DNA of 50,015 nucleotides, taken from positions 1-50,015 of the forward strand of contig WFNS01000294.1 in assembly GCA_015488495.1 (NCBI GenBank), given 5' to 3'. Under the pieces are notes generated by a model that worked only from the letters and a program-made list of their open reading frames with translations, ran no database searches and was not told where the DNA came from. Of the stretch, positions 1-50,015 are shown piece after piece. The number at the start of each line of letters is the position of its first letter. Positions within the stretch are counted from its first letter, which is position 1. Both the position numbers and the translations under genes were made by a program. The DNA is from Gammaproteobacteria bacterium. Lineage in GTDB: Bacteria; Pseudomonadota; Gammaproteobacteria; Thiohalospirales; Thiohalospiraceae.

Positions 1-1065
<1,065 letters not shown>

Positions 1066-1071
1066 CAGATT

Positions 1072-1389
1072 ATGGCTACTACCAACCAGAGAATTCGTAT
1101 CCGCCTCAAGGCGTTCGACCATCGTCTGATCGACCAGTCGGCGAGTGAGATCGTCGAGACCGCCAAACGTACCGGTGCGCAAGTACGCGGGCCGATTCCG
1201 CTGCCCACCAAGATCGAGCGGTTCACTGTGCTGATATCACCGCACGTGAACAAGGATGCCCGGGATCAGTATGAGCTGCGTACCCACAAGCGGCTGATGG
1301 ACATCATCGATCCCACTGACAAAACGGTGGATGCCTTGATGAAGCTCGATCTGGCAACCGGGGTAGACGTACAGATCAAGCTGAACTGA
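1072..1389 (+). CDS. rpsJ: 30S ribosomal protein S10
   Basis: 105 aa, [18 protein letters not shown]... typical S10. First gene of the S10 operon, directly after tuf. Confidence 0.97.
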
Positions 1390-1455
1390 TTCACAGGCCG
1401 GATCGGTATTTCGCACAGGCGATGGACGCCGCGGATGTAACTAGAGGTTAACGAG

Positions 1456-2100
1456 ATGAGTATTGGGGTTGTTGGACGTAAAGCCGGAATGACGCGAATC
1501 TTCAGTGAAGATGGCGTGTCGACTCCCGTGACTGTGATAGAGGTCGAGCCCAACCGTATCACGCAGGTGAAGACCCCGGATCGTGATGGGTACCGCGCAA
1601 TCCAGGTCACCACAGGGAGCCGTCGGGCCAACCGGGTCAACAAGCCGGCTGCAGGTCATTTTGCCAAGGCCGGAGTGACCGCCGGCCGCGGCCTGTGGGA
1701 GTTCCGGCTCGCCGAGGGAGAGGGTGAAGAGCTTTCTCCTGGCGGGGAGATCAAGGTGGATATCTTTACTGACGGACAGAAGGTGGATGTGACCGGAACC
1801 TCCATTGGTAAGGGGTTCGCCGGAACCATCAAACGCCACAATTTTCGTGGCAAGGATGCGACCCACGGTAACTCCCTGTCCCACCGCACGCCCGGATCCA
1901 TTGGCCAGAACCAGAGTCCGGGAAAGGTGTTCAAGGGCAAGAAGATGGCGGGACACATGGGGAATCGCCGGACCACCGTCCAGAACCTGGAGATCGTTCG
2001 GGTGGATGTGGAGCGCAATCTGTTGCTGGTCAAGGGTGCCGTGCCCGGCTCCAAGGGAAGCGACCTCATCGTTCGGCCTGCCATCAAGGCGCGTTCTTAG
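1456..2100 (+). CDS. rplC: 50S ribosomal protein L3
   Basis: 214 aa, [16 protein letters not shown]... L3 signature; operon order. Confidence 0.96.
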
Positions 2101-2109
2101 GAGATAGTG

Positions 2110-2724
2110 ATGGAATTGAAGCTTTCATCGGCAGGGGGGACTGCGGGTTCCATTGAGGTGGCGGATGCCGTCTTTGCCCGTGAGTTCAACGAAGCGCTGA
2201 TTCATCAAGTGGTAAATGCCTATCTGGCTGGAGCGCGAGCCGGAACCAAGGCGCAAAAGAACCGTTCGGCCGTGAGCGGTGGCGGGGCCAAGCCCTGGCG
2301 CCAGAAAGGCACCGGCCGTGCGCGCGCCGGTACCATTCGCAGTCCGCTCTGGCGGGGTGGTGGCAAGACCTTCGCGGCGGTACCGCGAGACTACTCCCAG
2401 AAGGTCAACAGGAAGGCCTATCGTGCCGCCATGCGCTCCATTCTGTCCGAGCTGGTGCGGCAGGATCGCCTGGTCGTGGTCGATCGGATCGCTGTGGATG
2501 CCCCCAAGACCAAGCAGCTGGTGGCGTTGTTGGGTGAGTACGGCGTCGACGACGTACTGATCGTTGCGGATGAGCTCGACGAGAATACCTATCTCGCATC
2601 CCGCAACCTGCACAAGGTGGGCCTGTGTGACGTGGAGTCCATGGATCCGGTGAGTCTGCTTGGTTACGAAAAGGTGCTCATGACCCAGGCGGCGGTGAAG
2701 AAGATAGAGGAGAGGCTGGCATGA
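2110..2724 (+). CDS. rplD: 50S ribosomal protein L4
   Basis: L4-like sequence ([25 protein letters not shown]). ATG at 2110 is preferred over the GTG at 2107 given in the ORF track. Confidence 0.95.
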
Positions 2725-3023
2725 ACCGGGAACGTCTGCTGAAAGTATTGCTGGCTCCCATCATCTCCGAGAAAGCCAGCATGGCAACCGAAAAGAGCAA
2801 TCAGGTGGTATTCAAGGTCGTGCCCGATGCCACCAAACCGGAGGTCAAGGCGGCGGTCGAGCAGCTGTTCGAGGTCGAGGTCCAATCGGTCAACATCTGC
2901 AACATCAAAGGCAAGAGCAAGCGTTTTGGCATGCGTATGGGGCGGCGTAACGGAGTCAAGAAGGCGTACGTGACCCTGAAACCCGGCCAGGACATCGGGC
3001 TCATGACCGAAGAGCTGAGCTAA
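2721..3023 (+). CDS. rplW: 50S ribosomal protein L23
   Basis: 100 aa, [14 protein letters not shown]... L23 family; ATGA overlap with rplD. Confidence 0.95.
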
Positions 3024-3036
3024 CAGGAATCGGATT

Positions 3037-3864
3037 ATGGCAGTAGTCAAGGCAAAACCGACATCGGCAGGTCGCCGCTTCGTGGTCAAGGTGGTGACTC
3101 CGGAGCTTCACAAGGGGAAACCTTATGCCCCTCTGCTGGAGAAGAAGAGCAAGACCGGAGGGCGCAACAACCTGGGTCGCATCACCTGCCGCCACCAGGG
3201 CGGGGGGCACAAGCAGAAATACCGGATCATCGACTTCAAGCGTAACAAGGACGGGATTCCGGGAAAGGTGGAACGTATCGAATACGATCCCAATCGCAGC
3301 GCCCATATCGCCCTGATCCGCTATGCCGACGGGGAGCGTCGCTATATCATTGCGCCCAAGGATCTGAAGGCCGGCAGCGAGATCATTTCCGGACAGGGTG
3401 CTCCCATCAAGCCGGGCAACACCCTGCAGTTGCAGGACATTCCCGTGGGAACCACGGTGCACTGCGTGGAAATGCGTCCTGGCAAGGGAGCCCAGCTGGC
3501 GCGCGCTGCCGGGGCCGCCGTTCAGTTGGTGGCCCGCGAAGGCCGCCACGCCACGCTGCGCCTGCGTTCGGGCGAGATGCGCAAGGTGCCCGCGGAGTGC
3601 CGTGCCACTATCGGTGAGGTGAGCAACTCGGAGCATGGTCTGCGCAAGCTGGGCAAGGCCGGCGCCAAGCGTTGGCGCGGGGTTCGTCCGACGGTTCGTG
3701 GTGTGGCCATGAATCCCGTGGATCACCCTCACGGTGGTGGCGAAGGCCGTACTTCCGGGGGGCGGCATCCGGTATCGCCATGGGGCACCCCCACCAAGGG
3801 ATATCGGACCCGCAGCAACAAGCGTACTGATTCGATGATTGTTCGTCGCCGTCACGGCAAATAG
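3037..3864 (+). CDS. rplB: 50S ribosomal protein L2
   Basis: 275 aa with the conserved ...[17 protein letters not shown]... motif. Confidence 0.97.
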
Positions 3865-3884
3865 ATGAAGAAGAGTAGGTAACC

Positions 3885-4157
3885 ATGCCGCGTTCAGTTA
3901 AGAAAGGGCCTTTTGTCGATTTGCATCTGGCCAAGAAGGTGGAAGAGGCTCGTGCCTCAAACAGCAAGAAGCCGATCAAGACCTGGTCGCGACGTTCCAT
4001 GATTTTGCCGGAGATGATTGGTCTGACCATCGCGATACACAACGGCAGGGCGCATGTCCCAGTGCTGATTTCGGAGAATATGGTGGGCCACAAGTTGGGT
4101 GAGTTTGCGCCGACACGCACCTACCGGGGCCACATGGCAGACAAGAAATCCAGATAG
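3885..4157 (+). CDS. rpsS: 30S ribosomal protein S19
   Basis: 90 aa, [12 protein letters not shown]...[13 protein letters not shown]. Confidence 0.97.
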
Positions 4158-4168
4158 GGTGAGGTTCG

Positions 4169-4501
4169 ATGGAAGCAACAGCTAAGTTACGGTTTGCGCG
4201 GGTCTCACCGCAAAAGACCCGACTGGTGGCCGACATGATTCGCGGCAAGTCACTGGAGAGCGCCTTGCAGACCCTTTCGTTCAGCCCCAAGAAGGCGGCG
4301 GTGATCGTGAAGAAGGTGCTGGAGTCTGCGATTGCCAACGCGGAGCACAACGAAGGCGCGGATATCGACGAACTGAAGGTCTCCAGGATCTACGTTGACG
4401 AAGGTCCGACCTACAAGCGCATGCGGGCCCGGGCGAAGGGGCGAGGTAACCGCATTTTGAAACGCACCAGCCACATCACTGTGGTGGTGTCCGACAGATA
4501 G
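4169..4501 (+). CDS. rplV: 50S ribosomal protein L22
   Basis: 110 aa, L22-like ([17 protein letters not shown]); operon order. Confidence 0.96.
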
Positions 4502-4514
4502 AAGAGAGTCAGGA

Positions 4515-5195
4515 ATGGGTCAGAAAGTACATCCAACCGGAATCCGTCTGGGAATCGTCAAGGACTGGACCTCCAAATGGTACGCGGACTCCCGGAGCTA
4601 TCCGGAAGTGCTCAACAATGATCTGCAGGTGCGGGATTTTCTGCGCAAGAGGCTTGCCAAGGCGTCGGTCAGCCGTATCCAGATCGAGCGTCCGGCGCGC
4701 AACGTGAGGATTACCATCCACACGGCTCGTCCCGGTATCGTCATCGGCAAGAAAGGTGAGGATATCGAAAAGCTTCGTGCCGAAGTGGCCAAGATGGTCG
4801 GGATCCCGGTACATATCAACATCGAGGAGATTCGTAAACCGGAACTGGATGCCACCCTGGTTGCCCAGGGAATCGCCCAGCAGTTGGAGAAGCGAATCAT
4901 GTTCCGCCGTGCCATGAAGCGGGCGGTGGGCAACTCCATGCGTCTGGGTGCCCAGGGAGTCAGAATCAACGTGGCCGGCCGGTTGAATGGTGCCGAAATC
5001 GCGCGCAGTGAATGGTATCGGGAGGGGCGTGTACCGCTCCATACCTTGCGGGCAGATATCGACTACGGGGTGGCTACTGCCTACACCACCTATGGGGTTA
5101 TCGGTATAAAGGTCTGGATCTTCAAGGGAGAGGTGCTCGATACCTCCGAGCTGGCAGCTACCTCCCCAGAGAGAAAGACGGCTACTGCCAAATAG
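4515..5195 (+). CDS. rpsC: 30S ribosomal protein S3
   Basis: 226 aa, [18 protein letters not shown]... KH domain signature. Confidence 0.97.
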
Positions 5196-5207
5196 AGGTA
5201 AGCGACG

Positions 5208-5621
<414 letters not shown>

Positions 5622-5813
5622 ATGAAAGCTAGCGAACTGAGAGAAAAGAGCGTTTCCGAGCTGAAAGACGAAGTACTGAATCTTCTGCAGGAACAGTTCA
5701 ACCTGCGTATGCAGCGTGCGGCCGGACAGATGTCCAAGCCGCACCGGATGAAGCAGATTCGGCGCGACATAGCCCGCATCAAGACCATCATCAGGGAGGG
5801 TGAGGTGAAATGA
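5622..5813 (+). CDS. rpmC: 50S ribosomal protein L29
   Basis: 63 aa, [22 protein letters not shown]...; abuts the rplP stop. Confidence 0.95.
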
Positions 5814-6073
5814 GCAAACAGGACAAACTCACCCGCACCGTTACCGGCCGGGTGGTCAGTAACAAGATGGACAAGACTATCACCGTATTGGTCGAGCGTA
5901 AGGTAGCGCACCCCCTTTACGGAAAATATATCAAGCGTTCCACCAAGCTGCATGCTCACGACGAGCAGAACGTGTGCAAGGAGGGGGACGTTGTCAGAAT
6001 CGAGGAGTGCCGGCCGTTGTCCAAGTCCAAATGCTGGCGACTGGTAGAGGTGGTCAGTAGTTCGGCCGGTTAG
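5810..6073 (+). CDS. rpsQ: 30S ribosomal protein S17
   Basis: 87 aa, ...[18 protein letters not shown]...; ATGA overlap with rpmC. Confidence 0.96.
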
Positions 6074-6126
6074 GGGCCGGTTTTCCCTGCTGACCACTTG
6101 GTTGGCGGTGGTCGAACAGGTGTCGA

Positions 6127-6180
6127 GGGGCGGTGGAATCGTGTCAGGCGAATGGCCTGCGGATGACGGCCGCCCCTTTT
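6127..6180 (+). terminator. Candidate intrinsic terminator or attenuator at the end of the S10 operon
   Basis: GGGGCGG (6127-6133) pairs with CCGCCCC (6170-6176) and is followed by TTTT (6177-6180). An inner hairpin CAGGC/GCCTG sits at 6145-6159. Confidence 0.5.
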
Positions 6181-6268
6181 CGTAGCGCTTCCGTTACGTC
6201 TTCCCTTCCTCCCGTTTAGTGCCGGTATTTGGCCATTCCTCGGTGGCCAGGGTCTAGTGGAAAAAGGG

Positions 6269-6297
6269 TTGGGGTCGAACAATTTTTGTGCTAACAT
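6269..6297 (+). promoter_or_regulatory. Candidate sigma70 promoter of the spc operon
   Basis: TTGGGG (6269-6274), 17-nt spacer ending in TGC, then TAACAT (6292-6297), about 80 nt upstream of the rplN ATG. Read by eye only. Confidence 0.35.
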
Positions 6298-6377
6298 GCT
6301 CCGTCTTTTCGCGGGGTGTTTGGCCCATTGGAATGAAGCGGTTTTCTTGGAAGGTTTAAAGGGTTCGGAGAACGGCC

Positions 6378-6746
6378 ATGATACAGATGCAGACAAACCT
6401 CGAGGTGGCTGACAACAGCGGAGCGCGGCGCGTTCAGTGTATCAAGGTACTTGGTGGCTCCAAGCGCCGTTATGCTGGTGTCGGTGACATCATCAAGGTA
6501 AGTGTCAAAGAGGCCATTCCTCGCAGCAAGGTAAAGAAAGGCGAGGTTTACAGGGCGGTCGTCGTACGTACAAAAAAAGGTGTAAGGCGGGCGGACGGCT
6601 CTGTTATCCGGTTCGACGGAAATGCGGCGGTGCTGTTGAACAACCAGAACCAGCCCATTGGTACCCGCATCTTCGGCCCCGTGACCCGGGAGCTGCGCAG
6701 CGAGAACTTCATGAAGATCGTTTCTCTGGCGCCTGAAGTGCTTTAA
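6378..6746 (+). CDS. rplN: 50S ribosomal protein L14
   Basis: 122 aa, [28 protein letters not shown]... Confidence 0.97.
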
Positions 6747-6761
6747 GGGGTGTACGCAGTC

Positions 6762-7079
6762 ATGAGAAAGATTCGTAAGGGCGACGAGGTCATTGTGATC
6801 GCCGGCAAGGACAAGGGCAAGAGAGGGCTGGTGTTGCGTCTCGTCGGTGAAGACAGGCTCTACGTGGAAAATGTCAACGTAGCCAAAAAACATCAGAAAC
6901 CCAATCCCAACACGGGCACGCCCGGCGGTATCATCGACAAGGAGATGCCCCTGCACATTTCCAACGTGGCGATATTCAACCCGGCGACGGGCAAGGGGGA
7001 TCGGGTTGGGTTCAAGATCCTCGAGGACGGCAGGAAGATTCGTGTTTTCAAGTCCAACGGCGAGGCCGTGGATTCCTAG
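6762..7079 (+). CDS. rplX: 50S ribosomal protein L24
   Basis: [22 protein letters not shown]... KOW motif. The internal ATG at 6762 is preferred over the ORF-track start at 6750. Confidence 0.94.
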
Positions 7080-7091
7080 CATGGTGACGTT

Positions 7092-7631
7092 ATGGCAAGA
7101 CTGAAGCAGTTTTATCGCGACGTTGTGGTCGAGCAGCTGCGCGAGCAATTCCAATACAAAAGCCCCATGCAGGTGCCGCGTATCACCAAGATTACCCTCA
7201 ACATGGGTTTGGGAGAGGCGGTTGCCGACAAGAAGGTGATAGAGCATGCGGTCTCGGATATGGCGCTGATTTCCGGGCAGAAGCCGGTGGTGACGCGAGC
7301 CAGAAAATCCATTGCCGGTTTCAAGATCCGGGACGGATGGCCCATCGGCTGCAAGGTGACTTTGCGCCGGGAGCGAATGTATGAATTTCTTGATCGGCTG
7401 ATCAGTATTGCCATTCCCCGTATTCGGGATTTTCGGGGGCTGAATCCCCGTTCCTTTGACGGTCGGGGCAACTACAGCATGGGTATCCGGGAGCAGATCG
7501 TGTTTCCGGAAATCGATTACGACAAGATCGATGCGCTGCGGGGTATGGACATCACCATCACTACTACGGCAAGGACCGATGAAGAGGCGAGGGCCTTGTT
7601 GAAGGCATTCAATTTTCCTCTGAAGGGGTAG
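7092..7631 (+). CDS. rplE: 50S ribosomal protein L5
   Basis: 179 aa, [13 protein letters not shown]...[13 protein letters not shown]... Confidence 0.97.
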
Positions 7632-7642
7632 AGGACGCAATT

Positions 7643-7948
7643 ATGGCAAAAGTCAGCATGATCAACCGGGAAAAGAAGCGGGCGGCGACGGTACGGAAGT
7701 ACGCCGCCAAGCGGGCAGCTCTCAAGGCAAAGATCAAGGACCCGAATCTGAGCCTGGAAGAGCGCATGGAGGCCCAGCGGCAACTGCAGAAGCTGCCTCG
7801 CGATGCTAGTCCGGTGCGTCAGCGGAATCGCTGCCGGCTGACCGGTCGTCCCCATGGTTACTACCGTAAGTTTGGCCTGGGTCGAAACAAGCTGCGTGAG
7901 TCGGTGATGCGCGGCGACGTGCCGGGTGTTCGCAAGGCCAGCTGGTAG
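7643..7948 (+). CDS. rpsN: 30S ribosomal protein S14 (long form)
   Basis: 101 aa, [13 protein letters not shown]..., C-terminal ...[12 protein letters not shown]. Confidence 0.96.
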
Positions 7949-7979
7949 GTATTCTTTATATTCAGGAGCAATTGCGGTT

Positions 7980-8375
7980 ATGGGCATGACTGATCCGATA
8001 GCAGACATGTTGACCCGGATCCGGAACGGGCTGAGGGCATCCAAGAAGGAGGTGGTGTTGCCATCCTCCAAGCTCAAGGTTGCCATCTGTTCCGTTCTCA
8101 AGGACGAAGGTTACATTGAAGATTATTCTGTTCAGGATATCGATGGAAAGCCGGTATTGACCATTCGTCTCAAGTATCACCAGGGCAAGCCGGTGATCGA
8201 GATGCTGAAGCGGGTGAGCCGACCGGGGCTGCGCCAATACAAGGGCAAGGAGGATCTGCCCAAGGTGAGTGGCGGGCTGGGTGTGGCAATCGTCTCCACA
8301 TCGGCCGGCGTGATGACCGATCGGGCTGCCCGCGAGGCAGGTCATGGCGGCGAAGTGCTCTGTTTCGTGTTCTAA
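7980..8375 (+). CDS. rpsH: 30S ribosomal protein S8
   Basis: [17 protein letters not shown]... The start at ATG 7980 has a CAGGAG RBS; the ORF-track start at 7926 overlaps rpsN and is unlikely. Confidence 0.95.
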
Positions 8376-8384
8376 GGGGGCGTT

Positions 8385-8918
8385 ATGGCAAAGGCATGGA
8401 AAAATCCGGTTGCTATTCCCTCCGGGATAGAGGTTGGCCTGGCGGATGGCAAGATAACGGTCAAAGGTGCCAAGGGGGCCTTGCAGCAGACTCTTCATCC
8501 TTCCGTCGACGTTTCGCAGGAGGAGGGTGCGCTGCTCTTCTCTCCTCGTGACGATGACCGCAAGTCGAAGGCGATGACCGGCACCATGCGGGCTCTGGTT
8601 CGCAATATGCTGGTTGGGGTAACCAACGGATTCGAGAAAAAGCTGCAGCTCGTTGGCGTTGGTTATCGCGCCCAGGCGCAAGGTCAGGCGCTCAACCTCA
8701 ATCTTGGCTTTTCCCATCCCATCGACTACAAGGTCCCGGAGGGAATCTCGATAGAGACCCCCAGCCAGACCGAGGTGGTGGTTAAGGGGATCGACAAGCA
8801 GAAAGTTGGGCAGGTGGCAGCCGAGATTCGCGCATTTCGTCCGCCGGAACCCTACAAGGGGAAAGGCGTCCGCTATGCAGACGAGCATGTGGTTCGCAAA
8901 GAGGCCAAGAAGAAATAG
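8385..8918 (+). CDS. rplF: 50S ribosomal protein L6
   Basis: 177 aa, L6-like (...[22 protein letters not shown]...). Confidence 0.96.
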
Positions 8919-8933
8919 CAGCAGGCAGATACG

Positions 8934-9287
8934 ATGGAAAAGAGACAATCCCGCATACGTCGCGCCCGCAAGTCTCGGGCCCGGATCAGACAGCAGGGTG
9001 TGCATCGCCTTTCGGTGCATCGTACGCCGCGTCACATCTATGCCCAGGTTATCGATCCTACCGGTTCCAGGGTGGTGGCCGCTGCTTCCACCGTGCAGGC
9101 GGAGCTCAGAGGCGGTCTGAAATCTACCGGGAACATCGAAGCGGCGGTAGCGGTTGGTCGGTCGATTGCCGAAAAGACCAAAGCGGCCGGAATCAGTAAA
9201 GTCGCGTTCGACCGGTCCGGGTTTCAGTACCACGGGCGGGTGAAAGCGCTGGCGGATGCGGCCCGCGAGAACGGGCTTGAGTTCTAG
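8934..9287 (+). CDS. rplR: 50S ribosomal protein L18
   Basis: 117 aa, ...[17 protein letters not shown]...; operon order. Confidence 0.96.
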
Positions 9288-9297
9288 GAGTTGAGTT

Positions 9298-9804
9298 ATG
9301 GCGGGTTTTGAGAGTGCAGAGGCGGCCGACGGCCTTCAGGAGAGGTTGATCAGTGTCAATCGCGTGGCCAAGGTAGTCAAGGGCGGGCGGATATTCAGCT
9401 TCACCGCGTTGACCGTGGTTGGGGATGGCGAAGGCAAGGTTGGCTTCGGGTACGGCAAGGCCCGCGAAGTGCCGGCCGCAATAGCCAAGGCGATGGAGTC
9501 GGCTCGCAAAAACATGCAGACCATCCCGTTGGTCGACGGGACGTTGCAGTACCCCATTACCGCGACTCATGGGGCGGCAAAGGTGTTCATGCAGCCGGCG
9601 TCGGAAGGTACCGGCGTCATCGCCGGAGGCGCCATGCGCGCCGTGTTCGATGTGGTTGGTGTGCGCAACGTGCTGGCCAAGTGCATCGGCAGCAACAACC
9701 CCATCAATGTGGTTCGTGCCACGATGAAAGGGCTGGCTGCCATGCAGTCTCCGGAGGAGATTGCTGCCAAACGGGGTAAAACGGTAAAGGAAATCCTGGG
9801 ATAA
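9298..9804 (+). CDS. rpsE: 30S ribosomal protein S5
   Basis: 168 aa, ...[28 protein letters not shown]... Confidence 0.97.
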
Positions 9805-9807
9805 GTC

Positions 9808-9996
9808 ATGGCGGGCAAGAACAAGATCAAGGTAACCCTGGTGCGTAGTCCGATTCATCGGATCGCATCCCACAAGGCCTGCGTCAGCGGACTGGGGCTG
9901 CGGCGCATGCACCACACCGTTGAGGTAGAGGACAGTGCGGCAGTAAGGGGAATGATCAACAAGATCTCCTATCTGCTGAAGGTCGAGGAGAGTTGA
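9808..9996 (+). CDS. rpmD: 50S ribosomal protein L30
   Basis: 62 aa, ...[27 protein letters not shown]... Confidence 0.95.
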
Positions 9997-9997
9997 G

Positions 9998-10432
9998 ATG
10001 CGTTTGAATAGCCTCAAACCCGCTTCTGGATCCCGGCCATCCCGTAAAAGGGTGGGGCGAGGAATCGGATCGACGCTGGGAAAGACCTGTGGCCGTGGTC
10101 ACAAAGGGTTGAAGTCCCGCGCTGGCGGGCGAGTGAAGCCCGGTTTTGAAGGTGGACAGATGCCGCTGCAGCGACGGTTGCCCAAGGTGGGCTTCCGTTC
10201 CCGCAAGTCGCTGGTCACCGCTGAAGTCAGGCTTGACGAACTGGCCAAGGTGGAAGGGGAGGTCGTCGATCTCTCTACGCTGAAGGGGGCTGGAGTTCTG
10301 GGACAGAAGATAAGGTTTGCCAAGATCATTCTGTCCGGCAAGATTGATCGGCCGGTCACCGTTCGGGGGCTGGGTGTGACCAAGGGTGCACGTGCTGCCA
10401 TCGAGGCAGCCGGCGGCAAGGTGGAAGTGTAG
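9998..10432 (+). CDS. rplO: 50S ribosomal protein L15
   Basis: 144 aa, [13 protein letters not shown]...[13 protein letters not shown]... Confidence 0.96.
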
Positions 10433-10457
10433 CAGGGAACGGGAAGAGGCAGCCGAG

Positions 10458-11816
10458 GTGTCCAGACCCACCGCAGCGATGGCAGGAGCCCTGAGTGGGG
10501 GCAAACTGGTCGAGCTGAAGCAGCGCCTGCTGTTCGTGCTGGGGGCGTTGATCGTCTACCGCATCGGCGCTCACATCCCTGTGCCCGGCATCGATCCCGT
10601 CGCATTGGCAGCGATGTTCGAGCAGCAGCGGGGCACCATCCTGGACATGTTCAACATGTTCTCCGGTGGTGCGTTGCAGCGGTTGTCCGTTTTTGCGTTG
10701 GGTATCATGCCCTACATCTCGGCATCCATCATCATCCAGCTGCTTACCAAGGTTTCTCCCAAACTGGAGCAGCTGAGCAAGGAAGGCGCGGCGGGAAAGC
10801 GCAAGATCAGTCAGTACACCCGTTACTTCACCCTGGTGCTGGCCAGCTTTCAGTCGCTGGGCGTGGCCATCGCCCTCGAGGCACAGAGTGCCGGGGGAAT
10901 CCCCGTGGTGATCGAGCCGGGTTTGGCGTTTCGCTTGATCGCGGCTTTGACCTTGGTGACCGGGACCATGTTCCTCATGTGGCTGGGGGAACAGATCACC
11001 GAACGGGGCATCGGTAACGGGATCTCCCTGATCATCTTTGCCGGTATCATTTCCGGCCTGCCATCAGCCATTGGCGGTACTCTCGAACTGGGACGCACGG
11101 GCGAGCTGAGCGCATTTTTCATCGTACTGTTGTTCGCTTTGGCTTTGGGGGTTACCGCTTTTGTCGTGTTCGTGGAGCGGGGCCAGCGCCGTATCACGGT
11201 GAACTATGCCAAGCGCCAGCAGGGGCGGCGGGTCTTGGCAGCGCAGAGCACCCATTTGCCGCTGAAAGTGAACATGGCAGGGGTTATTCCTCCCATCTTC
11301 GCTTCCAGTATCATCTTGTTCCCGGCCACGCTGGGTGGGTGGTTCGGAAGCGCCGAAGGCATGCGCTGGTTACAGGATCTGTCCACCACGCTATCGCCGG
11401 GGCAGCCACTCTACGTCTTGCTTTATGCGCTGGCCATACTGTTTTTCACCTTCTTCTATACGGCATTGATGTTCAATCCGAAGGAGACGGCAGACAATCT
11501 CAAGCGCTCGGGAGCCTTTGTTCCCGGTATCCGGCCTGGCGAGCAGACCGCCAGATATATAGACAAGGTACTTTCCCGGCTGACACTGGCTGGGGCCATC
11601 TATTTGACGGCTGTCTGCCTGTTGCCCGAGTTTCTTATCGTTTACTGGAATGTGCCGTTCTACTTCGGCGGGACATCGCTGTTGATTATCGTGGTCGTGG
11701 TGATGGATTTCATGGCCCAGGTTCAGGCTCACCTGATGTCCCATCAGTATGAGGGTCTGATGAAGAAAACCAGCCTCAGGCCCCAAGGGCGGCGGGGCGG
11801 ATCGGGTAGGAAATGA
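10458..11816 (+). CDS. secY: Preprotein translocase subunit SecY
   Basis: Multi-TM protein with [28 protein letters not shown]... The GTG at 10458 gives an N-terminal length like E. coli SecY; ATG at 10479 is the alternative. The ORF-track start at 10386 overlaps rplO. Confidence 0.93.
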
Positions 11817-11829
11817 TTGGAGATTTGCG

Positions 11830-11943
11830 ATGAAAGTGCGCGCTTCCGTTAAAAAGATTTGCCGTAATTGCAAGATCGTTCGTCGAAAGGGCGTGGTCAG
11901 GGTCATATGCACCGACGGGCGGCACAAACAGCGCCAAGGGTAG
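11830..11943 (+). CDS. rpmJ: 50S ribosomal protein L36 (zinc-ribbon type)
   Basis: Hand translation gives [37 protein letters not shown] (37 aa). It is too short for the ORF track. Canonical position after secY. Confidence 0.93.
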
Positions 11944-12059
11944 GTGATGGGAGTTGCGTCACACCTGCTGCCTTGCTTGCCATATGACCTGTTTGTGGGT
12001 ATGATTGACTGTTTTCGCGGCACATTCCGCGAACTGGAGAAGTGTAGGAGTTAGCCTGT

Positions 12060-12416
12060 ATGGCCCGTATTGCTGGTGTTAACATCCCCGTGCAAAAACA
12101 CGTGGTAATCGCGTTGACCTCGATCTATGGTATCGGGCGCACCCGTGCAAAACAGATTTGCGAAGAGGCGGGGGTGAAGGCCGATAGCAAGGTGAAGGAG
12201 CTTACCGAGGAGCAGCTTGACGCGCTTCGCAACGCCGTAAGCAAGTTTACCGTGGAAGGTGATCTGCGCCGTGAGGTTTCGATGAACATCAAGCGGCTGA
12301 TGGATCTCGGTGTCTACCGGGGGTTGCGTCACCGCAGGGGATTGCCCGTACGTGGTCAGCGTACCCGTACAAACGCGCGCACCCGAAAGGGGCCTCGCAA
12401 GCCGATCCGTAAATAG
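12060..12416 (+). CDS. rpsM: 30S ribosomal protein S13
   Basis: 118 aa, [26 protein letters not shown]... Confidence 0.97.
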
Positions 12417-12436
12417 GAATTTAGCTGGGTAAGAGA

Positions 12437-12838
12437 ATGGCAAAAGCAAAAGCAAAATCCGGTTCGCGTTCACGCAAGCGTATCCAGAAGAACGTCGTGG
12501 ATGGCGTGGCACATATTCATGCTTCCTTCAACAACACCATCGTGACCATCACGGATCGTCAGGGCAACACGTTGTGTTGGGCGACAGCCGGTGGATCCGG
12601 CTTTCGGGGGTCTCGTAAGAGTACGCCGTTTGCAGCTCAGGTGGCTGCGGAGAAGGCCGGTGCGCAGGCCCAGGAATTTGGTATGAAAAATATCGACGTG
12701 CTGGTGAAGGGACCCGGCCCGGGTCGCGAGTCCGCAGTGAGGGCGTTGAACAATGTGGGACTCAAGGTGACCAATATCGAGGATGTCACACCTATCCCGC
12801 ACAATGGTTGTCGTCCGCCCAAGCGGCGCCGCGTCTAA
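12437..12838 (+). CDS. rpsK: 30S ribosomal protein S11
   Basis: 133 aa, ...[22 protein letters not shown]... Confidence 0.97.
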
Positions 12839-12853
12839 TCCTGGAGGACCGTC

Positions 12854-13480
12854 ATGGCTAGGTATATCGGACCCAAGTGTCGCCAATGTCGCCGGGAAGG
12901 CGGAAAGCTTTTCCTGAAAGGGGAGAAATGTTTCTCCGGCAAGTGTCCCATCGAGGAGCGGGGATTCCCGCCAGGGCAGCACGGGCAGCGTCGTACCAGG
13001 CTGAGCGATTACGCGTTGCAGCTGCGAGAGAAACAGAAAATCCGCCGCATCTACGGGGTTCTCGAGAAGCAGTTCCGTATCTACTATAAAAAGGCGGACC
13101 GCCTGAAGGGGTCTACCGGCGACAATCTGTTACAGTTGCTGGAATCGCGGCTGGACAACGTTGTCTATCGCATGGGTTTTGCCGCGTCCCGCTCCGAGGC
13201 GCGGCAGTTGGTGCGTCACAACGGCATCACCCTCAACGGGCGCAAGATGAACATCCCATCCCACCAGGTGAAGCCAGGGGATGTGATTGCGGTCGCTGAA
13301 AAGGCCAAGAACCAGTTGCGCGTCCAGGCTGCGCTCGAGATGCAGGAGCAGCGAGGTTTTGATGAGTGGCTGGAGGTGGATGTCAAACGTAAGGAAGGGG
13401 TATTCAAGGCGCTACCGGAGCGCAGTGAATTGCCTTCGGATCTCAAGGAACATCTGGTCGTCGAGCTGTACTCGAAGTAA
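12854..13480 (+). CDS. rpsD: 30S ribosomal protein S4
   Basis: 208 aa, [16 protein letters not shown]... plus an S4 RNA-binding domain. Confidence 0.97.
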
Positions 13481-13543
13481 TCATTTGTCCTGGCAGGGGC
13501 ATTTGATTTGACGGAACACGATCGAATCTATAAAGAGGTTTTC

Positions 13544-14551
13544 ATGCAGGGCGCAACAAGTGAATTTCTAAAGCCTAGGCTGGTCGACGTAAAGAAACTC
13601 AATGATCAGCACGCACAGATAACGCTGGAGCCGCTGGAGAGGGGGTTTGGTCACACCCTGGGTAACGCGTTGCGACGTATCCTGCTCTCTTCGATGCCGG
13701 GTGCCGCGATCGTCGAAGCCGAGATCGAAGGGGTTCTGCACGAGTACACCACGGCGGAAGGGGTTCAGGAGGATGTGATTGACATCTTGTTGAACCTGAA
13801 GGGGGTTGCCTTGCGAATGAACAATCGCGAGAGTGCCACCCTGACGCTCAGCAAGAAGGGGCCGGGCGTGGTCACCGCCGGAGATATCCAGCTGGATCAC
13901 GACATTGAGATTATCAACCCGGAACATGTGATTGCCCATCTTGGTGAATCCGGTGAGTTGAATCTCACCCTGTGGGTCGAGGCCGGCAGGGGTTATCGGC
14001 CTGCGAACCAGCGCCTGTTCGATCAGGAGGGAGATCGACCCATAGGGCGGCTCAAGCTGGACGCCAGTTTCAGCCCGGTGCGGAGGGTTTCCTATACCGT
14101 CGATAGTGCGCGAGTGGAACAGCGCACCGATCTCGACAAGCTGATCATCAATCTGGAAACCAACGGGGCCATCGATCCGGAGAATGCCATTCGTTGTGCC
14201 GCCACCATCCTTCAGGACCAGCTTTCCTCCTTCGTGGAGCTGGAAGGAAAGGGCGACGAGAAGAAAGAGGAGCAGGAGCGGGAGTTCGATCCCATGCTGC
14301 TGCGCCCGGTGGACGATCTGGAATTGACGGTGCGGTCGGCCAATTGTCTCAAGGCCGAGCAGATCTACTATATCGGTGATCTAATCCAGCGTACCGAGGT
14401 GGAGCTGATGAAGACGCCCAACCTGGGCAAAAAGTCACTCACAGAGATCAAGGACGTTTTGGCCTCGAGAGGCTTGTCTCTGGGAATGAAGCTGGAGAAC
14501 TGGCCCCCACCGAATCTGGGCGAGAAGGGCCAGGAGAAGTCCACTGCCTGA
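13544..14551 (+). CDS. rpoA: DNA-directed RNA polymerase subunit alpha
   Basis: [16 protein letters not shown]...[18 protein letters not shown]... The start at 13544 follows an AAGAGG RBS. C-terminal domain ...[14 protein letters not shown]... Confidence 0.96.
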
Positions 14552-14590
14552 GGCAACTTTTTTATTGAAGAATCAATAGGGTAATTAGCT

Positions 14591-14995
14591 ATGCGCCATC
14601 GCAAAAGCGGACGGAAACTGAACCGTAACAGCAGCCATCGCCACGCCATGTTCAGAAATATGGCGGCGTCCCTGTTCCGGCATGAGCTCATTCGTACCAC
14701 GCTGCCGAAGGCCAAGGAGCTGCGCCGGGTGGCAGAACCGTTGATCACTCTTGCCAAGGAAGATTCCGTGGCCAATCGGCGCTTGGCCTTCGCCCGCATC
14801 CGGGATCGGGAGATGGTCACCAAGCTGTTCAATGAGCTTGGGCCGCGCTACCGCTCCCGGCCCGGTGGTTATCTCCGTATCCTCAAATGCGGCTTCCGGC
14901 CGGGGGACAACGCCCCCATGGCCTATGTCGAGTTGGTGGATCGGCCGTTGCCGGTGGAAGAAGAGGCGAGCGAGGCTGCTGGCGCAGATGCCTGA
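14591..14995 (+). CDS. rplQ: 50S ribosomal protein L17
   Basis: 134 aa, [28 protein letters not shown]... Confidence 0.97.
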
Positions 14996-15067
14996 CCCGA
15001 TGCAAGGATGCATTCGGTGGCTGGATAGAATATTGGGCTGATTCGCAATTCAACTTTCTTCCTGAAG

Positions 15068-15091
15068 ACGCCGGGGGTGACCCGGCGTTTT
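15068..15091 (+). terminator. Intrinsic terminator hairpin after rplQ, with its T-tract cut short by element E1
   Basis: ACGCCGGG (15068-15075) pairs with CCCGGCGT (15081-15088), loop GGTGA. Only TTTT follows before the palindromic element begins at 15091. Confidence 0.6.
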
Positions 15092-15433
15092 AGCACTCTT
15101 TCAAGGTAATAAATCAAGATTCAGTTGGCCTGTCAGCGTTCAGGGCAAGGCGCCCCTCGCAGCGAATGGCCGTCGCCCTTTGCATGAGGAGCGCCAACAC
15201 CCCGGGAGGGGATTGGGAGCGCGAAGCGCCCCCGAAGGGGTGGTGGAATACAGGGATGTATTCCATCAACGCCGCCATGGACGCTGACAGACCAACCCTT
15301 CGGGCGTCCCTGTGGTGTTCCGCCGCGGCGTTGCAGTGCTTGACAAGGGAACAACCATTGCCTGCGCACTGCGCCTTGCCGCGAAACACCACAGGGACGC
15401 TGAATCCTGATTTATTACCTTGAAAGAGTGCTA
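15091..15433 (-). mobile_element. Structured palindromic element copy E1 (343 bp; MITE-like or candidate structured RNA; inferred sense strand is minus)
   Basis: 34-bp terminal inverted repeat (15091-15124 vs 15400-15433) with one mismatch. Nested perfect or near-perfect hairpins at 15125-15295 and 15305-15399. Conserved core at 15328-15380 is shared with E3 and, in reverse orientation, with E2. Confidence 0.7.
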
Positions 15434-15443
15434 GTTTCCGGCC

Positions 15444-16112
15444 TCAGGAGAACCAGCGCGTGATCTCTTCTATCGGTTGACGGGTTTTCGGACGCCCTTC
15501 GCGAACCCGATAACCGAACGCAACCATGCAGGAGATACCGAATTTGTCGGTTTCCACCGAGAGGTGGTTCCTCAGCACGGCCTCTATCTTCTCCCGATCG
15601 AAGCCCTCGATGGGGCAGGAATCTACACCAAGCATTGCAGCGGTAGTCATCATGTTCCCCAGCGCGATGTAGGTCTGTTTGCAGGCCCAATCGAACATGG
15701 CCCGCTCGCTTTCCAGCAGCTTGAAATCGTTTTGCTGGAAGTTGCGATAGACCTCCCGCTTTTTCTCCATCACAGCTGCCGGCAGGCCCATTACATCGCG
15801 CATCATGTGGGTGATGTAGTCGCTGTCGTATCTCATGTAATGACTTTTTCGGGCCAGGATCACGATCAGATGACTGGCGGTCGGGATCTGTTTCTGCCCC
15901 CCCCAGGTGACCTCACGCAGTTTTTCCCGCAAAGTCGGCTGCTGGACGATGAGGTAGAGCCAGGGCTCAAAACCGAAGGAGCTGGGAGAGAGTCTGCCGG
16001 TCTGCAGAATCGTGTCGAAGATTTCTTCCGGGATTTTCTTTTCGGCATCGAACTCCTTGCAGGCATGACGGAAGTGATAGCTGTCGATGATTTCACTTGG
16101 TGAAATGGCCAT
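15444..16112 (-). CDS. Nitroreductase-family NAD(P)H oxidoreductase
   Basis: 222 aa, ...RHACKEFDAEKKIPEEIFDTILQTGRLSPSSFGFEPW... typical nitroreductase fold family. AAGAGGAGG RBS upstream. Confidence 0.85.
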   Translation of the reverse strand: MAISPSEIIDSYHFRHACKEFDAEKKIPEEIFDTILQTGRLSPSSFGFEPWLYLIVQQPTLREKLREVTWGGQKQIPTASHLIVILARKSHYMRYDSDYITHMMRDVMGLPAAVMEKKREVYRNFQQNDFKLLESERAMFDWACKQTYIALGNMMTTAAMLGVDSCPIEGFDREKIEAVLRNHLSVETDKFGISCMVAFGYRVREGRPKTRQPIEEITRWFS

Positions 16113-16152
16113 TGGTAAGCCTCCTCTTTTGGTAGCTCTCGAGCAGATACCA

Positions 16153-16382
16153 GGACAATCGATGGCAAAGTCTCATTCAGGATAGACGGCTGGTCGCAAG
16201 GCGCGGCGTCGCCACGGCACTCCCTTGGCGAGCCGACGCAACAGTGCGGACGTCGTCCAGACGCCCTCCGGTCGGGAGTGCCCCACGCGTCCCGGCTCGG
16301 TGTTGTAGCCGCTTGGCAAGGGGCCCCGCGCCTTGCTCCCGAACGTGGGGCACTCTGAATGAGGCTTTGCCATCGGTTGTCT
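16153..16382 (+). mobile_element. Structured palindromic element copy E2 (about 230 bp; inverted relative to E1; inferred sense strand is plus)
   Basis: About 28-bp terminal stem (16153-16180 vs 16355-16382) with three G-T pairs on the plus strand. Core boxes GCAAGGCGCGG (16196-16206) and CCGCGCCTTGC (16326-16336). The stem GCGTCG/CGACGC followed by AAC matches the reverse complement of the E1/E3 core. Confidence 0.6.
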
Positions 16383-16626
16383 CGCTAAGAGTATAGCCCG
16401 AATATCGTACCCGGCCGCTGAAAGCGCTCTCACACCGGTCCCGCGGCCCTTGTGCGGTATTTGCTCAATCGTAAACCGCTTGGGCCGTTGGCACCATCAT
16501 CAGGGCCCCGTACCCGGATGAAATATTCGGGGTAGGTGGTTTCGAATGGGATTAGCGGAGGAAGGGGCCGGCACATATTTTGCCTTTCTTCGAGTAAGCG
16601 CATATTACAAAAGAGGATCGAAGGTC

Positions 16627-17676
16627 ATGAGCCTGCCAATATCGTCCTCATCGCCGGCGGCCATTCCGTTGACGGGACCGGAGGAGGGGAGTATCGATGA
16701 GGAAGAAGTGGTCCCGGGTGACGGGATGACAGCACAATTCCTTGAAATACTGGCCTCCGTGCTGCCCGAAACGGGAGCGGTTTCTCCCACTCCGGAAGAG
16801 GAAGGTGCTCCACTGAAAGGGTTGCCGTACGCGGATCAGGGAGGCAATATTTTGCCGGTCAAGCTTAATGCGATGCCGCCGGCTTTTCCGCTTGTATCCG
16901 GGGAGCTTGGGGAGGTGAAGCTGGGGGACAAAGTGCTCTTCGCCTCCCGTATGCCCCCGAACGGTTTGCCGACAGAGTTACCTGTCTCTTCACCGGTGGT
17001 GGTTGCCCCGAGTGGCGACGGGGCGGAGTTGTTGCCAACCAGGGGGCTCCCGCTGAATGTCGAGGCTCCTTTGTCTTCCGTCCAGGTTCAACAAGCGGTT
17101 TTGCGCCAGCTACAGTCCATTCCGGCCTCCAAGGAGGGGGGGGAACCAGGCTTCACTCTGGTTCCTGCGACCTCGGCCCCTCCTCTCCAGTCAGGAGGGA
17201 TGCCCGCCAATAACGCGTCGGCGGCTCCGCCGTCCTTCTCTCTTTCGCCTCCAATGGGTTCTCTGCAGTGGCAGAACGCGCTCGGGGAGAGGGTGGTATG
17301 GTTGGTGAAAAGAGATTTGCAGCAAGCTGAGCTAAAGCTGAACCCGCAGCATCTCGGGCCGGTGGAGGTCCGGATCGAGATTCGTAACGAGCAGGCGACC
17401 ATCGGTTTGTCTGCCCATCATGCGGTGACTCGCGATGCGCTGGAGGCGTCCATCCCCCGCTTGCGGGAGATGTTGGGAGAGGCGGGCTTGGCCCTGGCCA
17501 ATGTAGATGTCTCCCAGCAGCGCTCCGGCCAAGGGCAGCAGGAGGGGAGAGAACAGCGGGAAAGGAGGGAAGAGCTGGCGCTGTCGGGTGGAAGCGGGGG
17601 CCGGAGGCTGGATGAGCCTTCTCTCCATTCAGCAGCGGGGCGACGGGGGACGGGGCTGATTGACCTATTTGCCTGA
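16627..17676 (+). CDS. FliK-like protein (flagellar hook-length control C-terminal domain)
   Basis: Pro/Ser-rich N-terminal region. C-terminal ...[55 protein letters not shown]... resembles the Flg_hook domain. ATG at 16627 follows an AAGAGGA RBS. Confidence 0.7.
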
Positions 17677-18993
17677 TGCCGCCGGGTCGTTGCTCGGGCT
17701 TCCCGGTTTTCTCCGTCGCCGTCGCCGTGTGCGTTCATGACGACTCTGGCTGCCTCCTTTGCCTCCCCTGCCATGGGTCGGCCGCGGCGAGCTTCTCTTT
17801 TTCCGGACCGGGGGTTTGGGATTGATCAGCAGATCTGTGTCGATCTCGCGGGTCGGAATCCGGTGGCCGATGTAGGCTTCGATATCCATCAAGGAAAAGG
17901 CGTACTGTTCACAGGCGAAGCTGATCGCTTCCCCGCTGGCTCCAGCCCGCGCGGTACGACCGATGCGGTGGACATAGTCCTGTTCGTCCTGGGGCAGGTC
18001 ATAGTTGAAGACATGGGTCACGCCTTCAATGTGAAGTCCTCTGGCCGCCACATCGGTTGCCACCATGATGGAGAGTTCCCCCTCCTGAAAACGCCTCAAC
18101 AGGCTGATCCGCTTTTTCTGGGGCACGTCTCCGGAAAGTACCGCTGCCTTGAAACCGTTGCCTTCGAGATAACCCCAGACCCTCTCGGCCGCCTGTTTGG
18201 TGTTGACGAATATGATGCTGCGTTCGGGACGCAACCTGCCGAGCAATCCCAGCAGTAACGGAATCTTCTCCGTGTTGGCGGGATAGTAGATGCTCTCGTT
18301 GACGCGCGTGGCGGTGACCTGTTCGGCGTCGATCCGGATCAGCTTGGGATTGTTCATGTGCTCATAGGCGAGCTCGGTGACCCGGAACGAAAGTGTGGCG
18401 GAGAAGAGCAGACTCTGCCGCTTCTCTGGGGGTGGCATCCGCCGCAGCAGGAAGCGGATATCCTTGATGAACCCCAAATCGAACATGCGATCCGCCTCAT
18501 CCAGTACCACGACGTCGATGGACTTGAGGTGGAAGATCCGCTGCTTGAAGTAGTCGATGAGCCGTCCGGGGGTCCCGATGAGTATGTCGACCCCTTGCTC
18601 CAGCTGTTTGCGCTGGCTTTCATAGCCACTGCCGCCGTAAACCAGCCCCAGACGGAGGCCGGTGTGCTTGCCCAACAACTGTGCGTCCTTGTGTATCTGG
18701 ATGGCCAGCTCTCTGGTCGGTGCTAGGATCAACGCCCTTGGCTGGCGCCGTCCTTTGTCGGAGCCGGGGTTTGCCTTCAGAAGGCGAGTCATCACCGCAA
18801 GCAGAAACGCGGCCGTTTTACCTGTGCCGGTCTGTGCTTGTCCGGCTACATCCTGACCGGCCAATGCTGCCGGGAGCGTTTCCGCCTGGATGGGTGTACA
18901 GGTGGAAAAGCCCGCGTCGGCGACGCCTTGCATCAGCGGCGGTGGTAATTTGAATGATGAAAAAGGGGTTTCAGTTCGGTTTATTTCGGCCAT
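17665..18993 (-). CDS. rhlB: ATP-dependent DEAD-box RNA helicase RhlB
   Basis: Contains the Q motif, [15 protein letters not shown] and [10 protein letters not shown] motifs and an Arg-rich C-tail. It is divergent from trxA-rho, as in E. coli. Start taken at MAEINRTE (18993). Confidence 0.88.
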
Positions 18994-19132
18994 ACCGACA
19001 AAGAATATCAAAATTTACCCGCTTTGGGCTTGAAATCGTCTTCGCTTTGGGCTGAAATTAGGGATTATCGAACACGGCAGACGACGGATGTCCACCTCGG
19101 TCTGCCTGGGTAGCCAAAACGGAGGCAATAAA

Positions 19133-19459
19133 TTGAGCGACAAGATCGTCCACGTTACGGACAGCACGTTTGAGGAAGAGGTGATCAATTCGGAGCAGCC
19201 GGTATTGGTCGACTACTGGGCCGACTGGTGCGGGCCGTGCAAGATGATCGCCCCCATCCTGGATGAAATCACTGAAGAGTATGCTGGCAAGCTGAAGGTT
19301 GCCAAGCTAAACATCGACGAGAATCCGGCTACTCCGCCCAAGTTTGGCATTCGCGGCATTCCTACCCTGATGTTGTTCAAGGATGGCCATGTGGAGGCGA
19401 CCAAGGTGGGGGCCATGTCGAAATCACAACTGACCGCTTTTATTGATAGTAATCTGTAA
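19133..19459 (+). CDS. trxA: Thioredoxin 1
   Basis: [40 protein letters not shown]... (WCGPC active site). A TTG start at 19133 follows a GGAGG RBS and gives 108 aa. Confidence 0.92.
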
Positions 19460-19694
19460 AGAGCGGGGGAGTGCCTGCGTCCGGAGTTGGGGGTGGACGT
19501 GGGCGCACATTGATGATATTCTTAAAAGTCAAAGCAAGAATTTAACCGAATTTCCCTGTTATTGACGCAGGTGGCGCATCGCGCGTTTTTCCATATTCCC
19601 TTTTGGTGTGAGTCTACGAGGCTGTTCCCGGTCCGTGATTCCTTTTTACATTTCTATTTTCCCGCAAGATACTATTACGACCTGATCGACAATC

Positions 19695-20954
19695 ATGAAC
19701 CTAACAGAACTGAAGAAGCAGAAAGCCTCCGAGCTTGTTGAGCTGGCCCAGTCTTTGGGAATAGAGGGCAACTCCCGGGCTCGCAAGCAGGATATCATCT
19801 TCTCCATACTGAAAGCCCACGCAAAGAATGGTGAGGATATCTTCGGCGGTGGAGTGCTGGAGATTCTGCAGGACGGCTTTGGCTTTTTGCGCTCGGCGGA
19901 TAGCTCCTATCTGGCTGGCCCCGATGATATCTATGTTTCCCCAAGCCAGATCCGGCGATTCAACCTGCGTACCGGTGATACGGTCGAGGGCAAGATCCGT
20001 CCTCCCAAAGAGGGAGAGCGCTATTTCGCCCTGCTGAAAGTGGATCAGATCAATTTCGAGCCGCCGGAGAACGCCAAATTCAAGGTATTGTTCGAAAACC
20101 TGACCCCCCTGCATGCGGAAGAGCGCATGGTGATGGAGATGGGTAACGGCAGTACCGAGGACCTCACTGCTCGCATCATCGACCTGGTCTCCCCGATTGG
20201 CAAAGGCCAGCGCGGATTGATCGTCTCTCCGCCTAAGGCCGGTAAGACCATGATGCTGCAACAGCTGGCACACTCCATCGCGTCCAAGAATCCGGAGTGC
20301 TATCTGATCGTGCTGCTCATCGATGAGCGGCCTGAAGAGGTGACGGAGATGGAACGTTCGGTTCGGGGCGAGGTGGTATCCAGCACCTTCGACGAGCCGG
20401 CGACCCGCCACGTCCAGGTGGCGGAAATGGTGATTGAAAAAGCCAAAAGGCTGGTGGAGCACAAGCAGGATGTGGTGATTCTGCTGGATTCCATCACCCG
20501 GCTGGCGCGTGCCTACAACACGGTCATTCCTTCCTCCGGCAAGGTGTTGACCGGTGGTGTGGACGCCAACGCATTGCATCGCCCCAAGCGTTTCTTCGGT
20601 GCGGCGCGTAATATCGAGGAGGGTGGTTCGCTCACCATCATCGCCACGGCGCTGGTGGACACCGGTTCTCGCATGGATGACGTGATCTATGAGGAATTCA
20701 AGGGCACCGGCAACATGGAGCTGCATCTGGATCGGAAGATCGCCGAGAAACGGATCTACCCGGCCATCAACATCAACCGTTCGGGTACGCGTCGCGAGGA
20801 GAAACTGGTTCCTCCCGACGAGCTGCAGAAGATCTGGATCCTGCGCAAACTGCTGCACCCAATGGATGAGATCGCGGCGATGGAGTTCCTGCAGGATCGG
20901 CTCAAGGTCACCAAGACCAATGCCGAGTTCTTCGAATCCATGAAGCGTCAGTAG
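19695..20954 (+). CDS. rho: Transcription termination factor Rho
   Basis: 419 aa, MNLTELKK...[14 protein letters not shown]... with Walker A PPKAGKT. A 235-nt pyrimidine-rich leader lies upstream (19460-19694). Confidence 0.97.
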
Positions 20955-21237
20955 CCCCATCAATCTTCTTTTGCGGTTGCACAGCCTTGCTGTAATCCGG
21001 ACTAATCCGAGCAGTCACTTCCAGAACCTGTTAAATCATCGGATGGTTCCTGTCCGAGAAGGATTCTTTCGGTGGGGCCTCGTTTTATCCGTACTCCGGG
21101 TTGGTAAGATAAATTTACATTGAATTGACATCACCGCGTTCTGCCCTCGTTCCGCTTGTACTAGACTTTGGAACAACAACAGCCTGAGGTGCTCTCGTAA
21201 TGGATAGAGACCACTTCTGAAACTGAGAGGGCGGAGT

Positions 21238-21591
21238 ATGGTTGACTCAGCGGACGGCGGATTCGATTTCGATCAATGGCGGGCTTTGGCAGAGGACGAT
21301 CCTGCTGCGTTCGAAGCGGCAAGGGAGGCTGCTATCGAGAAGTTGATCCAGCAGATTCCGGAGGATCGTCAACGGAGATTGCACGGATTGCAATGGCGTA
21401 TCGATACGGTCCGCTCCATGGCCCCAAACCCTACCGCTGCCTTCCTGACTCTTTCCGAAATGATGTGGGACTCTTTCTATCGTCAGCAGATGATGTTGAA
21501 GCGGTTGCTGGGTGAGGAGCAACAAGGAAGTCGCCCTGAGCCCCGCCCTTCTCAGAGTAGTAACGTGGTGCCGTTTCGACAGTTCAACTAA
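21238..21591 (+). CDS. Small hypothetical protein (DUF3135-like)
   Basis: 117 aa, FDFDQWRALAEDDPAAFEAAREAAIEKLI...RLHGLQWRID... resembles the DUF3135 family from memory. Followed by a clear terminator. Confidence 0.6.
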   Translation: MVDSADGGFDFDQWRALAEDDPAAFEAAREAAIEKLIQQIPEDRQRRLHGLQWRIDTVRSMAPNPTAAFLTLSEMMWDSFYRQQMMLKRLLGEEQQGSRPEPRPSQSSNVVPFRQFN

Positions 21592-21637
21592 CGGTAAGTC
21601 TTCCTTCTGACTACTGTTCTGTTTTTCTCGCTTGTTT

Positions 21638-21665
21638 GAACCCGGTTTGTACCGGGTTTTTATTT
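21638..21665 (+). terminator. Rho-independent terminator
   Basis: AACCCGG / CCGGGTT stem with loop TTTGTA, followed by TTTATTTT. Confidence 0.75.
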
Positions 21666-21832
21666 TGTGTGCCCGGTACGTTGAGCTGGGCATCGTGTTT
21701 TTTGACCTGCCCATCTCGACAAAGGTGGATTATGTTGAGATGAGAATTGCAAACACGAGCCTTAATTGAAAAGTCTAGTCAAAACATGATGTCTAGCACA
21801 CAGTTAGGGTGAGTTGTGATATGGTTATTGGC

Positions 21833-24061
21833 ATGAGCGAGAAACATGTCGATCTGGTGGGCTATCGGGAGCGGTTGGTTTGCAACGTCGAGCAGGTGGA
21901 TGACATCTTCGAGGATTGCATGGCCGAGGCGCTGGAGATGCTCTCTCCCGAAGGCATCGATCTCTATCTGGCTGGTGCGTCCGTGGTATGTGGACTGGGC
22001 AGAGGTACCGAGTTGGTACTCATCTTTTTACAGGGTATACCCACGGTAGCGAGCATCGTTGGAGAAGATATTATCCCGGAGGTGGTGGATATGACGCGGA
22101 TGTTCTCTGCTACCGCCAATGGCAAGGCCATCAACCCCTTTCTTTCCGTTTTGCCGGCGGTGGCGCGGCGGCTGGAAGAGGCTGAATTGCTGCGGGACTA
22201 TTTTCTTCTCCTGGAGAGGATGGCAAAAGAGGCCAGTGAGGGTCTGATCCCGCTGTTGCGGGGCAGCGATTCCCTATTGGGACAGATCCCATTGGGTGGG
22301 TTGAAGAACTGGATCGAGTATGGGCTGAGGGGCTATCGGTTTCAGCCCCATCGCCTCGCCGACTATTTCAGCCTGCAAACGGCAGACAGCCAGGCAGCAT
22401 TGCAGCGGGAAAGACACGGTACGCTGTATGTGGACAACGAGCGCAAGCTGGAGCTCTGCCTGCATGCTCTCTGGGAACTGGAGGAGGAGTGTCATCCCTA
22501 TTCGCTGGCCTTCGACAGGCTGCGCAAACCTACTCCATACATCGATCGCAAAGGATTCCATCTGCCGGATGTATATGACGATCTGAACGGGGTTTCCGGC
22601 ATCGACCGTTATCGCGCACTGATTGCACACTTGGCGGCACATCGTCTGTTTACCCGTCCTTATGTGGCCGATAACTTCAGCCCTTTTCAACAACTGGCGA
22701 TCGAGGTTTTCGAGGATTCACGGGTCGAGGCACTGGCAATGCAGCGTTTCCCCGGGTTGCGTCGACTGTGGATGGCGCTGCATCCGCTTCCACAGGAAGG
22801 GGAGTGTCCCGCCGACTCGTACTCCTGTATTCGTCATGAACTGGCGATGCTTTCCCGTGCCATTCTGGATCCGGAGCACCCTTACACCGCTCCAAAATTG
22901 CTGGAATACGTTGCCCGGTTCCATGAGCGGATGGCCCGGGATCCCTATGACGAGAAGCTCGCTATCGAACTGGGCGTGGGCTATCTGGCCGCCATCCATA
23001 CCCCAGATTTTCGCAAACCCAAGGTCTGGTTCAAGGATACCGAGGTCACCTATCGGGATGACAACCGCTACATGTGGCTCTTTCTCGAAGATACCGACGA
23101 CGAGGACGACTTTCATTCCGATCATGCCGCGGCCAACCCCCGTATGGTGGACGAGAATCAGGCCCACTTTTCCCGGCACCATGCGGAGTGGGACTATCAG
23201 ACCAGCAGTTATCGCCCCGACTGGGTGACGGTGTATGAATCTTTGCCACCGAATGGAAACGCGGCGGATATCGATTGGCTGTTGAAGAAAAATGAGTTGT
23301 TGGCCAAGCGGTTGAAGAGGCTGGTTGATCTCCTCAAGCCTCAGCAGCCGATGCGGGTCAGGTACCAGGAGGATGGAGACGAACTGGATCTCGATGTTGC
23401 CATTCGGGCGATGGTGGAGTATCGGGCCGGAATCACTCCTGATACCCGCATCCACATGAGTGAAAAGCATGCGGGGCGGGACATTGCGGTTACTCTCTTG
23501 CTCGATCTTTCAGCCTCCATCAATGAGATACCCGAGGGCTGTGACAAGACGGTGCGGGAGTTGAGCCAGGAGGCGGTGGCGCTGCTGGCCTGGGCCATCG
23601 ACCAGCTGGGTGATCCCTTCGCTATCGCCGGATTTGCCTCCAACACCCGTCACGAGGTTCGTTACCTGCACTTCAAGGGTTTTTCCGAGCCGTGGAACGA
23701 GATCCCCAAGGCCCGGTTGGCGGCGATGGAAGGAGGTTACTCCACCCGTATGGGTGCGGCCATCCGCCATGCCGGACACTATCTTGGCAGACGCAAGAAC
23801 GAGAAGAAGCTGCTGCTCGTCCTGACCGATGGTGAGCCGTCCGATATCGACGTCGAGGATCCGGAATATCTGTTGCACGATACCAAAAAGGCGGTGGATG
23901 AGATCTCATCCGAGGGGGTCTTTACCCACTGCATCTCCCTGGATCCAAAGGCAGATGATTATGTCAGTTCAATCTTCGGCAAGGCCGGCTATGCGGTCAT
24001 CGACCACGTGAACAAGTTGCCGGAACAACTGCCACGGCTATTCATGTCGCTCACCAAGTAG
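21833..24061 (+). CDS. CbbO/NorD-family protein with C-terminal von Willebrand factor A domain
   Basis: About 742 aa. The C-terminal VWA domain has the MIDAS motif DLSASI and LLLVLTDGEPSDID. Length and N-terminal region resemble CbbO/NorD activase adaptor proteins. ATG at 21833 is preferred over GTG at 21809. Confidence 0.8.
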   Translation: MSEKHVDLVGYRERLVCNVEQVDDIFEDCMAEALEMLSPEGIDLYLAGASVVCGLGRGTELVLIFLQGIPTVASIVGEDIIPEVVDMTRMFSATANGKAINPFLSVLPAVARRLEEAELLRDYFLLLERMAKEASEGLIPLLRGSDSLLGQIPLGGLKNWIEYGLRGYRFQPHRLADYFSLQTADSQAALQRERHGTLYVDNERKLELCLHALWELEEECHPYSLAFDRLRKPTPYIDRKGFHLPDVYDDLNGVSGIDRYRALIAHLAAHRLFTRPYVADNFSPFQQLAIEVFEDSRVEALAMQRFPGLRRLWMALHPLPQEGECPADSYSCIRHELAMLSRAILDPEHPYTAPKLLEYVARFHERMARDPYDEKLAIELGVGYLAAIHTPDFRKPKVWFKDTEVTYRDDNRYMWLFLEDTDDEDDFHSDHAAANPRMVDENQAHFSRHHAEWDYQTSSYRPDWVTVYESLPPNGNAADIDWLLKKNELLAKRLKRLVDLLKPQQPMRVRYQEDGDELDLDVAIRAMVEYRAGITPDTRIHMSEKHAGRDIAVTLLLDLSASINEIPEGCDKTVRELSQEAVALLAWAIDQLGDPFAIAGFASNTRHEVRYLHFKGFSEPWNEIPKARLAAMEGGYSTRMGAAIRHAGHYLGRRKNEKKLLLVLTDGEPSDIDVEDPEYLLHDTKKAVDEISSEGVFTHCISLDPKADDYVSSIFGKAGYAVIDHVNKLPEQLPRLFMSLTK

Positions 24062-24078
24062 GTTTGGAGCCATGTGGC

Positions 24079-25863
24079 TTATCTCCTGGCCCAGCTCCAG
24101 GAAGACCACCAGCTCCAAATGGACCACCACCTGGGACCTTCGGCACGTCGGCAGGTGACGTTGGTCGTGGCAGTGCCGAATATCGAATTCAGCCGAACCG
24201 GATTTTCGATGCCCCCGACGCAGCTGGCGACAATCTTCCGGTCGCTCCAGGATTCAATGGAGCACCTTTCTCCGTTGCTCGACAAGAGGGTTCCCGAGTC
24301 TTCTGCATCGAGATAGCTGCCAAATCCTGATCCCCAGAGAGTGAGGTGCTCCCCTTCGCATCGAATATCGTCGATGGCAACCTCCGGTTTAATCAAAAAA
24401 TGGATGCTGGTGCTGTTCAGCTCCTTGCCGGATGGATCCCCTTTCGTTATCGTCAGATTGTAGTTTCCGGCGCTCAGATTGGCCGGAATCGTGACCTCCA
24501 TGTGAGTAGATGAAACACTATCCGGATGGATGTCGATCGTGGTACCGTCGTTTCGGGTCAAGCGTAGCCAAGTGCGCTCCTGATTTCCGCTTGTATGGGA
24601 TGACGATAAGGTGTTTACAAAGCCTGAACCTATGATCTGTAGGGTACTTGCAAGACCTGCGGTGACGACCGTTCTGCTGATCTCGCTGATCTCCGGAATA
24701 AGGGTGATATTGTCGAACCGACTGTCTATACTGGCAGAGACCATCTCATCTCGTGAGTTTTTGTGGCAGCCGTCACAGTTCTTCCGGTTGCCGATATGAC
24801 CAAAGAATGGCAGCTCCTCTCCGGCCACTACTCCATCCCCGATTGCATCGTATTCGATGCTGTGCAGTGAAGTTATGCCGTGGCATCGTTCACATCCGCG
24901 GATGGTGAAATCCGGAGGGGCAGAGGGTTGATGGCAGAGGGTGCAACCATGTACCGATCCGCTCCCAGGTTGTCCCACGCCTGTGCCGTGGTGGTTGGCG
25001 TAGTTGATGTTGATGCGTTGTCCGGTAACGTCGTCGATACCGGCAAAATGGCAATAGGTGCAATTGCCCATCGGCCGCCCTGTCTCACCAATGGGCGGGT
25101 TGAAATTTTCCATGATGTATTCGATTTGGGCTTCGGCCTCTTCTTTTCTCCTGAGATCCTCCTCGGTCGGGTTTGGGGGTAGTTCGAGTTTGTAGGCGAA
25201 GGCCGCTTTCAGTGCGCCGCGTAGCTGAACGCGGCTGTCGTAGAATCCGATACCTGGCCATGGCGTGGTTAAGGAAATGTCGTAGTGATTTTCCGGGTCA
25301 TCCGGGTGATTAGCCGGGTCCGGGATGCGGTGGTCCCCATTGGGGTCGTCGATCAGGCTGCCATGACATATATGGCAGTTGGCTTGCTGTGCCCGCTCGG
25401 TCAGGTGATGCACCGTGGCGATTAGTTCGCCCTGCCGGTTTTTTTTCTGGGTATGGCAATTGAGGCAGTCCCGAAAGACAGGGTCACTCGGATCCTGAGC
25501 AAAGCGGAAGAATCCGCCGGAAGGTCTCGACGGGTCTTCCACCCAGTCAATGGCGTGACAAGTTACGCACTTGTGTTCCCCATCGGGTGACTTCTCAGGA
25601 AAGGGTGATGCAGAATATGCCCCAATCGGAGTGTCAATTCTGAGATGATGTCGATCTGGGAGGTAGCCCGATTTCAAAGGGGCCGAGGTGCTCTCCGGTG
25701 CGCCGTGACAGCCGAGGCAGGTGACGAAGGTCATCTCCGCGAACCGTGTATCGGGAATACCAAGATATTGGTTCACGGGAGGTGGTGGAACGCTGGCCCA
25801 AACGGCGCCAGCAGCTAGAGCAGCCATCACCAGTAATATATTGCGCAGTGCGTCCCCTGCCAT
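24079..25863 (-). CDS. Secreted octaheme c-type cytochrome with two IPT/TIG-like repeats and a Trp-rich C-terminal tail (paralog 1)
   Basis: 594 aa. Signal peptide ...AAGAVWA|SVPPPP. Eight CxxCH motifs (CLGCH, CVTCH, CLNCH, CHICH, CTYCH, CTLCH, CERCH, CDGCH). C-terminal repeats carry GSGF motifs. Ends GPRWWSIWSWWSSWSWARR*. Confidence 0.9.
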   Translation of the reverse strand: MAGDALRNILLVMAALAAGAVWASVPPPPVNQYLGIPDTRFAEMTFVTCLGCHGAPESTSAPLKSGYLPDRHHLRIDTPIGAYSASPFPEKSPDGEHKCVTCHAIDWVEDPSRPSGGFFRFAQDPSDPVFRDCLNCHTQKKNRQGELIATVHHLTERAQQANCHICHGSLIDDPNGDHRIPDPANHPDDPENHYDISLTTPWPGIGFYDSRVQLRGALKAAFAYKLELPPNPTEEDLRRKEEAEAQIEYIMENFNPPIGETGRPMGNCTYCHFAGIDDVTGQRININYANHHGTGVGQPGSGSVHGCTLCHQPSAPPDFTIRGCERCHGITSLHSIEYDAIGDGVVAGEELPFFGHIGNRKNCDGCHKNSRDEMVSASIDSRFDNITLIPEISEISRTVVTAGLASTLQIIGSGFVNTLSSSHTSGNQERTWLRLTRNDGTTIDIHPDSVSSTHMEVTIPANLSAGNYNLTITKGDPSGKELNSTSIHFLIKPEVAIDDIRCEGEHLTLWGSGFGSYLDAEDSGTLLSSNGERCSIESWSDRKIVASCVGGIENPVRLNSIFGTATTNVTCRRAEGPRWWSIWSWWSSWSWARR

Positions 25864-25933
25864 GGTGAAACATCCCTCCTGTCCAAGAGTTGCCAGAACG
25901 CTTGGTTGCCGTTACTCGTTTCTTGATAGTTTT

Positions 25934-25962
25934 GTATTGCCGAACTGTGGGGGATTAGTCAA
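25934..25962 (-). promoter_or_regulatory. Candidate sigma70 promoter for cytochrome paralog 1
   Basis: On the minus strand: TTGACT (25962-25957), 17-nt spacer, CAATAC (25939-25934), about 70 nt upstream of the ATG. Weak -10; read by eye only. Confidence 0.25.
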
Positions 25963-26238
25963 TTTTTTCGTTTCTTATCTGAACCCGGTTGTTAGGTGGT
26001 AATCGGGGGCAGATTCGATGCGGCTAGAGCCGTGTCGACGATGGAGCGAGCAACCCCAATCACGTATTCAAATTGCTAATAGGCACCAAGGTGAGCGTCT
26101 TGTGATGCCTCTCACCGGGTTAATGTACCTCCCAAGAAGAAGGCTCAAATTTATTATATCAGGCTGTGCTTACCCACCTTGCTATCCATTATAGCATCCA
26201 AATCCGATCCTGTGATTGTTGAGCAATTTTATTACAAG

Positions 26239-26275
26239 AAAAAAGAGAGGGGAGCCTTATAGCAAGACTCCCCTC
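26239..26275 (-). terminator. Rho-independent terminator downstream of cytochrome paralog 2
   Basis: On the minus strand, GAGGGGAG...CTCCCCTC stem (26247-26275) followed by TCTTTTTT. A second hairpin CCGGCAA/TTGCCGG lies at 26289-26312. Confidence 0.7.
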
Positions 26276-26331
26276 GTCGGCACTTTTCCGGCAAAAGATG
26301 CTGCTTGCCGGTCAGACCCGTATGGTACTAA

Positions 26332-28185
26332 CTAACGGCGTGCCCAGCTCCAGGAGGACCACCAGCTCCAGATGGACCACCATTTCGGCCGACCCGCACT
26401 GTCGGTACCCCCACAGGCGGCACTGGATGAGGCCTCTCCGAAGAGTCCATCGACGGTGACACTGCCGGTGCCGGAGCCACAGTTGGCGACGATCTGGGTG
26501 TCGGACCAGGACTCGACTGAGCAGCTGCCCTCATCGGAGGCCACGCCGAGACCACCACCACCCACAAAGGTGTCACCGAATCCGCTGCCGGTGATGGTGA
26601 CCTTGCCACCACTGCAGCTCACATCTTCAATGTTGACTCCAGGAGCCACCAGGAAGCTCATAGCAGGACTGCGTTTCGCAAACTCGCCACGCCCCCTGAC
26701 CACGTAGAGCTCATAGTTATCGGCGGGCAGGTCTGCCGGGATCACCGCCTTGGCGCTGGTGTAGTCGTATTCCGTCATCGGAATCTCATGCACCTGGCCA
26801 TCGGTCCCTACCAGCTCAAGCCGTGTGCTGGGGCCGTTGAAGCTAGAGCCAGTGATGGTGATCTCCTGTGCCTTACCTGCAACGCTACCCAAAGCGCTGA
26901 TGTCGGAGACACTGGGCGGAACGCCGCCAAGTTCGACACTGCCGTTCAGATAGCTGGCGCTGGCCTGGTAGACCTGTCCGGTTCTGTAGTTGAGGTGACA
27001 GCCCCGACAGTTGAGATCGTTGCCGATGTGGCCCATGAATGGCTTCTCTTCAAAGGGAACGATGCCGTCACCCTCTGCGTCATACTCGATGGCGTGCACG
27101 GTACTGATGGCGTGACACACTTCGCAGCCCCGAATGGTGAAGTTCGGCGGATTCTCGGGCGCGTGGCAGAGATCACACCCATGCACCGAGCCACTGCCCG
27201 GCTGGCCGACACCAGTGGAGTGGTGGTTGGACATGTTGGTGCCAATGTCGTTCTTGGCAAGTCCGGTCCCGGGCTGCACTGCGTCCCCCGGGTTCTCCCC
27301 GGCATAGTGACAGTGCTCGCAGTTACCGGTGCGGCGTCCACCTTGCTCCCCATCGGGTACCAGGATGGCCTGGATATTGCCCGCGGCATCTGTCTCATAC
27401 CGATAGCGCGGCGGGTCGATGACGAACTGCCCTCCCAGCTCATTGGGATCATAGTAGCGCTTGGCAAAATCGGGGCAGTCGGCATAGATTGCCTGCAGCA
27501 TGGAGACCCAGTTGCCTTCGTCGTAGTTGTCTCCAGGCCATGGAGTGATGAGGGAGATATCGTAGAAGTTCCGATCCCCATCCGGCATCACCTCGCCACA
27601 GTGGCGGGCCTTATCAGGATCTGGCGCAGTACCCTGATCGGGAACACGATGGTCATCAGTAGCATTGTTGACCAGGCTACCGTGACATTGATAGCACAGT
27701 TTCTTCTGCGCCTTATCAGTCAGATGGTGCACTGTGGCCGTAAGGTTACCATCGGCATCCTTCTTCTGCTTGTGGCAGTTCAGGCAGTCACGGAACTGAG
27801 GATCCGTCGGCTCCAGCGCGAACTTGAAGTATTGCCCGCCGGGACGATTGGGGTCCTCAAATACGTCGATCGCATGACAGGTGGCACATTTGTGGGTGCC
27901 ATCAGGAGATTTATCCGGGAAGGGAGAGGCGGAGTAGTCCGGATCGATCGGCGTATCGACGCGCAAATGATGCCGGTCAGGCAGATAGCCTATCTTTACT
28001 GGCGCCGGTGCATTCTTGGGATCACCGTGGCAACCCAGACAGGTTTGATATGTCATATCCGCAAAACGCCCATCCGGTATACCCAGATTCTGGTTTACCG
28101 GCGGGGGTGGTAATTTCGCCCAAGCCCCGCCGGCCATCACAATGGCCGCCGTGACCAGGGCTCCTTTCAACAGTTTCCTGAACAT
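26332..28185 (-). CDS. Secreted octaheme c-type cytochrome with two IPT/TIG-like repeats and a Trp-rich C-terminal tail (paralog 2)
   Basis: 617 aa from MFRKLLKGALVTAAIVMAGGAWA|KLPPPP (ATG at 28185; the longer ORF-track start is not supported). Eight CxxCH motifs (CLGCH, CATCH, CLNCH, CYQCH, CEHCH, CDLCH, CEVCH, CRGCH). Ends RPKWWSIWSWWSSWSWARR*. Confidence 0.9.
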   Translation of the reverse strand: MFRKLLKGALVTAAIVMAGGAWAKLPPPPVNQNLGIPDGRFADMTYQTCLGCHGDPKNAPAPVKIGYLPDRHHLRVDTPIDPDYSASPFPDKSPDGTHKCATCHAIDVFEDPNRPGGQYFKFALEPTDPQFRDCLNCHKQKKDADGNLTATVHHLTDKAQKKLCYQCHGSLVNNATDDHRVPDQGTAPDPDKARHCGEVMPDGDRNFYDISLITPWPGDNYDEGNWVSMLQAIYADCPDFAKRYYDPNELGGQFVIDPPRYRYETDAAGNIQAILVPDGEQGGRRTGNCEHCHYAGENPGDAVQPGTGLAKNDIGTNMSNHHSTGVGQPGSGSVHGCDLCHAPENPPNFTIRGCEVCHAISTVHAIEYDAEGDGIVPFEEKPFMGHIGNDLNCRGCHLNYRTGQVYQASASYLNGSVELGGVPPSVSDISALGSVAGKAQEITITGSSFNGPSTRLELVGTDGQVHEIPMTEYDYTSAKAVIPADLPADNYELYVVRGRGEFAKRSPAMSFLVAPGVNIEDVSCSGGKVTITGSGFGDTFVGGGGLGVASDEGSCSVESWSDTQIVANCGSGTGSVTVDGLFGEASSSAACGGTDSAGRPKWWSIWSWWSSWSWARR

Positions 28186-28514
28186 AGTAATACCCCTTGT
28201 TGTTGGTAAGTTGCTTCTCTTCACTTGCTGTTGTGCGCCGCGTACAGGCGACAGCGCGCATACCACTCTTGATGGTGGCTTCATCAATACCAATCCCTCA
28301 AGGCTCAACGAGCTCTCGTTATGGTTGCTCATTGCCCAGTCTCTAATCTCGCTTCGTAACAAGTAAGATAGACCATTTTTTTTCGGGTAGGAAGTTTTTT
28401 CAAATAATTTTTTTATTTCCCCAAACTCGGTGCGACCGACTCTGCGAGGGGAGGATTCAGTGCGCCAAATAATAGTCAAAAATATATCAATATGACTAAT
28501 TTTCGTTATGCTTG

Positions 28515-28904
28515 TCAGCTTTGGCGGATAAAGCGAATAATGTGTCGTCGTTCTCTTTTTGAAGGTTTGCCACCCACCGTTCGACGCGTCTCGGTCGCCA
28601 TTCGGCGTTGCCTCGCGTTTTCCTCTCTCCGCCGCAGGCTTTCTTCCGTTTCTTCGTAAAGTAGTCTCGCCTCTGTTGCCGGTCCCCGTTTTTCGGATAA
28701 GGAAATGACTTTTATCGTTTTTTTGTCGAAGCCCTGCTGGATTTGAAGCACGTCTCCAACCCGTATCGGGTGGCTGGGTTTCACTCGCTCCCCGTTACGG
28801 TGCACCTTGCCCCCTCGCACCGCCCGGTTGGCGATGGCCCGCGTCTTGAAAAACCGGGCCGCCCACAACCATTTGTCGATACGTACTTCCGAGGATGATT
28901 CCAT
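28515..28904 (-). CDS. hslR: Ribosome-associated heat shock protein Hsp15 (S4 domain)
   Basis: 129 aa, VRIDKWLWAARFFKTRAIANRAVRGGKVHRNGERVKPS... with a basic C-terminus. Confidence 0.82.
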   Translation of the reverse strand: MESSSEVRIDKWLWAARFFKTRAIANRAVRGGKVHRNGERVKPSHPIRVGDVLQIQQGFDKKTIKVISLSEKRGPATEARLLYEETEESLRRREENARQRRMATETRRTVGGKPSKRERRHIIRFIRQS

Positions 28905-28919
28905 GCAATATATACGCCG

Positions 28920-30197
28920 TCAGGCTCTGTTTACGGCGCGATAGCCGATGTCGGTGCGGTAGAAGACACCTTTCCAATGGATCTGCTCGACCGCCCGATA
29001 GGCGCGCCGTTGCGCTTCTTCCAGAGTGTCCCCCAGAGCTGTTACGCAGAGCACTCGGCCCCCATTGGTGACAATCTGTCCATCCATTTCTCTGGTACCG
29101 GCATGGAATACCTTGAGGTCGGACTGGTCGCACGGCAGTCCCGAGATGACGTCCCCTTTTCGGTACTGGCCGGGATAGCCGCCTGCCGCCATCACTACAC
29201 CGAGTGCGGCCCGTGGGTCCCACTGGGCGGATCCCTGATGCAGCCGACCATCCAGCGCCAGGTTGCACAGGGCAACCAGATCCGAGCGCAGGCGCATCAT
29301 GATGGGCTGGGTCTCTGGATCGCCGAAGCGGCAGTTGAACTCGAGCACCTTGGGGGTTCCGTCTGGGGAAATCATCAGGCCGGCGTAGAGAAAACCGGTG
29401 TAAGGGGTTCCCTCTTCCGCCAATCCGCGGATGGTGGGGCGGACGATTTGGGCCATGATCCGTTCGTGCAGTTCGGGGGTGACCACGGGGGCGGGGGAGT
29501 AGGCGCCCATTCCTCCCGTGTTCGGTCCCCGGTCTCCGTCGTCGCGGGGTTTGTGATCCTGGGATGTGGCCAGCGGCAGGATATGTTGGCCGTCGGCCAT
29601 GACGATGAAGCTGGCTTCCTCTCCCTCGAGGAATTCTTCGACGACCACCCGATGGCCGGCGTCGCCGAAGGCGTTTTCCGCCAGCATGCTGTGGACGGCA
29701 TCGATGGCCTCTTGCTCTGTTTGCGCGACAATCACCCCCTTGCCGGCGGCCAGGCCATCTGCCTTGACCACGATGGGGGCACCGTGTGCGCGGATGTAGT
29801 CGGCGGCCTCGGCGGGATCGGTGAAACTGGCGTAACCCGCCGTGGGAATACTATGGCGAGTGAGAAACTCCTTGGTGAACTGTTTGGAGCCCTCGAGCCG
29901 GGCCGCTTCCTTTCCGGGACCGAAACAGCGTAGGCCGGCGGCGGCGAAGCTGTCCACCACGCCCATCACCAGTGGTGCCTCCGGCCCAACGATGGTGAGG
30001 GCGATATCGTTGGTTTTCGCGAACTCCACCAGTTTGTCGATGTCGGTGGCGCCGATATCGACGTTTTCCACCTTGGGCTCCCGCGCCGTACCTGCGTTGC
30101 CGGGTGCTACGAAGACCTGAGTAACCTGGCTGGATTGAGCCGCTTTCCAGGCCAGCGCATGTTCCCGTCCGCCGGAGCCGATGATCAATATCTTCAT
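28920..30197 (-). CDS. purD: Phosphoribosylamine-glycine ligase
   Basis: MKILIIGSGGREHALAWK... ATP-grasp GARS. Start placed at the conserved MKILIIG (30197). Confidence 0.95.
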   Translation of the reverse strand: MKILIIGSGGREHALAWKAAQSSQVTQVFVAPGNAGTAREPKVENVDIGATDIDKLVEFAKTNDIALTIVGPEAPLVMGVVDSFAAAGLRCFGPGKEAARLEGSKQFTKEFLTRHSIPTAGYASFTDPAEAADYIRAHGAPIVVKADGLAAGKGVIVAQTEQEAIDAVHSMLAENAFGDAGHRVVVEEFLEGEEASFIVMADGQHILPLATSQDHKPRDDGDRGPNTGGMGAYSPAPVVTPELHERIMAQIVRPTIRGLAEEGTPYTGFLYAGLMISPDGTPKVLEFNCRFGDPETQPIMMRLRSDLVALCNLALDGRLHQGSAQWDPRAALGVVMAAGGYPGQYRKGDVISGLPCDQSDLKVFHAGTREMDGQIVTNGGRVLCVTALGDTLEEAQRRAYRAVEQIHWKGVFYRTDIGYRAVNRA

Positions 30198-30223
30198 GGT
30201 TGACCCTGACCTGCTGATTTCAC

Positions 30224-31795
30224 TCAATGCCGGAAATGACGCATGCCGGTGAAGAGCATGGCCATCCCGTGTTCGTTCGCGGCTGCGATCACCTCTTCGT
30301 CGCGAACGGAGCCCCCCGGCTGGATGACTGCCCGGATACCCGCCTTCGCTGCGGCGTCGATCCCGTCCCGGAAGGGGAAGAAGGCATCCGAGGCCATCAC
30401 CGAACCGGATACCTGCAAACCTTCGTCCGCCGCCTTGATGCCGGCGATGCGGGCGCTGTAGACCCGGCTCATCTGCCCGGCGCCGATGCCGATGGTCCGC
30501 TGGTCGCGGGCATACACGATGGCATTGGACTTGACATACTTTGCCACCTTCCAGGCAAACAGGAGATCGGAGAGCTGCTCCCCGGTCGGGTGGAGCCGGC
30601 TGACCACTCTCAGCCCCTCCTCACTCACCATGGCGAGGTCCCGATCCTGGATCAGCACTCCCCCGTTGACCCGTTTGTAATCGAGGCCGGGAACGGGTAT
30701 TCGTTGCCAGTTGCCACATGCCAGGAGGCGGACGTTCTTTTTTTCTGCCACCACGGCTATCGCCTCCTCGCTGACCTCGGGGGCGATGATCACCTCCACG
30801 AACTGGCGGGAGATGATGGCACGGGCGGTGGCGGCATCCAGTTCCCGGTTGAAGGCGATGATTCCTCCGAAGGCGGAGGTGGGGTCGGTGCTGTAGGCCC
30901 GCTCATAGGCGACACCGATGTCGTCAGCCAGGGCCACGCCGCACGGGTTGGCGTGCTTGACGATGACACAGGCCGGGACATCGAACTGTTTGACGCACTC
31001 CAGGGCGGCATCGGTATCGGCGATGTTGTTGAAGGAGAGTGCCTTGCCATGGAGCTGGCGGGCGGTGGCCACGCTGGCCTCGACGGCCCGTTCATCCGTA
31101 TCCAAATAGAAGGCGGCCTGCTGATGGGGGTTTTCCCCGTAGCGCAGATCCTGGGATTTTTTCAGTTGCAGGTTGAAGGTGCGGGGAAATTTCGTTTTTT
31201 CCCCGTCGGGCTGGATAGCGCCCAGATAATTGGCGATGGCTCCGTCGTAGGCCGCGGTGTGCTCGAATGCCTTGACCGCCAGCGAGAAGCGGGTGGCTTC
31301 GCTCACTGCTCCCTCGTTCTGCTCCATCTCCGCCAGTATGGCATCGTAGTCGCCGCTGTCCACCACCACCGTGACGGCGGTGTAGTTCTTGGCCGCAGCG
31401 CGCAGCATGGCGGGGCCCCCGATGTCGATGTTTTCGATGGCGGTGGCCAGATCGCACCCTTCCCGGGCCACGGTCTGTTGGAAGGGATAGAGGTTGACGA
31501 CTACCAGATCGATGGGCGCAATGCCGTGCTCCCTCATCGTCTGGTCGTCGATACCACGTCGGCCCAGCAGCCCTCCGTGGATGAGCGGGTGCAGCGTCTT
31601 GATACGTCCTCCCATCATTTCCGGGAAACCGGTGTGGTCGGAGACGTCGGTTACCGGGATTTGGTTCTCTTTCAGCAGACTGCTCGTGCCGCCGGTGGAG
31701 AGGATCTCCACCCCTTTCCGGGCAAGCTGTTGAGCGAATCGGACGATACCGGTCTTGTCCGACACGCTGATCAGGGCGCGTTCGATTGGGGGCAT
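30224..31795 (-). CDS. purH: Bifunctional AICAR transformylase / IMP cyclohydrolase
   Basis: 523 aa, ...[19 protein letters not shown]...GGTSSLL..., ending ...[10 protein letters not shown]. Confidence 0.96.
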
Positions 31796-31853
31796 GACTC
31801 CTCTCGGTCGATAGGGCGCTGTTGCTCGAATCGTAAGTGAAAAAGGTTCGTCG

Positions 31854-32117
31854 TCAGATGAGTTCGTGTTCTTTGAGGCGCTTGCGCAGGGTTGCCCGAT
31901 TGATGCCGAGATACTGGGCGGCCTTGGTCTGGTTGCCGCCGGTGTGGTTCAGCACGATCTCCAGCAGGGGGCGTTCCACCTGCCGCATCACCATCTCGTA
32001 GAGGTTTCCCCCCGGCTGGCCGTCCAAATCAGAAAAATAACGGTTGAGGGCGTATTCCATGTAGTCGCCCAGATTCTTGGGGGGGTGGAGGTTTTCTTGT
32101 TTCAGAACAGCGTTCAT
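31854..32117 (-). CDS. fis: DNA-binding protein Fis
   Basis: 87 aa from MNAVLKQ...; C-terminal HTH ...[32 protein letters not shown] overlap with the dusB stop, the canonical dusB-fis operon arrangement. Confidence 0.9.
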
Positions 32118-33109
32118 GCAGCCAACTCCTCTCTGGTTATCAACCGGTCGAAAAAATCCCGAGTTGCGGCCAGTTGTTGTGTGCTGGTCTCCAGCTGATT
32201 GATCTCTTTGCGAAAAGCGGCACCGTTGGGTTGGGACTTGCTGTACCAGCAGATGTGTTTGCGGGCCATCCGCACGCCTGTGTATTCTCCATAGAACTCG
32301 TGGATGGCCTGGATGTGTTCCAGCAATGTGTCCCGGATTTCGCCGAGACTCGGGCGCGCAAGGTGGGTACCGGTGGCCAGGTAGTGATTGATTTCCCGGA
32401 AGATCCACGGGTTTCCCTGGGCGCCCCGGCCTATCATCACCGCATCGGCCCCGGTGTACTCCAGGACAAATCTGGCCTTTTCAGGGGTGGTGATGTCGCC
32501 GTTGGCGATCACCGGGATGGAGACGGTCTCCTTGATGGCGCGGATGGTGTCGTATTCGGCATGGCCTTTGTAGCCACAGGCCCGGGTCCTGCCGTGTACC
32601 GCCAGCGACTGGATGCCGGCGGCCTCCGCGATACGGGCGATGCGGACACCGTTGCGGCTGTCGCTGTCCCAGCCGGTGCGGATCTTGAGGGTGACCGGCA
32701 CCGTTACTGCTCCCACCACCGCTTCGAGGATACGGCCCACCAGTCGTTCATCCCTGAGCAGAGCGGATCCCGCCATTACATTACATACTTTCTTGGCGGG
32801 ACAGCCCATGTTGATGTCGATGATCTGTGCTCCCCGATCGGCATTGTATCGGGCGGCCTCGGCCAGCAGCCGCGGATCGGAGCCCGCAATCTGCACCACC
32901 CGCGGTTCCTGTTCTCCCAGATGGTTGGTGCGGTTCAGGGTCTTTTGGCTTCCCCAAAGCAGGGAGTTGGCGGTCACCATCTCCGACACCGCCATGCCTG
33001 CCCCCAATCGCTTGCATAACTGGCGGAAGGGGCGGTCGGTAATACCGGCCATCGGTGCCAGTATCGCCTTGCTGGTGATGGAATAGGGACCTATACGCAT
33101 CTGTTCCAT
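32114..33109 (-). CDS. dusB: tRNA-dihydrouridine synthase B
   Basis: 331 aa, ...ILAPMAGITDRPFRQLCKRLGAGMAVSEMV...; upstream of fis. Confidence 0.93.
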   Translation of the reverse strand: MEQMRIGPYSITSKAILAPMAGITDRPFRQLCKRLGAGMAVSEMVTANSLLWGSQKTLNRTNHLGEQEPRVVQIAGSDPRLLAEAARYNADRGAQIIDINMGCPAKKVCNVMAGSALLRDERLVGRILEAVVGAVTVPVTLKIRTGWDSDSRNGVRIARIAEAAGIQSLAVHGRTRACGYKGHAEYDTIRAIKETVSIPVIANGDITTPEKARFVLEYTGADAVMIGRGAQGNPWIFREINHYLATGTHLARPSLGEIRDTLLEHIQAIHEFYGEYTGVRMARKHICWYSKSQPNGAAFRKEINQLETSTQQLAATRDFFDRLITREELAA

Positions 33110-33307
33110 AGATTAAAGCATACCTGCCCGCGCAAACCCGGGGAGGGAGAGTGACAATGGGTACGGAAACTCGGAAAAACAGCCCTGGTGAATTGCTACC
33201 GGGGAACCCTATCATACCGTTTCGTGATGAGGGTATAAAGGGGCATTGTGGTATGTGCGTTACATTTCGTCAGCCGGCAAAACGGTACGGAGATCCGGGT
33301 GGCTGAA

Positions 33308-34594
33308 TCAATGAATCTCCTCTTCGGTCGATTCCTGCCGCAGGTTTGGGTAGATGCGCACTGTTTTGACAGTGTTGGATGAGGTCTGGATGATCTCGAT
33401 GGGGTAACCTGCAATCCGCAGGCTGGTTCCCGGTTCCGGAATGGTCTCCAGGTATTCCACGATCAGCCCGCTGATGGTGTTCGGGCCATCCGTGGGAAGT
33501 TCCAGCTTCAGCATACGGTTGAGACTGCGGATGGAGATGCCGCCATCCACCAGATAGGAACCGTCACTCTGGGGATGAACGTCCCTGACCAGCTGGGACG
33601 GATCGGTGGTGAATTCGCCCACGATCTCCTCCAGGATATCTTCCAGGGTGACGAGCCCCAGAAAGTCACCGTATTCATCCACCACCAGCCCGATGCGGCG
33701 CCGTTCCCGCTGGAAATTGAGTAGCTGAGTGTTCAGCGGTGTTCCCTCGGGGATGAAGTAGGGCTCCTGGATAGCCTCCATGAAGTGTTCCCTGGTCAGG
33801 TTGTGCTCCAGGAAGAGCCGCAGGATGTTGCGGGCATGGACGATGCCCACGATGTTGTCGATGGAGCCGCGATATACCGGTAGCCGGGTGTGCTGGCTGT
33901 CGAACAGGTGCTTCCTGATTTCGCTCCACTCTTCCTCGAGGTCGATGCCGGCCACCTCGTTGCGCGGCACCATGATGTCTTCCACATTGATCTTTTCCAT
34001 GTCCAGGATGCTCACCAGCATACGCTGGTGACGACGGGGGATCATGGCGCCGGCTTCATTGACCACGGTACGCAGCTCTTCGGCGCTGAGGGCCTGTATC
34101 GAGCTGGTTTCCACCGGAATACGGAACAGTCTCATCAGACCCTTGGTGATCAGGCTGATGGCCCAGACCACGGGGTAGAGCAGTTTGAGTAGCGGTTCCA
34201 GCACGTATGTCGCAGGAAAGGCGAAGCGTTCCGGGTGGAGGGCGGCCAGGGTCTTGGGAGTGACCTCCGCGAAGATGAGGATGACCAGGGTCAGCAGCCC
34301 GGTGGCCACGGCGATCCCCGCCTCTCCCATCAGCCGCAGCGCGATGATGGTGGCGATGGAGGAGGCGAGGATGTTGACGAAGTTGTTGCCCAGCAGGATC
34401 AGGCCAATCAGCCTGTCAGTGCGTTTGAGCAGGCGGCTGGCGCGGCGTGCCCCGGTATGACCGATCTTGGCCAGATGGCGCAGGCGGTAGCGATTGAGGC
34501 TGATCAGGGCGGTCTCGGAACCGGAAAAAAAACCGGACAGTACGATTAGGAATGCGAGAACCAGGAACAGCAGGATCAGGGGTATCTCGTCCAA
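33308..34594 (-). CDS. HlyC/CorC-family transporter (DUF21/CNNM - CBS pair - CorC_HlyC)
   Basis: 428 aa. N-terminal TM region with SGSETAL, then CBS-type segments and a C-terminal transporter-associated domain. Confidence 0.85.
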   Translation of the reverse strand: MDEIPLILLFLVLAFLIVLSGFFSGSETALISLNRYRLRHLAKIGHTGARRASRLLKRTDRLIGLILLGNNFVNILASSIATIIALRLMGEAGIAVATGLLTLVILIFAEVTPKTLAALHPERFAFPATYVLEPLLKLLYPVVWAISLITKGLMRLFRIPVETSSIQALSAEELRTVVNEAGAMIPRRHQRMLVSILDMEKINVEDIMVPRNEVAGIDLEEEWSEIRKHLFDSQHTRLPVYRGSIDNIVGIVHARNILRLFLEHNLTREHFMEAIQEPYFIPEGTPLNTQLLNFQRERRRIGLVVDEYGDFLGLVTLEDILEEIVGEFTTDPSQLVRDVHPQSDGSYLVDGGISIRSLNRMLKLELPTDGPNTISGLIVEYLETIPEPGTSLRIAGYPIEIIQTSSNTVKTVRIYPNLRQESTEEEIH

Positions 34595-34613
34595 GAGAGT
34601 CTTGCTCCTCGTT

Positions 34614-35426
34614 CTACGTTCGCTGGAGCACGAGTTCCAGGATCAGTTTGCTGCCGAAGTAACCCACCAGCAAGGCTACCAGTCCGCCCATCGTCCAGCG
34701 AATGGCGGTCCGTCCCCGCCAGCCGAATCGCCAGCGCCCCCAAAGTAGGATGGCGAACATGAGCCAGGCGACGATGGAAAGGACCGTCTTGTGGACCAGG
34801 TGCTGGGCAAAGATATCGTCCACGAACAGGATGCCGTTGAACAGGGCAAGGCTGAGAAAGACGAATCCCAGCCCGATGATCTGGAACAGCAGTCGTTCCA
34901 TGGTCTCCAGCGGGGGCAATGCGCGGATGAAACCGCCGGGCCTGCGGTTACGCAGATGTTTGTCCTGGATGGCGAGCAGGATGGCCTGCAGTGCGGCAAT
35001 ACTGAGCAGGCTGAAAGCCAGGAGGGAGAGCAGGATATGGATCTCCAGACCGGTCGAGGCATTGGTCAGGAGTACCGGTCTGGCCGGTACGAACAGCTGC
35101 ACCGCCAGCGTCAGGGCCGCCAATGGCAACAGGGCGATGGCCAGGTTCTCGATGGGGGTCTTCAATGCCGACAGCAACAGCAGCAGGGCAGCCAGCCAGA
35201 CTGCCAGCGAAGCGACGTTGACCACCTCCAGATCGGTACCCGCAGGGGTGAAGATGGCGCCAAAAAGTGCCACTCCATGCAGTGCCACCCCGAGCAGCCC
35301 ACCCAGAATCAGGGTTTGCCGCGTGATCCCCCAGGGAAAAGGGCGCCTGGTCTGGAGTCTCAACCCAAACAGGAAGGCGACCAGCAGATAGAGCAGTATG
35401 GCTAAGATGCCGGATAGTGTACTCAT
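34614..35426 (-). CDS. Inner membrane protein, cytochrome c assembly (CcsA/YpjD-like) family
   Basis: 270 aa polytopic membrane protein. Its position next to the CorC-like gene matches the ypjD-yfjD pair of enterobacteria. Confidence 0.7.
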   Translation of the reverse strand: MSTLSGILAILLYLLVAFLFGLRLQTRRPFPWGITRQTLILGGLLGVALHGVALFGAIFTPAGTDLEVVNVASLAVWLAALLLLLSALKTPIENLAIALLPLAALTLAVQLFVPARPVLLTNASTGLEIHILLSLLAFSLLSIAALQAILLAIQDKHLRNRRPGGFIRALPPLETMERLLFQIIGLGFVFLSLALFNGILFVDDIFAQHLVHKTVLSIVAWLMFAILLWGRWRFGWRGRTAIRWTMGGLVALLVGYFGSKLILELVLQRT

Positions 35427-35515
35427 GGGCCCCCGATCACTTGTTCAGGGTTGCATGATGGCATATCCATCACTGATCCGCCAAACGGGAATTGTCGGCT
35501 GTTCCGGCCATGGAC

Positions 35516-36073
35516 CTATTTTATCAGCTGGCTGATTCTCTTGAAGTGAGGGTGGCGGGCATCTTCCAGCCACTCGAACAGAGTGGATTCCAGACAGGTG
35601 ATAGAGATCCCTCTCCGCGCCATGCGTTCGATGGCGTTGCGATGGTTGTTCTTGGTGCGGGAGCAGACCGCATCCTCCACTACGTACACCTGGTAGCCAC
35701 TGGTGATCAGGTCGAAGGCGGTCTGCAGGATGCAGACATGGGTTTCGACTCCGGCGAGTATCACCTGGGAGCGTTTCGTCTGCTCCAGCGAGCGGCAAAA
35801 ATTCTCTGCCCGGCAGCAGGAAAAGGAGGTCTTGTCGACGGTGGCTGCAGCACCTTCCGGCAGGAAGGAAACAGTGTCTCCCAGCCCTTTCGGGTACTGG
35901 CGGGTCACGATGAACGGGATCTCCAGATCGGCGGCCGTTCTTCCCAGGATGGCGCTGTTCTGAATCGTCCGGGCACGGACACCCGCCGGCATGGCGTCCA
36001 TCAGGCGTTGCTGGAGATCCACCAGTACCAACACGCTTGCGCGGGCCCGGCTCAGCTTTGGAGATGGGCTCAT
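35516..36073 (-). CDS. Isochorismatase-family (cysteine) hydrolase
   Basis: 185 aa, ...VLVLVDLQQRL...IPFIVTRQYPKGLG...VILAGVETHVCILQTAFDL... Confidence 0.8.
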   Translation of the reverse strand: MSPSPKLSRARASVLVLVDLQQRLMDAMPAGVRARTIQNSAILGRTAADLEIPFIVTRQYPKGLGDTVSFLPEGAAATVDKTSFSCCRAENFCRSLEQTKRSQVILAGVETHVCILQTAFDLITSGYQVYVVEDAVCSRTKNNHRNAIERMARRGISITCLESTLFEWLEDARHPHFKRISQLIK

Positions 36074-36195
36074 GGGGAAGGGAGTGCGGTCAAAGACCCT
36101 GGCCCGAAGCGTGGAAGCCGCGTTACGCTACCGGGGAGGGGGTTCCCGCTGTTCATTATCTTTCCGACCCTTGTCCAGCCTGGCTCCAACTCGTT

Positions 36196-36858
36196 TCAGA
36201 GCAGAAAGTGGTCTGGTCGCGGCGCGTTGATCAGGGGAGGGATTTCCGTATTGAAAAGATACTCTTCGCTGAATTCCCCGTCGTCGGAACGGGTAACGAG
36301 GCGGGCCTCCATGGCAGGAGATTCTCCCACGATGGCCACCAGTCGGCCGCCAGGGGCGAGGCTCTTCCGGAAGGACTCGGGCAGGATGGGGAGTGAACCG
36401 GTGATGACGATGACGTCATACGGAGCGTAACGCCCCCACCCCTGTGCGCCATCCCCCTCTTCAAGGGAGATATTCTCGATTCCCTGCTCGTTCAGGTGCT
36501 GCTCGGCTTGCCGCTGCAGCTCAGGGATGATCTCCACGCTATAGACATGACCACCCATGCTAGCCAGAAGGGCGGTGAAATAGCCGCTGCCGGTACCGAT
36601 CTCCAGCACCTTGTCGTCGGCGTGAACCTTTGCCGCCTGCAACAGGCGGCCCTCCACCGCCGGGGTCATCATCACTTGCCCGTGCCCCAGGTCGATATTG
36701 ATCTCCGCATAGGCGAGGTCCCGGAACGCCTTGGGAACGAAGGCCTCCCGGGGAACCTGGCCGATGACATCCAGCACCCGCTGTTCCACCACGTTCCAGG
36801 GGCGGATCTGCTGCTCGATCATGTTGTTTCGGGCCTGTAGATAGTTGAGCTCGGACAT
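36196..36858 (-). CDS. Protein-L-isoaspartate O-methyltransferase-family protein
   Basis: 220 aa from MSELNYLQARNNMIEQQIRPWNV...; SAM motif VLEIGTGSGYFTALLA. The internal ATG at 36858 is preferred over the long ORF-track start. Confidence 0.8.
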   Translation of the reverse strand: MSELNYLQARNNMIEQQIRPWNVVEQRVLDVIGQVPREAFVPKAFRDLAYAEINIDLGHGQVMMTPAVEGRLLQAAKVHADDKVLEIGTGSGYFTALLASMGGHVYSVEIIPELQRQAEQHLNEQGIENISLEEGDGAQGWGRYAPYDVIVITGSLPILPESFRKSLAPGGRLVAIVGESPAMEARLVTRSDDGEFSEEYLFNTEIPPLINAPRPDHFLL

Positions 36859-36903
36859 CGGTCTTTTTCCTAGAGTGCTTGTCAATGGGCGAACTGCCAT
36901 TAG

Positions 36904-39344
<2,441 letters not shown>

Positions 39345-39360
39345 GGAGTGTGCCCTCCGC

Positions 39361-40068
39361 TCAGGCTGCCACCTCCGGGTTTTCCAGCCGCTCCAGCCGG
39401 TAGCCATGCTGGTAGACGGCACTGAGCCGCCAGCCATACTCCGGGGTCAGATGGAGCTTGTTGCGCAGCCGGCTGATGTGGGTGTCCACGGTTCGGGTGT
39501 TGACCCCCGGGGGCATGTTCCACACCTTCTCGAGGATGAAGCCCCGTGACAACAGCTTGCCGTTGTTGCGCAGCAGGAATACCGCCAGGGCGAACTCCTT
39601 CTGCGTCAGCTCGATGGTCTCGTCGCCGAAATGGATGGCGCGCTCGGCGAACACGATGCGGAAGGGGCCGATCTCCAGGACCTCGTTCTCCCCATCTCCG
39701 ACATGGGCCCGGCGTCCGGCGGCTGCGATGCGGGCGATCAGCTCCAGCTGTTTCACCGGTTTGACCATGTAGTCATCGGCCCCGCTTTCCAGAGCCTGAA
39801 CGATGTCCTGCTCGCTGTCACGGGCGGTGACGAAGATGATGGGGGTGCTCTGGCAATGCTCTTCCCGGATCCATTTCAATACGTCGATGCCGCTGGTATC
39901 GGGCAGCATCCAGTCGAGAACGAACAGGTCGTAATGGCGATGCTGCTTCAGGGCGGTCATGAAAGACTCCGCCGTCTCGAAACTGTCACACTGATGACCG
40001 GCGCTCTCCAGCCACAGTTTTATCAGTTCCACCTGATCCCGATCGTCTTCCAGCAAAGCGATGTACAC
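39361..40068 (-). CDS. OmpR/PhoB-family response regulator (no adjacent histidine kinase)
   Basis: 235 aa. Receiver domain (...DLFVLDWMLPDTSG...) plus a winged-helix trans_reg_C domain (...VDTHISRLRNKL...GYRL). Confidence 0.9.
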   Translation of the reverse strand: MYIALLEDDRDQVELIKLWLESAGHQCDSFETAESFMTALKQHRHYDLFVLDWMLPDTSGIDVLKWIREEHCQSTPIIFVTARDSEQDIVQALESGADDYMVKPVKQLELIARIAAAGRRAHVGDGENEVLEIGPFRIVFAERAIHFGDETIELTQKEFALAVFLLRNNGKLLSRGFILEKVWNMPPGVNTRTVDTHISRLRNKLHLTPEYGWRLSAVYQHGYRLERLENPEVAA

Positions 40069-40151
40069 GGTTCGAATCCTCGGCGTTGATCTCTGACTAT
40101 GATAACTCTATCGGAGTGTAGCAAAAATATCTTGAGGGCCCGCCGGTGCGG

Positions 40152-41006
40152 TCAGCGGTTCTCCCCACGCGCCACCCGCAGCAGGACCCGGTCCAGGGCG
40201 GCGTGGGGCAGGGTGCGCTTGAGGGTGGCGAACAGCCAGGTGGGGAAGGTGACATAGTAGCGTACGCGAGGCCGCTCGCTCTCCAGGGCGTGGATCACCT
40301 TTTTCAGCACCGCATCCGGTGGCAGGGTGAAGGGGGCGGCGGGCCCGGGTTTGGCCAGCCGTTTTTCCATCGCCTCGTAGGCGGCCCAGTGGACGCTGTT
40401 GCGGGCGTCCACGTTGCGCTGGAACATGAGCCGGGCGTTGGCGCGGAAGCGGCTGGTGATGGGACCCGGCTCGATCAGGGAGATGTGGATGTTGCTTCCC
40501 GCCAGCTCCAGCCGCAGGGTGTCGGTGAGCCCCTCCAGGGCATATTTACTGGCGTTGTAGGCGCCGCGGTAGGCCATCGCCACGAACCCCAGCACCGAGC
40601 TGTTCTGGATGATACGGCCGTGGCCCTGCCGGCGCATCACCGGGATGATGCAGCGGGTGAGCTCGTGGGTGCCGAACAGGTTGGTCTCGAACTGCGCCCG
40701 CAGCACCTCCCGGCTCAGATCCTCCACCGCTCCCGGTTGCCCGTAGGCGCCGTTGTTGAACAGAGCGTAGAGGGTGCCCCCGGTCCGCTCCAGGACGCCC
40801 TCCACGGCTTGCCGGATGGAGGCCGGGTGATCCAGATCCAGCTGCAGTGACTCCAGCCCCCGAGACTGCAGATCGGCCACGTCTTGCGCCTTGCGGGCGG
40901 TGGCGAACACCCGGTAGCCCCGCTGTTGCAGCCCCTCCGCCACGCAGCGGCCGATGCCGCTGGAGCAGCCGGTGATCAGGATGGAACGTTCAGTCGGTTT
41001 GCTCAT
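40152..41006 (-). CDS. Short-chain dehydrogenase/reductase (SDR) family oxidoreductase
   Basis: 284 aa, TGCSSGIG cofactor motif and YxxxK (YNASK). The start overlaps the upstream ABC gene stop by 17 nt. Confidence 0.88.
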   Translation of the reverse strand: MSKPTERSILITGCSSGIGRCVAEGLQQRGYRVFATARKAQDVADLQSRGLESLQLDLDHPASIRQAVEGVLERTGGTLYALFNNGAYGQPGAVEDLSREVLRAQFETNLFGTHELTRCIIPVMRRQGHGRIIQNSSVLGFVAMAYRGAYNASKYALEGLTDTLRLELAGSNIHISLIEPGPITSRFRANARLMFQRNVDARNSVHWAAYEAMEKRLAKPGPAAPFTLPPDAVLKKVIHALESERPRVRYYVTFPTWLFATLKRTLPHAALDRVLLRVARGENR

Positions 41007-42783
41007 CGTGTCGTCTCTGTTGCAATTCCCACATGTGGGCGTAGTGACCGCCCCTGGCCAGCAGCTCCCGGTGGGTGCCCTGCTCCACGATCCGGCCCTG
41101 CTCCATCACCAGAATGAGATCCGCATCCACGATGGTGGAGAGCCGGTGGGCGATGACCAGGGTGGTGCGGTGGCTGGCCGCCTCCCGCAGGGTCTGCAGG
41201 ATGGCCTGTTCCGACCTGGAGTCCAGGCTGGAGGTGGCTTCGTCGAAGACCATGATGCGCGGGTCCTTGAGCAGCGCCCGGGCGATGGCGATGCGCTGTT
41301 TCTCGCCGCCGGAGAGCTTCAGGCCCCTTTCTCCCACCCGGGTTTCGTAACCCTCGGGGAGGGATTCGATGAAGTGGTCCAGATGGGCCATGCGCGCCGC
41401 CTCAAGCACCGCCTCGCGGCTCGCCTCGGGGTTGCCGTAGGCGATGTTGTAGTAAATGGTGTCGTTGAACAGCACGGTGTCCTGCGGCACGATGCCGATG
41501 GCCGCGCGCAGGCTCCGCTGGGTGACGTCGCGGATATCCTGGCCGTCGACGAGGATACGTCCACCGGTCACGTCGTAGAAGCGGAACAGCAGGCGGGAGA
41601 GGGTGGACTTTCCGGCCCCGCTGTGTCCCACCACCGCCACCTTTCTGCCGGCGGGGACGGTGAAATCCACGCCAAACAGGATCTGCCGTTCCGGCGTGTA
41701 GGCAAACTCCACCTGTTCGAAGCGGATCTCGCCGCCATCGAGCACCAGATCCGGCGCCCCCGGCCGGTCGGCGATCTCGGCGTGCTTCTCCAGCAGCCCG
41801 AACATCCGCTCCAGATCGGCCAGCGAGTGCTTGATCTCCCGATAGACGAAGCCGAGAAAATTCAACGGCATGTAAAGCTGCAGCAGGAAGGCGTTGACCA
41901 GCACCAGATCGCCCAGGGTCATCTCCCCGGTGGTGACCCGCTGGGCGGCGAGATGCACCAGCAGGGTCATGCCGATGGCGATGATGGCGCCCTGGCCGAA
42001 GTTGAGCGCGGAGAGGGAGGTCTGGTTCTTGATGGCCGCCTGTTCCCACTGGGCCATCTGTTCACCGTAGCGGCGGGTTTCGTACTCTTCGTTGCCGAAA
42101 TATTTCACCGTCTCGTAGTTGAGCAGGGAATCGATGGCGCGGGTATTGGCGCGGGAATCCATCTCGTTCATGGTGCGGCGGAACTTCATGCGCCACTCGG
42201 TCACCACCAGGGTATAGGTGATGTAGGCGGCGATGCTGACGAAGGTGATGATGCCGAACCAGGCATCGTACTTGAACAGCAGGATGCCGATGACCAGCCC
42301 GATCTCCACCAGGGTGGGGAGGATGTTGAACACCATGAAGTTGAGCAGGAACCCCAGCCCGCGGGTGCCCCGCTCGATGTCCCGCGAGACCCCGCCGGTC
42401 TTGCGATCCAGATGAAAACGCAGAGAGAGGTCGTGCAGGTGCCGGAACACCTGGGTGGCGATACTGCGGATGGCCCCCTGGGTCACCTTGGCGAAGATCG
42501 CATCCCGCAGCTCGCCGAACAGGGAGGCGCTCAGGCGCAGCAGACCGAAGGCCAGGATCAGGGCCGTGGGCAGCACCACCACGGGATTCTGTGACACATC
42601 CAGCGCATCGATGATCTGCTTGAGCGTCAGCGGCACGCCGACGTTGGCCAGTTTGGCCAGGATCAGCAGCCCGAACGCCAGCAGCACCCGGTTCCGGTAT
42701 TGCCAGAGATAGGGGAACAGGGAGCGGAGTGCGTTCAGGTCGCGCCTGGCGGAGGTCTCCGGGAAGTGATCACGATAACGCAT
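40990..42783 (-). CDS. ABC transporter, fused permease/ATPase (ABCB/ATM1-HMT1-like exporter)
   Basis: 597 aa. Six-TM domain followed by Walker [10 protein letters not shown], signature LSGGEKQR and Walker [10 protein letters not shown]. Confidence 0.9.
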
Positions 42784-42875
42784 GGGGTTCTGGTATCATA
42801 CCGCCAAATCTTGAATCGGGTGGGCCAAACCCCCATCTTACCGCATATTTTCATGATGAGAGAGGTTTGTTGACA

Positions 42876-43160
42876 ATGCCGATCTACGAATATCAGTGTC
42901 AGAGTTGCGATCACAAACTGGAGGTCATGCAGAAGATGAGCGACGAGCCGCTCAAGGAGTGTCCGGAGTGCGGCGAGCCGGAGCTGAAGAAGCTGATTTC
43001 GGCGGCCGGCTTCCGGCTCAGCGGGAGTGGCTGGTATGAGACCGACTTCAAATCCGGCAACAAGAAGAATCTGGCCGGAGACGGAGACAAGGCCAAGAGT
43101 GGGGACGCCCCGGCCCCTTGCGGGGCAGAGGGGGGTTGTCCGGCGGCCTGTTCCGATTGA
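42876..43160 (+). CDS. FmdB-family zinc-ribbon protein
   Basis: [43 protein letters not shown]... The start at ATG 42876 lies within the longer ORF-track frame. Confidence 0.85.
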
Positions 43161-43197
43161 GCGCAAGCCGGTCCGGCAGTTCTTCGCTGGTTGCGTG

Positions 43198-43235
43198 GGA
43201 ATGGTACAGGTCGTACCATTCCCCTTTTTCGTTTC
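43198..43235 (+). terminator. Rho-independent terminator
   Basis: 11-bp perfect stem GGGAATGGTAC / GTACCATTCCC with loop AGGTC, followed by CTTTTTCGTTT. Confidence 0.8.
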
Positions 43236-43260
43236 ACCACCACAAGCAAGAAGGATTGAG

Positions 43261-45060
43261 ATGCGCACCCATTTTTGTGGAGAGATCCGGGCGACGGATA
43301 TCGGCAGCGAAATAACCCTGAGCGGTTGGGTTCACCGTCGGCGGGATCATGGCGGGGTCATTTTCATCGATTTGCGGGATCGGGAAGGGTTGATCCAGGT
43401 GGTGTTCGATCCCGATGCCGAAGAGGCCTTCGCCACGGCCGAGCGGGTGCGCAGCGAGTACGTACTGCGGGTCACCGGCAAGGTGCGGGCCCGTCCGGAA
43501 GGGACCGAGAACCCGGAGCTTCCCACCGGGGAGGTGGAGCTGCTGGGCCGGAAGCTGGAGATCCTCAACACCGCCGAGACGCCGCCGTTCCAGGTGGATG
43601 TCGAGGACCAGGAGGTATCCGAGGAGCTGCGCCTGCGCTACCGTTACATCGACCTGCGCCGCCCACAGATGCTGGAGCGGCTCAAGCTGCGCTCCGAGGT
43701 GGTGCGGGTGCTGCGCAACTTTCTCGATGACAACGGTTTCATGGATATCGAGACCCCCATGCTGACCCGCGCCACCCCGGAAGGGGCCCGAGATTACCTG
43801 GTGCCCAGCCGGACCCACCCCGGAAGCTTTTTCGCCTTGCCGCAGTCGCCGCAACTGTTCAAACAGCTGCTCATGATGTCCGGTCTGGAACGTTACTATC
43901 AGATCGTGCGCTGTTTCCGCGACGAGGATCTGCGTGCCGACCGTCAGCCGGAGTTCACCCAGCTGGACATCGAGACCTCCTTCATGGACGAGGAGCAGAT
44001 CATGGCGCTGATGGAGGGGATGATGCGCGGACTCTTTCGCCGCGTGCTGGGAGTGGAACTGCCGGATCCCTTCCCGCGTATCACCCATGCCGAGGCGATG
44101 CGCCGCTTTGCCTCCGACAAGCCGGATCTGCGTATCCCGCTGGAGCTGGTGGATGTGGCGGATCTGCTGGTGGACGTGGAATTCAAGGTCTTTTCAGGTC
44201 CTGCCAACGACCCGGCGGGGAGGGTAGCCGCCCTGCGTCTGCCCCAGGGGGGCAAGCTCTCCCGCAAGGAGATCGACGACTACACCCGATTCGTCGGGAT
44301 CTACGGGGCCAAGGGGCTCGCCTACATCAAGGTGAACGATCCCGCGAAGGGGCGGGAGGGACTGCAATCCCCCATCCTCAAGTTCCTGCCGGATGTGGCC
44401 ATCGACGGCATCATGAGCCGAACCGGAGCGGAAGCGGGTGATCTCATCTTCTTCGGCGCCGACAAGGCTGCGGTGGTCAACGAATCCCTTGGTGCGCTGC
44501 GGGTCCGTCTGGGACACGACTGCGGTCTGCTGGAGAAAGGGTGGCGGCCGCTGTGGGTGGTGGATTTCCCCATGTTCGAGTGGGACGAAAAGGAGCGGCG
44601 CTGGTATTCGTTGCACCATCCTTTCACCTCTCCCAAGGATGAGCACGTCGATCGATTGGAGAGCGATCCGGGTGCCTGCCACTCCCGCGCCTACGACATG
44701 GTGCTCAACGGGACCGAGCTGGGTGGCGGTTCGATGCGTATTTACCGTGCGGATGTCCAGCAGCGGGTGTTTCGTGCCTTGGGTATCGATGATCAGGAGG
44801 CGCAAGACAAGTTTGGCTTTCTGCTCGAAGCCCTCAAGTACGGCTGCCCGCCCCACGGCGGAGTGGCCTTTGGACTGGACCGGCTGGTGATGCTGATGTC
44901 CGATGCCCATTCCATCCGGGATGTGATGGCCTTTCCCAAGACCCAGAGTGCCGCCTGCCTGCTGACCCAGGCCCCCTCTCCGGTCAGCGACGCACAGTTG
45001 CGGGAGCTGGGGATCCGCCTGCGCAGGTCGGTGGCGAAAGAGAGCACAGGGGAGGGCTGA
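43261..45060 (+). CDS. aspS: Aspartate-tRNA ligase
   Basis: [40 protein letters not shown]... class II aaRS motifs ([25 protein letters not shown]). ATG at 43261. Confidence 0.96.
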
Positions 45061-45068
45061 TCCTTCTG

Positions 45069-45828
45069 GTGGCGTCGCCCCGTTATCCGGAAAAGGTGGT
45101 CTCTGGCGGACAGACCGGCGCGGACAGGGCGGCGCTGGACGTGGCGCTGATGCTTGGTATCCCCCGTGGTGGCTGGTGCCCCAAGGGCCGGCTCGCCGAA
45201 GATGGTGTCATTCCACCGTACTATCCGCTGCGGGAGAGTGACTCCCGTGACTATGCGTATCGCACCCGTCTCAACGTGCGCGACAGTGATGGTACGTTGA
45301 TCCTCCATCGTGGCGTTCTGAACGGCGGAACCGCTCTCACTCTCCGCTGCGCACGGGATCTGGGCAGACCGGTGTTCGTCGTTGATCTGGAACACCCACC
45401 GGAGCTGAATACGGTGCACGCGTGGTTGCGCCGCCATCACATCTGGGTGTTCATTGCCCCGACAACCAAATATTTACACCTTCAGCCATCCTGTGTCCGT
45501 CTCTGGCAAGGCATCGAAACGCCGCTGTAGCCGGGTACTACAGCAAGTTTCGATAACGCCGTCCAGAGACGGACACAGGATGGCCGGCCATCGATTCTCA
45601 AACAGTTGGGACGCCGGGTCTGCGCCAGTTCTGCGTTGCAGCACTTGGAAATAGTCATCACTATTCCCTGCGCGCTGCGCCTTGACCTGACGCAGACCCG
45701 GCGTCCTGAAGGTGCAAATATTTGGTTGTCGGGGCAATAATGTCGCGGGGCCGCGGGAGAGCGGCTCCCCGGGGATTCATCGGGAAGCCGTGCGTTTTCT
45801 GGAGCAGCTACTGGGTCAGCCGAAATAG
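45069..45828 (+). pseudogene. YpsA/SLOG-like (putative molybdenum-carrier, PF12694-like) gene interrupted by element E3
   Basis: The 5' part at 45069-45452 encodes ...VVSGGQTGADRAALDVALMLGIPRGGWCPKGRLAEDG...HHIWVF. The 3' part at 45739-45828 encodes NVAGPRESGSPGIHREAVRFLEQLLGQPK* in a +1-shifted frame. Deleting 45453-45738 (286 nt) joins them in frame. As it stands, the frame runs into the element and stops at 45530. Confidence 0.75.
45453..45738 (-). mobile_element. Structured palindromic element copy E3 (286 bp; same orientation as E1; inserted in a coding sequence)
   Basis: 33-bp terminal inverted repeat (45453-45485 vs 45706-45738) with one mismatch. Hairpins at 45486-45583 (21-bp perfect stem) and 45610-45705 (15-bp perfect stem). 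Conserved core at 45633-45685 matches E1 15328-15380. Confidence 0.75.
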
Positions 45829-46397
45829 TCGGGCTCGTTACCGGGCTTCCACTTGATATTGCAGCCCAAGCTGGGTTTCTGCTCTTCGGGCACCGGCTTG
45901 CCGGCCAGCACCGCCTCCACCGCGGCGCGCAGATCCTTGCCGGTGACCGGTTCGTCGTTGCGCGGGCGGGCGTCGTCGAACTGGCCGCGATAGACCAGCT
46001 TGCGGTCGGCGTCGTAGAGAAAGAAGTCGGGGGTGCAGGCGGCGCGGTAGGCCTTGGCCACCGACTGGTCGGCATCGTAGAGATAGGGGAAGGTGTAACC
46101 CGCTTTCTTCACCTCTTCCACCATCTTCTCCGGACTGTCGTCCGGATAGTTGTCGGCGTCGTTGGCGTTGATACCCACCATGGCCAGCCCTTTCGGTTGA
46201 TACTCGCGGGCGAATTCGGCCAGCGCCTCCCGGATGTGGATCACATAGGGACAGTGGTTGCACATGAAGACCACCAGCAGGGCCGGTGCCTCCTTGAACT
46301 CTTCCAGAGAGCGGTATTTGCCGGTGGCCGGCTCCAGCAGCCGGAAATCGGGTGCCGGCGTACCCAGTTCCTGCATGGTGGATGGGGTTCTTACCAT
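45816..46397 (-). CDS. Thioredoxin-fold thiol-disulfide oxidoreductase (AhpC/TSA-redoxin family)
   Basis: 193 aa, ...LLVVFMCNHCPYVIH... CxxC-type motif. Follows the carboxylase genes on the same strand. The 3' end overlaps the 3' end of the SLOG-like gene by 13 nt (convergent). Confidence 0.8.
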   Translation of the reverse strand: MVRTPSTMQELGTPAPDFRLLEPATGKYRSLEEFKEAPALLVVFMCNHCPYVIHIREALAEFAREYQPKGLAMVGINANDADNYPDDSPEKMVEEVKKAGYTFPYLYDADQSVAKAYRAACTPDFFLYDADRKLVYRGQFDDARPRNDEPVTGKDLRAAVEAVLAGKPVPEEQKPSLGCNIKWKPGNEPDYFG

Positions 46398-46412
46398 AGG
46401 ATTGCCTTCTCC

Positions 46413-48227
46413 TCAGCTTTGCTCGATGACGATCAATGCCTCGTCGGGGTTGACACGGTCACCCTTGCCAACGTTGATCTGCCTGATTGTACCGGATATC
46501 GGTGCCTGGATCTCGGTCTCCATCTTCATCGCCTCGGTGATGAGCACCGGATCTCCCGCCTCCACCTGCTCTCCCTCCTGTACCAGTACCTCCACGATGG
46601 TGCCTGGCATGGAGGTGGTCACGTGCCCCGGTTCGGTGGCGCGGGGGCGTCCGGATTCGGTTTCCGCCGGCCGGGACTCCTCCCCTTCGGGCAGCCGGTC
46701 CAGGGTCTCCACCATCACCTCCTCGGGGATGCCGTCCACGGTGAGGAACAGGGGCCGGTGGTGGTCGGTACGGTGGCCTGCCCCGGTCACCTTGATGTGG
46801 TAGGTCTCTCCGTGCAGGGTGACGTTGAATTCGGTGGCCCGTGGCCGGCCCTCTTCATGGCTCGGTGGAGGCTGCAGCGGCTCCGGAACCAGGGTGCCGG
46901 CGGCGCGCTGTTCTAGGAACTCCCGGCCGATGTCGGGGAACATGGCGTAGGTGAGGAGATCCTCATCCGAGCGGGCCAGGTCACCGATCTCGGCCCGCAG
47001 GCGGTCCAGCTCCGGCGGCAGCAGATCGGCAGGGCGGCATTCGATCACCTCTTCGTTGCCGATGGCCATCTGCCGGACCACGGGGTTGACCCGGCCGGGC
47101 GGTTTGCCATAGCGCCCTTGCAGGTAGTATTTCACCTCGTTGGTGATGGTCTTGTAGCGCTCTCCGGTGAGCACGTTGAGCACCGCCTGGGTCCCTACGA
47201 TCTGGGAGGTGGGGGTGACCAGCGGGGGATAACCCAGATCCTCCCGTACCCGGGGAATTTCCGCCAGCACCTCGTTCATCCTCTCCAGCGCGCCCTGTTC
47301 GCGCAACTGGTTGGAGAGGTTGGAGATCATCCCCCCCGGCACCTGGTTGACCTGGACCCGGGTGTCCAGACCGGTGTATTCGCTCTCGAACTGCTGGTAC
47401 TTCTTGCGCACCTCCCGGAAATAGAAGCCGATCTCCTGCAGCAGCTCCAGATCCAGCCCCGTATCATAGGGCGTGCCGCGGAAGGCAGCCACCATGGACT
47501 CGGTGGCGGGATGGCTGGTGCCGCCGGAAAAGCTGGAGATGGCGGTGTCGATACCGAAGGCGCCGCTTTTCACCGCTTCGTAGTGGCAGATGGCGGCCAG
47601 GCCGGCGGTGTCGTGGGAGTGGATCTGCACCGGGACCTCCAGCCGTTCCGCCAGGGCGGCGGTCAGCTCGGCCGCGCGCGCAGGGGTGAGCAGGCCGGCC
47701 ATGTCCTTGATGGCCACGCTGTGACATCCCAACTCTTCCAGCTCCCGGCCCATCTTCACGAAGGCGGGGATGTCGTGTACCGGGCTGGTGGTGTAGCAGA
47801 TGGCCCCCTGGGCATGCTTGCCCGCCGCCTTCACCGCCTCGATGGCGGTGCGCATGTTGCGCACGTCGTTGAGGGCGTCGAAAATGCGGAACACGTCGAT
47901 GCCGTTGTCGGCCGCCCGTTGCACGAACAGCCGGACCACGTCGTCGGAGTAGTGGCGGTAGCCGAGCAGGTTCTGGCCTCGCAGCAGCATCTGCAGGCGG
48001 GTGTTGGGCAGCGCCTTGCGGAGCTGGCGCAGCCGCTCCCAGGGATCCTCCTTCAGGAAGCGGACGCAGGCGTCGAAGGTGGCTCCGCCCCACGCCTCCA
48101 GGGACCAGTAGCCCACCTTGTCCAGCCTGGGGCAGACGGGCAGCATGTCCTCGGTGCGCAGCCGGGTGGCAATCAGCGACTGGTGGGCGTCGCGCAGGAT
48201 GGTGTCGGTGATGCGGGTTCGGGGCAT
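46413..48227 (-). CDS. Biotin-dependent carboxylase, carboxyltransferase + biotinyl-carrier subunit (PycB / OadA / CfiA-B-type)
   Basis: 604 aa from MPRTRITDTILRDAHQSL... (HMGL-like carboxyltransferase). C-terminal biotinyl domain with EAMKME. ATG at 48227. Confidence 0.88.
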   Translation of the reverse strand: MPRTRITDTILRDAHQSLIATRLRTEDMLPVCPRLDKVGYWSLEAWGGATFDACVRFLKEDPWERLRQLRKALPNTRLQMLLRGQNLLGYRHYSDDVVRLFVQRAADNGIDVFRIFDALNDVRNMRTAIEAVKAAGKHAQGAICYTTSPVHDIPAFVKMGRELEELGCHSVAIKDMAGLLTPARAAELTAALAERLEVPVQIHSHDTAGLAAICHYEAVKSGAFGIDTAISSFSGGTSHPATESMVAAFRGTPYDTGLDLELLQEIGFYFREVRKKYQQFESEYTGLDTRVQVNQVPGGMISNLSNQLREQGALERMNEVLAEIPRVREDLGYPPLVTPTSQIVGTQAVLNVLTGERYKTITNEVKYYLQGRYGKPPGRVNPVVRQMAIGNEEVIECRPADLLPPELDRLRAEIGDLARSDEDLLTYAMFPDIGREFLEQRAAGTLVPEPLQPPPSHEEGRPRATEFNVTLHGETYHIKVTGAGHRTDHHRPLFLTVDGIPEEVMVETLDRLPEGEESRPAETESGRPRATEPGHVTTSMPGTIVEVLVQEGEQVEAGDPVLITEAMKMETEIQAPISGTIRQINVGKGDRVNPDEALIVIEQS

Positions 48228-48246
48228 GGTCTGTGGTTCCTGTCTG

Positions 48247-49665
48247 TCAGGCGGCGCCGCTGGCGGCGACGGCGGCCGCAATGGCGGTGGCGATCTCCCG
48301 GGCCGGGCGGCGGATGGAGTAGTCGATCAGCTCCGGGTGGGCCTCGACGAAGCCGGTGTCGAACCGTCCGCTGCGGAATTCGGGGGAACGCAGGATCTCC
48401 AGGTGATAGGGGATGGTGGTCTTCACGCCGTACACGCCGATGTCGTTCAGGGCCCGCGCCGCGCGGTTCAGTAGCTGCTCCCAGTCCAGCGCCCAGACGG
48501 TGAGCTTGGCGCACATGGAGTCGTAGTAGGGCGGGATCTGGTAACCGGTGTAGATGGCGCTGTCGGTGCGGACGCCGGGCCCTCCAGGGGCGAAGTAGCG
48601 GGTGATGCGGCCGAAACTGGGCAGAAAGTCGTTCTTCGGGTCCTCGGCATTGATGCGGAATTCCATGGCGTATCCCCTGCGCCGGATCTCCTCCTGCCGG
48701 TAGCGCAAGGGCAGCCCCGCGGCGATGCGGATCTGCTCCTGCACGATGTCGATTCCGGTGATGGCCTCGGTGATGGTGTGTTCCACCTGCAGACGGGTGT
48801 TCATCTCCATGAAGTAGAAGTTCTGCCGCCGGTCCATCAGAAACTCCACCGTACCCGCGTTGCGGTAGCCGACGGCGCTCGCCGCGCGTGCCGCCAGCTC
48901 GCCGATGTGGGCTCGCTGCTCGTCGCTGAGCTGCGGGGAGGGGGCGATCTCGATCAGTTTCTGGTGGCGGCGCTGGATGGAGCAGTCCCGCTCGAACAGG
49001 TGGGTCACCTGACCGTGGTTGTCGGCCAGGATCTGTACCTCGATATGGCGCGGGTTGTCGATGCACTTCTCCAGGAACAGCTCCGCGCTGCCGAATGCCT
49101 TGGTGGCCTCGGAGATGACTCGGTCATAGTTGCGGCGCAACTGTGTCTCGTTCTCGCACCGGCGGATGCCGCGCCCGCCACCTCCGGAGGTGGCCTTGAG
49201 CATCACTGGATAGCCCACCTCGGCGGCGATCTCCAGCGCCTCCTCCACACTTTCCAGGTTCCCTTCGCTGCCCGGAGTGACCGGGATTCCGGCCCGGATC
49301 ATGGCGCGGCGGGCCTCGATCTTGTCCCCCATGCGGCGGATCACCGCCTCGTCGGGACCGATGAAGGCGATGCCGCGGCGGCGGCAGGCACGGGCCAGCT
49401 CCGGACTCTCGGAGAGGAAGCCGTAACCGGGGTGGAGTGCGTCGCAACCGGCGGCGATGGCCAGGTTGACCAGCCGGTGGGCGTTGAGATAACCGGCCAC
49501 GCTCTCCGGACCGAGGCTGTAGGCCTCGTCTGCTTTCTTCACATGCAAGGCGTAGCGATCCGGTTCGGCATACACCGCCGCCGATCGGATACCCATCTCG
49601 GCGCAGGCGCGCACGATGCGGACGGCAATTTCACCCCGGTTGGCGATGAGGATTTTCTTGAACAT
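48247..49665 (-). CDS. Biotin carboxylase subunit (PycA / AccC-like)
   Basis: 472 aa, MFKKILIANRGEIAVRIVRACAEMGI... ATP-grasp biotin carboxylase. Immediately upstream of the carboxyltransferase subunit. Confidence 0.92.
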   Translation of the reverse strand: MFKKILIANRGEIAVRIVRACAEMGIRSAAVYAEPDRYALHVKKADEAYSLGPESVAGYLNAHRLVNLAIAAGCDALHPGYGFLSESPELARACRRRGIAFIGPDEAVIRRMGDKIEARRAMIRAGIPVTPGSEGNLESVEEALEIAAEVGYPVMLKATSGGGGRGIRRCENETQLRRNYDRVISEATKAFGSAELFLEKCIDNPRHIEVQILADNHGQVTHLFERDCSIQRRHQKLIEIAPSPQLSDEQRAHIGELAARAASAVGYRNAGTVEFLMDRRQNFYFMEMNTRLQVEHTITEAITGIDIVQEQIRIAAGLPLRYRQEEIRRRGYAMEFRINAEDPKNDFLPSFGRITRYFAPGGPGVRTDSAIYTGYQIPPYYDSMCAKLTVWALDWEQLLNRAARALNDIGVYGVKTTIPYHLEILRSPEFRSGRFDTGFVEAHPELIDYSIRRPAREIATAIAAAVAASGAA

Positions 49666-49783
49666 GGCGGCTGGAAGAAAAAATATTAGTCATGCCGAAT
49701 GTTCCCGGCTGCCGGCAATATCGCAGCGAAGCGGTATCGGTGTCAAGTCGTGTCTTCGGAGTTTGGTGTACAATGAAACAGCC

Positions 49784-50015
49784 ATGATTATCTATGATCT
49801 CCTCTGCAGACAGGGCCACGAATTCGAGGGGTGGTTCGACGATGCGCGGGATTACGAAGAGCAACATCGGGAGGGCATCCTCAAGTGTCCCGCCTGTGGC
49901 AGCTCCGAGGTACGCAAGGTTCCCAGCGCCAGCCATCTCAGCCTGAAGGAGAAGGGTGAGGGCAGGGGCCAGGGGCGCCGGCATCGGGAAGGTCTGCTCA
50001 AGCGGTTGTACGACC
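49784..50015 (+). CDS. DUF1178-family zinc-ribbon protein, 5' partial (runs off the window)
   Basis: Hand translation from ATG 49784 gives MIIYDLLCRQGHEFEGWFDDARDYEEQHREGILKCPACGSSEVRKVPSA... The frame is open to the window end. It is absent from the ORF track because no stop is reached. Confidence 0.65.
   Translation, partial: MIIYDLLCRQGHEFEGWFDDARDYEEQHREGILKCPACGSSEVRKVPSASHLSLKEKGEGRGQGRRHREGLLKRLYD

Follow-up and report, generated by a model that had tools for sequence, protein, structure and literature searches.

A widespread family of small non-coding transposons, probably of IS630 type, with paired, covarying inner hairpins

Three nested palindromes lie within the 50,015-nucleotide stretch of DNA analysed here (the window), and raise the question of whether they represent genes for a structured RNA or another kind of element. 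The initial annotation placed them correctly and read them as copies of one structured RNA, or possibly single-stranded DNA. The three (E1, E2 and E3) instead belong to a widespread, apparently undescribed transposon family, small and without coding content and probably of the IS630 (TA-duplicating) type, in which each copy has two conserved hairpins facing inward from its ends. We consider it probable that they are non-coding, non-autonomous DNA transposons (MITEs), most likely moved in trans by DDE transposases of the IS630/Tc1-mariner type.

The claim of a new repeat family was borne out. Comparison of the whole window with Rfam gave no match at the gathering thresholds, and in E-value mode gave only generic hairpin matches to miRNA models, far under threshold. 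A description of the family was not found in the literature searched by sequence strings and by topic. It had been proposed that a match to a known MITE would count against novelty. The elements are MITEs in kind, because they have TA flanks, terminal inverted repeats (TIRs) and presence/absence polymorphism, and some of their TIRs resemble IS630 ends, but no described family was matched. The MITEs of Thiomargarita, for instance, have a 10-bp duplication and ends that differ from those of the present family (PMC4853749).

Anatomy and distribution of the elements

The canonical element is small (266-269 bp), without coding capacity, and consists in order of TA, a TIR, a hairpin module, a linker (CCCNNNGGG), the inverted module, a TIR and TA. 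TIRs are 31-33 bp and end in TTCAG, and the module has a constant length of 94-98 nt. Open reading frames within the elements are artefacts of GC-rich palindromes and are not kept across the covarying stems. The features of the three window copies are listed below, with scores from a covariance model of the inner hairpin.

15091..15433, no strand: E1, complete, 'E1a' subfamily; 343 bp with the flanking TA (15091-15092 and 15432-15433) included
15093..15124, + strand: E1 left TIR, GCACTCTTTCAAGGTAATAAATCAAGATTCAG, with the family-wide TTCAG at its end
15125..15295, + strand (inward-reading strand): E1 left hairpin module; model match 15125-15221, 41.7 bits
15296..15304, no strand: E1 central linker, CCCTTCGGG (family consensus CCCNNNGGG)
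15305..15399, - strand: E1 right hairpin module; model match 15304-15399, 99 bits, E 6e-21
15400..15431, - strand: E1 right TIR
16148..16387, no strand: E2, 'E2' subfamily (TA followed by CCAGGACAATCGAT...), with the flanking TA (16148-16149 and 16386-16387) included
16150-16180 and 16355-16385: E2 TIRs
16176..16263, + strand: E2 left hairpin module, degenerate; 28.8 bits, E 2e-4
16276..16356, - strand: E2 right hairpin module, degenerate, apical part deleted; 28.8 bits, E 2e-4
45452..45739, no strand: E3, complete, 'E3' subfamily; junctions CA (45452-45453) and TA (45738-45739)
45454-45485 and 45706-45737: E3 TIRs
45486..45583, + strand: E3 left hairpin module; model match 45487-45583, 66.9 bits
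45610..45705, - strand: E3 right hairpin module; model match 45609-45705, 86.2 bits

The model identified exactly six modules in the 50 kb, two per element (E 6e-21 to 2e-4), with the left module always on the + strand and the right module always on the - strand. Right-strand scores were 67-99 bits as compared to about 15 bits on the wrong strand (15.5 for the + strand of the E1 right module and 15.6 for the - strand of the E3 left module). The conserved core described previously is present and its stems covary; it is held by both hairpins in opposite orientation, and not by one hairpin as had been reported. In the E1 right module the core is canonical, reading GGCAAGGCGC-AGTGC-GCAGGCAATGG..CCCTTGTCAA-GCACT-GCAACGCC. 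The long-range or pseudoknot pairing suggested for the boxes GCAAGGCGC and GCGCCTTGC is a trivial result of this arrangement, in which the same core is inverted in the two modules. The complementarity of AACGCC and GGCGTT has the same cause.

E1 reaches 343 bp because its left module has an extra insertion of about 75 nt, at roughly 15193-15267. The same insertion is found in L098, which along with L122 and L036, all from other gammaproteobacterial MAGs, is about 95% identical to E1 over its whole length. The two TIR arms of E1 have one mismatch (15117/15407). As noted before, E1 sits at the rplQ terminator, starting directly after the terminator hairpin, and lies 10 nt from the stop codon of the nitroreductase gene. 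Other genes neighbouring the window elements are a fliK-like gene, cpYpsA and a redoxin gene. E3 is inserted in the 3' part of cpYpsA, where it rewrites the C-terminus of the encoded protein.

A pattern scan of genomes returned at least 119 loci, 93 of which were judged to carry true elements. Their boundaries were read by eye, since an automatic TIR boundary finder over- or under-extended them. Among the matches listed, 166 modules are dispersed over these 93 unrelated loci; each adjacent pair is + then -, separated by 9 nt (27 nt in the E3 type). The hosts among the matches belong to several orders of Gammaproteobacteria, and also to Brocadiia, Hyphomicrobiaceae and Burkholderiales, and a single MAG (JALSGV01) accounts for at least 11 of the loci. 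Cultured carriers include Sedimenticola hydrogenitrophicus SB48, Thiohalobacter thiocyanaticus Hrh1 and Thioalkalivibrio denitrificans ALJD; the first two, like OZ244905.1 and CAWAMN01, appear to have many copies. Copies inside one genome are near-identical, and deletion derivatives and TIR-only remnants are present as well. The scan of viral contigs gave only four chance matches, in coding DNA. BLAST with E1 or canonical copies found nothing in E. coli genomes or phages, and among plasmids matched only a copy on an Azotobacter plasmid.

An associated protein had been suggested as something to look for, and all-against-all BLAST of 952 ORFs from the 93 loci listed identified neither a recurrent neighbouring gene nor a linked protein family. 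Insertions were between tandem (16), divergent (8) or convergent (5) genes, with no preference for gene 3' ends, counts that are indicative only as they derive from crude gene and ORF calls. The family, which is abundant in sulfur-oxidising Gammaproteobacteria from marine and sediment habitats (symbionts among them, for example Ca. Thiodiazotropha), is unannotated. Spurious ORFs are called within it, assemblies break at its copies and the ends of genes are changed by it, and a model of the family would give better annotation along with a strain-level marker of recent mobility.

Terminal repeats, target sites and mobility

The terminal stems had been described as copy-specific and unrelated in sequence. 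Each is in fact the TIR of a subfamily, common to copies in different genomes, with the sequence diverging just outside the TA. Mismatches between the TIR arms of 56 elements comprise 41 G.U, 45 A.C and 54 transversions; in one subfamily, four mismatches between the arms are fixed. The terminal stem is a pair of putative transposase-binding TIRs, without selection for pairing. The statement that every stem mismatch is a transition holds for the sites that were listed in its support, but transversions also occur at the tops of stems.

In most copies TA flanks both ends, mostly with a C before it and often in the form C-TA..TA-G. In the subfamilies with TIRs that start with GT, most arms are preceded by C-TA, in keeping with a preference for CTAG. 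Preference for TA and CTAG is that of IS630 and ISY100 (PMC2170065). Transposases of the IS630/Tc1-mariner type would insert the element at TA, preferably in CTAG, and duplicate the TA. A 4-bp duplication of CTAG, as for IS5-like elements, was rejected, since the left and right flanking bases disagree in L030, L084, L087, L090 and L098.

Filled and empty sites were identified among related genomes for both E1 and E3. E1 is missing at the orthologous site in L128, and E3 is present in L136-L138 and missing in L140-L142, while in L144 the E3 allele is inverted and has lost one module. The length difference at both polymorphic sites is that of the element plus 2 bp. The empty allele of the E1 site, in a relative about 10% diverged, reads TG where TA is expected, and that of the E3 site reads CA, with CA and TA at the junctions of E3 in the window. 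Three different codons adjoin the E3 insertion. The evidence for a 2-bp duplication thus comes from the length difference and the TA consensus rather than from a clean before/after pair. The orthologous E3 copies in L136 and L138 have the same C->T change in both TIR arms.

E2 is present in all related strains, including L128, but it has diverged by 9.9% as compared to 3.2% for the adjacent intergenic DNA, and the changes in its TIRs are uncompensated. E2 is thus an old, decaying element. Because it decays faster than its surroundings, we infer from this one locus that structural constraint on the family probably acts on the proliferating lineage and not for the benefit of the host.

The copy on the Azotobacter plasmid pAcX50f (L145, 2948-3217) adjoins an element of the IS630 family that has no hairpin modules and encodes HTH and DDE_3 domains, with a match to the NF033545 model. 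This single adjoining pair is circumstantial evidence that a DDE_3 (IS630) transposase may be responsible for mobilisation. The ends of the ISPna1 group (cTA followed by GTGTC...CGGATATAG) resemble several TIR subfamilies of the MITEs beyond what is seen with shuffles, and ends of IS630-family elements resemble TIR subfamilies L085b, H1, E1c and L090. For the E1a, E2 and E3 types, likeness to the three IS630 ends examined was not significant, and no autonomous element with TIRs matching these subfamilies was found, nor was an autonomous IS with matching TIRs present within the 8-kb loci. Two candidates for an autonomous copy were rejected. In L031, two TIRs separated by 2 kb belong to a derivative with a single module and to a solo TIR, and between these lie host genes encoding PilZ and TraB-like proteins. 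In L063, the modules that converge across 1.6 kb come from two distinct copies, with efp between them.

Pairing in the inner hairpins

In the folded module, a variable stem of 17-19 bp is followed by an unpaired CAA on the 5' side and by a GGC:GCC helix from which AAC bulges; further in come a second variable stem, of 7 bp, an internal loop of GCAG and CAA, and the apical stem GCAAKGG:CCMTTGY. Compensatory changes were identified in 30 of 31 base pairs. Overall, 89.5% of alignment cells are paired, as compared to 60.8% after shuffling (none of 500 shuffles was as high) and 35-48% in slid controls. The interior is also more conserved across subfamilies than the TIRs, making this an unusually clean case of a MITE in which the interior, and not the ends, is best kept, and which bears covarying hairpins with a mirrored strand preference.

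That preference is evident in the mismatches. In the 56 elements, the module that the search pattern matched has a stem with a G.U to A.C ratio of 61:13, and the other module, when read on the same strand, has a stem with a ratio of 11:46. On the inward strand, alignment cells contain 264 G.U and 61 A.C. Only the strand that runs 5'->3' inward from the nearer element end tolerates or conserves G.U wobbles. This mirrored bias indicates that the folding strand of each module is the one read from that module's end of the element towards the centre, which excludes one sense transcript. It also overturns the proposal that G.U falls on one element strand throughout, with minus as sense in E1 and E3 and plus in E2: the bias is mirrored between the halves of every element, five of the seven sites listed in support lie in the TIRs, which are unbiased over the 56 elements, and a T.G at 15140/15280 on the + strand had been missed. 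Covariation together with the strand-specific excess of G.U over A.C supports selection for pairing of the inner hairpins in a single-stranded state. Selection on an RNA or single-stranded DNA fold, as first suggested, thus stands for these hairpins and fails for the 28-34 bp terminal stem. Sequence alone cannot tell whether RNA or single-stranded DNA is the state selected.

If the elements are MITEs of the IS630 type, the modules would, as our best guess, work in cis, each folded as a single strand while the element transposes. The inward-reading strand would be the 5'-ended, non-transferred strand of each end. IS630 elements transpose without such hairpins, and the modules may be cargo, because one related autonomous IS630-family element that we examined lacks them. 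For a very short element, they might assist in joining the ends into one complex or in processing them, or might instead couple excision to passage of the replication fork. A stronger version, in which the paired inward-facing hairpins are the functional heart of a new MITE class and are recognised as folded non-transferred strands by a putative partner (transposase, host factor or replication machinery), is speculative and in our view rather unlikely. The hairpins would then enable transposition of an element otherwise too short for it, or would couple its excision to fork passage. If true, this version would add a structure-dependent, strand-specific layer to Tc1/mariner-type transposition that has not been described before, and any assistance by the hairpins would point to a structural need absent from autonomous IS630 elements. 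The transposon reading offers no reason for a cut-and-paste DDE element to depend on strand-specific hairpins.

It is also possible, if unlikely, that the modules of what is still a MITE act as RNA. Transcripts entering from outside would meet a well-folding module first, which could insulate, provide a site for processing or stabilise a 3' end, and inward transcription from both sides predicts exactly the mirrored bias. The wobbles look RNA-like: G.U accounts for about 13% of the pairs in the outer stem, outnumbers every other state at the conserved columns 16/90 and 17/89, and occurs often at 42/64 and 43/63. E1 lies between convergent genes, at a terminator. Parallels exist in the Correia/NEMIS hairpins cut by RNase III, in REP and ERIC stabilisers, and in IS elements that are shielded from outside transcription. 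Transcripts of bacterial MITEs form long stem-loops with such roles (PMC2229807). However, scans of the three window copies predicted neither promoter-like nor terminator-like sites, the modules are not followed by a U-tract, and insertions do not favour gene 3' ends (by crude gene calls). The rapid evolution of E2 relative to neighbouring intergenic DNA argues against an RNA maintained by the host, and an element without genes would profit from an RNA only if the cost of insertion were lowered.

That the palindromes have no function is an improbable explanation. Template switching or gene conversion between arms, combined with bursts from master copies, would then produce covariation by mutation and copying and not by selection. 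Quasi-palindromes are known to be corrected by template switching, near-identical copies occur within single genomes, and the C->T change shared by both E3 TIR arms (L136, L138) fits conversion from arm to arm or copy to copy. Homogenisation of arms, however, would not give a 4-5:1 excess of G.U over A.C that flips between halves. The wobble columns and the unpaired CAA, AAC and GCAG are kept across subfamilies with unrelated stems, and the constant 94-98 nt of the module is unaccounted for.

The hairpins are bulged and strand-specific, keep their unpaired bases while the stems vary, and are arranged as inverted pairs like those of REPINs and BIMEs. This might suggest that the modules are the true recombination sites, read as folded DNA by a HUH/Y1 transposase (as for REP/REPIN-RAYT) or a tyrosine recombinase (as for integron attC), with the TIRs secondary. 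We regard this as very improbable, since the TA flanks, 2-bp net gain and constant 31-33 bp TIRs point to a DDE mechanism and the modules lie 33 nt inside the element ends. Furthermore, no neighbouring gene recurs at the 93 loci listed, a conserved GTAG-type head immediately before a short palindrome is absent, and there are no attC R'/R'' boxes.

A single structured non-coding RNA or single-stranded DNA of 230-340 nt, with a closing stem of 28-34 bp, two hairpins, a long-range pairing and one sense strand, draws on predicted folds of the whole elements that are better than every shuffle (z -17.3, -8.2 and -20.6 for E1, E2 and E3), on the covarying inner stems and on six of seven listed window mismatches that are G.U on the strand named by the initial annotation, but it is hardly credible given a terminal stem without wobble bias, with many transversions and with fixed asymmetry in one subfamily, inner stems of opposite bias on any one strand, model matches always in +/- pairs, 'long-range' boxes that are the same core inverted, an unconserved E2, and TA flanks, presence/absence alleles and in-situ inversion that mark mobile DNA. 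Retrons were rejected as well: no reverse transcriptase lies near the long stems, which recall the a1/a2 stems of Mx162, and the terminal repeat is without the selection for pairing relevant to a retron msr-msd. When few copies are seen, a palindromic mobile element can mimic a structured RNA gene, and comparing G.U with A.C mismatches stem by stem separates the two.

Comparison with known systems

The modules resemble integron attC sites in that structure is kept while stem sequence varies, with conserved extrahelical or unpaired bases and a strand-selective fold. Unlike the modules, attC sites (57-141 nt) have R''/R' core sites, occur in arrays beside an integrase and have no inverted pairs, TIRs or TA flanks. 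GCAAC in the modules is unlike RYYYAAC (/GTTRRRY), and the elements are solitary, with integrase absent nearby. REP, REPIN and BIME sequences are likewise paired, inverted, imperfect hairpins in which the functional strand differs within the pair and the structure is recognised single-stranded. REPs, however, are 20-40 nt, with a GT[A/G]G head and no TIRs or TA duplication, whereas the modules are 94-98 nt and sit 33 nt inside TA-flanked TIRs. In REPIN-RAYT systems the RAYT gene is flanked by REPs, unlike the present loci, which have no recurring adjacent gene.

The CIR repeats of Caulobacter and Brucella have two long inverted-repeat arms, a linker and terminal TA (PMC2229807), but they lack TIRs, contain a GANTC methylation motif and are unrelated in sequence; mirrored strand-specific covariation is not reported for them. 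Correia/NEMIS elements of Neisseria are comparable in having terminal TA, a target duplication (probable in the present family), TIRs (about 24-26 bp in Correia), size variants from internal deletion, a mostly intergenic location, transcripts that fold into long hairpins, and a host in which no transposase has been found (PMC2229807). In Correia the hairpin is formed by TIR-TIR pairing and is cut by RNase III, whereas in the present family TIR pairing is unselected and two separate inner hairpins are selected. There is no sequence similarity between the two, and the present family spans several gammaproteobacterial orders and beyond.

Close parallels are also found in the IS630/Tc1-mariner insertion sequences (IS630, ISY100 and ISPna1) and their MITEs, which likewise insert at TA with a preference for CTAG, have TIRs of about 30 bp, and make a 2-bp duplication that is probable for the present elements. 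The autonomous elements that we examined (L145-L147) differ in having no hairpin modules. Occasional non-canonical junctions are also known for ISY100 (PMC2170065). The RUP element, at 107 bp shorter than the approximately 267 bp of the present elements, was linked to IS630-Spn1 by TIR similarity and TA targets, the same argument as is made here (PMC2229807).

The palindromes as members of a dispersed MITE family

The palindromic elements of the window are MITEs, because they are non-coding, bounded by terminal inverted repeats (TIRs), flanked by TA, present in multiple copies and polymorphic. The initial annotation had reported three large nested palindromes, and these are present in the window (flanking dinucleotides included):

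15091-15433, element E1
16148-16387, element E2
45452-45739, element E3

A window-wide inverted-repeat search found nothing else of similar size and quality. Single-strand fold energies are -221.6, -133.7 and -203.4 kcal/mol for E1, E2 and E3 (z = -17.3, -8.2 and -20.6 against dinucleotide shuffles), and all of the stem mismatches listed in the annotation were verified as described. Rfam at gathering thresholds gave no match to the three elements; in E-value mode it returned just generic hairpin matches to miRNA models.

The pattern TTCAG, 15-20 nt, [G/T]CAAGGC fits all six half-elements of the window. Bacterial genomes, one per species, were scanned with TTCAGN{14,22}CAAGGCGCRGYGN{20,40}GCAAC, which returned at least 119 loci, and true elements were judged present in 93 of the 119 matches listed. 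The same pattern gave four chance matches only in viral contigs. Carriers among the matches listed were mostly Gammaproteobacteria (Chromatiales, Thiohalomonas, Thiohalobacter, Thioalkalivibrio, Sedimenticola, Woeseiaceae, Salinisphaera, Ca. Thiodiazotropha, Psychromonadaceae and Parashewanella), together with some Ca. Brocadiia, Hyphomicrobiaceae and Burkholderiales. No protein family recurred beside the elements in the 93 loci (of at least 119). A canonical element is 266-269 bp long, in this order:

TA
TIR of 31-33 bp ending in TTCAG
module (inner hairpin)
linker CCCNNNGGG
second module
inverted TIR
TA

Of 95 modules, 88 measure 94-98 nt, and the second module of an element, when reverse-complemented, aligns to the first over its full length. 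The consensus begins with GGCAAGGCGC, followed by a variable 5-bp stem, GCAGSSAATGG..CCCTTKKCAA, the complementary 5 bp and GCAACGCC. Two boxes, GCAAGGCGC and GCGCCTTGC, had been read as a suggested long-range or pseudoknot pairing; they are two copies of the same core in opposite orientation, and therefore provide no evidence for such a pairing. An AACGCC/GGCGTT pair, which the annotation had not noted, is complementary from the same inverted-core origin.

Modules are more conserved across subfamilies than TIRs. The terminal stems, previously described as copy-specific, are in fact subfamily inverted repeats that recur in other genomes. The E1 terminus (TA/GYACTCTTTCAAGGTAATAAAT..TTCAG) was also found in loci L022, L036, L038, L083, L085, L095, L098 and L122, and E1 is ~95% identical over its full length to the copies in L098, L122 and L036, which are other species-level MAGs. 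These E1a-type copies lie in unrelated genomic contexts, and their identity despite this suggests a recent horizontal spread of the E1a subfamily among deep-sea Gammaproteobacteria. Companions of E2 occur in L007, L043, L056, L065 and L097 (TA/CYAAGACAATCGAT), and E3 belongs to a TA/TTAACCCGGCAAC group that includes L016, L045 and others. One subfamily has the same four arm-to-arm TIR differences in six copies. Flanks diverge directly outside TA on both sides, and in subfamilies whose TIR starts with GT a C usually precedes the TA, giving CTAG. L030, L084, L087, L090 and L098 rule out a 4-bp target duplication, since their bases just outside TA differ between the two sides.

Strand bias and covariation of the stems

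Mismatches were counted over ungapped stems in 56 non-identical full elements, with each event counted once by local context.

Mismatches by stem
TIR: G.U 41, A.C 45, transversions 54
Outer stem, module matched by the search pattern: G.U 61, A.C 13, transversions 10
Outer stem, other module, same-strand reading: G.U 11, A.C 46, transversions 13

The TIRs show no strand bias and many transversions, and the two inner stems have strong biases in opposite directions. The G.U bias is mirrored: for each module the strand with the best pairing is the one read 5' to 3' inward from its own element end. In an alignment of 88 modules, all turned inward, the RNAalifold structure contains 31 pairs, 30 of them with compensatory changes. 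Paired cells reach 89.5%, against 60.8% in shuffles (0/500 as high) and 35-48% in slid controls, and the alignment holds 264 G.U versus 61 A.C cells, or 179 versus 60 once the two columns where U.G is commonest are removed. A covariance model built from the alignment found exactly six modules in the window, every left module on the plus strand and every right module on the minus strand, with scores of 29-99 bits; for the best modules, the opposite strand scored ~15 bits. Across the 93 loci (of at least 119) it found 166 modules, and adjacent pairs were always plus then minus.

The initial annotation was partly right in its observation and right only in part in its interpretation. The module wobble bias and covariation confirm its broader proposal of selection for pairing while single-stranded, but the single sense strand that it proposed, with one transcript spanning the element, is ruled out by the mirrored bias.

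Insertion, rearrangement and decay

Contigs whose encoded RplQ and redoxin are identical to those of the window provided orthologous loci from related strains. E1 is absent from L128, where the rplQ-nitroreductase spacer is 107 nt, and E3 is absent from L140-L142. The latter is carried by the window, L136, L137 and L138, and is inverted with one module deleted in L144. At both sites the filled allele exceeds the empty one by the length of the element and a further 2 bp. In place of the expected TA, the empty alleles have TG at the E1 site (in a relative ~10% diverged) and CA at the E3 site, and the window E3 junctions are non-canonical (CA..TA); ISY100 also produces occasional non-canonical junctions in vitro (PMC2170065). 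Among otherwise near-identical strains the E3 junction dinucleotide is CA or TA, with three differences within 4 nt, and the codon just left of E3 (window 45447-45453) has three alleles: CTC in the empty L140-L142, TTC in the window and TCT in L137 and L144.

E3 lies within the 3' part of the cpYpsA ORF (45069-45530). In the empty alleles cpYpsA is full-length, with its native 157 aa, and overlaps the end of the redoxin gene; in the window it has 153 aa, with a C-terminus encoded by E3 (IAPTTKYLHLQPSCVRLWQGIETPL). In L144 (~1040-1240), a hydrothermal-vent metagenome contig with the same E3 site, a TIR A/G polymorphism travels with its module, so this allele arose either by a whole-element flip (excision and re-insertion) or by recombination within the outermost 23 bp of the TIRs. 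L136 and L138 have the same C->T in both TIR arms relative to the window (gcaTcttcag / ctgaagAtgc), a concerted change among close strains that is suggestive of conversion, either from arm to arm or by a different copy. Among the MAG assemblies, L138 and L139 have N runs exactly at the E3 position, and L138 also has a duplicated flank; E3 gives rise to scaffolding gaps or misassemblies.

E2 was found in every related strain, including L128, and differs from the L128 copy by 9.9%, compared with 3.2% for adjacent intergenic DNA and 2.7-4.5% for neighbouring genes. Its TIR changes are uncompensated, and E2 is an old, decaying copy. The segment formed by E1, the nitroreductase gene (15444-16112, minus strand) and E2 (window 15091-16387) was rejected as a composite transposon, because E1 and E2 come from separate subfamilies, L128 lacks E1, and E2 is an old, fixed copy.

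The 343-bp length of E1 is due to a ~75-nt insertion in one module. An insertion of ~71-75 nt, placed between GC and AAC at a bulge, is common to E1 and L098, is missing from the canonical copies in L122 and L036, and may be a nested mini-insertion:

window ~15193-15267, E1 left module, and L098 7122-7199, shared insertion with three small hairpins

A near-identical strain (L002, ~1050-1060) has a 6-nt deletion (GGTGGT, window 15238-15243) within this insertion, and its contig stops within E2, a sign that the assembly broke at the repeat. In public assemblies, gene callers place a 91-92 aa "protein" inside E1 (L001 1436-1714, L002 913-1188, L127 3524-3799) that is almost certainly spurious.

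Derivatives elsewhere include one-module forms, TIR-only remnants and solo TIRs. Minimal 39-bp palindromes in L042 (1961-2000) and L055 (1037-1076) consist of two E3-type TIRs with all internal sequence deleted. L031 contains a one-module deletion derivative (3150-3323) joined at a GCCGG microhomology and, 2 kb away, a solo TIR (5175-5209), with genes for PilZ-like and TraB-like proteins between them; these two parts were rejected as a single element with passenger genes.

Probable IS630-type termini and a possible role of the modules in cis

TA targets, a 2-bp duplication and CTAG preference are hallmarks of IS630/Tc1-mariner elements (PMC2170065, citing Tenzen and Ohtsubo 1991), and the termini and targets of the MITEs appear to be of IS630 type. 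Annotated collections yielded a single match: a complete copy carried by plasmid pAcX50f of Azotobacter chroococcum (L145). This copy adjoins a 1.2-kb IS630-family element back to back, with one CTAG common to both:

L145 ~2948-3217, MITE copy
L145 2982-3077, plus strand, module
L145 3088-3182, minus strand, module
L145 2948-4400, MITE and IS630-family pair (NCIMB 8003, NZ_CP010421.1 ~17950-19400)

The IS630-family element is frameshifted, encodes HTH_32/HTH_29 and DDE_3 domains with a match to NF033545, has relatives including ISPna1 (ISPna1 group), and has no hairpin module inside. The distributed gene table of the plasmid lists neither element. The ends of these insertion sequences (cTA/GTGTCGCGTCATG.. 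and cTA/GTGTCTCGTCACGCCTCAAACGTCGGATATAG) resemble the TIRs of the L085b subfamily (13, against a shuffle mean of 4.7, with 1/200 shuffles as high) and of subfamilies H1, E1c and L090 (3/200, 1/200 and 5/200 as high); no likeness to the window's three TIR types was found. The MITEs are probably moved in trans by IS630-family transposases, candidate partners for the window's subfamilies, and the modules appear to be cargo without a counterpart in the autonomous element.

An element without genes would be selected only via its transposition rate or the harm it does. For this reason, and because the old E2 is not conserved, we favour a role in cis for the modules as the element propagates. At each end, the strand able to fold would be the 5'-ended, non-transferred one, and in this transposon family that strand receives the first nick, two nucleotides in from the end (PMC2170065). 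At 270 bp the element is stiff DNA, and folding may make it easier for its two ends to meet, or may help open the ends for second-strand cleavage. It might also sense replication fork passage, since the first module met would always be able to fold on the lagging-strand template.

The main alternative is that a transcript entering from one flank or the other folds whichever module it reaches first. This would fit the RNA-like prevalence of G.U, which is more frequent than any other pair at conserved columns, and of wobble, at ~13% of outer-stem pairs. We regard it as unlikely, since scans of the window copies found no promoter or terminator signals, insertion sites have no preference for gene 3' ends (by crude gene calls), and E2 decays. 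Upkeep of the palindromes by a purely mutational process could explain concerted changes such as that in L136 and L138, but is highly improbable because neither the mirrored wobble bias nor the conserved unpaired motifs can be accounted for.

No described family matched these elements by Rfam, BLAST or literature text search, and we classify them as a new superfamily of MITE kind with an unusual conserved hairpin cargo. Nearest in mechanism are the RUP-like MITEs mobilised by IS630. Correia/NEMIS elements also have TA termini, TIRs (~24 bp), deletion variants and hairpin transcripts, although their hairpin is formed by TIR-TIR pairing, and CIR is similar in its fold of two arms and a linker (PMC2229807). 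REPIN/BIME and attC are alike in logic only, as paired or strand-selective folded sites, and their defining features fail here.

Follow-up and report, generated by a model that had tools for sequence, protein, structure and literature searches.

A conserved tryptophan-rich C-terminal tail on OmcZ-like octaheme cytochromes and unrelated proteins of uncultured Gammaproteobacteria

Two octaheme cytochromes encoded in the window, i.e., the whole stretch of 50,015 nt that was analysed, end in a tryptophan-rich tail which constitutes a conserved, undescribed C-terminal module and recurs on proteins of otherwise unrelated families. Short C-terminal tails set the destination of bacterial surface proteins, and the explanation preferred here, although tentatively and at somewhat less than an even chance, is that of a portable, lineage-restricted localisation module of about 20 residues, most likely a membrane-interface anchor. 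The novelty suspected in the initial annotation was borne out, as no NCBIfam or Pfam model matches the tail: searches of NCBIfam 20.0 and Pfam gave no CTERM match for the full proteins at E<=1 or for isolated tails at E<=10, and no description of the tail was found in the literature on Trp-rich C-terminal signals, OmcZ in Gammaproteobacteria and DUF6973.

Both genes lie on the minus strand. Paralog 1 (24079..25863, stop codon 24079-24081) encodes an OmcZ-like octaheme c-type cytochrome precursor of 594 aa, which begins with a putative signal peptide (residues 1-23, 25795..25863; MAGDALRNILLVMAALAAGAVWA followed by SVPPPP) that was read off the translation and corresponds to a helix at residues 2-19 in the AF2 model. 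It is followed by the heme domain with eight CXXCH motifs (residues 24-370, 24754..25794), delimited by alignment, by a variable linker (residues 371-389, 24697..24753) and by two IPT/TIG (Ig-like) domains (residues 390-571, 24151..24696) assigned with Pfam TIG, NCBIfam CoaZ_rpt, AF2 and Foldseek. The junction RRAEGPR (24130..24150), in which E-G-P-R stands in place of the family signature G-R-P-x according to the column counts, leads into the Trp-rich tail WWSIWSWWSSWSWARR (residues 579-594, 24082..24129), defined by translation and homologue alignment. Paralog 2 (26332..28182, stop codon 26332-26334), likewise an OmcZ-like octaheme cytochrome precursor, comprises 616 aa from the ATG at 28182 and displays the signature as G-R-P-K (26383..26394; translation and column counts), directly followed in translation by the same tail WWSIWSWWSSWSWARR (26335..26382). 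Its listed open reading frame begins at TTG 28479; the start is likely the ATG at 28182 (MFRKLLKG..., a signal peptide), which aligns with paralog 1 and OmcZ. The two proteins share 46% overall identity. Their minus-strand translations end in ...EGPRWWSIWSWWSSWSWARR-stop and ...GRPKWWSIWSWWSSWSWARR-stop, respectively, and the last 16 residues are identical, just as the initial annotation had claimed; the 60-nt spans given there consist, for both paralogs, of the stop codon, the 16 tail codons and three preceding codons.

By sequence, the window cytochromes are homologues of OmcZ, a relationship that was not recognised in the initial annotation and that changes the biological reading. A phmmer search with paralog 1 retrieved full-length Geobacter OmcZ (PDB 8d9m_A) at E=6e-39 over heme and Ig domains, and 7lq5_A at E=4e-20; the eight CXXCH motifs are invariant in the alignment (A3), the Ig region of paralog 1 aligns to OmcZ residues 177-443, and the mature OmcZ chain (7lq5) begins at VPPPPVNQ, which is aligned with the stretch following the paralog 1 signal peptide. 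The TIG beta-sandwiches were modelled by AF2 at pLDDT 80-96, and Foldseek with this model of paralog 1 returned tandem IPT/Ig domains as best matches; as it recovered Ig domains only and not the OmcZ heme fold, OmcZ membership rests on sequence. In Geobacter, the C-terminal Ig domains of OmcZ are cut off by OzpA before the nanowire forms (PMC9473688). In the alignment the linker of paralog 1 lies opposite the region (FGNSS) in which OmcZ is cleaved by OzpA, and by analogy it would be cleaved at the equivalent position.

The tail is present in all of 70 homologues spanning about 38-99% identity, with the consensus G-R-P-x-W-W-x-[IL]-W-S-W-[WF]-x-S-W-[SG]-W-x-[RG]-R-stop. Invariance (70/70) is seen at six positions with Trp and at the terminal Arg, and in the signature columns G occurs in 55, R in 61 and P in 69 of the 70 sequences, followed by W-W in every one. 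The last two residues are RR in 44/70 and KR in 2/70, the others being GR (20), QR (2), IR (1) and LR (1), and the charges flanking the tail core are roughly symmetric. The reading frame extends to the end of the tail, the terminal Arg being directly followed by a stop codon in the two window genes, in 70/70 homologues and in every true DNA match; P0123 alone deviates, seemingly a gene call with read-through. No other region of the protein is as well conserved: over the 70 homologues with the tail, the mean pairwise identity of the tail is 76%, versus 63% in the heme domain, 33% in TIG1, 44% in TIG2 and 0.20 in the linker, which agrees with the earlier remark that the adjacent beta-sandwich region is the least conserved part.

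Carriers were found in four families only. Besides the OmcZ-like cytochromes these are Lcl_C+TIG proteins (P0122; two each in L124 and L125, and L150), a PF14099 polysaccharide lyase without TIG domain (P0124, L123), which is situated inside a glycosyltransferase cluster, and DUF6973 proteins (P0175-P0177). The tail is the sole part shared by cytochromes, lyase and DUF6973 proteins, the Lcl_C proteins share TIG and tail, and the heme motif is absent from the lyase, Lcl_C and DUF6973 carriers. Copies are repeated, with two in the window, six on contig L122 and four on L151, and assembly GCA_021648145.1 combines three omcZ-like cytochrome genes (L153) with the tail-bearing lyase, a tandem paralog of which in L123 has no tail. 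For L153 the tail was verified in P0032, and the syntenic contig L140/L154 gave identical matches. Cytochrome P0032 and lyase P0124, both of this assembly, share the form 'GRPDWW..WF..WGW.GR'; the tail subtype goes with the genome rather than with the family of the carrier. A signal peptide can be seen in cytochromes, Lcl_C proteins and the lyase alike. The DUF6973 gene calls have none; in L155 an in-frame, signal-peptide-like upstream extension of 82 codons lies behind an 8-nt repeat (x3), and the notion of DUF6973 proteins as cytoplasmic tail-anchored proteins was dropped in view of this possible frameshifted signal peptide. More distant homologues (P0071-P0120) are devoid of the Trp tail, and five of them (P0078, P0083, P0084, P0097, P0106) display a classical hydrophobic helix and RRR at its position, for which no named CTERM model matched and which are therefore not called PEP-CTERM-like; others have no tail whatsoever. 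Such alternative endings ('choice of anchor' behaviour) are consistent with a localisation role.

Carriers occur in a few uncultured vent-type Gammaproteobacteria, and several carrier contigs derive from a hydrothermal vent metagenome. A tail profile run against 1.84 billion protein representatives gave eight matches, which sufficed to reveal portability, in an insensitive search by which rarity is partly established. A scan of genome contigs with TGGTGGNNNNNNTGGNNNTGGTKS... was dominated by simple Trp-codon repeats, leaving per-genome counts and taxonomic range rough, and L040 (a Chromatiales MAG) was the single genuine tail among the matches listed. A stricter pattern yielded 27 metagenome loci, including three (L134, L135, L137) that were rejected as W/R-rich simple sequence, and no match among viral contigs. 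A protein search with the 42-residue tail alignment (A2) gave 125 word-sharing candidates, none of which scored, probably owing to HMMER composition filters.

The core of the tail, i.e., the 13 residues between the motif and the terminal x-R-R, consists of seven Trp, five Ser and one Ile in a period-3 xWS repeat, by which one face receives four Trp, a second four Ser and the third a mixture of Trp, Ile and Ser. By scale-based estimates, the 13-mer has a Kyte-Doolittle mean of -0.45, a Hessa translocon sum of +5.7 kcal/mol and a Wimley-White interfacial sum of about -12.6 kcal/mol. An interfacial segment is favoured over a transmembrane one because the Wimley-White sum is strongly negative, the Hessa sum positive and the Kyte-Doolittle mean below zero; judged from its residues, the Trp/Ser core has neither the length nor the apolar character that a transmembrane helix requires. 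The hydrophobic moment of the tail is largest at 120 degrees (period 3) instead of the 100 degrees expected of an alpha-helix, and AF2 predicted the tail of paralog 1 as an undocked helix (578-592) with a low pLDDT of about 48-60.

A membrane-interface anchor would accordingly be laid out as G-R-P-x, the 13-residue Trp/Ser core and x-[R/G]-R-stop, the Trp-rich core partitioning into the head-group region of the membrane without spanning the bilayer, so that exported carrier proteins would be held at the cell envelope. On the window cytochromes the tail would close a C-terminal pro-region composed of the two TIG domains and the tail itself. In analogy to OmcZ of Geobacter, a subtilisin of the OzpA type would cleave the linker that follows the last heme motif, whereupon the heme domain would be freed for filament assembly and the TIG domains and tail would stay at the envelope. 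Membrane binding, the choice of membrane and filament formation by the window cytochromes are presumed in this scheme, and their proteolytic release is conjectured from relatives. Individual residues are almost completely invariant, more so than a general lipid anchor would require, which may point to a specific protein as partner. A more far-reaching proposal, which we regard as rather unlikely, is that the tail represents a new class of C-terminal targeting signal with a period-3 Trp/Ser repeat in place of a transmembrane helix, served by dedicated machinery and defining a small regulon of envelope and extracellular proteins, which in vent-type Gammaproteobacteria would include multiple OmcZ-like nanowire precursors.

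Among the other explanations a processed sorting signal survives best, being possible but doubtful: a dedicated enzyme would read G-R-P/WW, remove the tail and attach or release the protein in an exosortase-, rhombosortase- or myxosortase-like manner. Sorting-signal logic had already been attributed to the tail in the initial annotation, and this stood with regard to the extreme C-terminus, several copies per genome and unrelated carriers, but not with regard to the core, which is not transmembrane-like, or to the single-Arg 'GR' subtype (20/70). Compared with Haft's list of sorting-signal attributes (10.1101/2023.06.07.544157), the tail shows attributes 1, 2, 3, 6, 7 and 8 but lacks a key one, attribute 4 (a strongly hydrophobic middle of transmembrane-helix length); as to attribute 5 (2-5 terminal basic residues), two are present in 46/70 and a single Arg in 24/70 homologues. 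Processing is favoured by attributes 1, 2, 3, 7 and 8, by an invariance at residue level that suggests recognition by a protein, and by the co-variation of tail subtype with genome; it is disfavoured by the missing transmembrane-length hydrophobic helix, by the 'GR' ends and by the roughly symmetric flanking charges. A sortase-, exosortase- or rhombosortase-like partner, as formerly envisaged, did not emerge from about 300 kb of neighbourhoods, and Pfam, NCBIfam and all-vs-all clustering of the window and approximately 30 related neighbourhoods brought up no gene of exosortase, rhomboid or CPBP type. One lead is a YdjM-like integral-membrane putative hydrolase encoded two genes downstream of the DUF6973-tail gene on two independent contigs (L129, L155), a possible partner of the tail beside these carriers; against it, the gene is absent from all other loci examined.

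The neighbourhoods bear on a second alternative, in which the tail is a tag for handling by a chaperone or during export, its WSW and WxW strings recruiting the SurA-like PPIase of the omcZ cluster or an outer-membrane translocation step, thereby blocking early polymerisation and guiding the precursor outward. Across about 30 loci only an S8 protease, a SurA-like PPIase and a small cytochrome recur, and among real neighbours the PPIase recurs most often (L121/L141, L122, L128, L140/L154, L151, L153). The trio omcZ, Peptidase_S8 and SurA-like PPIase was found in the Geobacter-type locus L152 as well as in the tail-bearing L121/L141 and L128, and a partial S8 gene is located at the edge of L133. 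By tblastn neither an S8 protease nor a PPIase was detected within the 50-kb window; the S8 protease of this organism could be encoded elsewhere in the genome. SurA prefers Ar-x-Ar peptides, which together with the recurrence of the PPIase counts for a handling tag. However, the same PPIase adjoins the tail-less Geobacter-type OmcZ (L152), the lyase and DUF6973 carriers have no PPIase neighbour, and the tail ends in Arg instead of the aromatic residue of the outer-membrane-protein beta-signal, leaving this explanation with a low probability.

Lower still ranks a matrix-binding or self-association tag, whose Trp and Ser faces would stack on exopolysaccharide or surface glycans, or zip together, and so hold extracellular proteins in a biofilm matrix. 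The carriers (OmcZ-like cytochromes, adhesin-like Lcl_C proteins and a polysaccharide lyase) are of a kind typical of matrices or cell surfaces, and the period-3 xWS pattern segregates Trp and Ser faces, but thirteen residues are too few for known carbohydrate-binding folds. An extension of the multiheme chain by Trp-based electron hopping or heme stacking, which had been offered as an alternative in the initial annotation, draws on nothing but Trp content and attachment to cytochromes, and it is highly improbable, since the heme-less lyase, Lcl_C and DUF6973 proteins, which are non-redox, end in the same tail, two Ig domains separate it from the heme domain, and the homologous region of OmcZ is removed before the filament forms (PMC9473688).

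Codon usage speaks for selection on the peptide. The five synonymous differences reported between the window tails (ATT/ATC, TCT/TCC, GCC/GCA, AGG/CGC, AGA/CGT) were reproduced; the stop codons differ too (TAA versus TAG), and of the 13 codons upstream none is shared, with no more than two amino acids in agreement. Altogether, 32 tail peptides are encoded by 41 distinct DNA versions, in which the codons for Gly, Arg, Pro and Ser vary freely among synonyms. The Ser codons are AGY almost exclusively at -11 and -5, TCN at -14, -8 and -7, and TCN at -3 in all but one; as the Ser codon class is fixed by position, common descent of all tails is indicated. Purifying selection on the tail peptide, rather than gene conversion, had been claimed from the window alone and is upheld by the tail in 70/70 homologues and by the synonymous variety at Gly/Arg/Pro/Ser codons. 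A local artefact, be it recent gene conversion between the paralogs or constraint at the DNA level, could appeal to the central 39 nt, which differ at two positions although 21 nt are fixed TGG codons, and was rejected as next to impossible, because the 70 homologues come from many samples, the 41 versions show extensive synonymous change and unrelated genes bear the tail too.

To our knowledge, each new class of tail has so far led to a new processing enzyme. The present tail resembles a signal in conservation, portability and copy number, yet departs from the rule that the middle of such a tail spans the membrane as a helix, so that either this rule or the mechanism differs here. Moreover, it flags a large expansion of OmcZ-like nanowire cytochromes that has gone unstudied: loci of uncultured Gammaproteobacteria contain 2 to 6 paralogs each. 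A pro-region tail that tethers or sorts would offer a concrete handle on the holding, export and release of OmcZ precursors for filament assembly, and the tail may serve as a tag in the engineering of cytochrome nanowires.

With regard to known systems, the only look-alikes in the PDB were HIV-1 gp41 MPER peptides (WASLWNWF versus WWSLWNWF; E 6.6-9.5, ~10 bits, not significant). By analogy, these and peptides of the indolicidin and tritrpticin type resemble the tail in very high Trp density, shortness and an Arg at the end; one tail subtype shares the string SLWNWF with the MPER, and strong interfacial partitioning is predicted for the tail. However, there is no homology to MPER, which precedes a real transmembrane helix, whereas the tail ends large bacterial proteins; the antimicrobial peptides are free. 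Tripartite signals (LPXTG, PEP-CTERM, GlyGly-CTERM and MYXO-CTERM; Haft) share with the tail the extreme C-terminal position, a near-invariant opening motif (here G-R-P-x-W-W), the terminal Arg, several copies per genome, unrelated carrier families mostly equipped with signal peptides, and homologues elsewhere that have no such tail or another one. They differ in that the middle of the tail is 13 Trp/Ser residues instead of a hydrophobic helix of transmembrane length, and in that its basic cluster can be a single Arg, with neither a cognate enzyme nor an NCBIfam CTERM match. As for the choice-of-anchor domains of surface proteins, the TIG region of paralog 1 matches NCBIfam CoaZ_rpt_PGGG with 31.4 bits (cutoff 30) and the homologue family shows alternative C-terminal endings across lineages; that concept covers the preceding domain, not the Trp tail. 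The OmcZ/OzpA system of Geobacter sulfurreducens (7lq5, 8d9m) has in common with the cytochrome carriers the VPPPPVNQ N-terminus, eight CXXCH motifs, two C-terminal Ig/TIG domains and a gene order of omcZ, S8 protease and SurA-like PPIase that is kept in some relatives. In contrast, Geobacter-type OmcZ (P0113) ends in ...MTAASKKQF without a Trp tail, neither a protease nor a PPIase gene adjoins those of the window, and the gammaproteobacterial loci contain 2 to 6 tandem paralogs each.

Both genes lie on the minus strand, paralog 1 at 24079-25863 (594 aa) and paralog 2 at 26332-28182 (616 aa counted from the ATG). For the latter, a mechanically delimited ORF (26332-28479, minus strand) begins at a TTG (28479) some 99 codons before the ATG at 28182, which is the probable start; no homology support was found for the stretch between the two codons. 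Translation and codon comparison of both paralogs confirmed the description and coordinates of a Trp-rich tail in the initial annotation: WWSIWSWWSSWSWARR forms the C-terminus of both proteins, directly before the stop codon and with 16 of 16 residues identical, and each of the 60-nt spans named there (24079-24138 and 26332-26391) comprises stop codon, tail and three junction codons. Synonymous differences between paralogs 1 and 2 affect five of the nine non-Trp codons (ATT/ATC, TCT/TCC, GCC/GCA, AGG/CGC, AGA/CGT); the stop codon also varies (TAA/TAG). All 13 codons directly 5' of the tail differ, their amino acids agreeing at two positions only, and overall identity of the paralogs is 46%.

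By sequence comparison, both genes encode precursors of the OmcZ family. Pfam recognised MtrC/MtrF-type and c7-type heme regions plus IPT/TIG domains, and phmmer against PDB sequences retrieved full-length Geobacter OmcZ (8d9m_A, 473 aa, E=6e-39) in two stretches spanning the heme domain and both C-terminal Ig domains, as well as mature OmcZs (7lq5_A, E=4e-20). The mature N-terminus VPPPPVNQ is common to these cytochromes and OmcZ, and eight CXXCH motifs are invariant in an alignment of 96 sequences. An AF2 model built on this alignment (mean pLDDT 77.8) contains two confident beta-sandwiches at residues 390-571, for which Foldseek returned tandem IPT/Ig domains as top PDB matches. In Geobacter, the subtilisin OzpA cuts the 50-kDa OmcZ precursor just past the last heme motif and thereby strips the Ig domains, which yields the polymerising 30-kDa form (PMC9473688).

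A search with paralog 1 listed 120 homologues, and among these matches the tail module ends 70 of 70 proteins at about 38-99% identity, while the more distant ones, from P0071 onward, are without it. Column counts over the 70 tails are G55 R61 P69 x W70 W70 [S44/A11] [I51/L16] W70 S61 W70 [W53/F17] [S42/A20] S61 W70 [S49/G20] W70 [S49/A16] [R44/G20] R70, stop. Mean pairwise identity among tail-bearing homologues is highest in the tail (0.76), followed by the heme domain (0.63), TIG2 (0.44), TIG1 (0.33) and the linker (0.20). At the DNA level, 41 distinct tail sequences encode 32 peptides, with several synonymous codons in use at Gly, Arg, Pro and most Ser positions; hence selection acts on the peptide, as had been proposed initially. 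Gene conversion between the paralogs, already doubted in the initial annotation as the source of the identical tails, is refuted by the recurrence of the same module at the end of all 70 homologues. Ser codons are position-specific, nearly always AGY at -11 and -5, TCN at -14, -8 and -7, and TCN at -3 except in one tail, which points to a single origin of all tails across the protein families that carry them. An ORF at 24064-24330 (plus strand) with equivalents in 14 loci (...LAQLQEDHQLQMDHH... / PAPGRPPAPNGPP) was rejected as a gene; it is read from the CCA-rich antisense strand of the tail, and clusters across loci because the TGG codons of the tail are conserved.

The tail appears to be rare and is portable. 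Wider searches, a check suggested in the initial annotation, located it on Lcl_C proteins, a PF14099 lyase and DUF6973 proteins besides cytochromes. A profile of the last 30 residues gave only eight matches among 1.84 billion representatives, including an Lcl_C (PF07603) protein of 323 aa with one TIG domain before the tail (P0122) and a PF14099 polysaccharide lyase of 330 aa with a short linker and no TIG domain (P0124); a tandem paralog of the lyase (locus L123) is without tail. In the representative library the gene call of P0123 (193 aa) runs past the stop position after ...WSWARR; the read-through part looks like antisense sequence of the VWA gene next to it. Probably the sequencing or the gene call is at fault here, and the tail is not internal. 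The strict in-frame DNA pattern P-x-WW-x-[NTN]-W-x-W-[W/F]-xx-W-x-W-xx-R-stop matched 35 times in 27 metagenome loci and not at all in viral contigs. Twenty-eight matches are OmcZ-like, mostly with 8-9 CXXCH motifs (fewer or none in contig-end fragments), three are of Lcl_C+TIG type (two in tandem on L125, and one on L150, Lcl_C by Pfam), one is a DUF6973 protein (L129), and three were discarded as simple sequence. A homologue search with DUF6973 added two carriers (69-72% identity) with the variant tails ARPRFWTLWSWWASWSWARR and GRLKWWEIWSWWSSWPWSRR. Carrier contigs stem from a handful of metagenomes, one of them from a hydrothermal vent, and from MAGs, labelled Gammaproteobacteria or Chromatiales. 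Cytochrome P0032 and lyase P0124 come from one assembly (GCA_021648145.1) and both bear the 'GRPDWW.LW.WFASWGW.GR' subtype, and the Lcl_C proteins have the junction 'EGCKSSGRPKWWE.WSWWS.WSW.RR' in common with cytochromes P0028 and P0030; the subtype therefore goes with the genome of the carrier and not with its protein family, which would be expected of tails that all serve one partner in the cell, be it membrane or protein.

In the Geobacter-type locus L152 the gene order is omcZ, Peptidase_S8, SurA-like PPIase, and in L121/L141 and L128 this trio also lies beside homologues with the tail; the PPIase recurs in at least six distinct loci. Neither the protease nor the PPIase gene was found in the 50 kb of the window by tblastn, so that any maturation machinery lies outside this stretch of the genome. 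Around the two paralogs the window carries genes of the housekeeping kind, namely rho, DUF3135, a VWA protein, an S4-domain (Hsp15-like) gene, a purH-type AICARFT/IMPCHase gene, dus and a cytochrome c assembly gene. Some 6 kb separate the assembly gene (PF01578; 34614-35426, minus strand) from paralog 2, and upstream of rho there is a FliK-like hook-length gene (16546-17676, plus strand); these are ordinary context. The VWA protein (21809-24061, plus strand; 750 aa, C-terminal VWA domain), for which no NCBIfam match was found, converges on paralog 1 with stop codons 17 nt apart, a pairing kept in L149 and L131.

OmcZ-like genes also form tandem arrays, with six genes on L122 (2775-15901) and four on L151, all of them tailed, and others on L140/L154 and L153; for a cytochrome of nanowire type, this paralog expansion is unusually large. 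Many related loci encode, immediately 5' of one omcZ-like gene, a small cytochrome-like protein of about 165-230 aa (L121:9234-9935, L122:11965-12537, L153:9447-10001, L154:4066-4653; also L128, L140 and L151), 74-92% identical between loci, whose likewise odd tail is of another kind, with a Gly/Met-rich stretch such as (GGGM)n before a final ...GGC or ...GCG; none was found in the window. Near a tail-bearing cytochrome, a Calx-beta/choice-of-anchor Q protein (L121:6080-8425, minus strand) ends in GGGGGGSLDLLLLFLLLGGLLVVRRPRGESC, which is classical GlyGly-CTERM-like with a weak match to the SVAGG family, so that one organism appears to have both a conventional sorting system and the Trp tail.

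Two independent contigs (L129:87-1660 and L155:8001-9609) conserve a three-gene arrangement of DUF6973 with Trp tail, a 150-aa signal-peptide protein and a YdjM-like (PF04307) integral-membrane putative hydrolase. The latter, absent from every other locus examined, is the only membrane-enzyme candidate for a partner of the tail and is regarded as a lead. The DUF6973 carriers were called without signal peptide. On L155, an in-frame extension of 82 codons precedes the called gene and contains a signal-peptide-like segment (...LLICLSAYLLSIGQARA|HH...). In another frame, a GGAGG-ATG start is found a short way before this extension, and between the two the 8-nt unit TTATCTGC occurs three times (within 7751-7815), an arrangement suggesting that a signal peptide is hidden by frameshift, assembly error or phase variation. 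As a frameshift or assembly error is plausible here, the signal-peptide-less calls were not used as an argument, and with that upstream segment the case for a cytoplasmic tail anchor was dropped.

The 13-residue tail core (7 Trp, 5 Ser, 1 Ile) was scored on three scales, with approximate results. Its Wimley-White interfacial sum is about -12.6 kcal/mol, some two times that of the gp41 MPER on this scale; its Kyte-Doolittle mean is -0.45 and its Hessa translocon sum +5.7 kcal/mol. The only PDB sequences resembling a tail variant are gp41 MPER peptides (DKWASLWNWF versus PDWWSLWNWF); as this match is not significant, the likeness is one of composition and not of homology. AF2 renders the tail as an undocked helix (pLDDT 48-60), and its hydrophobic moment peaks at 120 degrees owing to a period-3 repeat, (x-W-S)x4, or equivalently WWSIWS/WWSSWS. 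We tentatively prefer to read the tail as an interfacial membrane anchor, which would tether exported proteins at the envelope and might hold the cytochrome precursor via its pro-region until an OzpA-type cut frees the heme domain. The main rival, a truly processed sorting signal with an enzyme of its own, draws on the residue-level invariance of the tail and is the less likely of the two, given the missing transmembrane segment and that no such enzyme was found in the window or related loci examined. A SurA-type chaperone or export tag appears improbable, and a matrix or self-association tag slightly more so. Trp electron hopping, raised initially as an alternative, is disfavoured, since the tail also ends non-redox proteins and sits past two Ig domains which OmcZ loses on maturation.

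The initial annotation had recognised no known CTERM signal in the tail, and indeed the NCBIfam (release 20.0) CTERM models gave no match with whole proteins (up to E = 1) or isolated tails (up to E = 10), nothing in Pfam matched it, and full-text literature searches found no description. Of the proposed layout of motif, hydrophobic stretch and basic cluster, the starting motif stands and the transmembrane-like stretch does not; a basic pair (RR or KR) ends 46 of 70 tails, the other 24 having a single Arg (20 of the 'GR' subtype), and the Asp-containing GRPD/GR subtype has little net charge on its flanks. The tail is real, strongly selected, portable and undescribed, and its main carriers are OmcZ-like nanowire cytochrome precursors, an expansion previously unremarked. 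It is best classed with C-terminal sorting/anchoring tails, with a mechanism that we infer. Compared with the explicit attribute list of Haft for C-terminal sorting domains (10.1101/2023.06.07.544157), it lacks the transmembrane-length hydrophobic helix, but its carriers mostly have signal peptides, and it agrees in that it sits at the C-terminus, occurs several times in a genome, begins with an invariant motif and ends proteins unrelated to one another, homologues of which have no tail or another one.

Follow-up and report, generated by a model that had tools for sequence, protein, structure and literature searches.

The closest described system is OmcZ of Geobacter sulfurreducens (GSU2076), a nanowire-forming cytochrome. 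Its structure 8D9M contains eight bis-His haems and C-terminal tandem Ig domains, and the protein is cleaved by the protease OzpA (PMC9473688). The Geobacter gene is part of an operon in the order omcZ–ozpA–prolyl isomerase; family members are recognised by eight haem motifs together with distal HH pairs, and most of them have a canonical CxxCH at the site that is CX14CH in Geobacter (bioRxiv 10.64898/2026.07.18.739370). G. sulfurreducens has an octahaem OmcZ paralog, GSU1334, whose gene lies outside the omcZ–ozpA operon (PMC9473688).

Analysis of the window (the whole stretch of DNA analysed, 50,015 nucleotides) located two paralogous genes transcribed in the same direction, as the initial annotation had proposed. 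Both genes, and all features described below, are on the minus strand. The first gene, p1 (24079-25863, stop codon included), codes for 594 residues and was assigned from its ORF, its eight CxxCH motifs and its match to 8D9M; the second, p2 (26332-28185, stop codon included), codes for 617 residues. Both products are read as OmcZ-family octahaem pro-cytochromes, and they share 46% identity across an alignment of 604 columns (E 2e-173). An AGGAGG-like ribosome binding site is located 8-14 nt upstream from the p1 ATG. The p2 reading frame starts at the ATG of MFRKLL, as in its orthologs, one of which (P0016) agrees with p2 in both start and length. Four related contigs (L001, L002, L124, L125) preserve the gene order p2–p1–VWA, and the haem motifs in them are intact.

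The two genes have long upstream regions of 468 bp (p1) and 329 bp (p2), close to the 470 and 330 bp first estimated. A strong terminator-like hairpin, with a 13-bp stem and a T-run, was found 57 nt past the p2 stop codon (26247-26275), in agreement with the proposal that p2 has its own terminator; a sub-threshold Rfam BjrC68 match at this position corresponds to that hairpin and nothing else. A sigma-70-like promoter candidate for p1 (26188-26216) was identified by consensus match only, with 10 of 12 positions and a TG-extended -10 element. These sequence features support the assignment of p1 and p2 to separate transcription units.

The N-termini of p1, MAGDALRNILLVMAALAAGAVWA|SVPPPPVNQYLGIPD, and of p2, MFRKLLKGALVTAAIVMAGGAWA|KLPPPPVNQNLGIPD (the bar marks the predicted cleavage), were read as AxA-type Sec signals which contain no cysteine and hence no lipobox, the reading already given in the initial annotation. 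In p1 the putative signal peptide includes residues 1-23 (25795-25863), with cleavage after VWA; the sequence can be aligned to the signal peptide and VPPPPVNQ junction of OmcZ, and residues 2-20 are helical in the AlphaFold model. The p2 signal peptide, also residues 1-23 (28117-28185), would be cleaved after AWA, according to the sequence and its alignment with OmcZ. Both proteins contain the PPPPVNQ N-terminus. A recount of the first 55 mature residues gave 40 identities, not the 42 counted by hand before.

The haem domain of p1 (residues 24-367; 24763-25794) was delimited by its eight CxxCH motifs, eight invariant distal histidines and a Foldseek match to 7lq5_A. The motifs are located at residues 49, 99, 133, 163, 268, 307, 324 and 363 in p1 and at 49, 100, 134, 164, 289, 337, 354 and 393 in p2. 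Motif counting yielded exactly eight canonical motifs in each protein, in the same order, as described earlier, and no variant haem motif in either. Across the 69 sequences of a family alignment, the invariant histidines were the eight motif histidines and exactly eight others, three HH pairs among them (H72, 73, 152, 153, 291, 292, 334 and 356 in p1), which fits the need of bis-His ligation for eight haems. The conserved segments noticed at the outset, DRHHLR, TVHHLT and NHH.TGVGQPGSGSVHGC, are present.

The initial annotation could not place the pair in the families it considered, OmcS/OmcZ among them. That reading is refuted. A sequence search of the PDB identified OmcZ 8d9m_A with E values of 6.2e-39 (p1) and 1.4e-35 (p2), and OmcZ 7lq5_A with 3.6e-20 and 2e-19, respectively; in these alignments the junction between signal peptide and PPPPVNQ is covered, as are the haem motifs, the HH pairs and the two Ig domains. 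When the predicted model of the p1 haem domain was compared with the PDB by Foldseek, the OmcZ nanowire 7lq5_A was obtained (E 4.8e-10, probability 1.0, TM 0.62, 28% identity) and no other significant fold match, the next having E = 2. The AlphaFold models contain no haems and their confidence in the haem domain is only moderate (pLDDT 75.7 for p1 residues 24-385). By sequence, and for p1 also by predicted fold, p1 and p2 are full-length relatives of OmcZ. A match of this kind is what the initial annotation itself had said would overturn the unassigned status.

The proteins depart from OmcZ between haems 4 and 5. The p1 insertion (about residues 183-262; 25078-25317) is not aligned to OmcZ (query gap 183-266), and helices at residues 206-253, with pLDDT 84-95, predict a helical subdomain. 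In p2 the insertion (about residues 184-283; 27337-27636; query gap 187-287) contains two extra cysteines, C196 and C237. The spacing between haems 4 and 5 is 105 residues in p1 and 125 in p2, in line with the extra insertion reported for p2, compared to 57 in the protease (S8)-linked paralogs and approximately 47 in OmcZ. The insertions, which amount to about 58 aa in p1 and 78 aa in p2 relative to OmcZ, are missing from both OmcZ and the S8-linked paralogs, and could block an OmcZ-type polymerisation.

The C-terminal part of each protein contains two Ig-like (IPT/TIG) beta-sandwich domains, at p1 residues 391-492 and 496-567 (24163-24693) and at about residues 424-586 of p2 (26428-26916), the latter assigned by Pfam TIG and by alignment to the C-terminal Ig domains of OmcZ. 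Pfam TIG scored 25.4 bits for p1 (cut-off 20.9) and 30.9 bits for p2, in two stretches above the cut-off, and the NCBIfam 'choice-of-anchor' repeat CoaZ_rpt_PGGG scored 31.4 bits for p1 (cut-off 30). The AlphaFold model of p1 has two beta-sandwiches with pLDDT of about 90, for which the best fold matches in the PDB are Ig/IPT domains in tandem, so that the beta-sandwich repeats proposed earlier are also found in the predicted structure. The GSGF motifs attributed to them occur twice in p1; in p2 the first is GSSF and only the second is GSGF. Each protein ends in a Trp-rich tail, EGPRWWSIWSWWSSWSWARR in p1 (24082-24141) and GRPKWWSIWSWWSSWSWARR in p2 (26335-26394), which was delimited by the C-terminal sequence and its conservation in the family. 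The general description given earlier, of octahaem c-type cytochromes that are secreted, have two IPT/TIG-like domains in tandem and end in an anchor-like tail, is supported.

We propose, as the probable reading, that p1 and p2 are pro-forms of the OmcZ family whose haem domain is released by a protease acting in trans, for extracellular conduction of the nanowire type. Export would be by the Sec route, cleavage after AxA would leave x-x-PPPPVNQ at the N-terminus, and eight bis-His haems would be inserted in the periplasm. The Ig-like pro-region and the tail would hold or route the protein at the cell envelope until the linker of 22-27 residues past haem 8 is cut by a subtilisin-like (OzpA-type) protease whose gene is located elsewhere in the genome. 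The freed haem domain, of approximately 345-375 residues, would then serve for extracellular electron conduction, probably in polymerised form. The two paralogs, which are separate transcription units and differ in their insertions between haems 4 and 5, probably serve under different conditions, or with different partners or surfaces. The earlier suggestion of an electron conduit is supported: p1 and p2 most likely belong to an extracellular or surface one.

A less probable explanation, close to that earlier suggestion, is that these OmcZ homologs are neither processed nor polymerised and act as monomeric, tail-anchored octahaem cytochromes of the cell envelope, either on the outside of the outer membrane or on the periplasmic face of a membrane; the Ig-like domains would form a stalk, and the haem domain would work as terminal reductase or oxidase, or as a relay. 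The linker bears on both. In p1 it comprises residues 368-390 (24694-24762) and is a candidate protease site, as the counterpart of the region where OzpA cleaves OmcZ; pLDDT drops to about 60 in the block 371-380, and such a flexible linker, as in OmcZ, argues for cleavage. The OmcZ cleavage motif CH-WSWFGN|SS, however, is not conserved in the OmcZ alignments, which have CHKNSRDE in p1 and CHLNYRTG in p2. No Peptidase_S8, PPIase or tetrahaem partner was detected next to p1/p2 or elsewhere in the 50-kb window, by Pfam scans of most ORFs of at least 200 aa and by tblastn. The large, confidently folded insertions, unlike the S8-linked subtype, also favour the monomer, as do the strict conservation of a tail which cleavage would discard along with the pro-region, and the hydrophobic helix and basic cluster, typical of anchors, that end the distant OmcZ-like proteins P0078, P0083, P0084, P0097 and P0106. 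On the other hand, the S8-linked subtype (P0017, P0018) carries the same tail, which makes the tail compatible with processing. P0018, a shorter paralog with 45% identity, is encoded in a related MAG in a tetrahaem–omcZ-like–Peptidase_S8–SurA-like PPIase operon, and MAG GCA_964557025.1 (uncultured Chromatiales bacterium) contains both an S8-linked copy (CAZKYF010000023.1) and a p2 ortholog (CAZKYF010000017.1, 80% nucleotide identity). This co-occurrence of a protease-encoding operon argues for release in trans.

With the OmcZ family already known, the novelty of p1 and p2 is the tail, which has the consensus GRPxWWx[IL]WSW[WF]xxW[SG]Wx[RG]R-COOH, is specific to the lineage among OmcZ-family proteins, is carried by all 70 of the 70 closest homolog clusters and has no match among Pfam and NCBIfam models. 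Unrelated proteins end in it as well (Amidase_3, Polysacc_lyase, Lcl_C, DUF6973). At least four of these carriers have a signal peptide, the DUF6973 case being unclear, and the Polysacc_lyase carrier is located in an EPS-type glycosyltransferase locus. No candidate sorting enzyme recurred in the neighbourhoods of the tail carriers. The tail may represent a novel tag for anchoring or sorting.

SurA prefers Ar-x-Ar peptides, and WSW, WSWW and WSWF in the tail are such motifs. Instead of an anchor or sorting signal, the tail could be a docking motif for the operon-encoded SurA-like PPIase or S8 protease, or else a peptide binding matrix polysaccharide. The canonical operon includes a gene for a SurA-like PPIase, WSWF occurs at the OzpA cleavage site of G. 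sulfurreducens OmcZ, and other carriers (Amidase_3, Polysacc_lyase, Lcl_C) act on or bind polysaccharides; the non-cytochrome carriers, however, adjoin neither a PPIase nor an S8 gene, and we consider such a role unlikely.

Identity with the MtrC/OmcA/MtrF-type outer-surface cytochromes is effectively refuted, as the Pfam PF22113 match (MtrC/MtrF domains II/IV; 35 bits, cut-off 30) extends over haem motifs 1-4 of p1 only (residues 44-169) with none for p2, NCBIfam OmcA/MtrC TIGR03507 scored 10.7 bits (cut-off 209), the haems are eight and not ten, and OmcZ was the top or sole PDB match by sequence or fold, with no MtrC-like chain.

Compared with known systems, p1 and p2 would share with MtrC/OmcA a function as extracellular multihaem electron carriers, besides the weak PF22113 match over haems 1-4 of p1; they differ from these decahaem proteins in haem count, fold and domain plan, and miss the curated family thresholds. 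The tail resembles the tripartite sorting signals (PEP-CTERM/exosortase, GlyGly-CTERM/rhombosortase, MYXO-CTERM) in its location at the extreme C-terminus, in its short G-R-P-x signature followed by a hydrophobic/aromatic stretch and basic residues (RR), and in its occurrence on several unrelated proteins; the 'choice-of-anchor' score of the p1 Ig-like domain is a further likeness. Unlike in those signals, the aromatic stretch has just 13 residues (7 Trp, 5 Ser, 1 Ile/Leu) and lacks the length and the hydrophobicity of a classical transmembrane helix.

Trp-rich interfacial membrane peptides include the HIV gp41 MPER (...LWNWF...) and indolicidin (...WPWRR). The tail is analogous to these in its very high Trp content and terminal Arg, and LWNWF occurs within the tails of P0037, P0065 and P0068, although it has no homology to either peptide. 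Summed interfacial partitioning of the 13-residue core, predicted with Wimley-White values, is strongly favourable (approximately -12.6 kcal/mol); the amphipathic periodicity of the tail was not significant against shuffles.

GSU1334, judged from its published description, is like p1 and p2 in its genomic position apart from the protease-linked copy, and nothing indicates that it has their insertions or tail. The S8-linked subtype in relatives of p1 and p2 keeps the Geobacter order omcZ–S8 protease–PPIase, whereas no ozpA adjoins p1 and p2 themselves. These also differ from OmcZ in a haem-domain identity of just 28%, a canonical CxxCH in place of the atypical CX14CH interface loop at the second haem site, an 8-residue GQPGSGSV insertion before haem 6, and the additional 20-residue tail, where OmcZ has at most 12 residues past the aligned region. 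Their host is a gammaproteobacterial (Chromatiales-labelled) MAG lineage, with several samples from hydrothermal-vent metagenomes. What they have in common with OmcZ is the whole plan: PPPPVNQ after a Sec signal, an identical order of the eight haem sites, eight distal histidines with three HH pairs, the predicted haem-domain fold, and a linker leading to two C-terminal Ig-like domains.

The two paralogous genes p1 (24079-25863, minus strand; 594 aa) and p2 (26332-28185, minus strand; 617 aa counting from the ATG that its orthologs use) encode proteins that are 46% identical (E 2e-173). As described in the initial annotation, each protein contains exactly eight CxxCH motifs, identically ordered and with no variants among them. 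As also described there, the N-termini, as read from the sequence, look like Sec signals with AxA cleavage and no lipobox; they contain no Cys and lead into [SK][VL]PPPPVNQ. Of the first 55 mature residues 40 are identical, and not 42 as had been reported. The two genes look like separate transcription units, as had also been proposed, because a terminator-like hairpin with a 13-bp stem (26275-26247, minus strand) is located 3' of p2 and a promoter-like site with a 10/12 match (26216-26188, minus strand) is located 5' of p1. The sole Rfam match in the locus was below threshold and sits on the terminator hairpin, and a small RNA was therefore rejected. A 441-aa antisense ORF (26788-28113, plus strand) lies within p2 and its equivalent is open in 26 related loci; it is featureless and most likely a shadow ORF, the coding strand being GC-rich.

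Pfam and NCBIfam searches with p1 and p2 yielded weak generic multihaem matches, TIG and a "choice-of-anchor Z" repeat, and nothing else; it was because these matches are weak and generic that the proteins had not been placed in a family. Sequence searches against the PDB identified OmcZ of Geobacter sulfurreducens: 8d9m_A (473 aa) matched p1 with E 6.2e-39 and p2 with E 1.4e-35, and 7lq5_A (258 aa) matched them with E 3.6e-20 and E 2e-19, respectively. The stretches matched by 8d9m_A were residues 14-182 and 267-549 of p1 and residues 2-186 and 288-586 of p2, and the alignment spans the signal peptide/VPPPPVNQ junction, the haem motifs, the HH pairs and both Ig-like domains. 8D9M is the G. 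sulfurreducens OmcZ, an octahaem cytochrome with bis-His ligation throughout, synthesized as a precursor of 50 kDa that carries tandem Ig domains at its C-terminus; this precursor is trimmed by the subtilisin-like protease OzpA to a 30-kDa form, which polymerises into nanowires (PMC9473688).

The eight CxxCH motifs of p1 and p2 align with those of OmcZ in the OmcZ order and are invariant among 69 homologs. In the alignment of these 69 sequences the invariant His residues are the eight of the motifs and exactly eight others (p1 numbering: H72, 73, 152, 153, 291, 292, 334 and 356). This is the number needed for bis-His ligation of eight haems, and the eight residues are candidate ligands. The three HH pairs of p1 align to QQHH, TPHH and DTHH of OmcZ. 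Both proteins thus show the combination by which the OmcZ family has been curated, eight motifs together with distal HH pairs (bioRxiv 10.64898/2026.07.18.739370).

The full-length AlphaFold model (pLDDT 77.9, pTM 0.77) contains two confident beta-sandwiches. The two Ig-like repeats recognized in the initial annotation were accordingly borne out by AlphaFold (pLDDT ~90), by Pfam TIG and by matches to tandem Ig/IPT folds, and the Ig-like pro-region which follows the linker aligns to OmcZ residues ~285-461. When the full-length model was used as a Foldseek query, Ig-domain matches dominated and OmcZ was absent among the 50 matches listed. With a haem-free AF2 model of the haem domain only (pLDDT 75.7), the sole significant PDB match was 7lq5_A (E 4.8e-10, 28% identity, target-normalised TM 0.62), the next match having an E of 2. 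The predicted haem domain is in agreement with an OmcZ fold for p1. The claim that the proteins form an unassigned family distinct from OmcZ is refuted by the test put forward with it, since OmcZ was recovered both by PDB sequence matches and by the predicted haem-domain fold. We conclude that p1 and p2 almost certainly belong to the OmcZ family. An assignment to MtrC/OmcA, prompted by a marginal match to Pfam PF22113 in p1 only, was rejected: the proteins have eight haems versus ten in MtrC/OmcA/MtrF, and TIGR03507 scored 10.7 bits, its cut-off being 209.3. By homology, p1 and p2 are predicted with high confidence to be exported by Sec, to bind eight bis-His haems and to transfer electrons outside the cytoplasmic membrane.

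The window is a housekeeping region, with tuf, ribosomal-protein operons, rpoA, rho, hslR, purD, purH, dusB, corC, thiC and aspS. Pfam scans of most ORFs of at least 200 aa, together with tblastn, detected no Peptidase_S8, prolyl isomerase (PPIase) or small cytochrome partner in it. The operon arrangement with an OzpA-type protease and a prolyl isomerase is therefore lacking at p1 and p2; this is a feature of the genomic context and not a property of the proteins. The order p2-p1-VWA gene is also found in the related contigs L001, L002, L124 and L125; at the DNA level, two of the four have ~97-98% identity to the window. The product of the VWA gene (21809-24061, plus strand) has 750 aa, with a VWA domain at its C-terminus (CbbO/NorD-like by eye); the gene is convergent with p1, the stop codons being 17 bp apart. 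Among the ORFs scanned, rho and p1 flank this gene and no AAA+ partner gene was found there; relatives have a DUF3135 gene between rho and the VWA gene. In L002, a group II intron-type reverse transcriptase gene (RVT_1 plus GIIM; 7892-9256, minus strand) adjoins the VWA gene, and the alignment of L002 to the window, at 97% identity, stops short of it. About 6.4 kb from p2, a Cytochrom_C_asm membrane protein (CcsA/YpjD-like) is encoded at 34614-35426 (minus strand), which may bear on cytochrome maturation or may merely be a conserved housekeeping neighbour.

Homologs of p1 and p2 fall into clear subtypes by motif spacing. The related contigs belong to uncultured MAGs whose titles read Chromatiales or Gammaproteobacteria bacterium, and hydrothermal-vent metagenomes are the origin of several. 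In a shorter subtype (mature length ~525-538 aa), 7 of the 10 tabulated copies have a gene for a tetrahaem protein (170-230 aa) upstream and genes for a Peptidase_S8 and a SurA-like PPIase downstream. The S8/PPIase arrangement was found in L003, L087, L130, L142 and L229; in L054 and L220 the S8 gene was not detected. This operon matches the Geobacter order omcZ-ozpA-prolyl isomerase (bioRxiv 10.64898/2026.07.18.739370). The small tetrahaem cytochrome, encoded directly upstream of the omcZ-like gene at L003:9234-9935 (plus strand), was also seen at L130:7441-7956 and in L087, L142, L229, L054 and L220. Its sequence is reminiscent of OmcZ in that protein's N-terminal half (PDKHHLKVG, FRDCLYCH), and the L003 protein ends in a long Met/Gly-rich GGGM repeat (GGGMGGGM...GCG). 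A truncated family member adjoins a p2-type gene at L090:1856-3094 (minus strand); it has the first three haem motifs only, fused straight to the Ig-like domains and a Trp-rich C-terminal tail.

A tail of this kind ends both p1 and p2, as R-P-[RK]-WWSIWSWWSSWSWARR, and is absent from the other reading frames of the window. Its consensus is G-R-P-x-W-W-x-[IL]-W-S-W-[WF]-x-x-W-[SG]-W-x-[RG]-R-COOH. The tail terminates all 70 of the 70 closest homolog clusters (36-99% identity) and is absent from all matches at 34% identity or less. Two other endings were seen among distant OmcZ-like proteins: a hydrophobic helix followed by an RRR-type basic cluster (P0078, P0083, P0084, P0097 and P0106) and a basic, Cys-containing KPxKPC[KR]G[KR]GC[NS]K (P0092, P0114 and P0119), neither of which was matched by NCBIfam. 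The presence of alternative endings at the same position suggests "choice-of-anchor" behaviour in the OmcZ-like family.

For a search free of a word index, the tail was turned into a 30-column profile and compared with 1.84 billion representative proteins. Nine proteins were recovered at E <=0.001, six of them OmcZ-like or fragments thereof; the other three were an Lcl_C plus Ig-like protein (P0154), a Polysacc_lyase protein (P0157), whose neighbouring paralog is without the tail, and a DUF6973 protein (P0159). DNA pattern scans added an Amidase_3 carrier (L066) and more Lcl_C (L128, L136) and DUF6973 (L144) carriers; in these scans ~15 matches in genome contigs were real tails, most matches being chance Trp-rich frames, and in metagenome contigs 28 of 128 were real and 100 were noise. 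A doubled 40-aa tail query against a word-indexed protein database gave zero candidates. On the hydrothermal-vent contig L128 (3-1391 and 3658-4281), two genes that combine Lcl_C, Ig-like domain and tail stand in tandem, flanked by a fragment of a large multihaem cytochrome with many CxxCH motifs and by a membrane protein, ResB/Ccs1-like by eye.

Judged by their sequences, four or more of the five carrier families have signal peptides at the N-terminus. Because five unrelated carrier families, mostly signal-peptide-bearing, end in the tail, it is a portable C-terminal module of exported proteins, as sorting and anchoring signals are. Neither the full proteins nor an isolated 32-aa tail was matched in Pfam (E up to 1) or NCBIfam (E up to 10), searches in which HMMER filters may lose very weak tail matches. 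Like PEP-CTERM and GlyGly-CTERM signals, the tail is modular and C-terminal on unrelated secreted proteins; in place of their ~20-residue transmembrane helix it has a 13-residue aromatic stretch, WWSIWSWWSSWSW, composed of 7 Trp, 5 Ser and 1 Ile/Leu. Among the clustered ORFs of 41 tail-bearing loci no recurrent sortase-like neighbour was seen; those recurring were hslR, purD, purH, the VWA gene, S8, PPIase and shadow ORFs. An amphipathic helix was considered and rejected for lack of specific support, the hydrophobic moment, calculated as helix or strand, being no higher than that of shuffled sequences.

The tail could be an interfacial membrane anchor or a sorting tag; further candidate functions are a docking motif for a SurA-like chaperone or protease and a polysaccharide-binding peptide. 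We tentatively propose, as a possible but doubtful reading, an uncatalogued anchoring or sorting signal of one group of uncultured Gammaproteobacteria, not of the transmembrane-helix CTERM type, serving a small secretome of several OmcZ-type cytochrome paralogs, a peptidoglycan amidase, a polysaccharide lyase, adhesin-like Lcl_C proteins and DUF6973. Interfacial anchoring through Trp is one way in which such a signal could act; recognition of the tag by an envelope factor dedicated to it is another.

Earlier work has described the OmcZ family and how widely it is distributed (PMC9473688; bioRxiv 10.64898/2026.07.18.739370), and p1 and p2 are fresh members of a known family. A few targeted literature searches found no account of this gammaproteobacterial clade, of the subtypes among its paralogs or of the tail. 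The tail is absent from the Pfam and NCBIfam releases used and is the main novel part, a conserved portable element undescribed by current domain libraries. Should it serve for sorting or anchoring, it would represent a new route by which proteins reach their place in the envelope of Gram-negative bacteria, and a compact engineering tag; should it not, the finding reduces to a routine family assignment. The window shows a distinct gammaproteobacterial OmcZ branch in uncultured lineages, several from hydrothermal-vent samples, with several structurally different subtypes, at least two of which co-occur in one MAG. OmcZ gives the electrode biofilms of Geobacter their conductivity, and its family is being mined for bioelectronic materials. 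If p1 and p2 form wires or surface conduits, they would extend extracellular electron transfer to a group not known for it and provide natural variants with insertions at the haem 4-5 junction.

Cleavage of p1 and p2 by an S8 protease encoded in trans, followed by formation of OmcZ-like filaments, is given slightly less than an even chance. A protease acting in trans is plausible because in MAG GCA_964557025.1 a p2 ortholog (CAZKYF010000017.1) occurs together with an S8-linked copy on CAZKYF010000023.1. A flexible, low-confidence linker of 22-27 residues follows haem 8. The tail would hold the pro-form at the envelope until the conductive haem domain is released. The main rival, which we regard as less likely, is an unprocessed, tail-anchored envelope cytochrome. 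The G. sulfurreducens cleavage motif WSWFGN↓SS is absent after haem 8, where p1 has CHKNSRDEMVSAS and p2 has CHLNYRTGQVYQ, and the haem 4-5 spacing is 105 residues in p1 and 125 in p2, as against ~47 for OmcZ and 57 among the protease-linked relatives. The missing motif and the large loop insertions weigh against processing and polymerisation. In p1 AlphaFold confidently predicts the extra segment to be a helical subdomain (pLDDT 84-95), and the insertions of p1 and p2 align poorly with each other.

OmcZ has WSWF right before the OzpA site (8d9m_A ~274-284, CH-WSWF-GN↓SS); in the gammaproteobacterial clade the WSW[WF] core is found in the extreme C-terminal tail and not after haem 8. Its occurrence in both places may be a coincidence, or it may reflect a relocated recognition element. 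The 20-residue tail itself has no OmcZ counterpart, OmcZ continuing for at most 12 residues past the aligned region. At the second haem site p1 and p2 have a canonical CxxCH, whereas G. sulfurreducens OmcZ has a CX14CH loop located in the subunit interface; the canonical motif is the majority state of the OmcZ family (bioRxiv 10.64898/2026.07.18.739370).

Follow-up and report, generated by a model that had tools for sequence, protein, structure and literature searches.

E3, the 286-nt palindromic unit that splits a cpYpsA/SLOG gene (PF12694) at positions 45453-45738 of the window (the whole 50,015-nt stretch of gammaproteobacterial DNA analyzed here), is very probably one copy of a non-autonomous, trans-mobilized DNA palindrome of ~269 nt that was inserted once in cpYpsA and was then recombined. 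The E3 event is in itself ordinary, a gene disrupted by a small mobile repeat; it is the family of that repeat that is unusual, the same 269-nt architecture being found in hosts that include Pseudomonas, Delftia, Nitrosomonas and vent symbiont-like Gammaproteobacteria. As set out below, a copy of the E3 subfamily entered cpYpsA between a Leu and an Asn codon on a single occasion, after which the occupied allele spread onto other haplotypes by homologous recombination. Ordinary palindrome dynamics then changed both stem arms in concert, flipped the interior of hairpin 1, inverted the whole unit and removed hairpin 1 via slippage.

The interrupted cpYpsA gene and its alleles

The plus-strand ORF at 45069-45530 reads ...LRRHHIWVF, continues with IAPTTKYLHLQ... 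from the element and stops at 45530. This interrupted ORF and the coordinates of E3, both first described in an initial annotation of the window, all hold. The features of the locus are as follows.

45069..45452, plus strand: cpYpsA/SLOG gene, 5' fragment, 128 codons
45450..45452, plus strand: hypervariable triplet next to the junction (the window and L001-L003 have TTC, L004 and L010 TCT, and the empty alleles CTC)
45453..45738, no strand assigned: E3, whole inserted palindromic unit, delimited by the inverted repeat, folding and the empty-site alleles L006, L007 and L009
45454..45737, no strand assigned: alternative reading of E3 as a 284-nt core with a flanking 2-bp CA/TA repeat
45739..45828, plus strand: cpYpsA 3' fragment, NVAGPRES...QPK*, encoding NVAGPRESGSPGIHREAVRFLEQLLGQPK*
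45816..46397, minus strand: Redoxin gene

Removal of E3 in silico, which had been predicted to restore the gene exactly, yields a protein of 157 aa that matches the PF12694 cpYpsA profile over positions 1-145 of 145 with 195.9 bits (gathering cut-off 26.2); the YpsA-type SLOG family, correctly named in the initial annotation, is thereby matched from end to end. The interrupted ORF covers profile positions 1-119 only (159 bits). In an alignment of cpYpsA orthologs there is no gap across the junction, ...V/T-L-N-V-A-G-P-R-E-S being continuous, and the orthologs read through NVAGPRES rather than ending at ...HIWVF. In ...VL|NVAGPRES, the insertion point lies after the Leu codon and before the Asn codon and, because the conserved C-terminal block is cut off, cpYpsA is probably inactivated. 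The 3' fragment and the convergent Redoxin gene overlap at their 3' ends by 13 nt, and 77 nt separate the end of E3 from the stop codon of this minus-strand, thioredoxin-fold gene; the earlier placement of E3 in its 3' UTR is geometrically right, and neither a terminator-like nor a promoter-like signal was found.

Natural alleles were compared in a population set of 10 contigs that encode an identical neighboring Redoxin protein and derive from hydrothermal-vent MAGs and metagenomes. Three of the 10 (L006, L007 and L009) carry the empty site ...CACATCCGGGTGCTC|AATGTCGCG... within an intact cpYpsA of 157 aa, and the remaining contigs are occupied. The natural junction in these three contigs is uninterrupted at the predicted point and identical to the join obtained by in-silico removal, which confirms that E3 is an insertion and that both arms of the terminal stem are part of it. 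The TTC codon that had been placed before the junction needs correction: the occupied alleles have TTC or TCT, and in the empty alleles CTC encodes a Leu that is near-invariant across the cpYpsA family. Positions -3 to -1 are all variable, with C/T transitions only, unlike the right flank of E3, at which the alleles show no variation. This hypervariable patch could have arisen through repair when the element was inserted or through a template switch at the stem base.

Rearranged forms of the element are present at the same site. In short-read metagenome assemblies, the hairpin-1 interior of L001 is the exact reverse complement of that of L002, and L010 carries the whole element inverted, with hairpin 1 missing through a deletion between two GCCATC direct repeats. 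The flip between L001 and L002 and the loss in L010 are standard behaviors of DNA palindromes, namely inversion between arms and slippage across a hairpin. With empty, occupied, flipped, inverted and part-deleted alleles in one wild deep-sea vent population, the E3 locus is useful for the study of long DNA palindromes as they evolve in vivo. The scaffolds of L003 and L005 have N runs that begin exactly at the element borders, as one sample with mixed alleles would yield; an apparent extra insertion in L003 and a gap in L005 were both rejected as scaffolding N runs.

At least three flanking haplotypes, 1.5-1.9% apart, carry occupied alleles, yet the elements of the window and L004 differ at 1 of 286 positions. 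Together with the opposite orientation of L010 and the difference in the junction triplet (TTC versus TCT), this would be expected if the site were a homing target hit independently several times, or if precise excision were followed by re-insertion. However, T at -3 and G at +77 are found in every occupied allele and in no empty allele (C and A are found in every empty one), and the flanks switch nearby: the distal flanks are mosaic, and L010 changes from an empty-type to an occupied-type haplotype between -193 and -9. Since the inner markers are shared and the outer flanks are mosaic, a single insertion followed by homologous recombination is indicated, against repeated homing. Moreover, inversion between the perfect 23-bp outer stem arms accounts for L010, and a second E3-type site (in L268, described below) shares just AAT at the junction. 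Repeated independent insertion at the cpYpsA site was rejected on the linked markers and mosaic flanks, and homing or re-insertion in general appears very unlikely. Instead, the linked SNPs point to one insertion, followed by flank recombination, hairpin flip and slippage deletion. Inside the element there are two haplotypes, which are independent of the flanks, and one of these has variants in common with the L268 paralog.

Architecture and distribution of the repeat family

E3 is built from a terminal stem and two inverted hairpin modules, H1 and H2.

45453..45485, no strand assigned: left terminal-stem arm, ATTGCCCCGACAACCAAATATTTACACCTTCAG, ending in the family junction TTCAG; the same stem is found in L268
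45484..45585, minus strand: hairpin module H1 (cmsearch 47.0 bits, E = 6e-9)
45586..45607, no strand assigned: inter-module linker, where canonical members have a CCCGAAGGG mini-hairpin
45608..45707, plus strand: hairpin module H2 (cmsearch 93.3 bits, E = 5e-20)
45706..45738, no strand assigned: right terminal-stem arm, in which a GTG opens the ORF MQIFGCRGN, reading outward into the 3' gene fragment

The terminal arms form a 33-nt inverted repeat with one mismatch (97% complementary). H1 has perfect 22-bp stem arms (45485-45506 and 45563-45584), and H2, with stem arms at 45609-45631 and 45684-45706, carries the conserved apical motif GCGTTGCAG-nn-CTTG...CTGCG-nn-CTGCGCCTTG. Folding of the 286-nt unit gave -184 kcal/mol for the plus strand and -203 kcal/mol for the minus strand, as compared with about -92 and -98 kcal/mol for shuffled sequences (z = -19 and -21, respectively). 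The tips of E3, ATTGCC...GGCAAT, are atypical for the family, yet their distance from the motif is standard.

Two siblings of E3 lie in the same window, and significant matches to the module covariance model fall inside E1, E2 and E3 only.

15091..15433, no strand assigned: E1, which belongs to the canonical gamma subfamily, has the tips TAGCACTCTTTCAAGG... and holds ~75 extra inserted nt within H1
16154..16381, no strand assigned: E2, an older, degraded copy that is present in all population contigs

E1 and E2 differ from E3 in their terminal stems but share with it the junction TTCAG...CTGAA and the hairpin motifs. E1 is absent from the related contig L132, although the gene between E1 and E2 stays.

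Beyond the window, a core-pattern scan of a genome collection returned at least 119 loci in many genera, at least ~75 of them with real modules. The hosts include Pseudomonas, Delftia, Acidovorax, Stenotrophomonas, Nitrosomonas, Sulfuritalea, Methylobacillus, Thiohalobacter, Thiohalomonas, Salinisphaera, Colwellia and many MAGs, and the family ranges over the Alpha-, Beta- and Gammaproteobacteria. Its members are mostly intergenic, and some genomes hold multiple copies that are near-identical to one another (at least four in OZ242265.1). Thiohalobacter thiocyanaticus Hrh1 (NZ_QZMU01000001.1) and P. fluorescens PfAR1 (LR782234.1) are further hosts with more than one copy. Their length is 262-274 nt, with a mode of 269 nt, and their order is terminal stem, H1, small CCCGAAGGG hairpin, inverted H2 and terminal stem, that is, a terminal stem of ~30 bp (arms of 23-38 bp in 43 members) around two inverted copies of a hairpin module of ~100 nt (~98 nt). 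The same three-way-junction fold was obtained for 15 examples. In all of the ~45 two-module elements among the members listed, the left module is on the minus strand and the right module on the plus strand, an arrangement that gives the element dyad symmetry, with the same motif order on either strand; since the modules are inverted within the terminal stem, either DNA strand can fold into the same Y-shaped three-way junction. One-module derivatives also occur (L017, L027, L041, L129 and L010).

Judged by Rfam, plasmid, E. coli and viral collections and by the searchable literature, the family is apparently uncatalogued. Rfam, applied at gathering score to the window and to 12 canonical loci and at permissive thresholds to E3, gave no match to the element, the yield being a tRNA located elsewhere and noise. 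BLAST of plasmids with E3, canonical and stem-only queries found a few unannotated intergenic copies on megaplasmids of Pseudomonas, Azotobacter, Halomonas and Comamonas, and no annotated IS end was matched by any of these queries. The family is absent from the E. coli genomes, the six pattern matches in viral contigs contain no real modules, and searches of the literature by sequence text and by description returned nothing specific to it. The anonymous repeats R200 (320 bp) and R26 (352 bp) of a P. fluorescens catalogue, known here by description only, might overlap the family. A metagenome scan with a 15-mer of the E3 stem, a query that was too short, gave chance matches among those listed (L144, L215 and L229 are unrelated).

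A search of protein databases with a spurious ORF from the E3 stem found one relative, which lies on a related MAG contig (L268) at an unrelated locus. This copy is 285 nt long, 96% identical to E3 and bounded by the same stem, in which an A-to-G change is mirrored in both arms; it is located just 3' of the start of a DUF480 gene (...GTG GAG AAT|AAT TTA ACC...), is flanked by TA on both sides and shares with the E3 site only the AAT beside the junction. The 96%-identical copy in L268 demonstrates transposition within the E3 subfamily and shows that the stem, at first described as specific to the cpYpsA copy, is specific to the subfamily.

DNA or RNA as the level of conservation

An RNA sense strand had been proposed for E3, antisense to cpYpsA, as had an intron-like origin. 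A structure acting at the RNA level, whether an intron-like insert in the cpYpsA mRNA or a structured ncRNA gene antisense to cpYpsA, would be in keeping with the minus strand of E3 folding 20 kcal/mol better than the plus strand and with the very strong base-pair covariation of the family. Pairing extends to 95% of the cells of the module alignment, double-sided changes number 393 versus 98 expected, and the score is reached by none of 500 shuffles. However, the strand bias of E3 is absent from the family as a whole, the plus strand folding better in 13 and the minus strand in 17 of 30 members (wobbles, 157 versus 145), and one-sided (wobble) changes, the intermediates of an RNA helix, are almost absent from the module alignment. 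This pattern fits a DNA-level palindrome with strictly complementary arms that evolve in concert, and not an RNA helix that changes via G-U intermediates. Strict Watson-Crick stems could be kept by template-switch correction alone, without selection for folding.

Several further observations bear against an RNA-level element. The dyad-symmetric layout of the motifs makes both strands equivalent, the element at the cpYpsA site of L010 is inverted, the presence/absence polymorphism at both the E3 and the E1 site lies in DNA, and no promoter-like site was found. The features of a group I or group II intron or of an Rfam RNA, namely a covariance-model match and a fixed orientation, were likewise not found. 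Given that there is no strand bias and no Rfam match and that L010 is inverted, both the sense strand and the intron-like reading were rejected, the former also on the near-absence of one-sided changes and the latter also on the intergenic position of most members. We consider any RNA-level reading of the element to be extremely unlikely.

Ends, target sites and candidate mechanisms

Empty sites are available for two of the three copies in the window. For E1, the empty site in L132 reads GGCGTT-CTGG-TTTCC, and the occupied site reads GGCGTT-TTAG[CAC...GTG]CTAG-TTTCC. For E3, the empty site is GTGCT-CA-ATGTCG, and the occupied site is GTGTT-CA-[284 nt]-TA-ATGTCG in the window and GTGTC-TA-[...]-TA-ATGTCG in L004 and L010. 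No direct repeat longer than 2 bp flanks the elements, which shows that the insertion of E3 involved a duplication of at most 2 bp. The initial annotation, which had reported no target-site duplication, may be right but was too firm, since a 2-bp repeat of the TA type would be hidden in the palindrome. Indeed, because TA and CTAG are self-complementary, a reading with zero duplication and one with a 2-bp TA duplication predict the same empty site. Copies of the beta type, with perfect stems and non-TA flanks, tip the balance slightly toward no duplication.

Across the family, the outermost bases are mostly 5'-AG...CT-3', and, immediately beyond the tips, ~27 of 43 members have a T on the left and ~32 of 43 an A on the right, with CTAG...CTAG in ~18 of 43. 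It is known that IS630 uses a CTAG target with TA duplication. E1 can be written as T-TA-[GCAC...GTGC]-TA-G, and the E3 alleles L004 and L010, as well as the copy in L268, as TA-[TTGCC...GGCAA]-TA. Such ends, together with terminal inverted repeats of 23-38 bp and a size typical of MITEs, would suit a classical MITE whose terminal inverted repeats are bound by an IS630/Tc1-mariner-type DDE transposase and whose target is TA, preferably CTAG, with the duplicated TA hidden; the partly conserved tips also fit a sequence-specific terminal repeat. On the other hand, the E3 empty site GTGCTCAATG is devoid of TA, and perfect-stem copies of the beta type are flanked, for example, by C...T. Stems at random level around a conserved interior are, moreover, the reverse of what transposase-bound terminal repeats look like, and neither the plasmid collection nor the ~75 loci listed yielded an IS whose ends match. 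A DDE-type MITE is thus a serious candidate but, on balance, a somewhat unlikely one.

The conservation of the element lies inside. Between genera, the internal modules are 72-75% identical and the terminal stems do not align; the terminal 30 nt of 38 full-length members show an identity of 27%, equal to the random level. The distance from the ...GCGCCTTG motif to the tip is nevertheless 53-57 nt in 35 of the 38 members and 54 nt in E3. Conserved interior, fixed geometry, random stems and strand symmetry together favor an enzyme that reads the folded modules, and the structure-dependent or single-strand mechanism raised in the initial annotation is a live option that is strengthened by the conserved geometry and variable stems. 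We tentatively suggest, with somewhat less than even confidence, that the folded modules are recognized and the cut is made at a measured distance, as in REPIN/RAYT or other single-strand HUH systems. The enzyme would recognize the two conserved hairpin modules and cut ~55 nt away, leaving the terminal sequence unread; the element would enter at a T|A-type step without any true duplication, and the gene for the enzyme would lie at another place in the genome.

Against this proposal, no transposase was found in the window, in which the family has three copies per 50 kb and the other genes are housekeeping genes only. Among the ~75 loci listed, no version of the element carries genes between distant stem partners, no RAYT gene adjoins a copy, and no recurrent gene family is enriched in the neighborhood, which holds only housekeeping genes and wrong-frame ORFs. 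A more speculative and rather unlikely extension is that the family represents an uncatalogued class of structure-defined mobile DNA, cut ~55 nt from its modules, irrespective of stem sequence, by a single-copy host enzyme (HUH/RAYT-like or a recombinase) that works on folded single strands. With equal reserve, it might be viewed as a 'giant REPIN' spread through Alpha-, Beta- and Gammaproteobacteria, the flip/flop isomers of which would resemble those of viral hairpin telomeres.

Alternatively, the palindrome could serve the host as a structural element of the REP/BIME kind, acting in gyrase or IHF binding, termination or mRNA stabilization, and the cpYpsA copy would then be a rare accident of recombination. 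An apical motif and a geometry that are deeply conserved between classes, the mostly intergenic positions, the low local copy number (3 per 50 kb) and the failure to find a linked transposase are all compatible with such a role. It accords poorly with insertions that have exact boundaries at unrelated sites, two of them within genes, with the near-identical copies within genomes and with the lack of a terminator-like signal, and we regard it as improbable as an explanation of E3, although an element could both serve the host and be mobile.

Like REPINs, the trans-mobilized palindrome is a noncoding, strand-symmetric doublet of inverted hairpin units in which the fold matters more than the terminal sequence, it has no obvious target duplication, it persists long across lineages and its enzyme, if any, would be located elsewhere as a single-copy gene. 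It differs in that its modules are ~100 nt long, as compared with REP units of 20-40 nt, in its extra terminal stem of ~30 bp, which creates the three-way junction, and in the module alignment, where there is no GTAG/CGTC head and the conserved part is apical (GTTGCAG..CTTG...CTGCGCCTTG). Its copy number also looks lower, and the ~75 listed copies have no RAYT beside them. Bacterial MITEs with TA targets (those derived from IS630/Tc1-mariner and the Correia elements of Neisseria) resemble the family in their length of a few hundred bp, terminal inverted repeats, T|A or CTAG ends, location in or near genes, presence/absence polymorphism and outward start codons. In contrast to these, the family has a conserved interior and stems that are at random level between subfamilies but fixed in length; the E3 target is without TA, and no parent IS was found in the plasmids and loci searched.

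The PATEs of IS200/IS605 would share recognition of hairpins, a single-strand mechanism and the absence of target duplication, as well as precise boundaries, but they have no terminal inverted repeats and their hairpins are on the same strand, unlike the terminal stem and inverted modules described here. Integron attC sites are likewise folded single-strand sites of poor sequence but conserved geometry; however, they are single hairpins of 57-141 nt with R''/R' core sites (RYYYAAC / GTTRRRY) and form the ends of cassettes in arrays, features that are absent here. Finally, the ITRs of AAV and other parvoviruses provide an architectural analogy, with a T- or Y-shaped three-way junction made of a long stem and two small palindromes, flip/flop isomers and an HUH nuclease that processes the structure at a set distance from where it binds. 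The AAV ITR is nonetheless a viral telomere of ~125 nt that caps a linear genome rather than an interspersed chromosomal repeat, and no homology is implied. If the enzyme that moves the family does read structure over sequence, the paradigm of REPIN/RAYT and IS200/IS605 would be extended to much larger folded substrates, and finding such an enzyme would provide a testable system in culturable Pseudomonas.

The terminal stem of the E3 subfamily also affects gene annotation, as gene callers read it as false N-termini (MQIFGCRGN...). All three database variants of the L268 DUF480 protein are called from an ATG within the stem and have the N-terminus MQIFGCRGN, and the DUF480 orthologs start with MDITLTFNETR.

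An outward reading frame in the E3-subfamily stem

The E3 subfamily, named for the 286-nt mobile palindrome that splits the cpYpsA/SLOG gene, has a GTG or ATG in its right terminal stem, from which the peptide MQIFGCRGN is read outward into the host codons downstream, in the same frame. Such a read-out was seen at both known insertion sites of the subfamily, the second being the DUF480 gene of a related MAG (contig L268), where a sister copy of E3 lies just after the gene start.

Window 45712-45828: outward MQIFGCRGN reading frame at the cpYpsA site
L268 3273-3938: outward MQIFGCRGN reading frame at the DUF480 site

At the DUF480 locus, MQIFGCRGN forms the N-terminus in all database versions of the protein, either as a false call or as a genuine replacement start.

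Junction and alleles at the cpYpsA site

The triplet directly to the left of E3 (window 45450-45452) is read as CTC, TTC or TCT, such that all three of its bases are polymorphic, exclusively by C/T transitions, compared with variation of ~1.5-2% nearby. A T at position -1, found in population contigs L004 and L010, lengthens the E3 palindrome by one pair. In two further contigs of this locus, L003 and L005, scaffold gaps (runs of N) start precisely at the element borders, with duplicated flanking sequence also present in L003; these gaps therefore suggest that empty and occupied alleles occur together in single samples and break the assemblies. The occupied haplotype L004 additionally carries a 12-nt in-frame deletion in the 5' fragment of cpYpsA, at -324 to -313 relative to the junction on the left side, which is consistent with relaxed constraint on a gene that is already broken.

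Arrangement of sibling copies and unrelated elements

The sibling elements E1 and E2 bracket a single gene in a cassette-like layout (window 15091-16381).

Window 15444-16112, minus strand: nitroreductase-family gene, the only gene between E1 and E2
Window 15185-15265: extra segment of ~75 nt in E1 hairpin 1 (module H1), built of small hairpins

The pair is nevertheless not one mobile unit, because related contig L132 lacks E1 yet retains both the gene and E2. The H1 module of E1 spans 186 nt, whereas that of the closely related L088 and L089 spans ~108 nt; small indels and compensatory changes distinguish the population contigs at the extra segment.

In L088, from a related vent MAG, a one-module element adjoins a full two-module element (about 2830-3180) and a further module lies close to the contig end (10-106); family copies can therefore cluster or nest. 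An element in contig L144 has a 15-mer in common with the E3 stem but contains no module; the match is probably coincidence.

L144 570-745: small inverted-repeat element, unrelated to the family, with arms GGCCGACAACCAAATATCATCCCTCCAGGTTCAA ~140 nt apart

Elsewhere in the window, and with no relation to the E3 finding, a VWA-domain protein adjoins two putative multihaem cytochrome ORFs.

Window 24079-28479, minus strand: two large ORFs carrying MtrC/MtrF-like and cytochrome c7 domains, signatures of multihaem cytochromes
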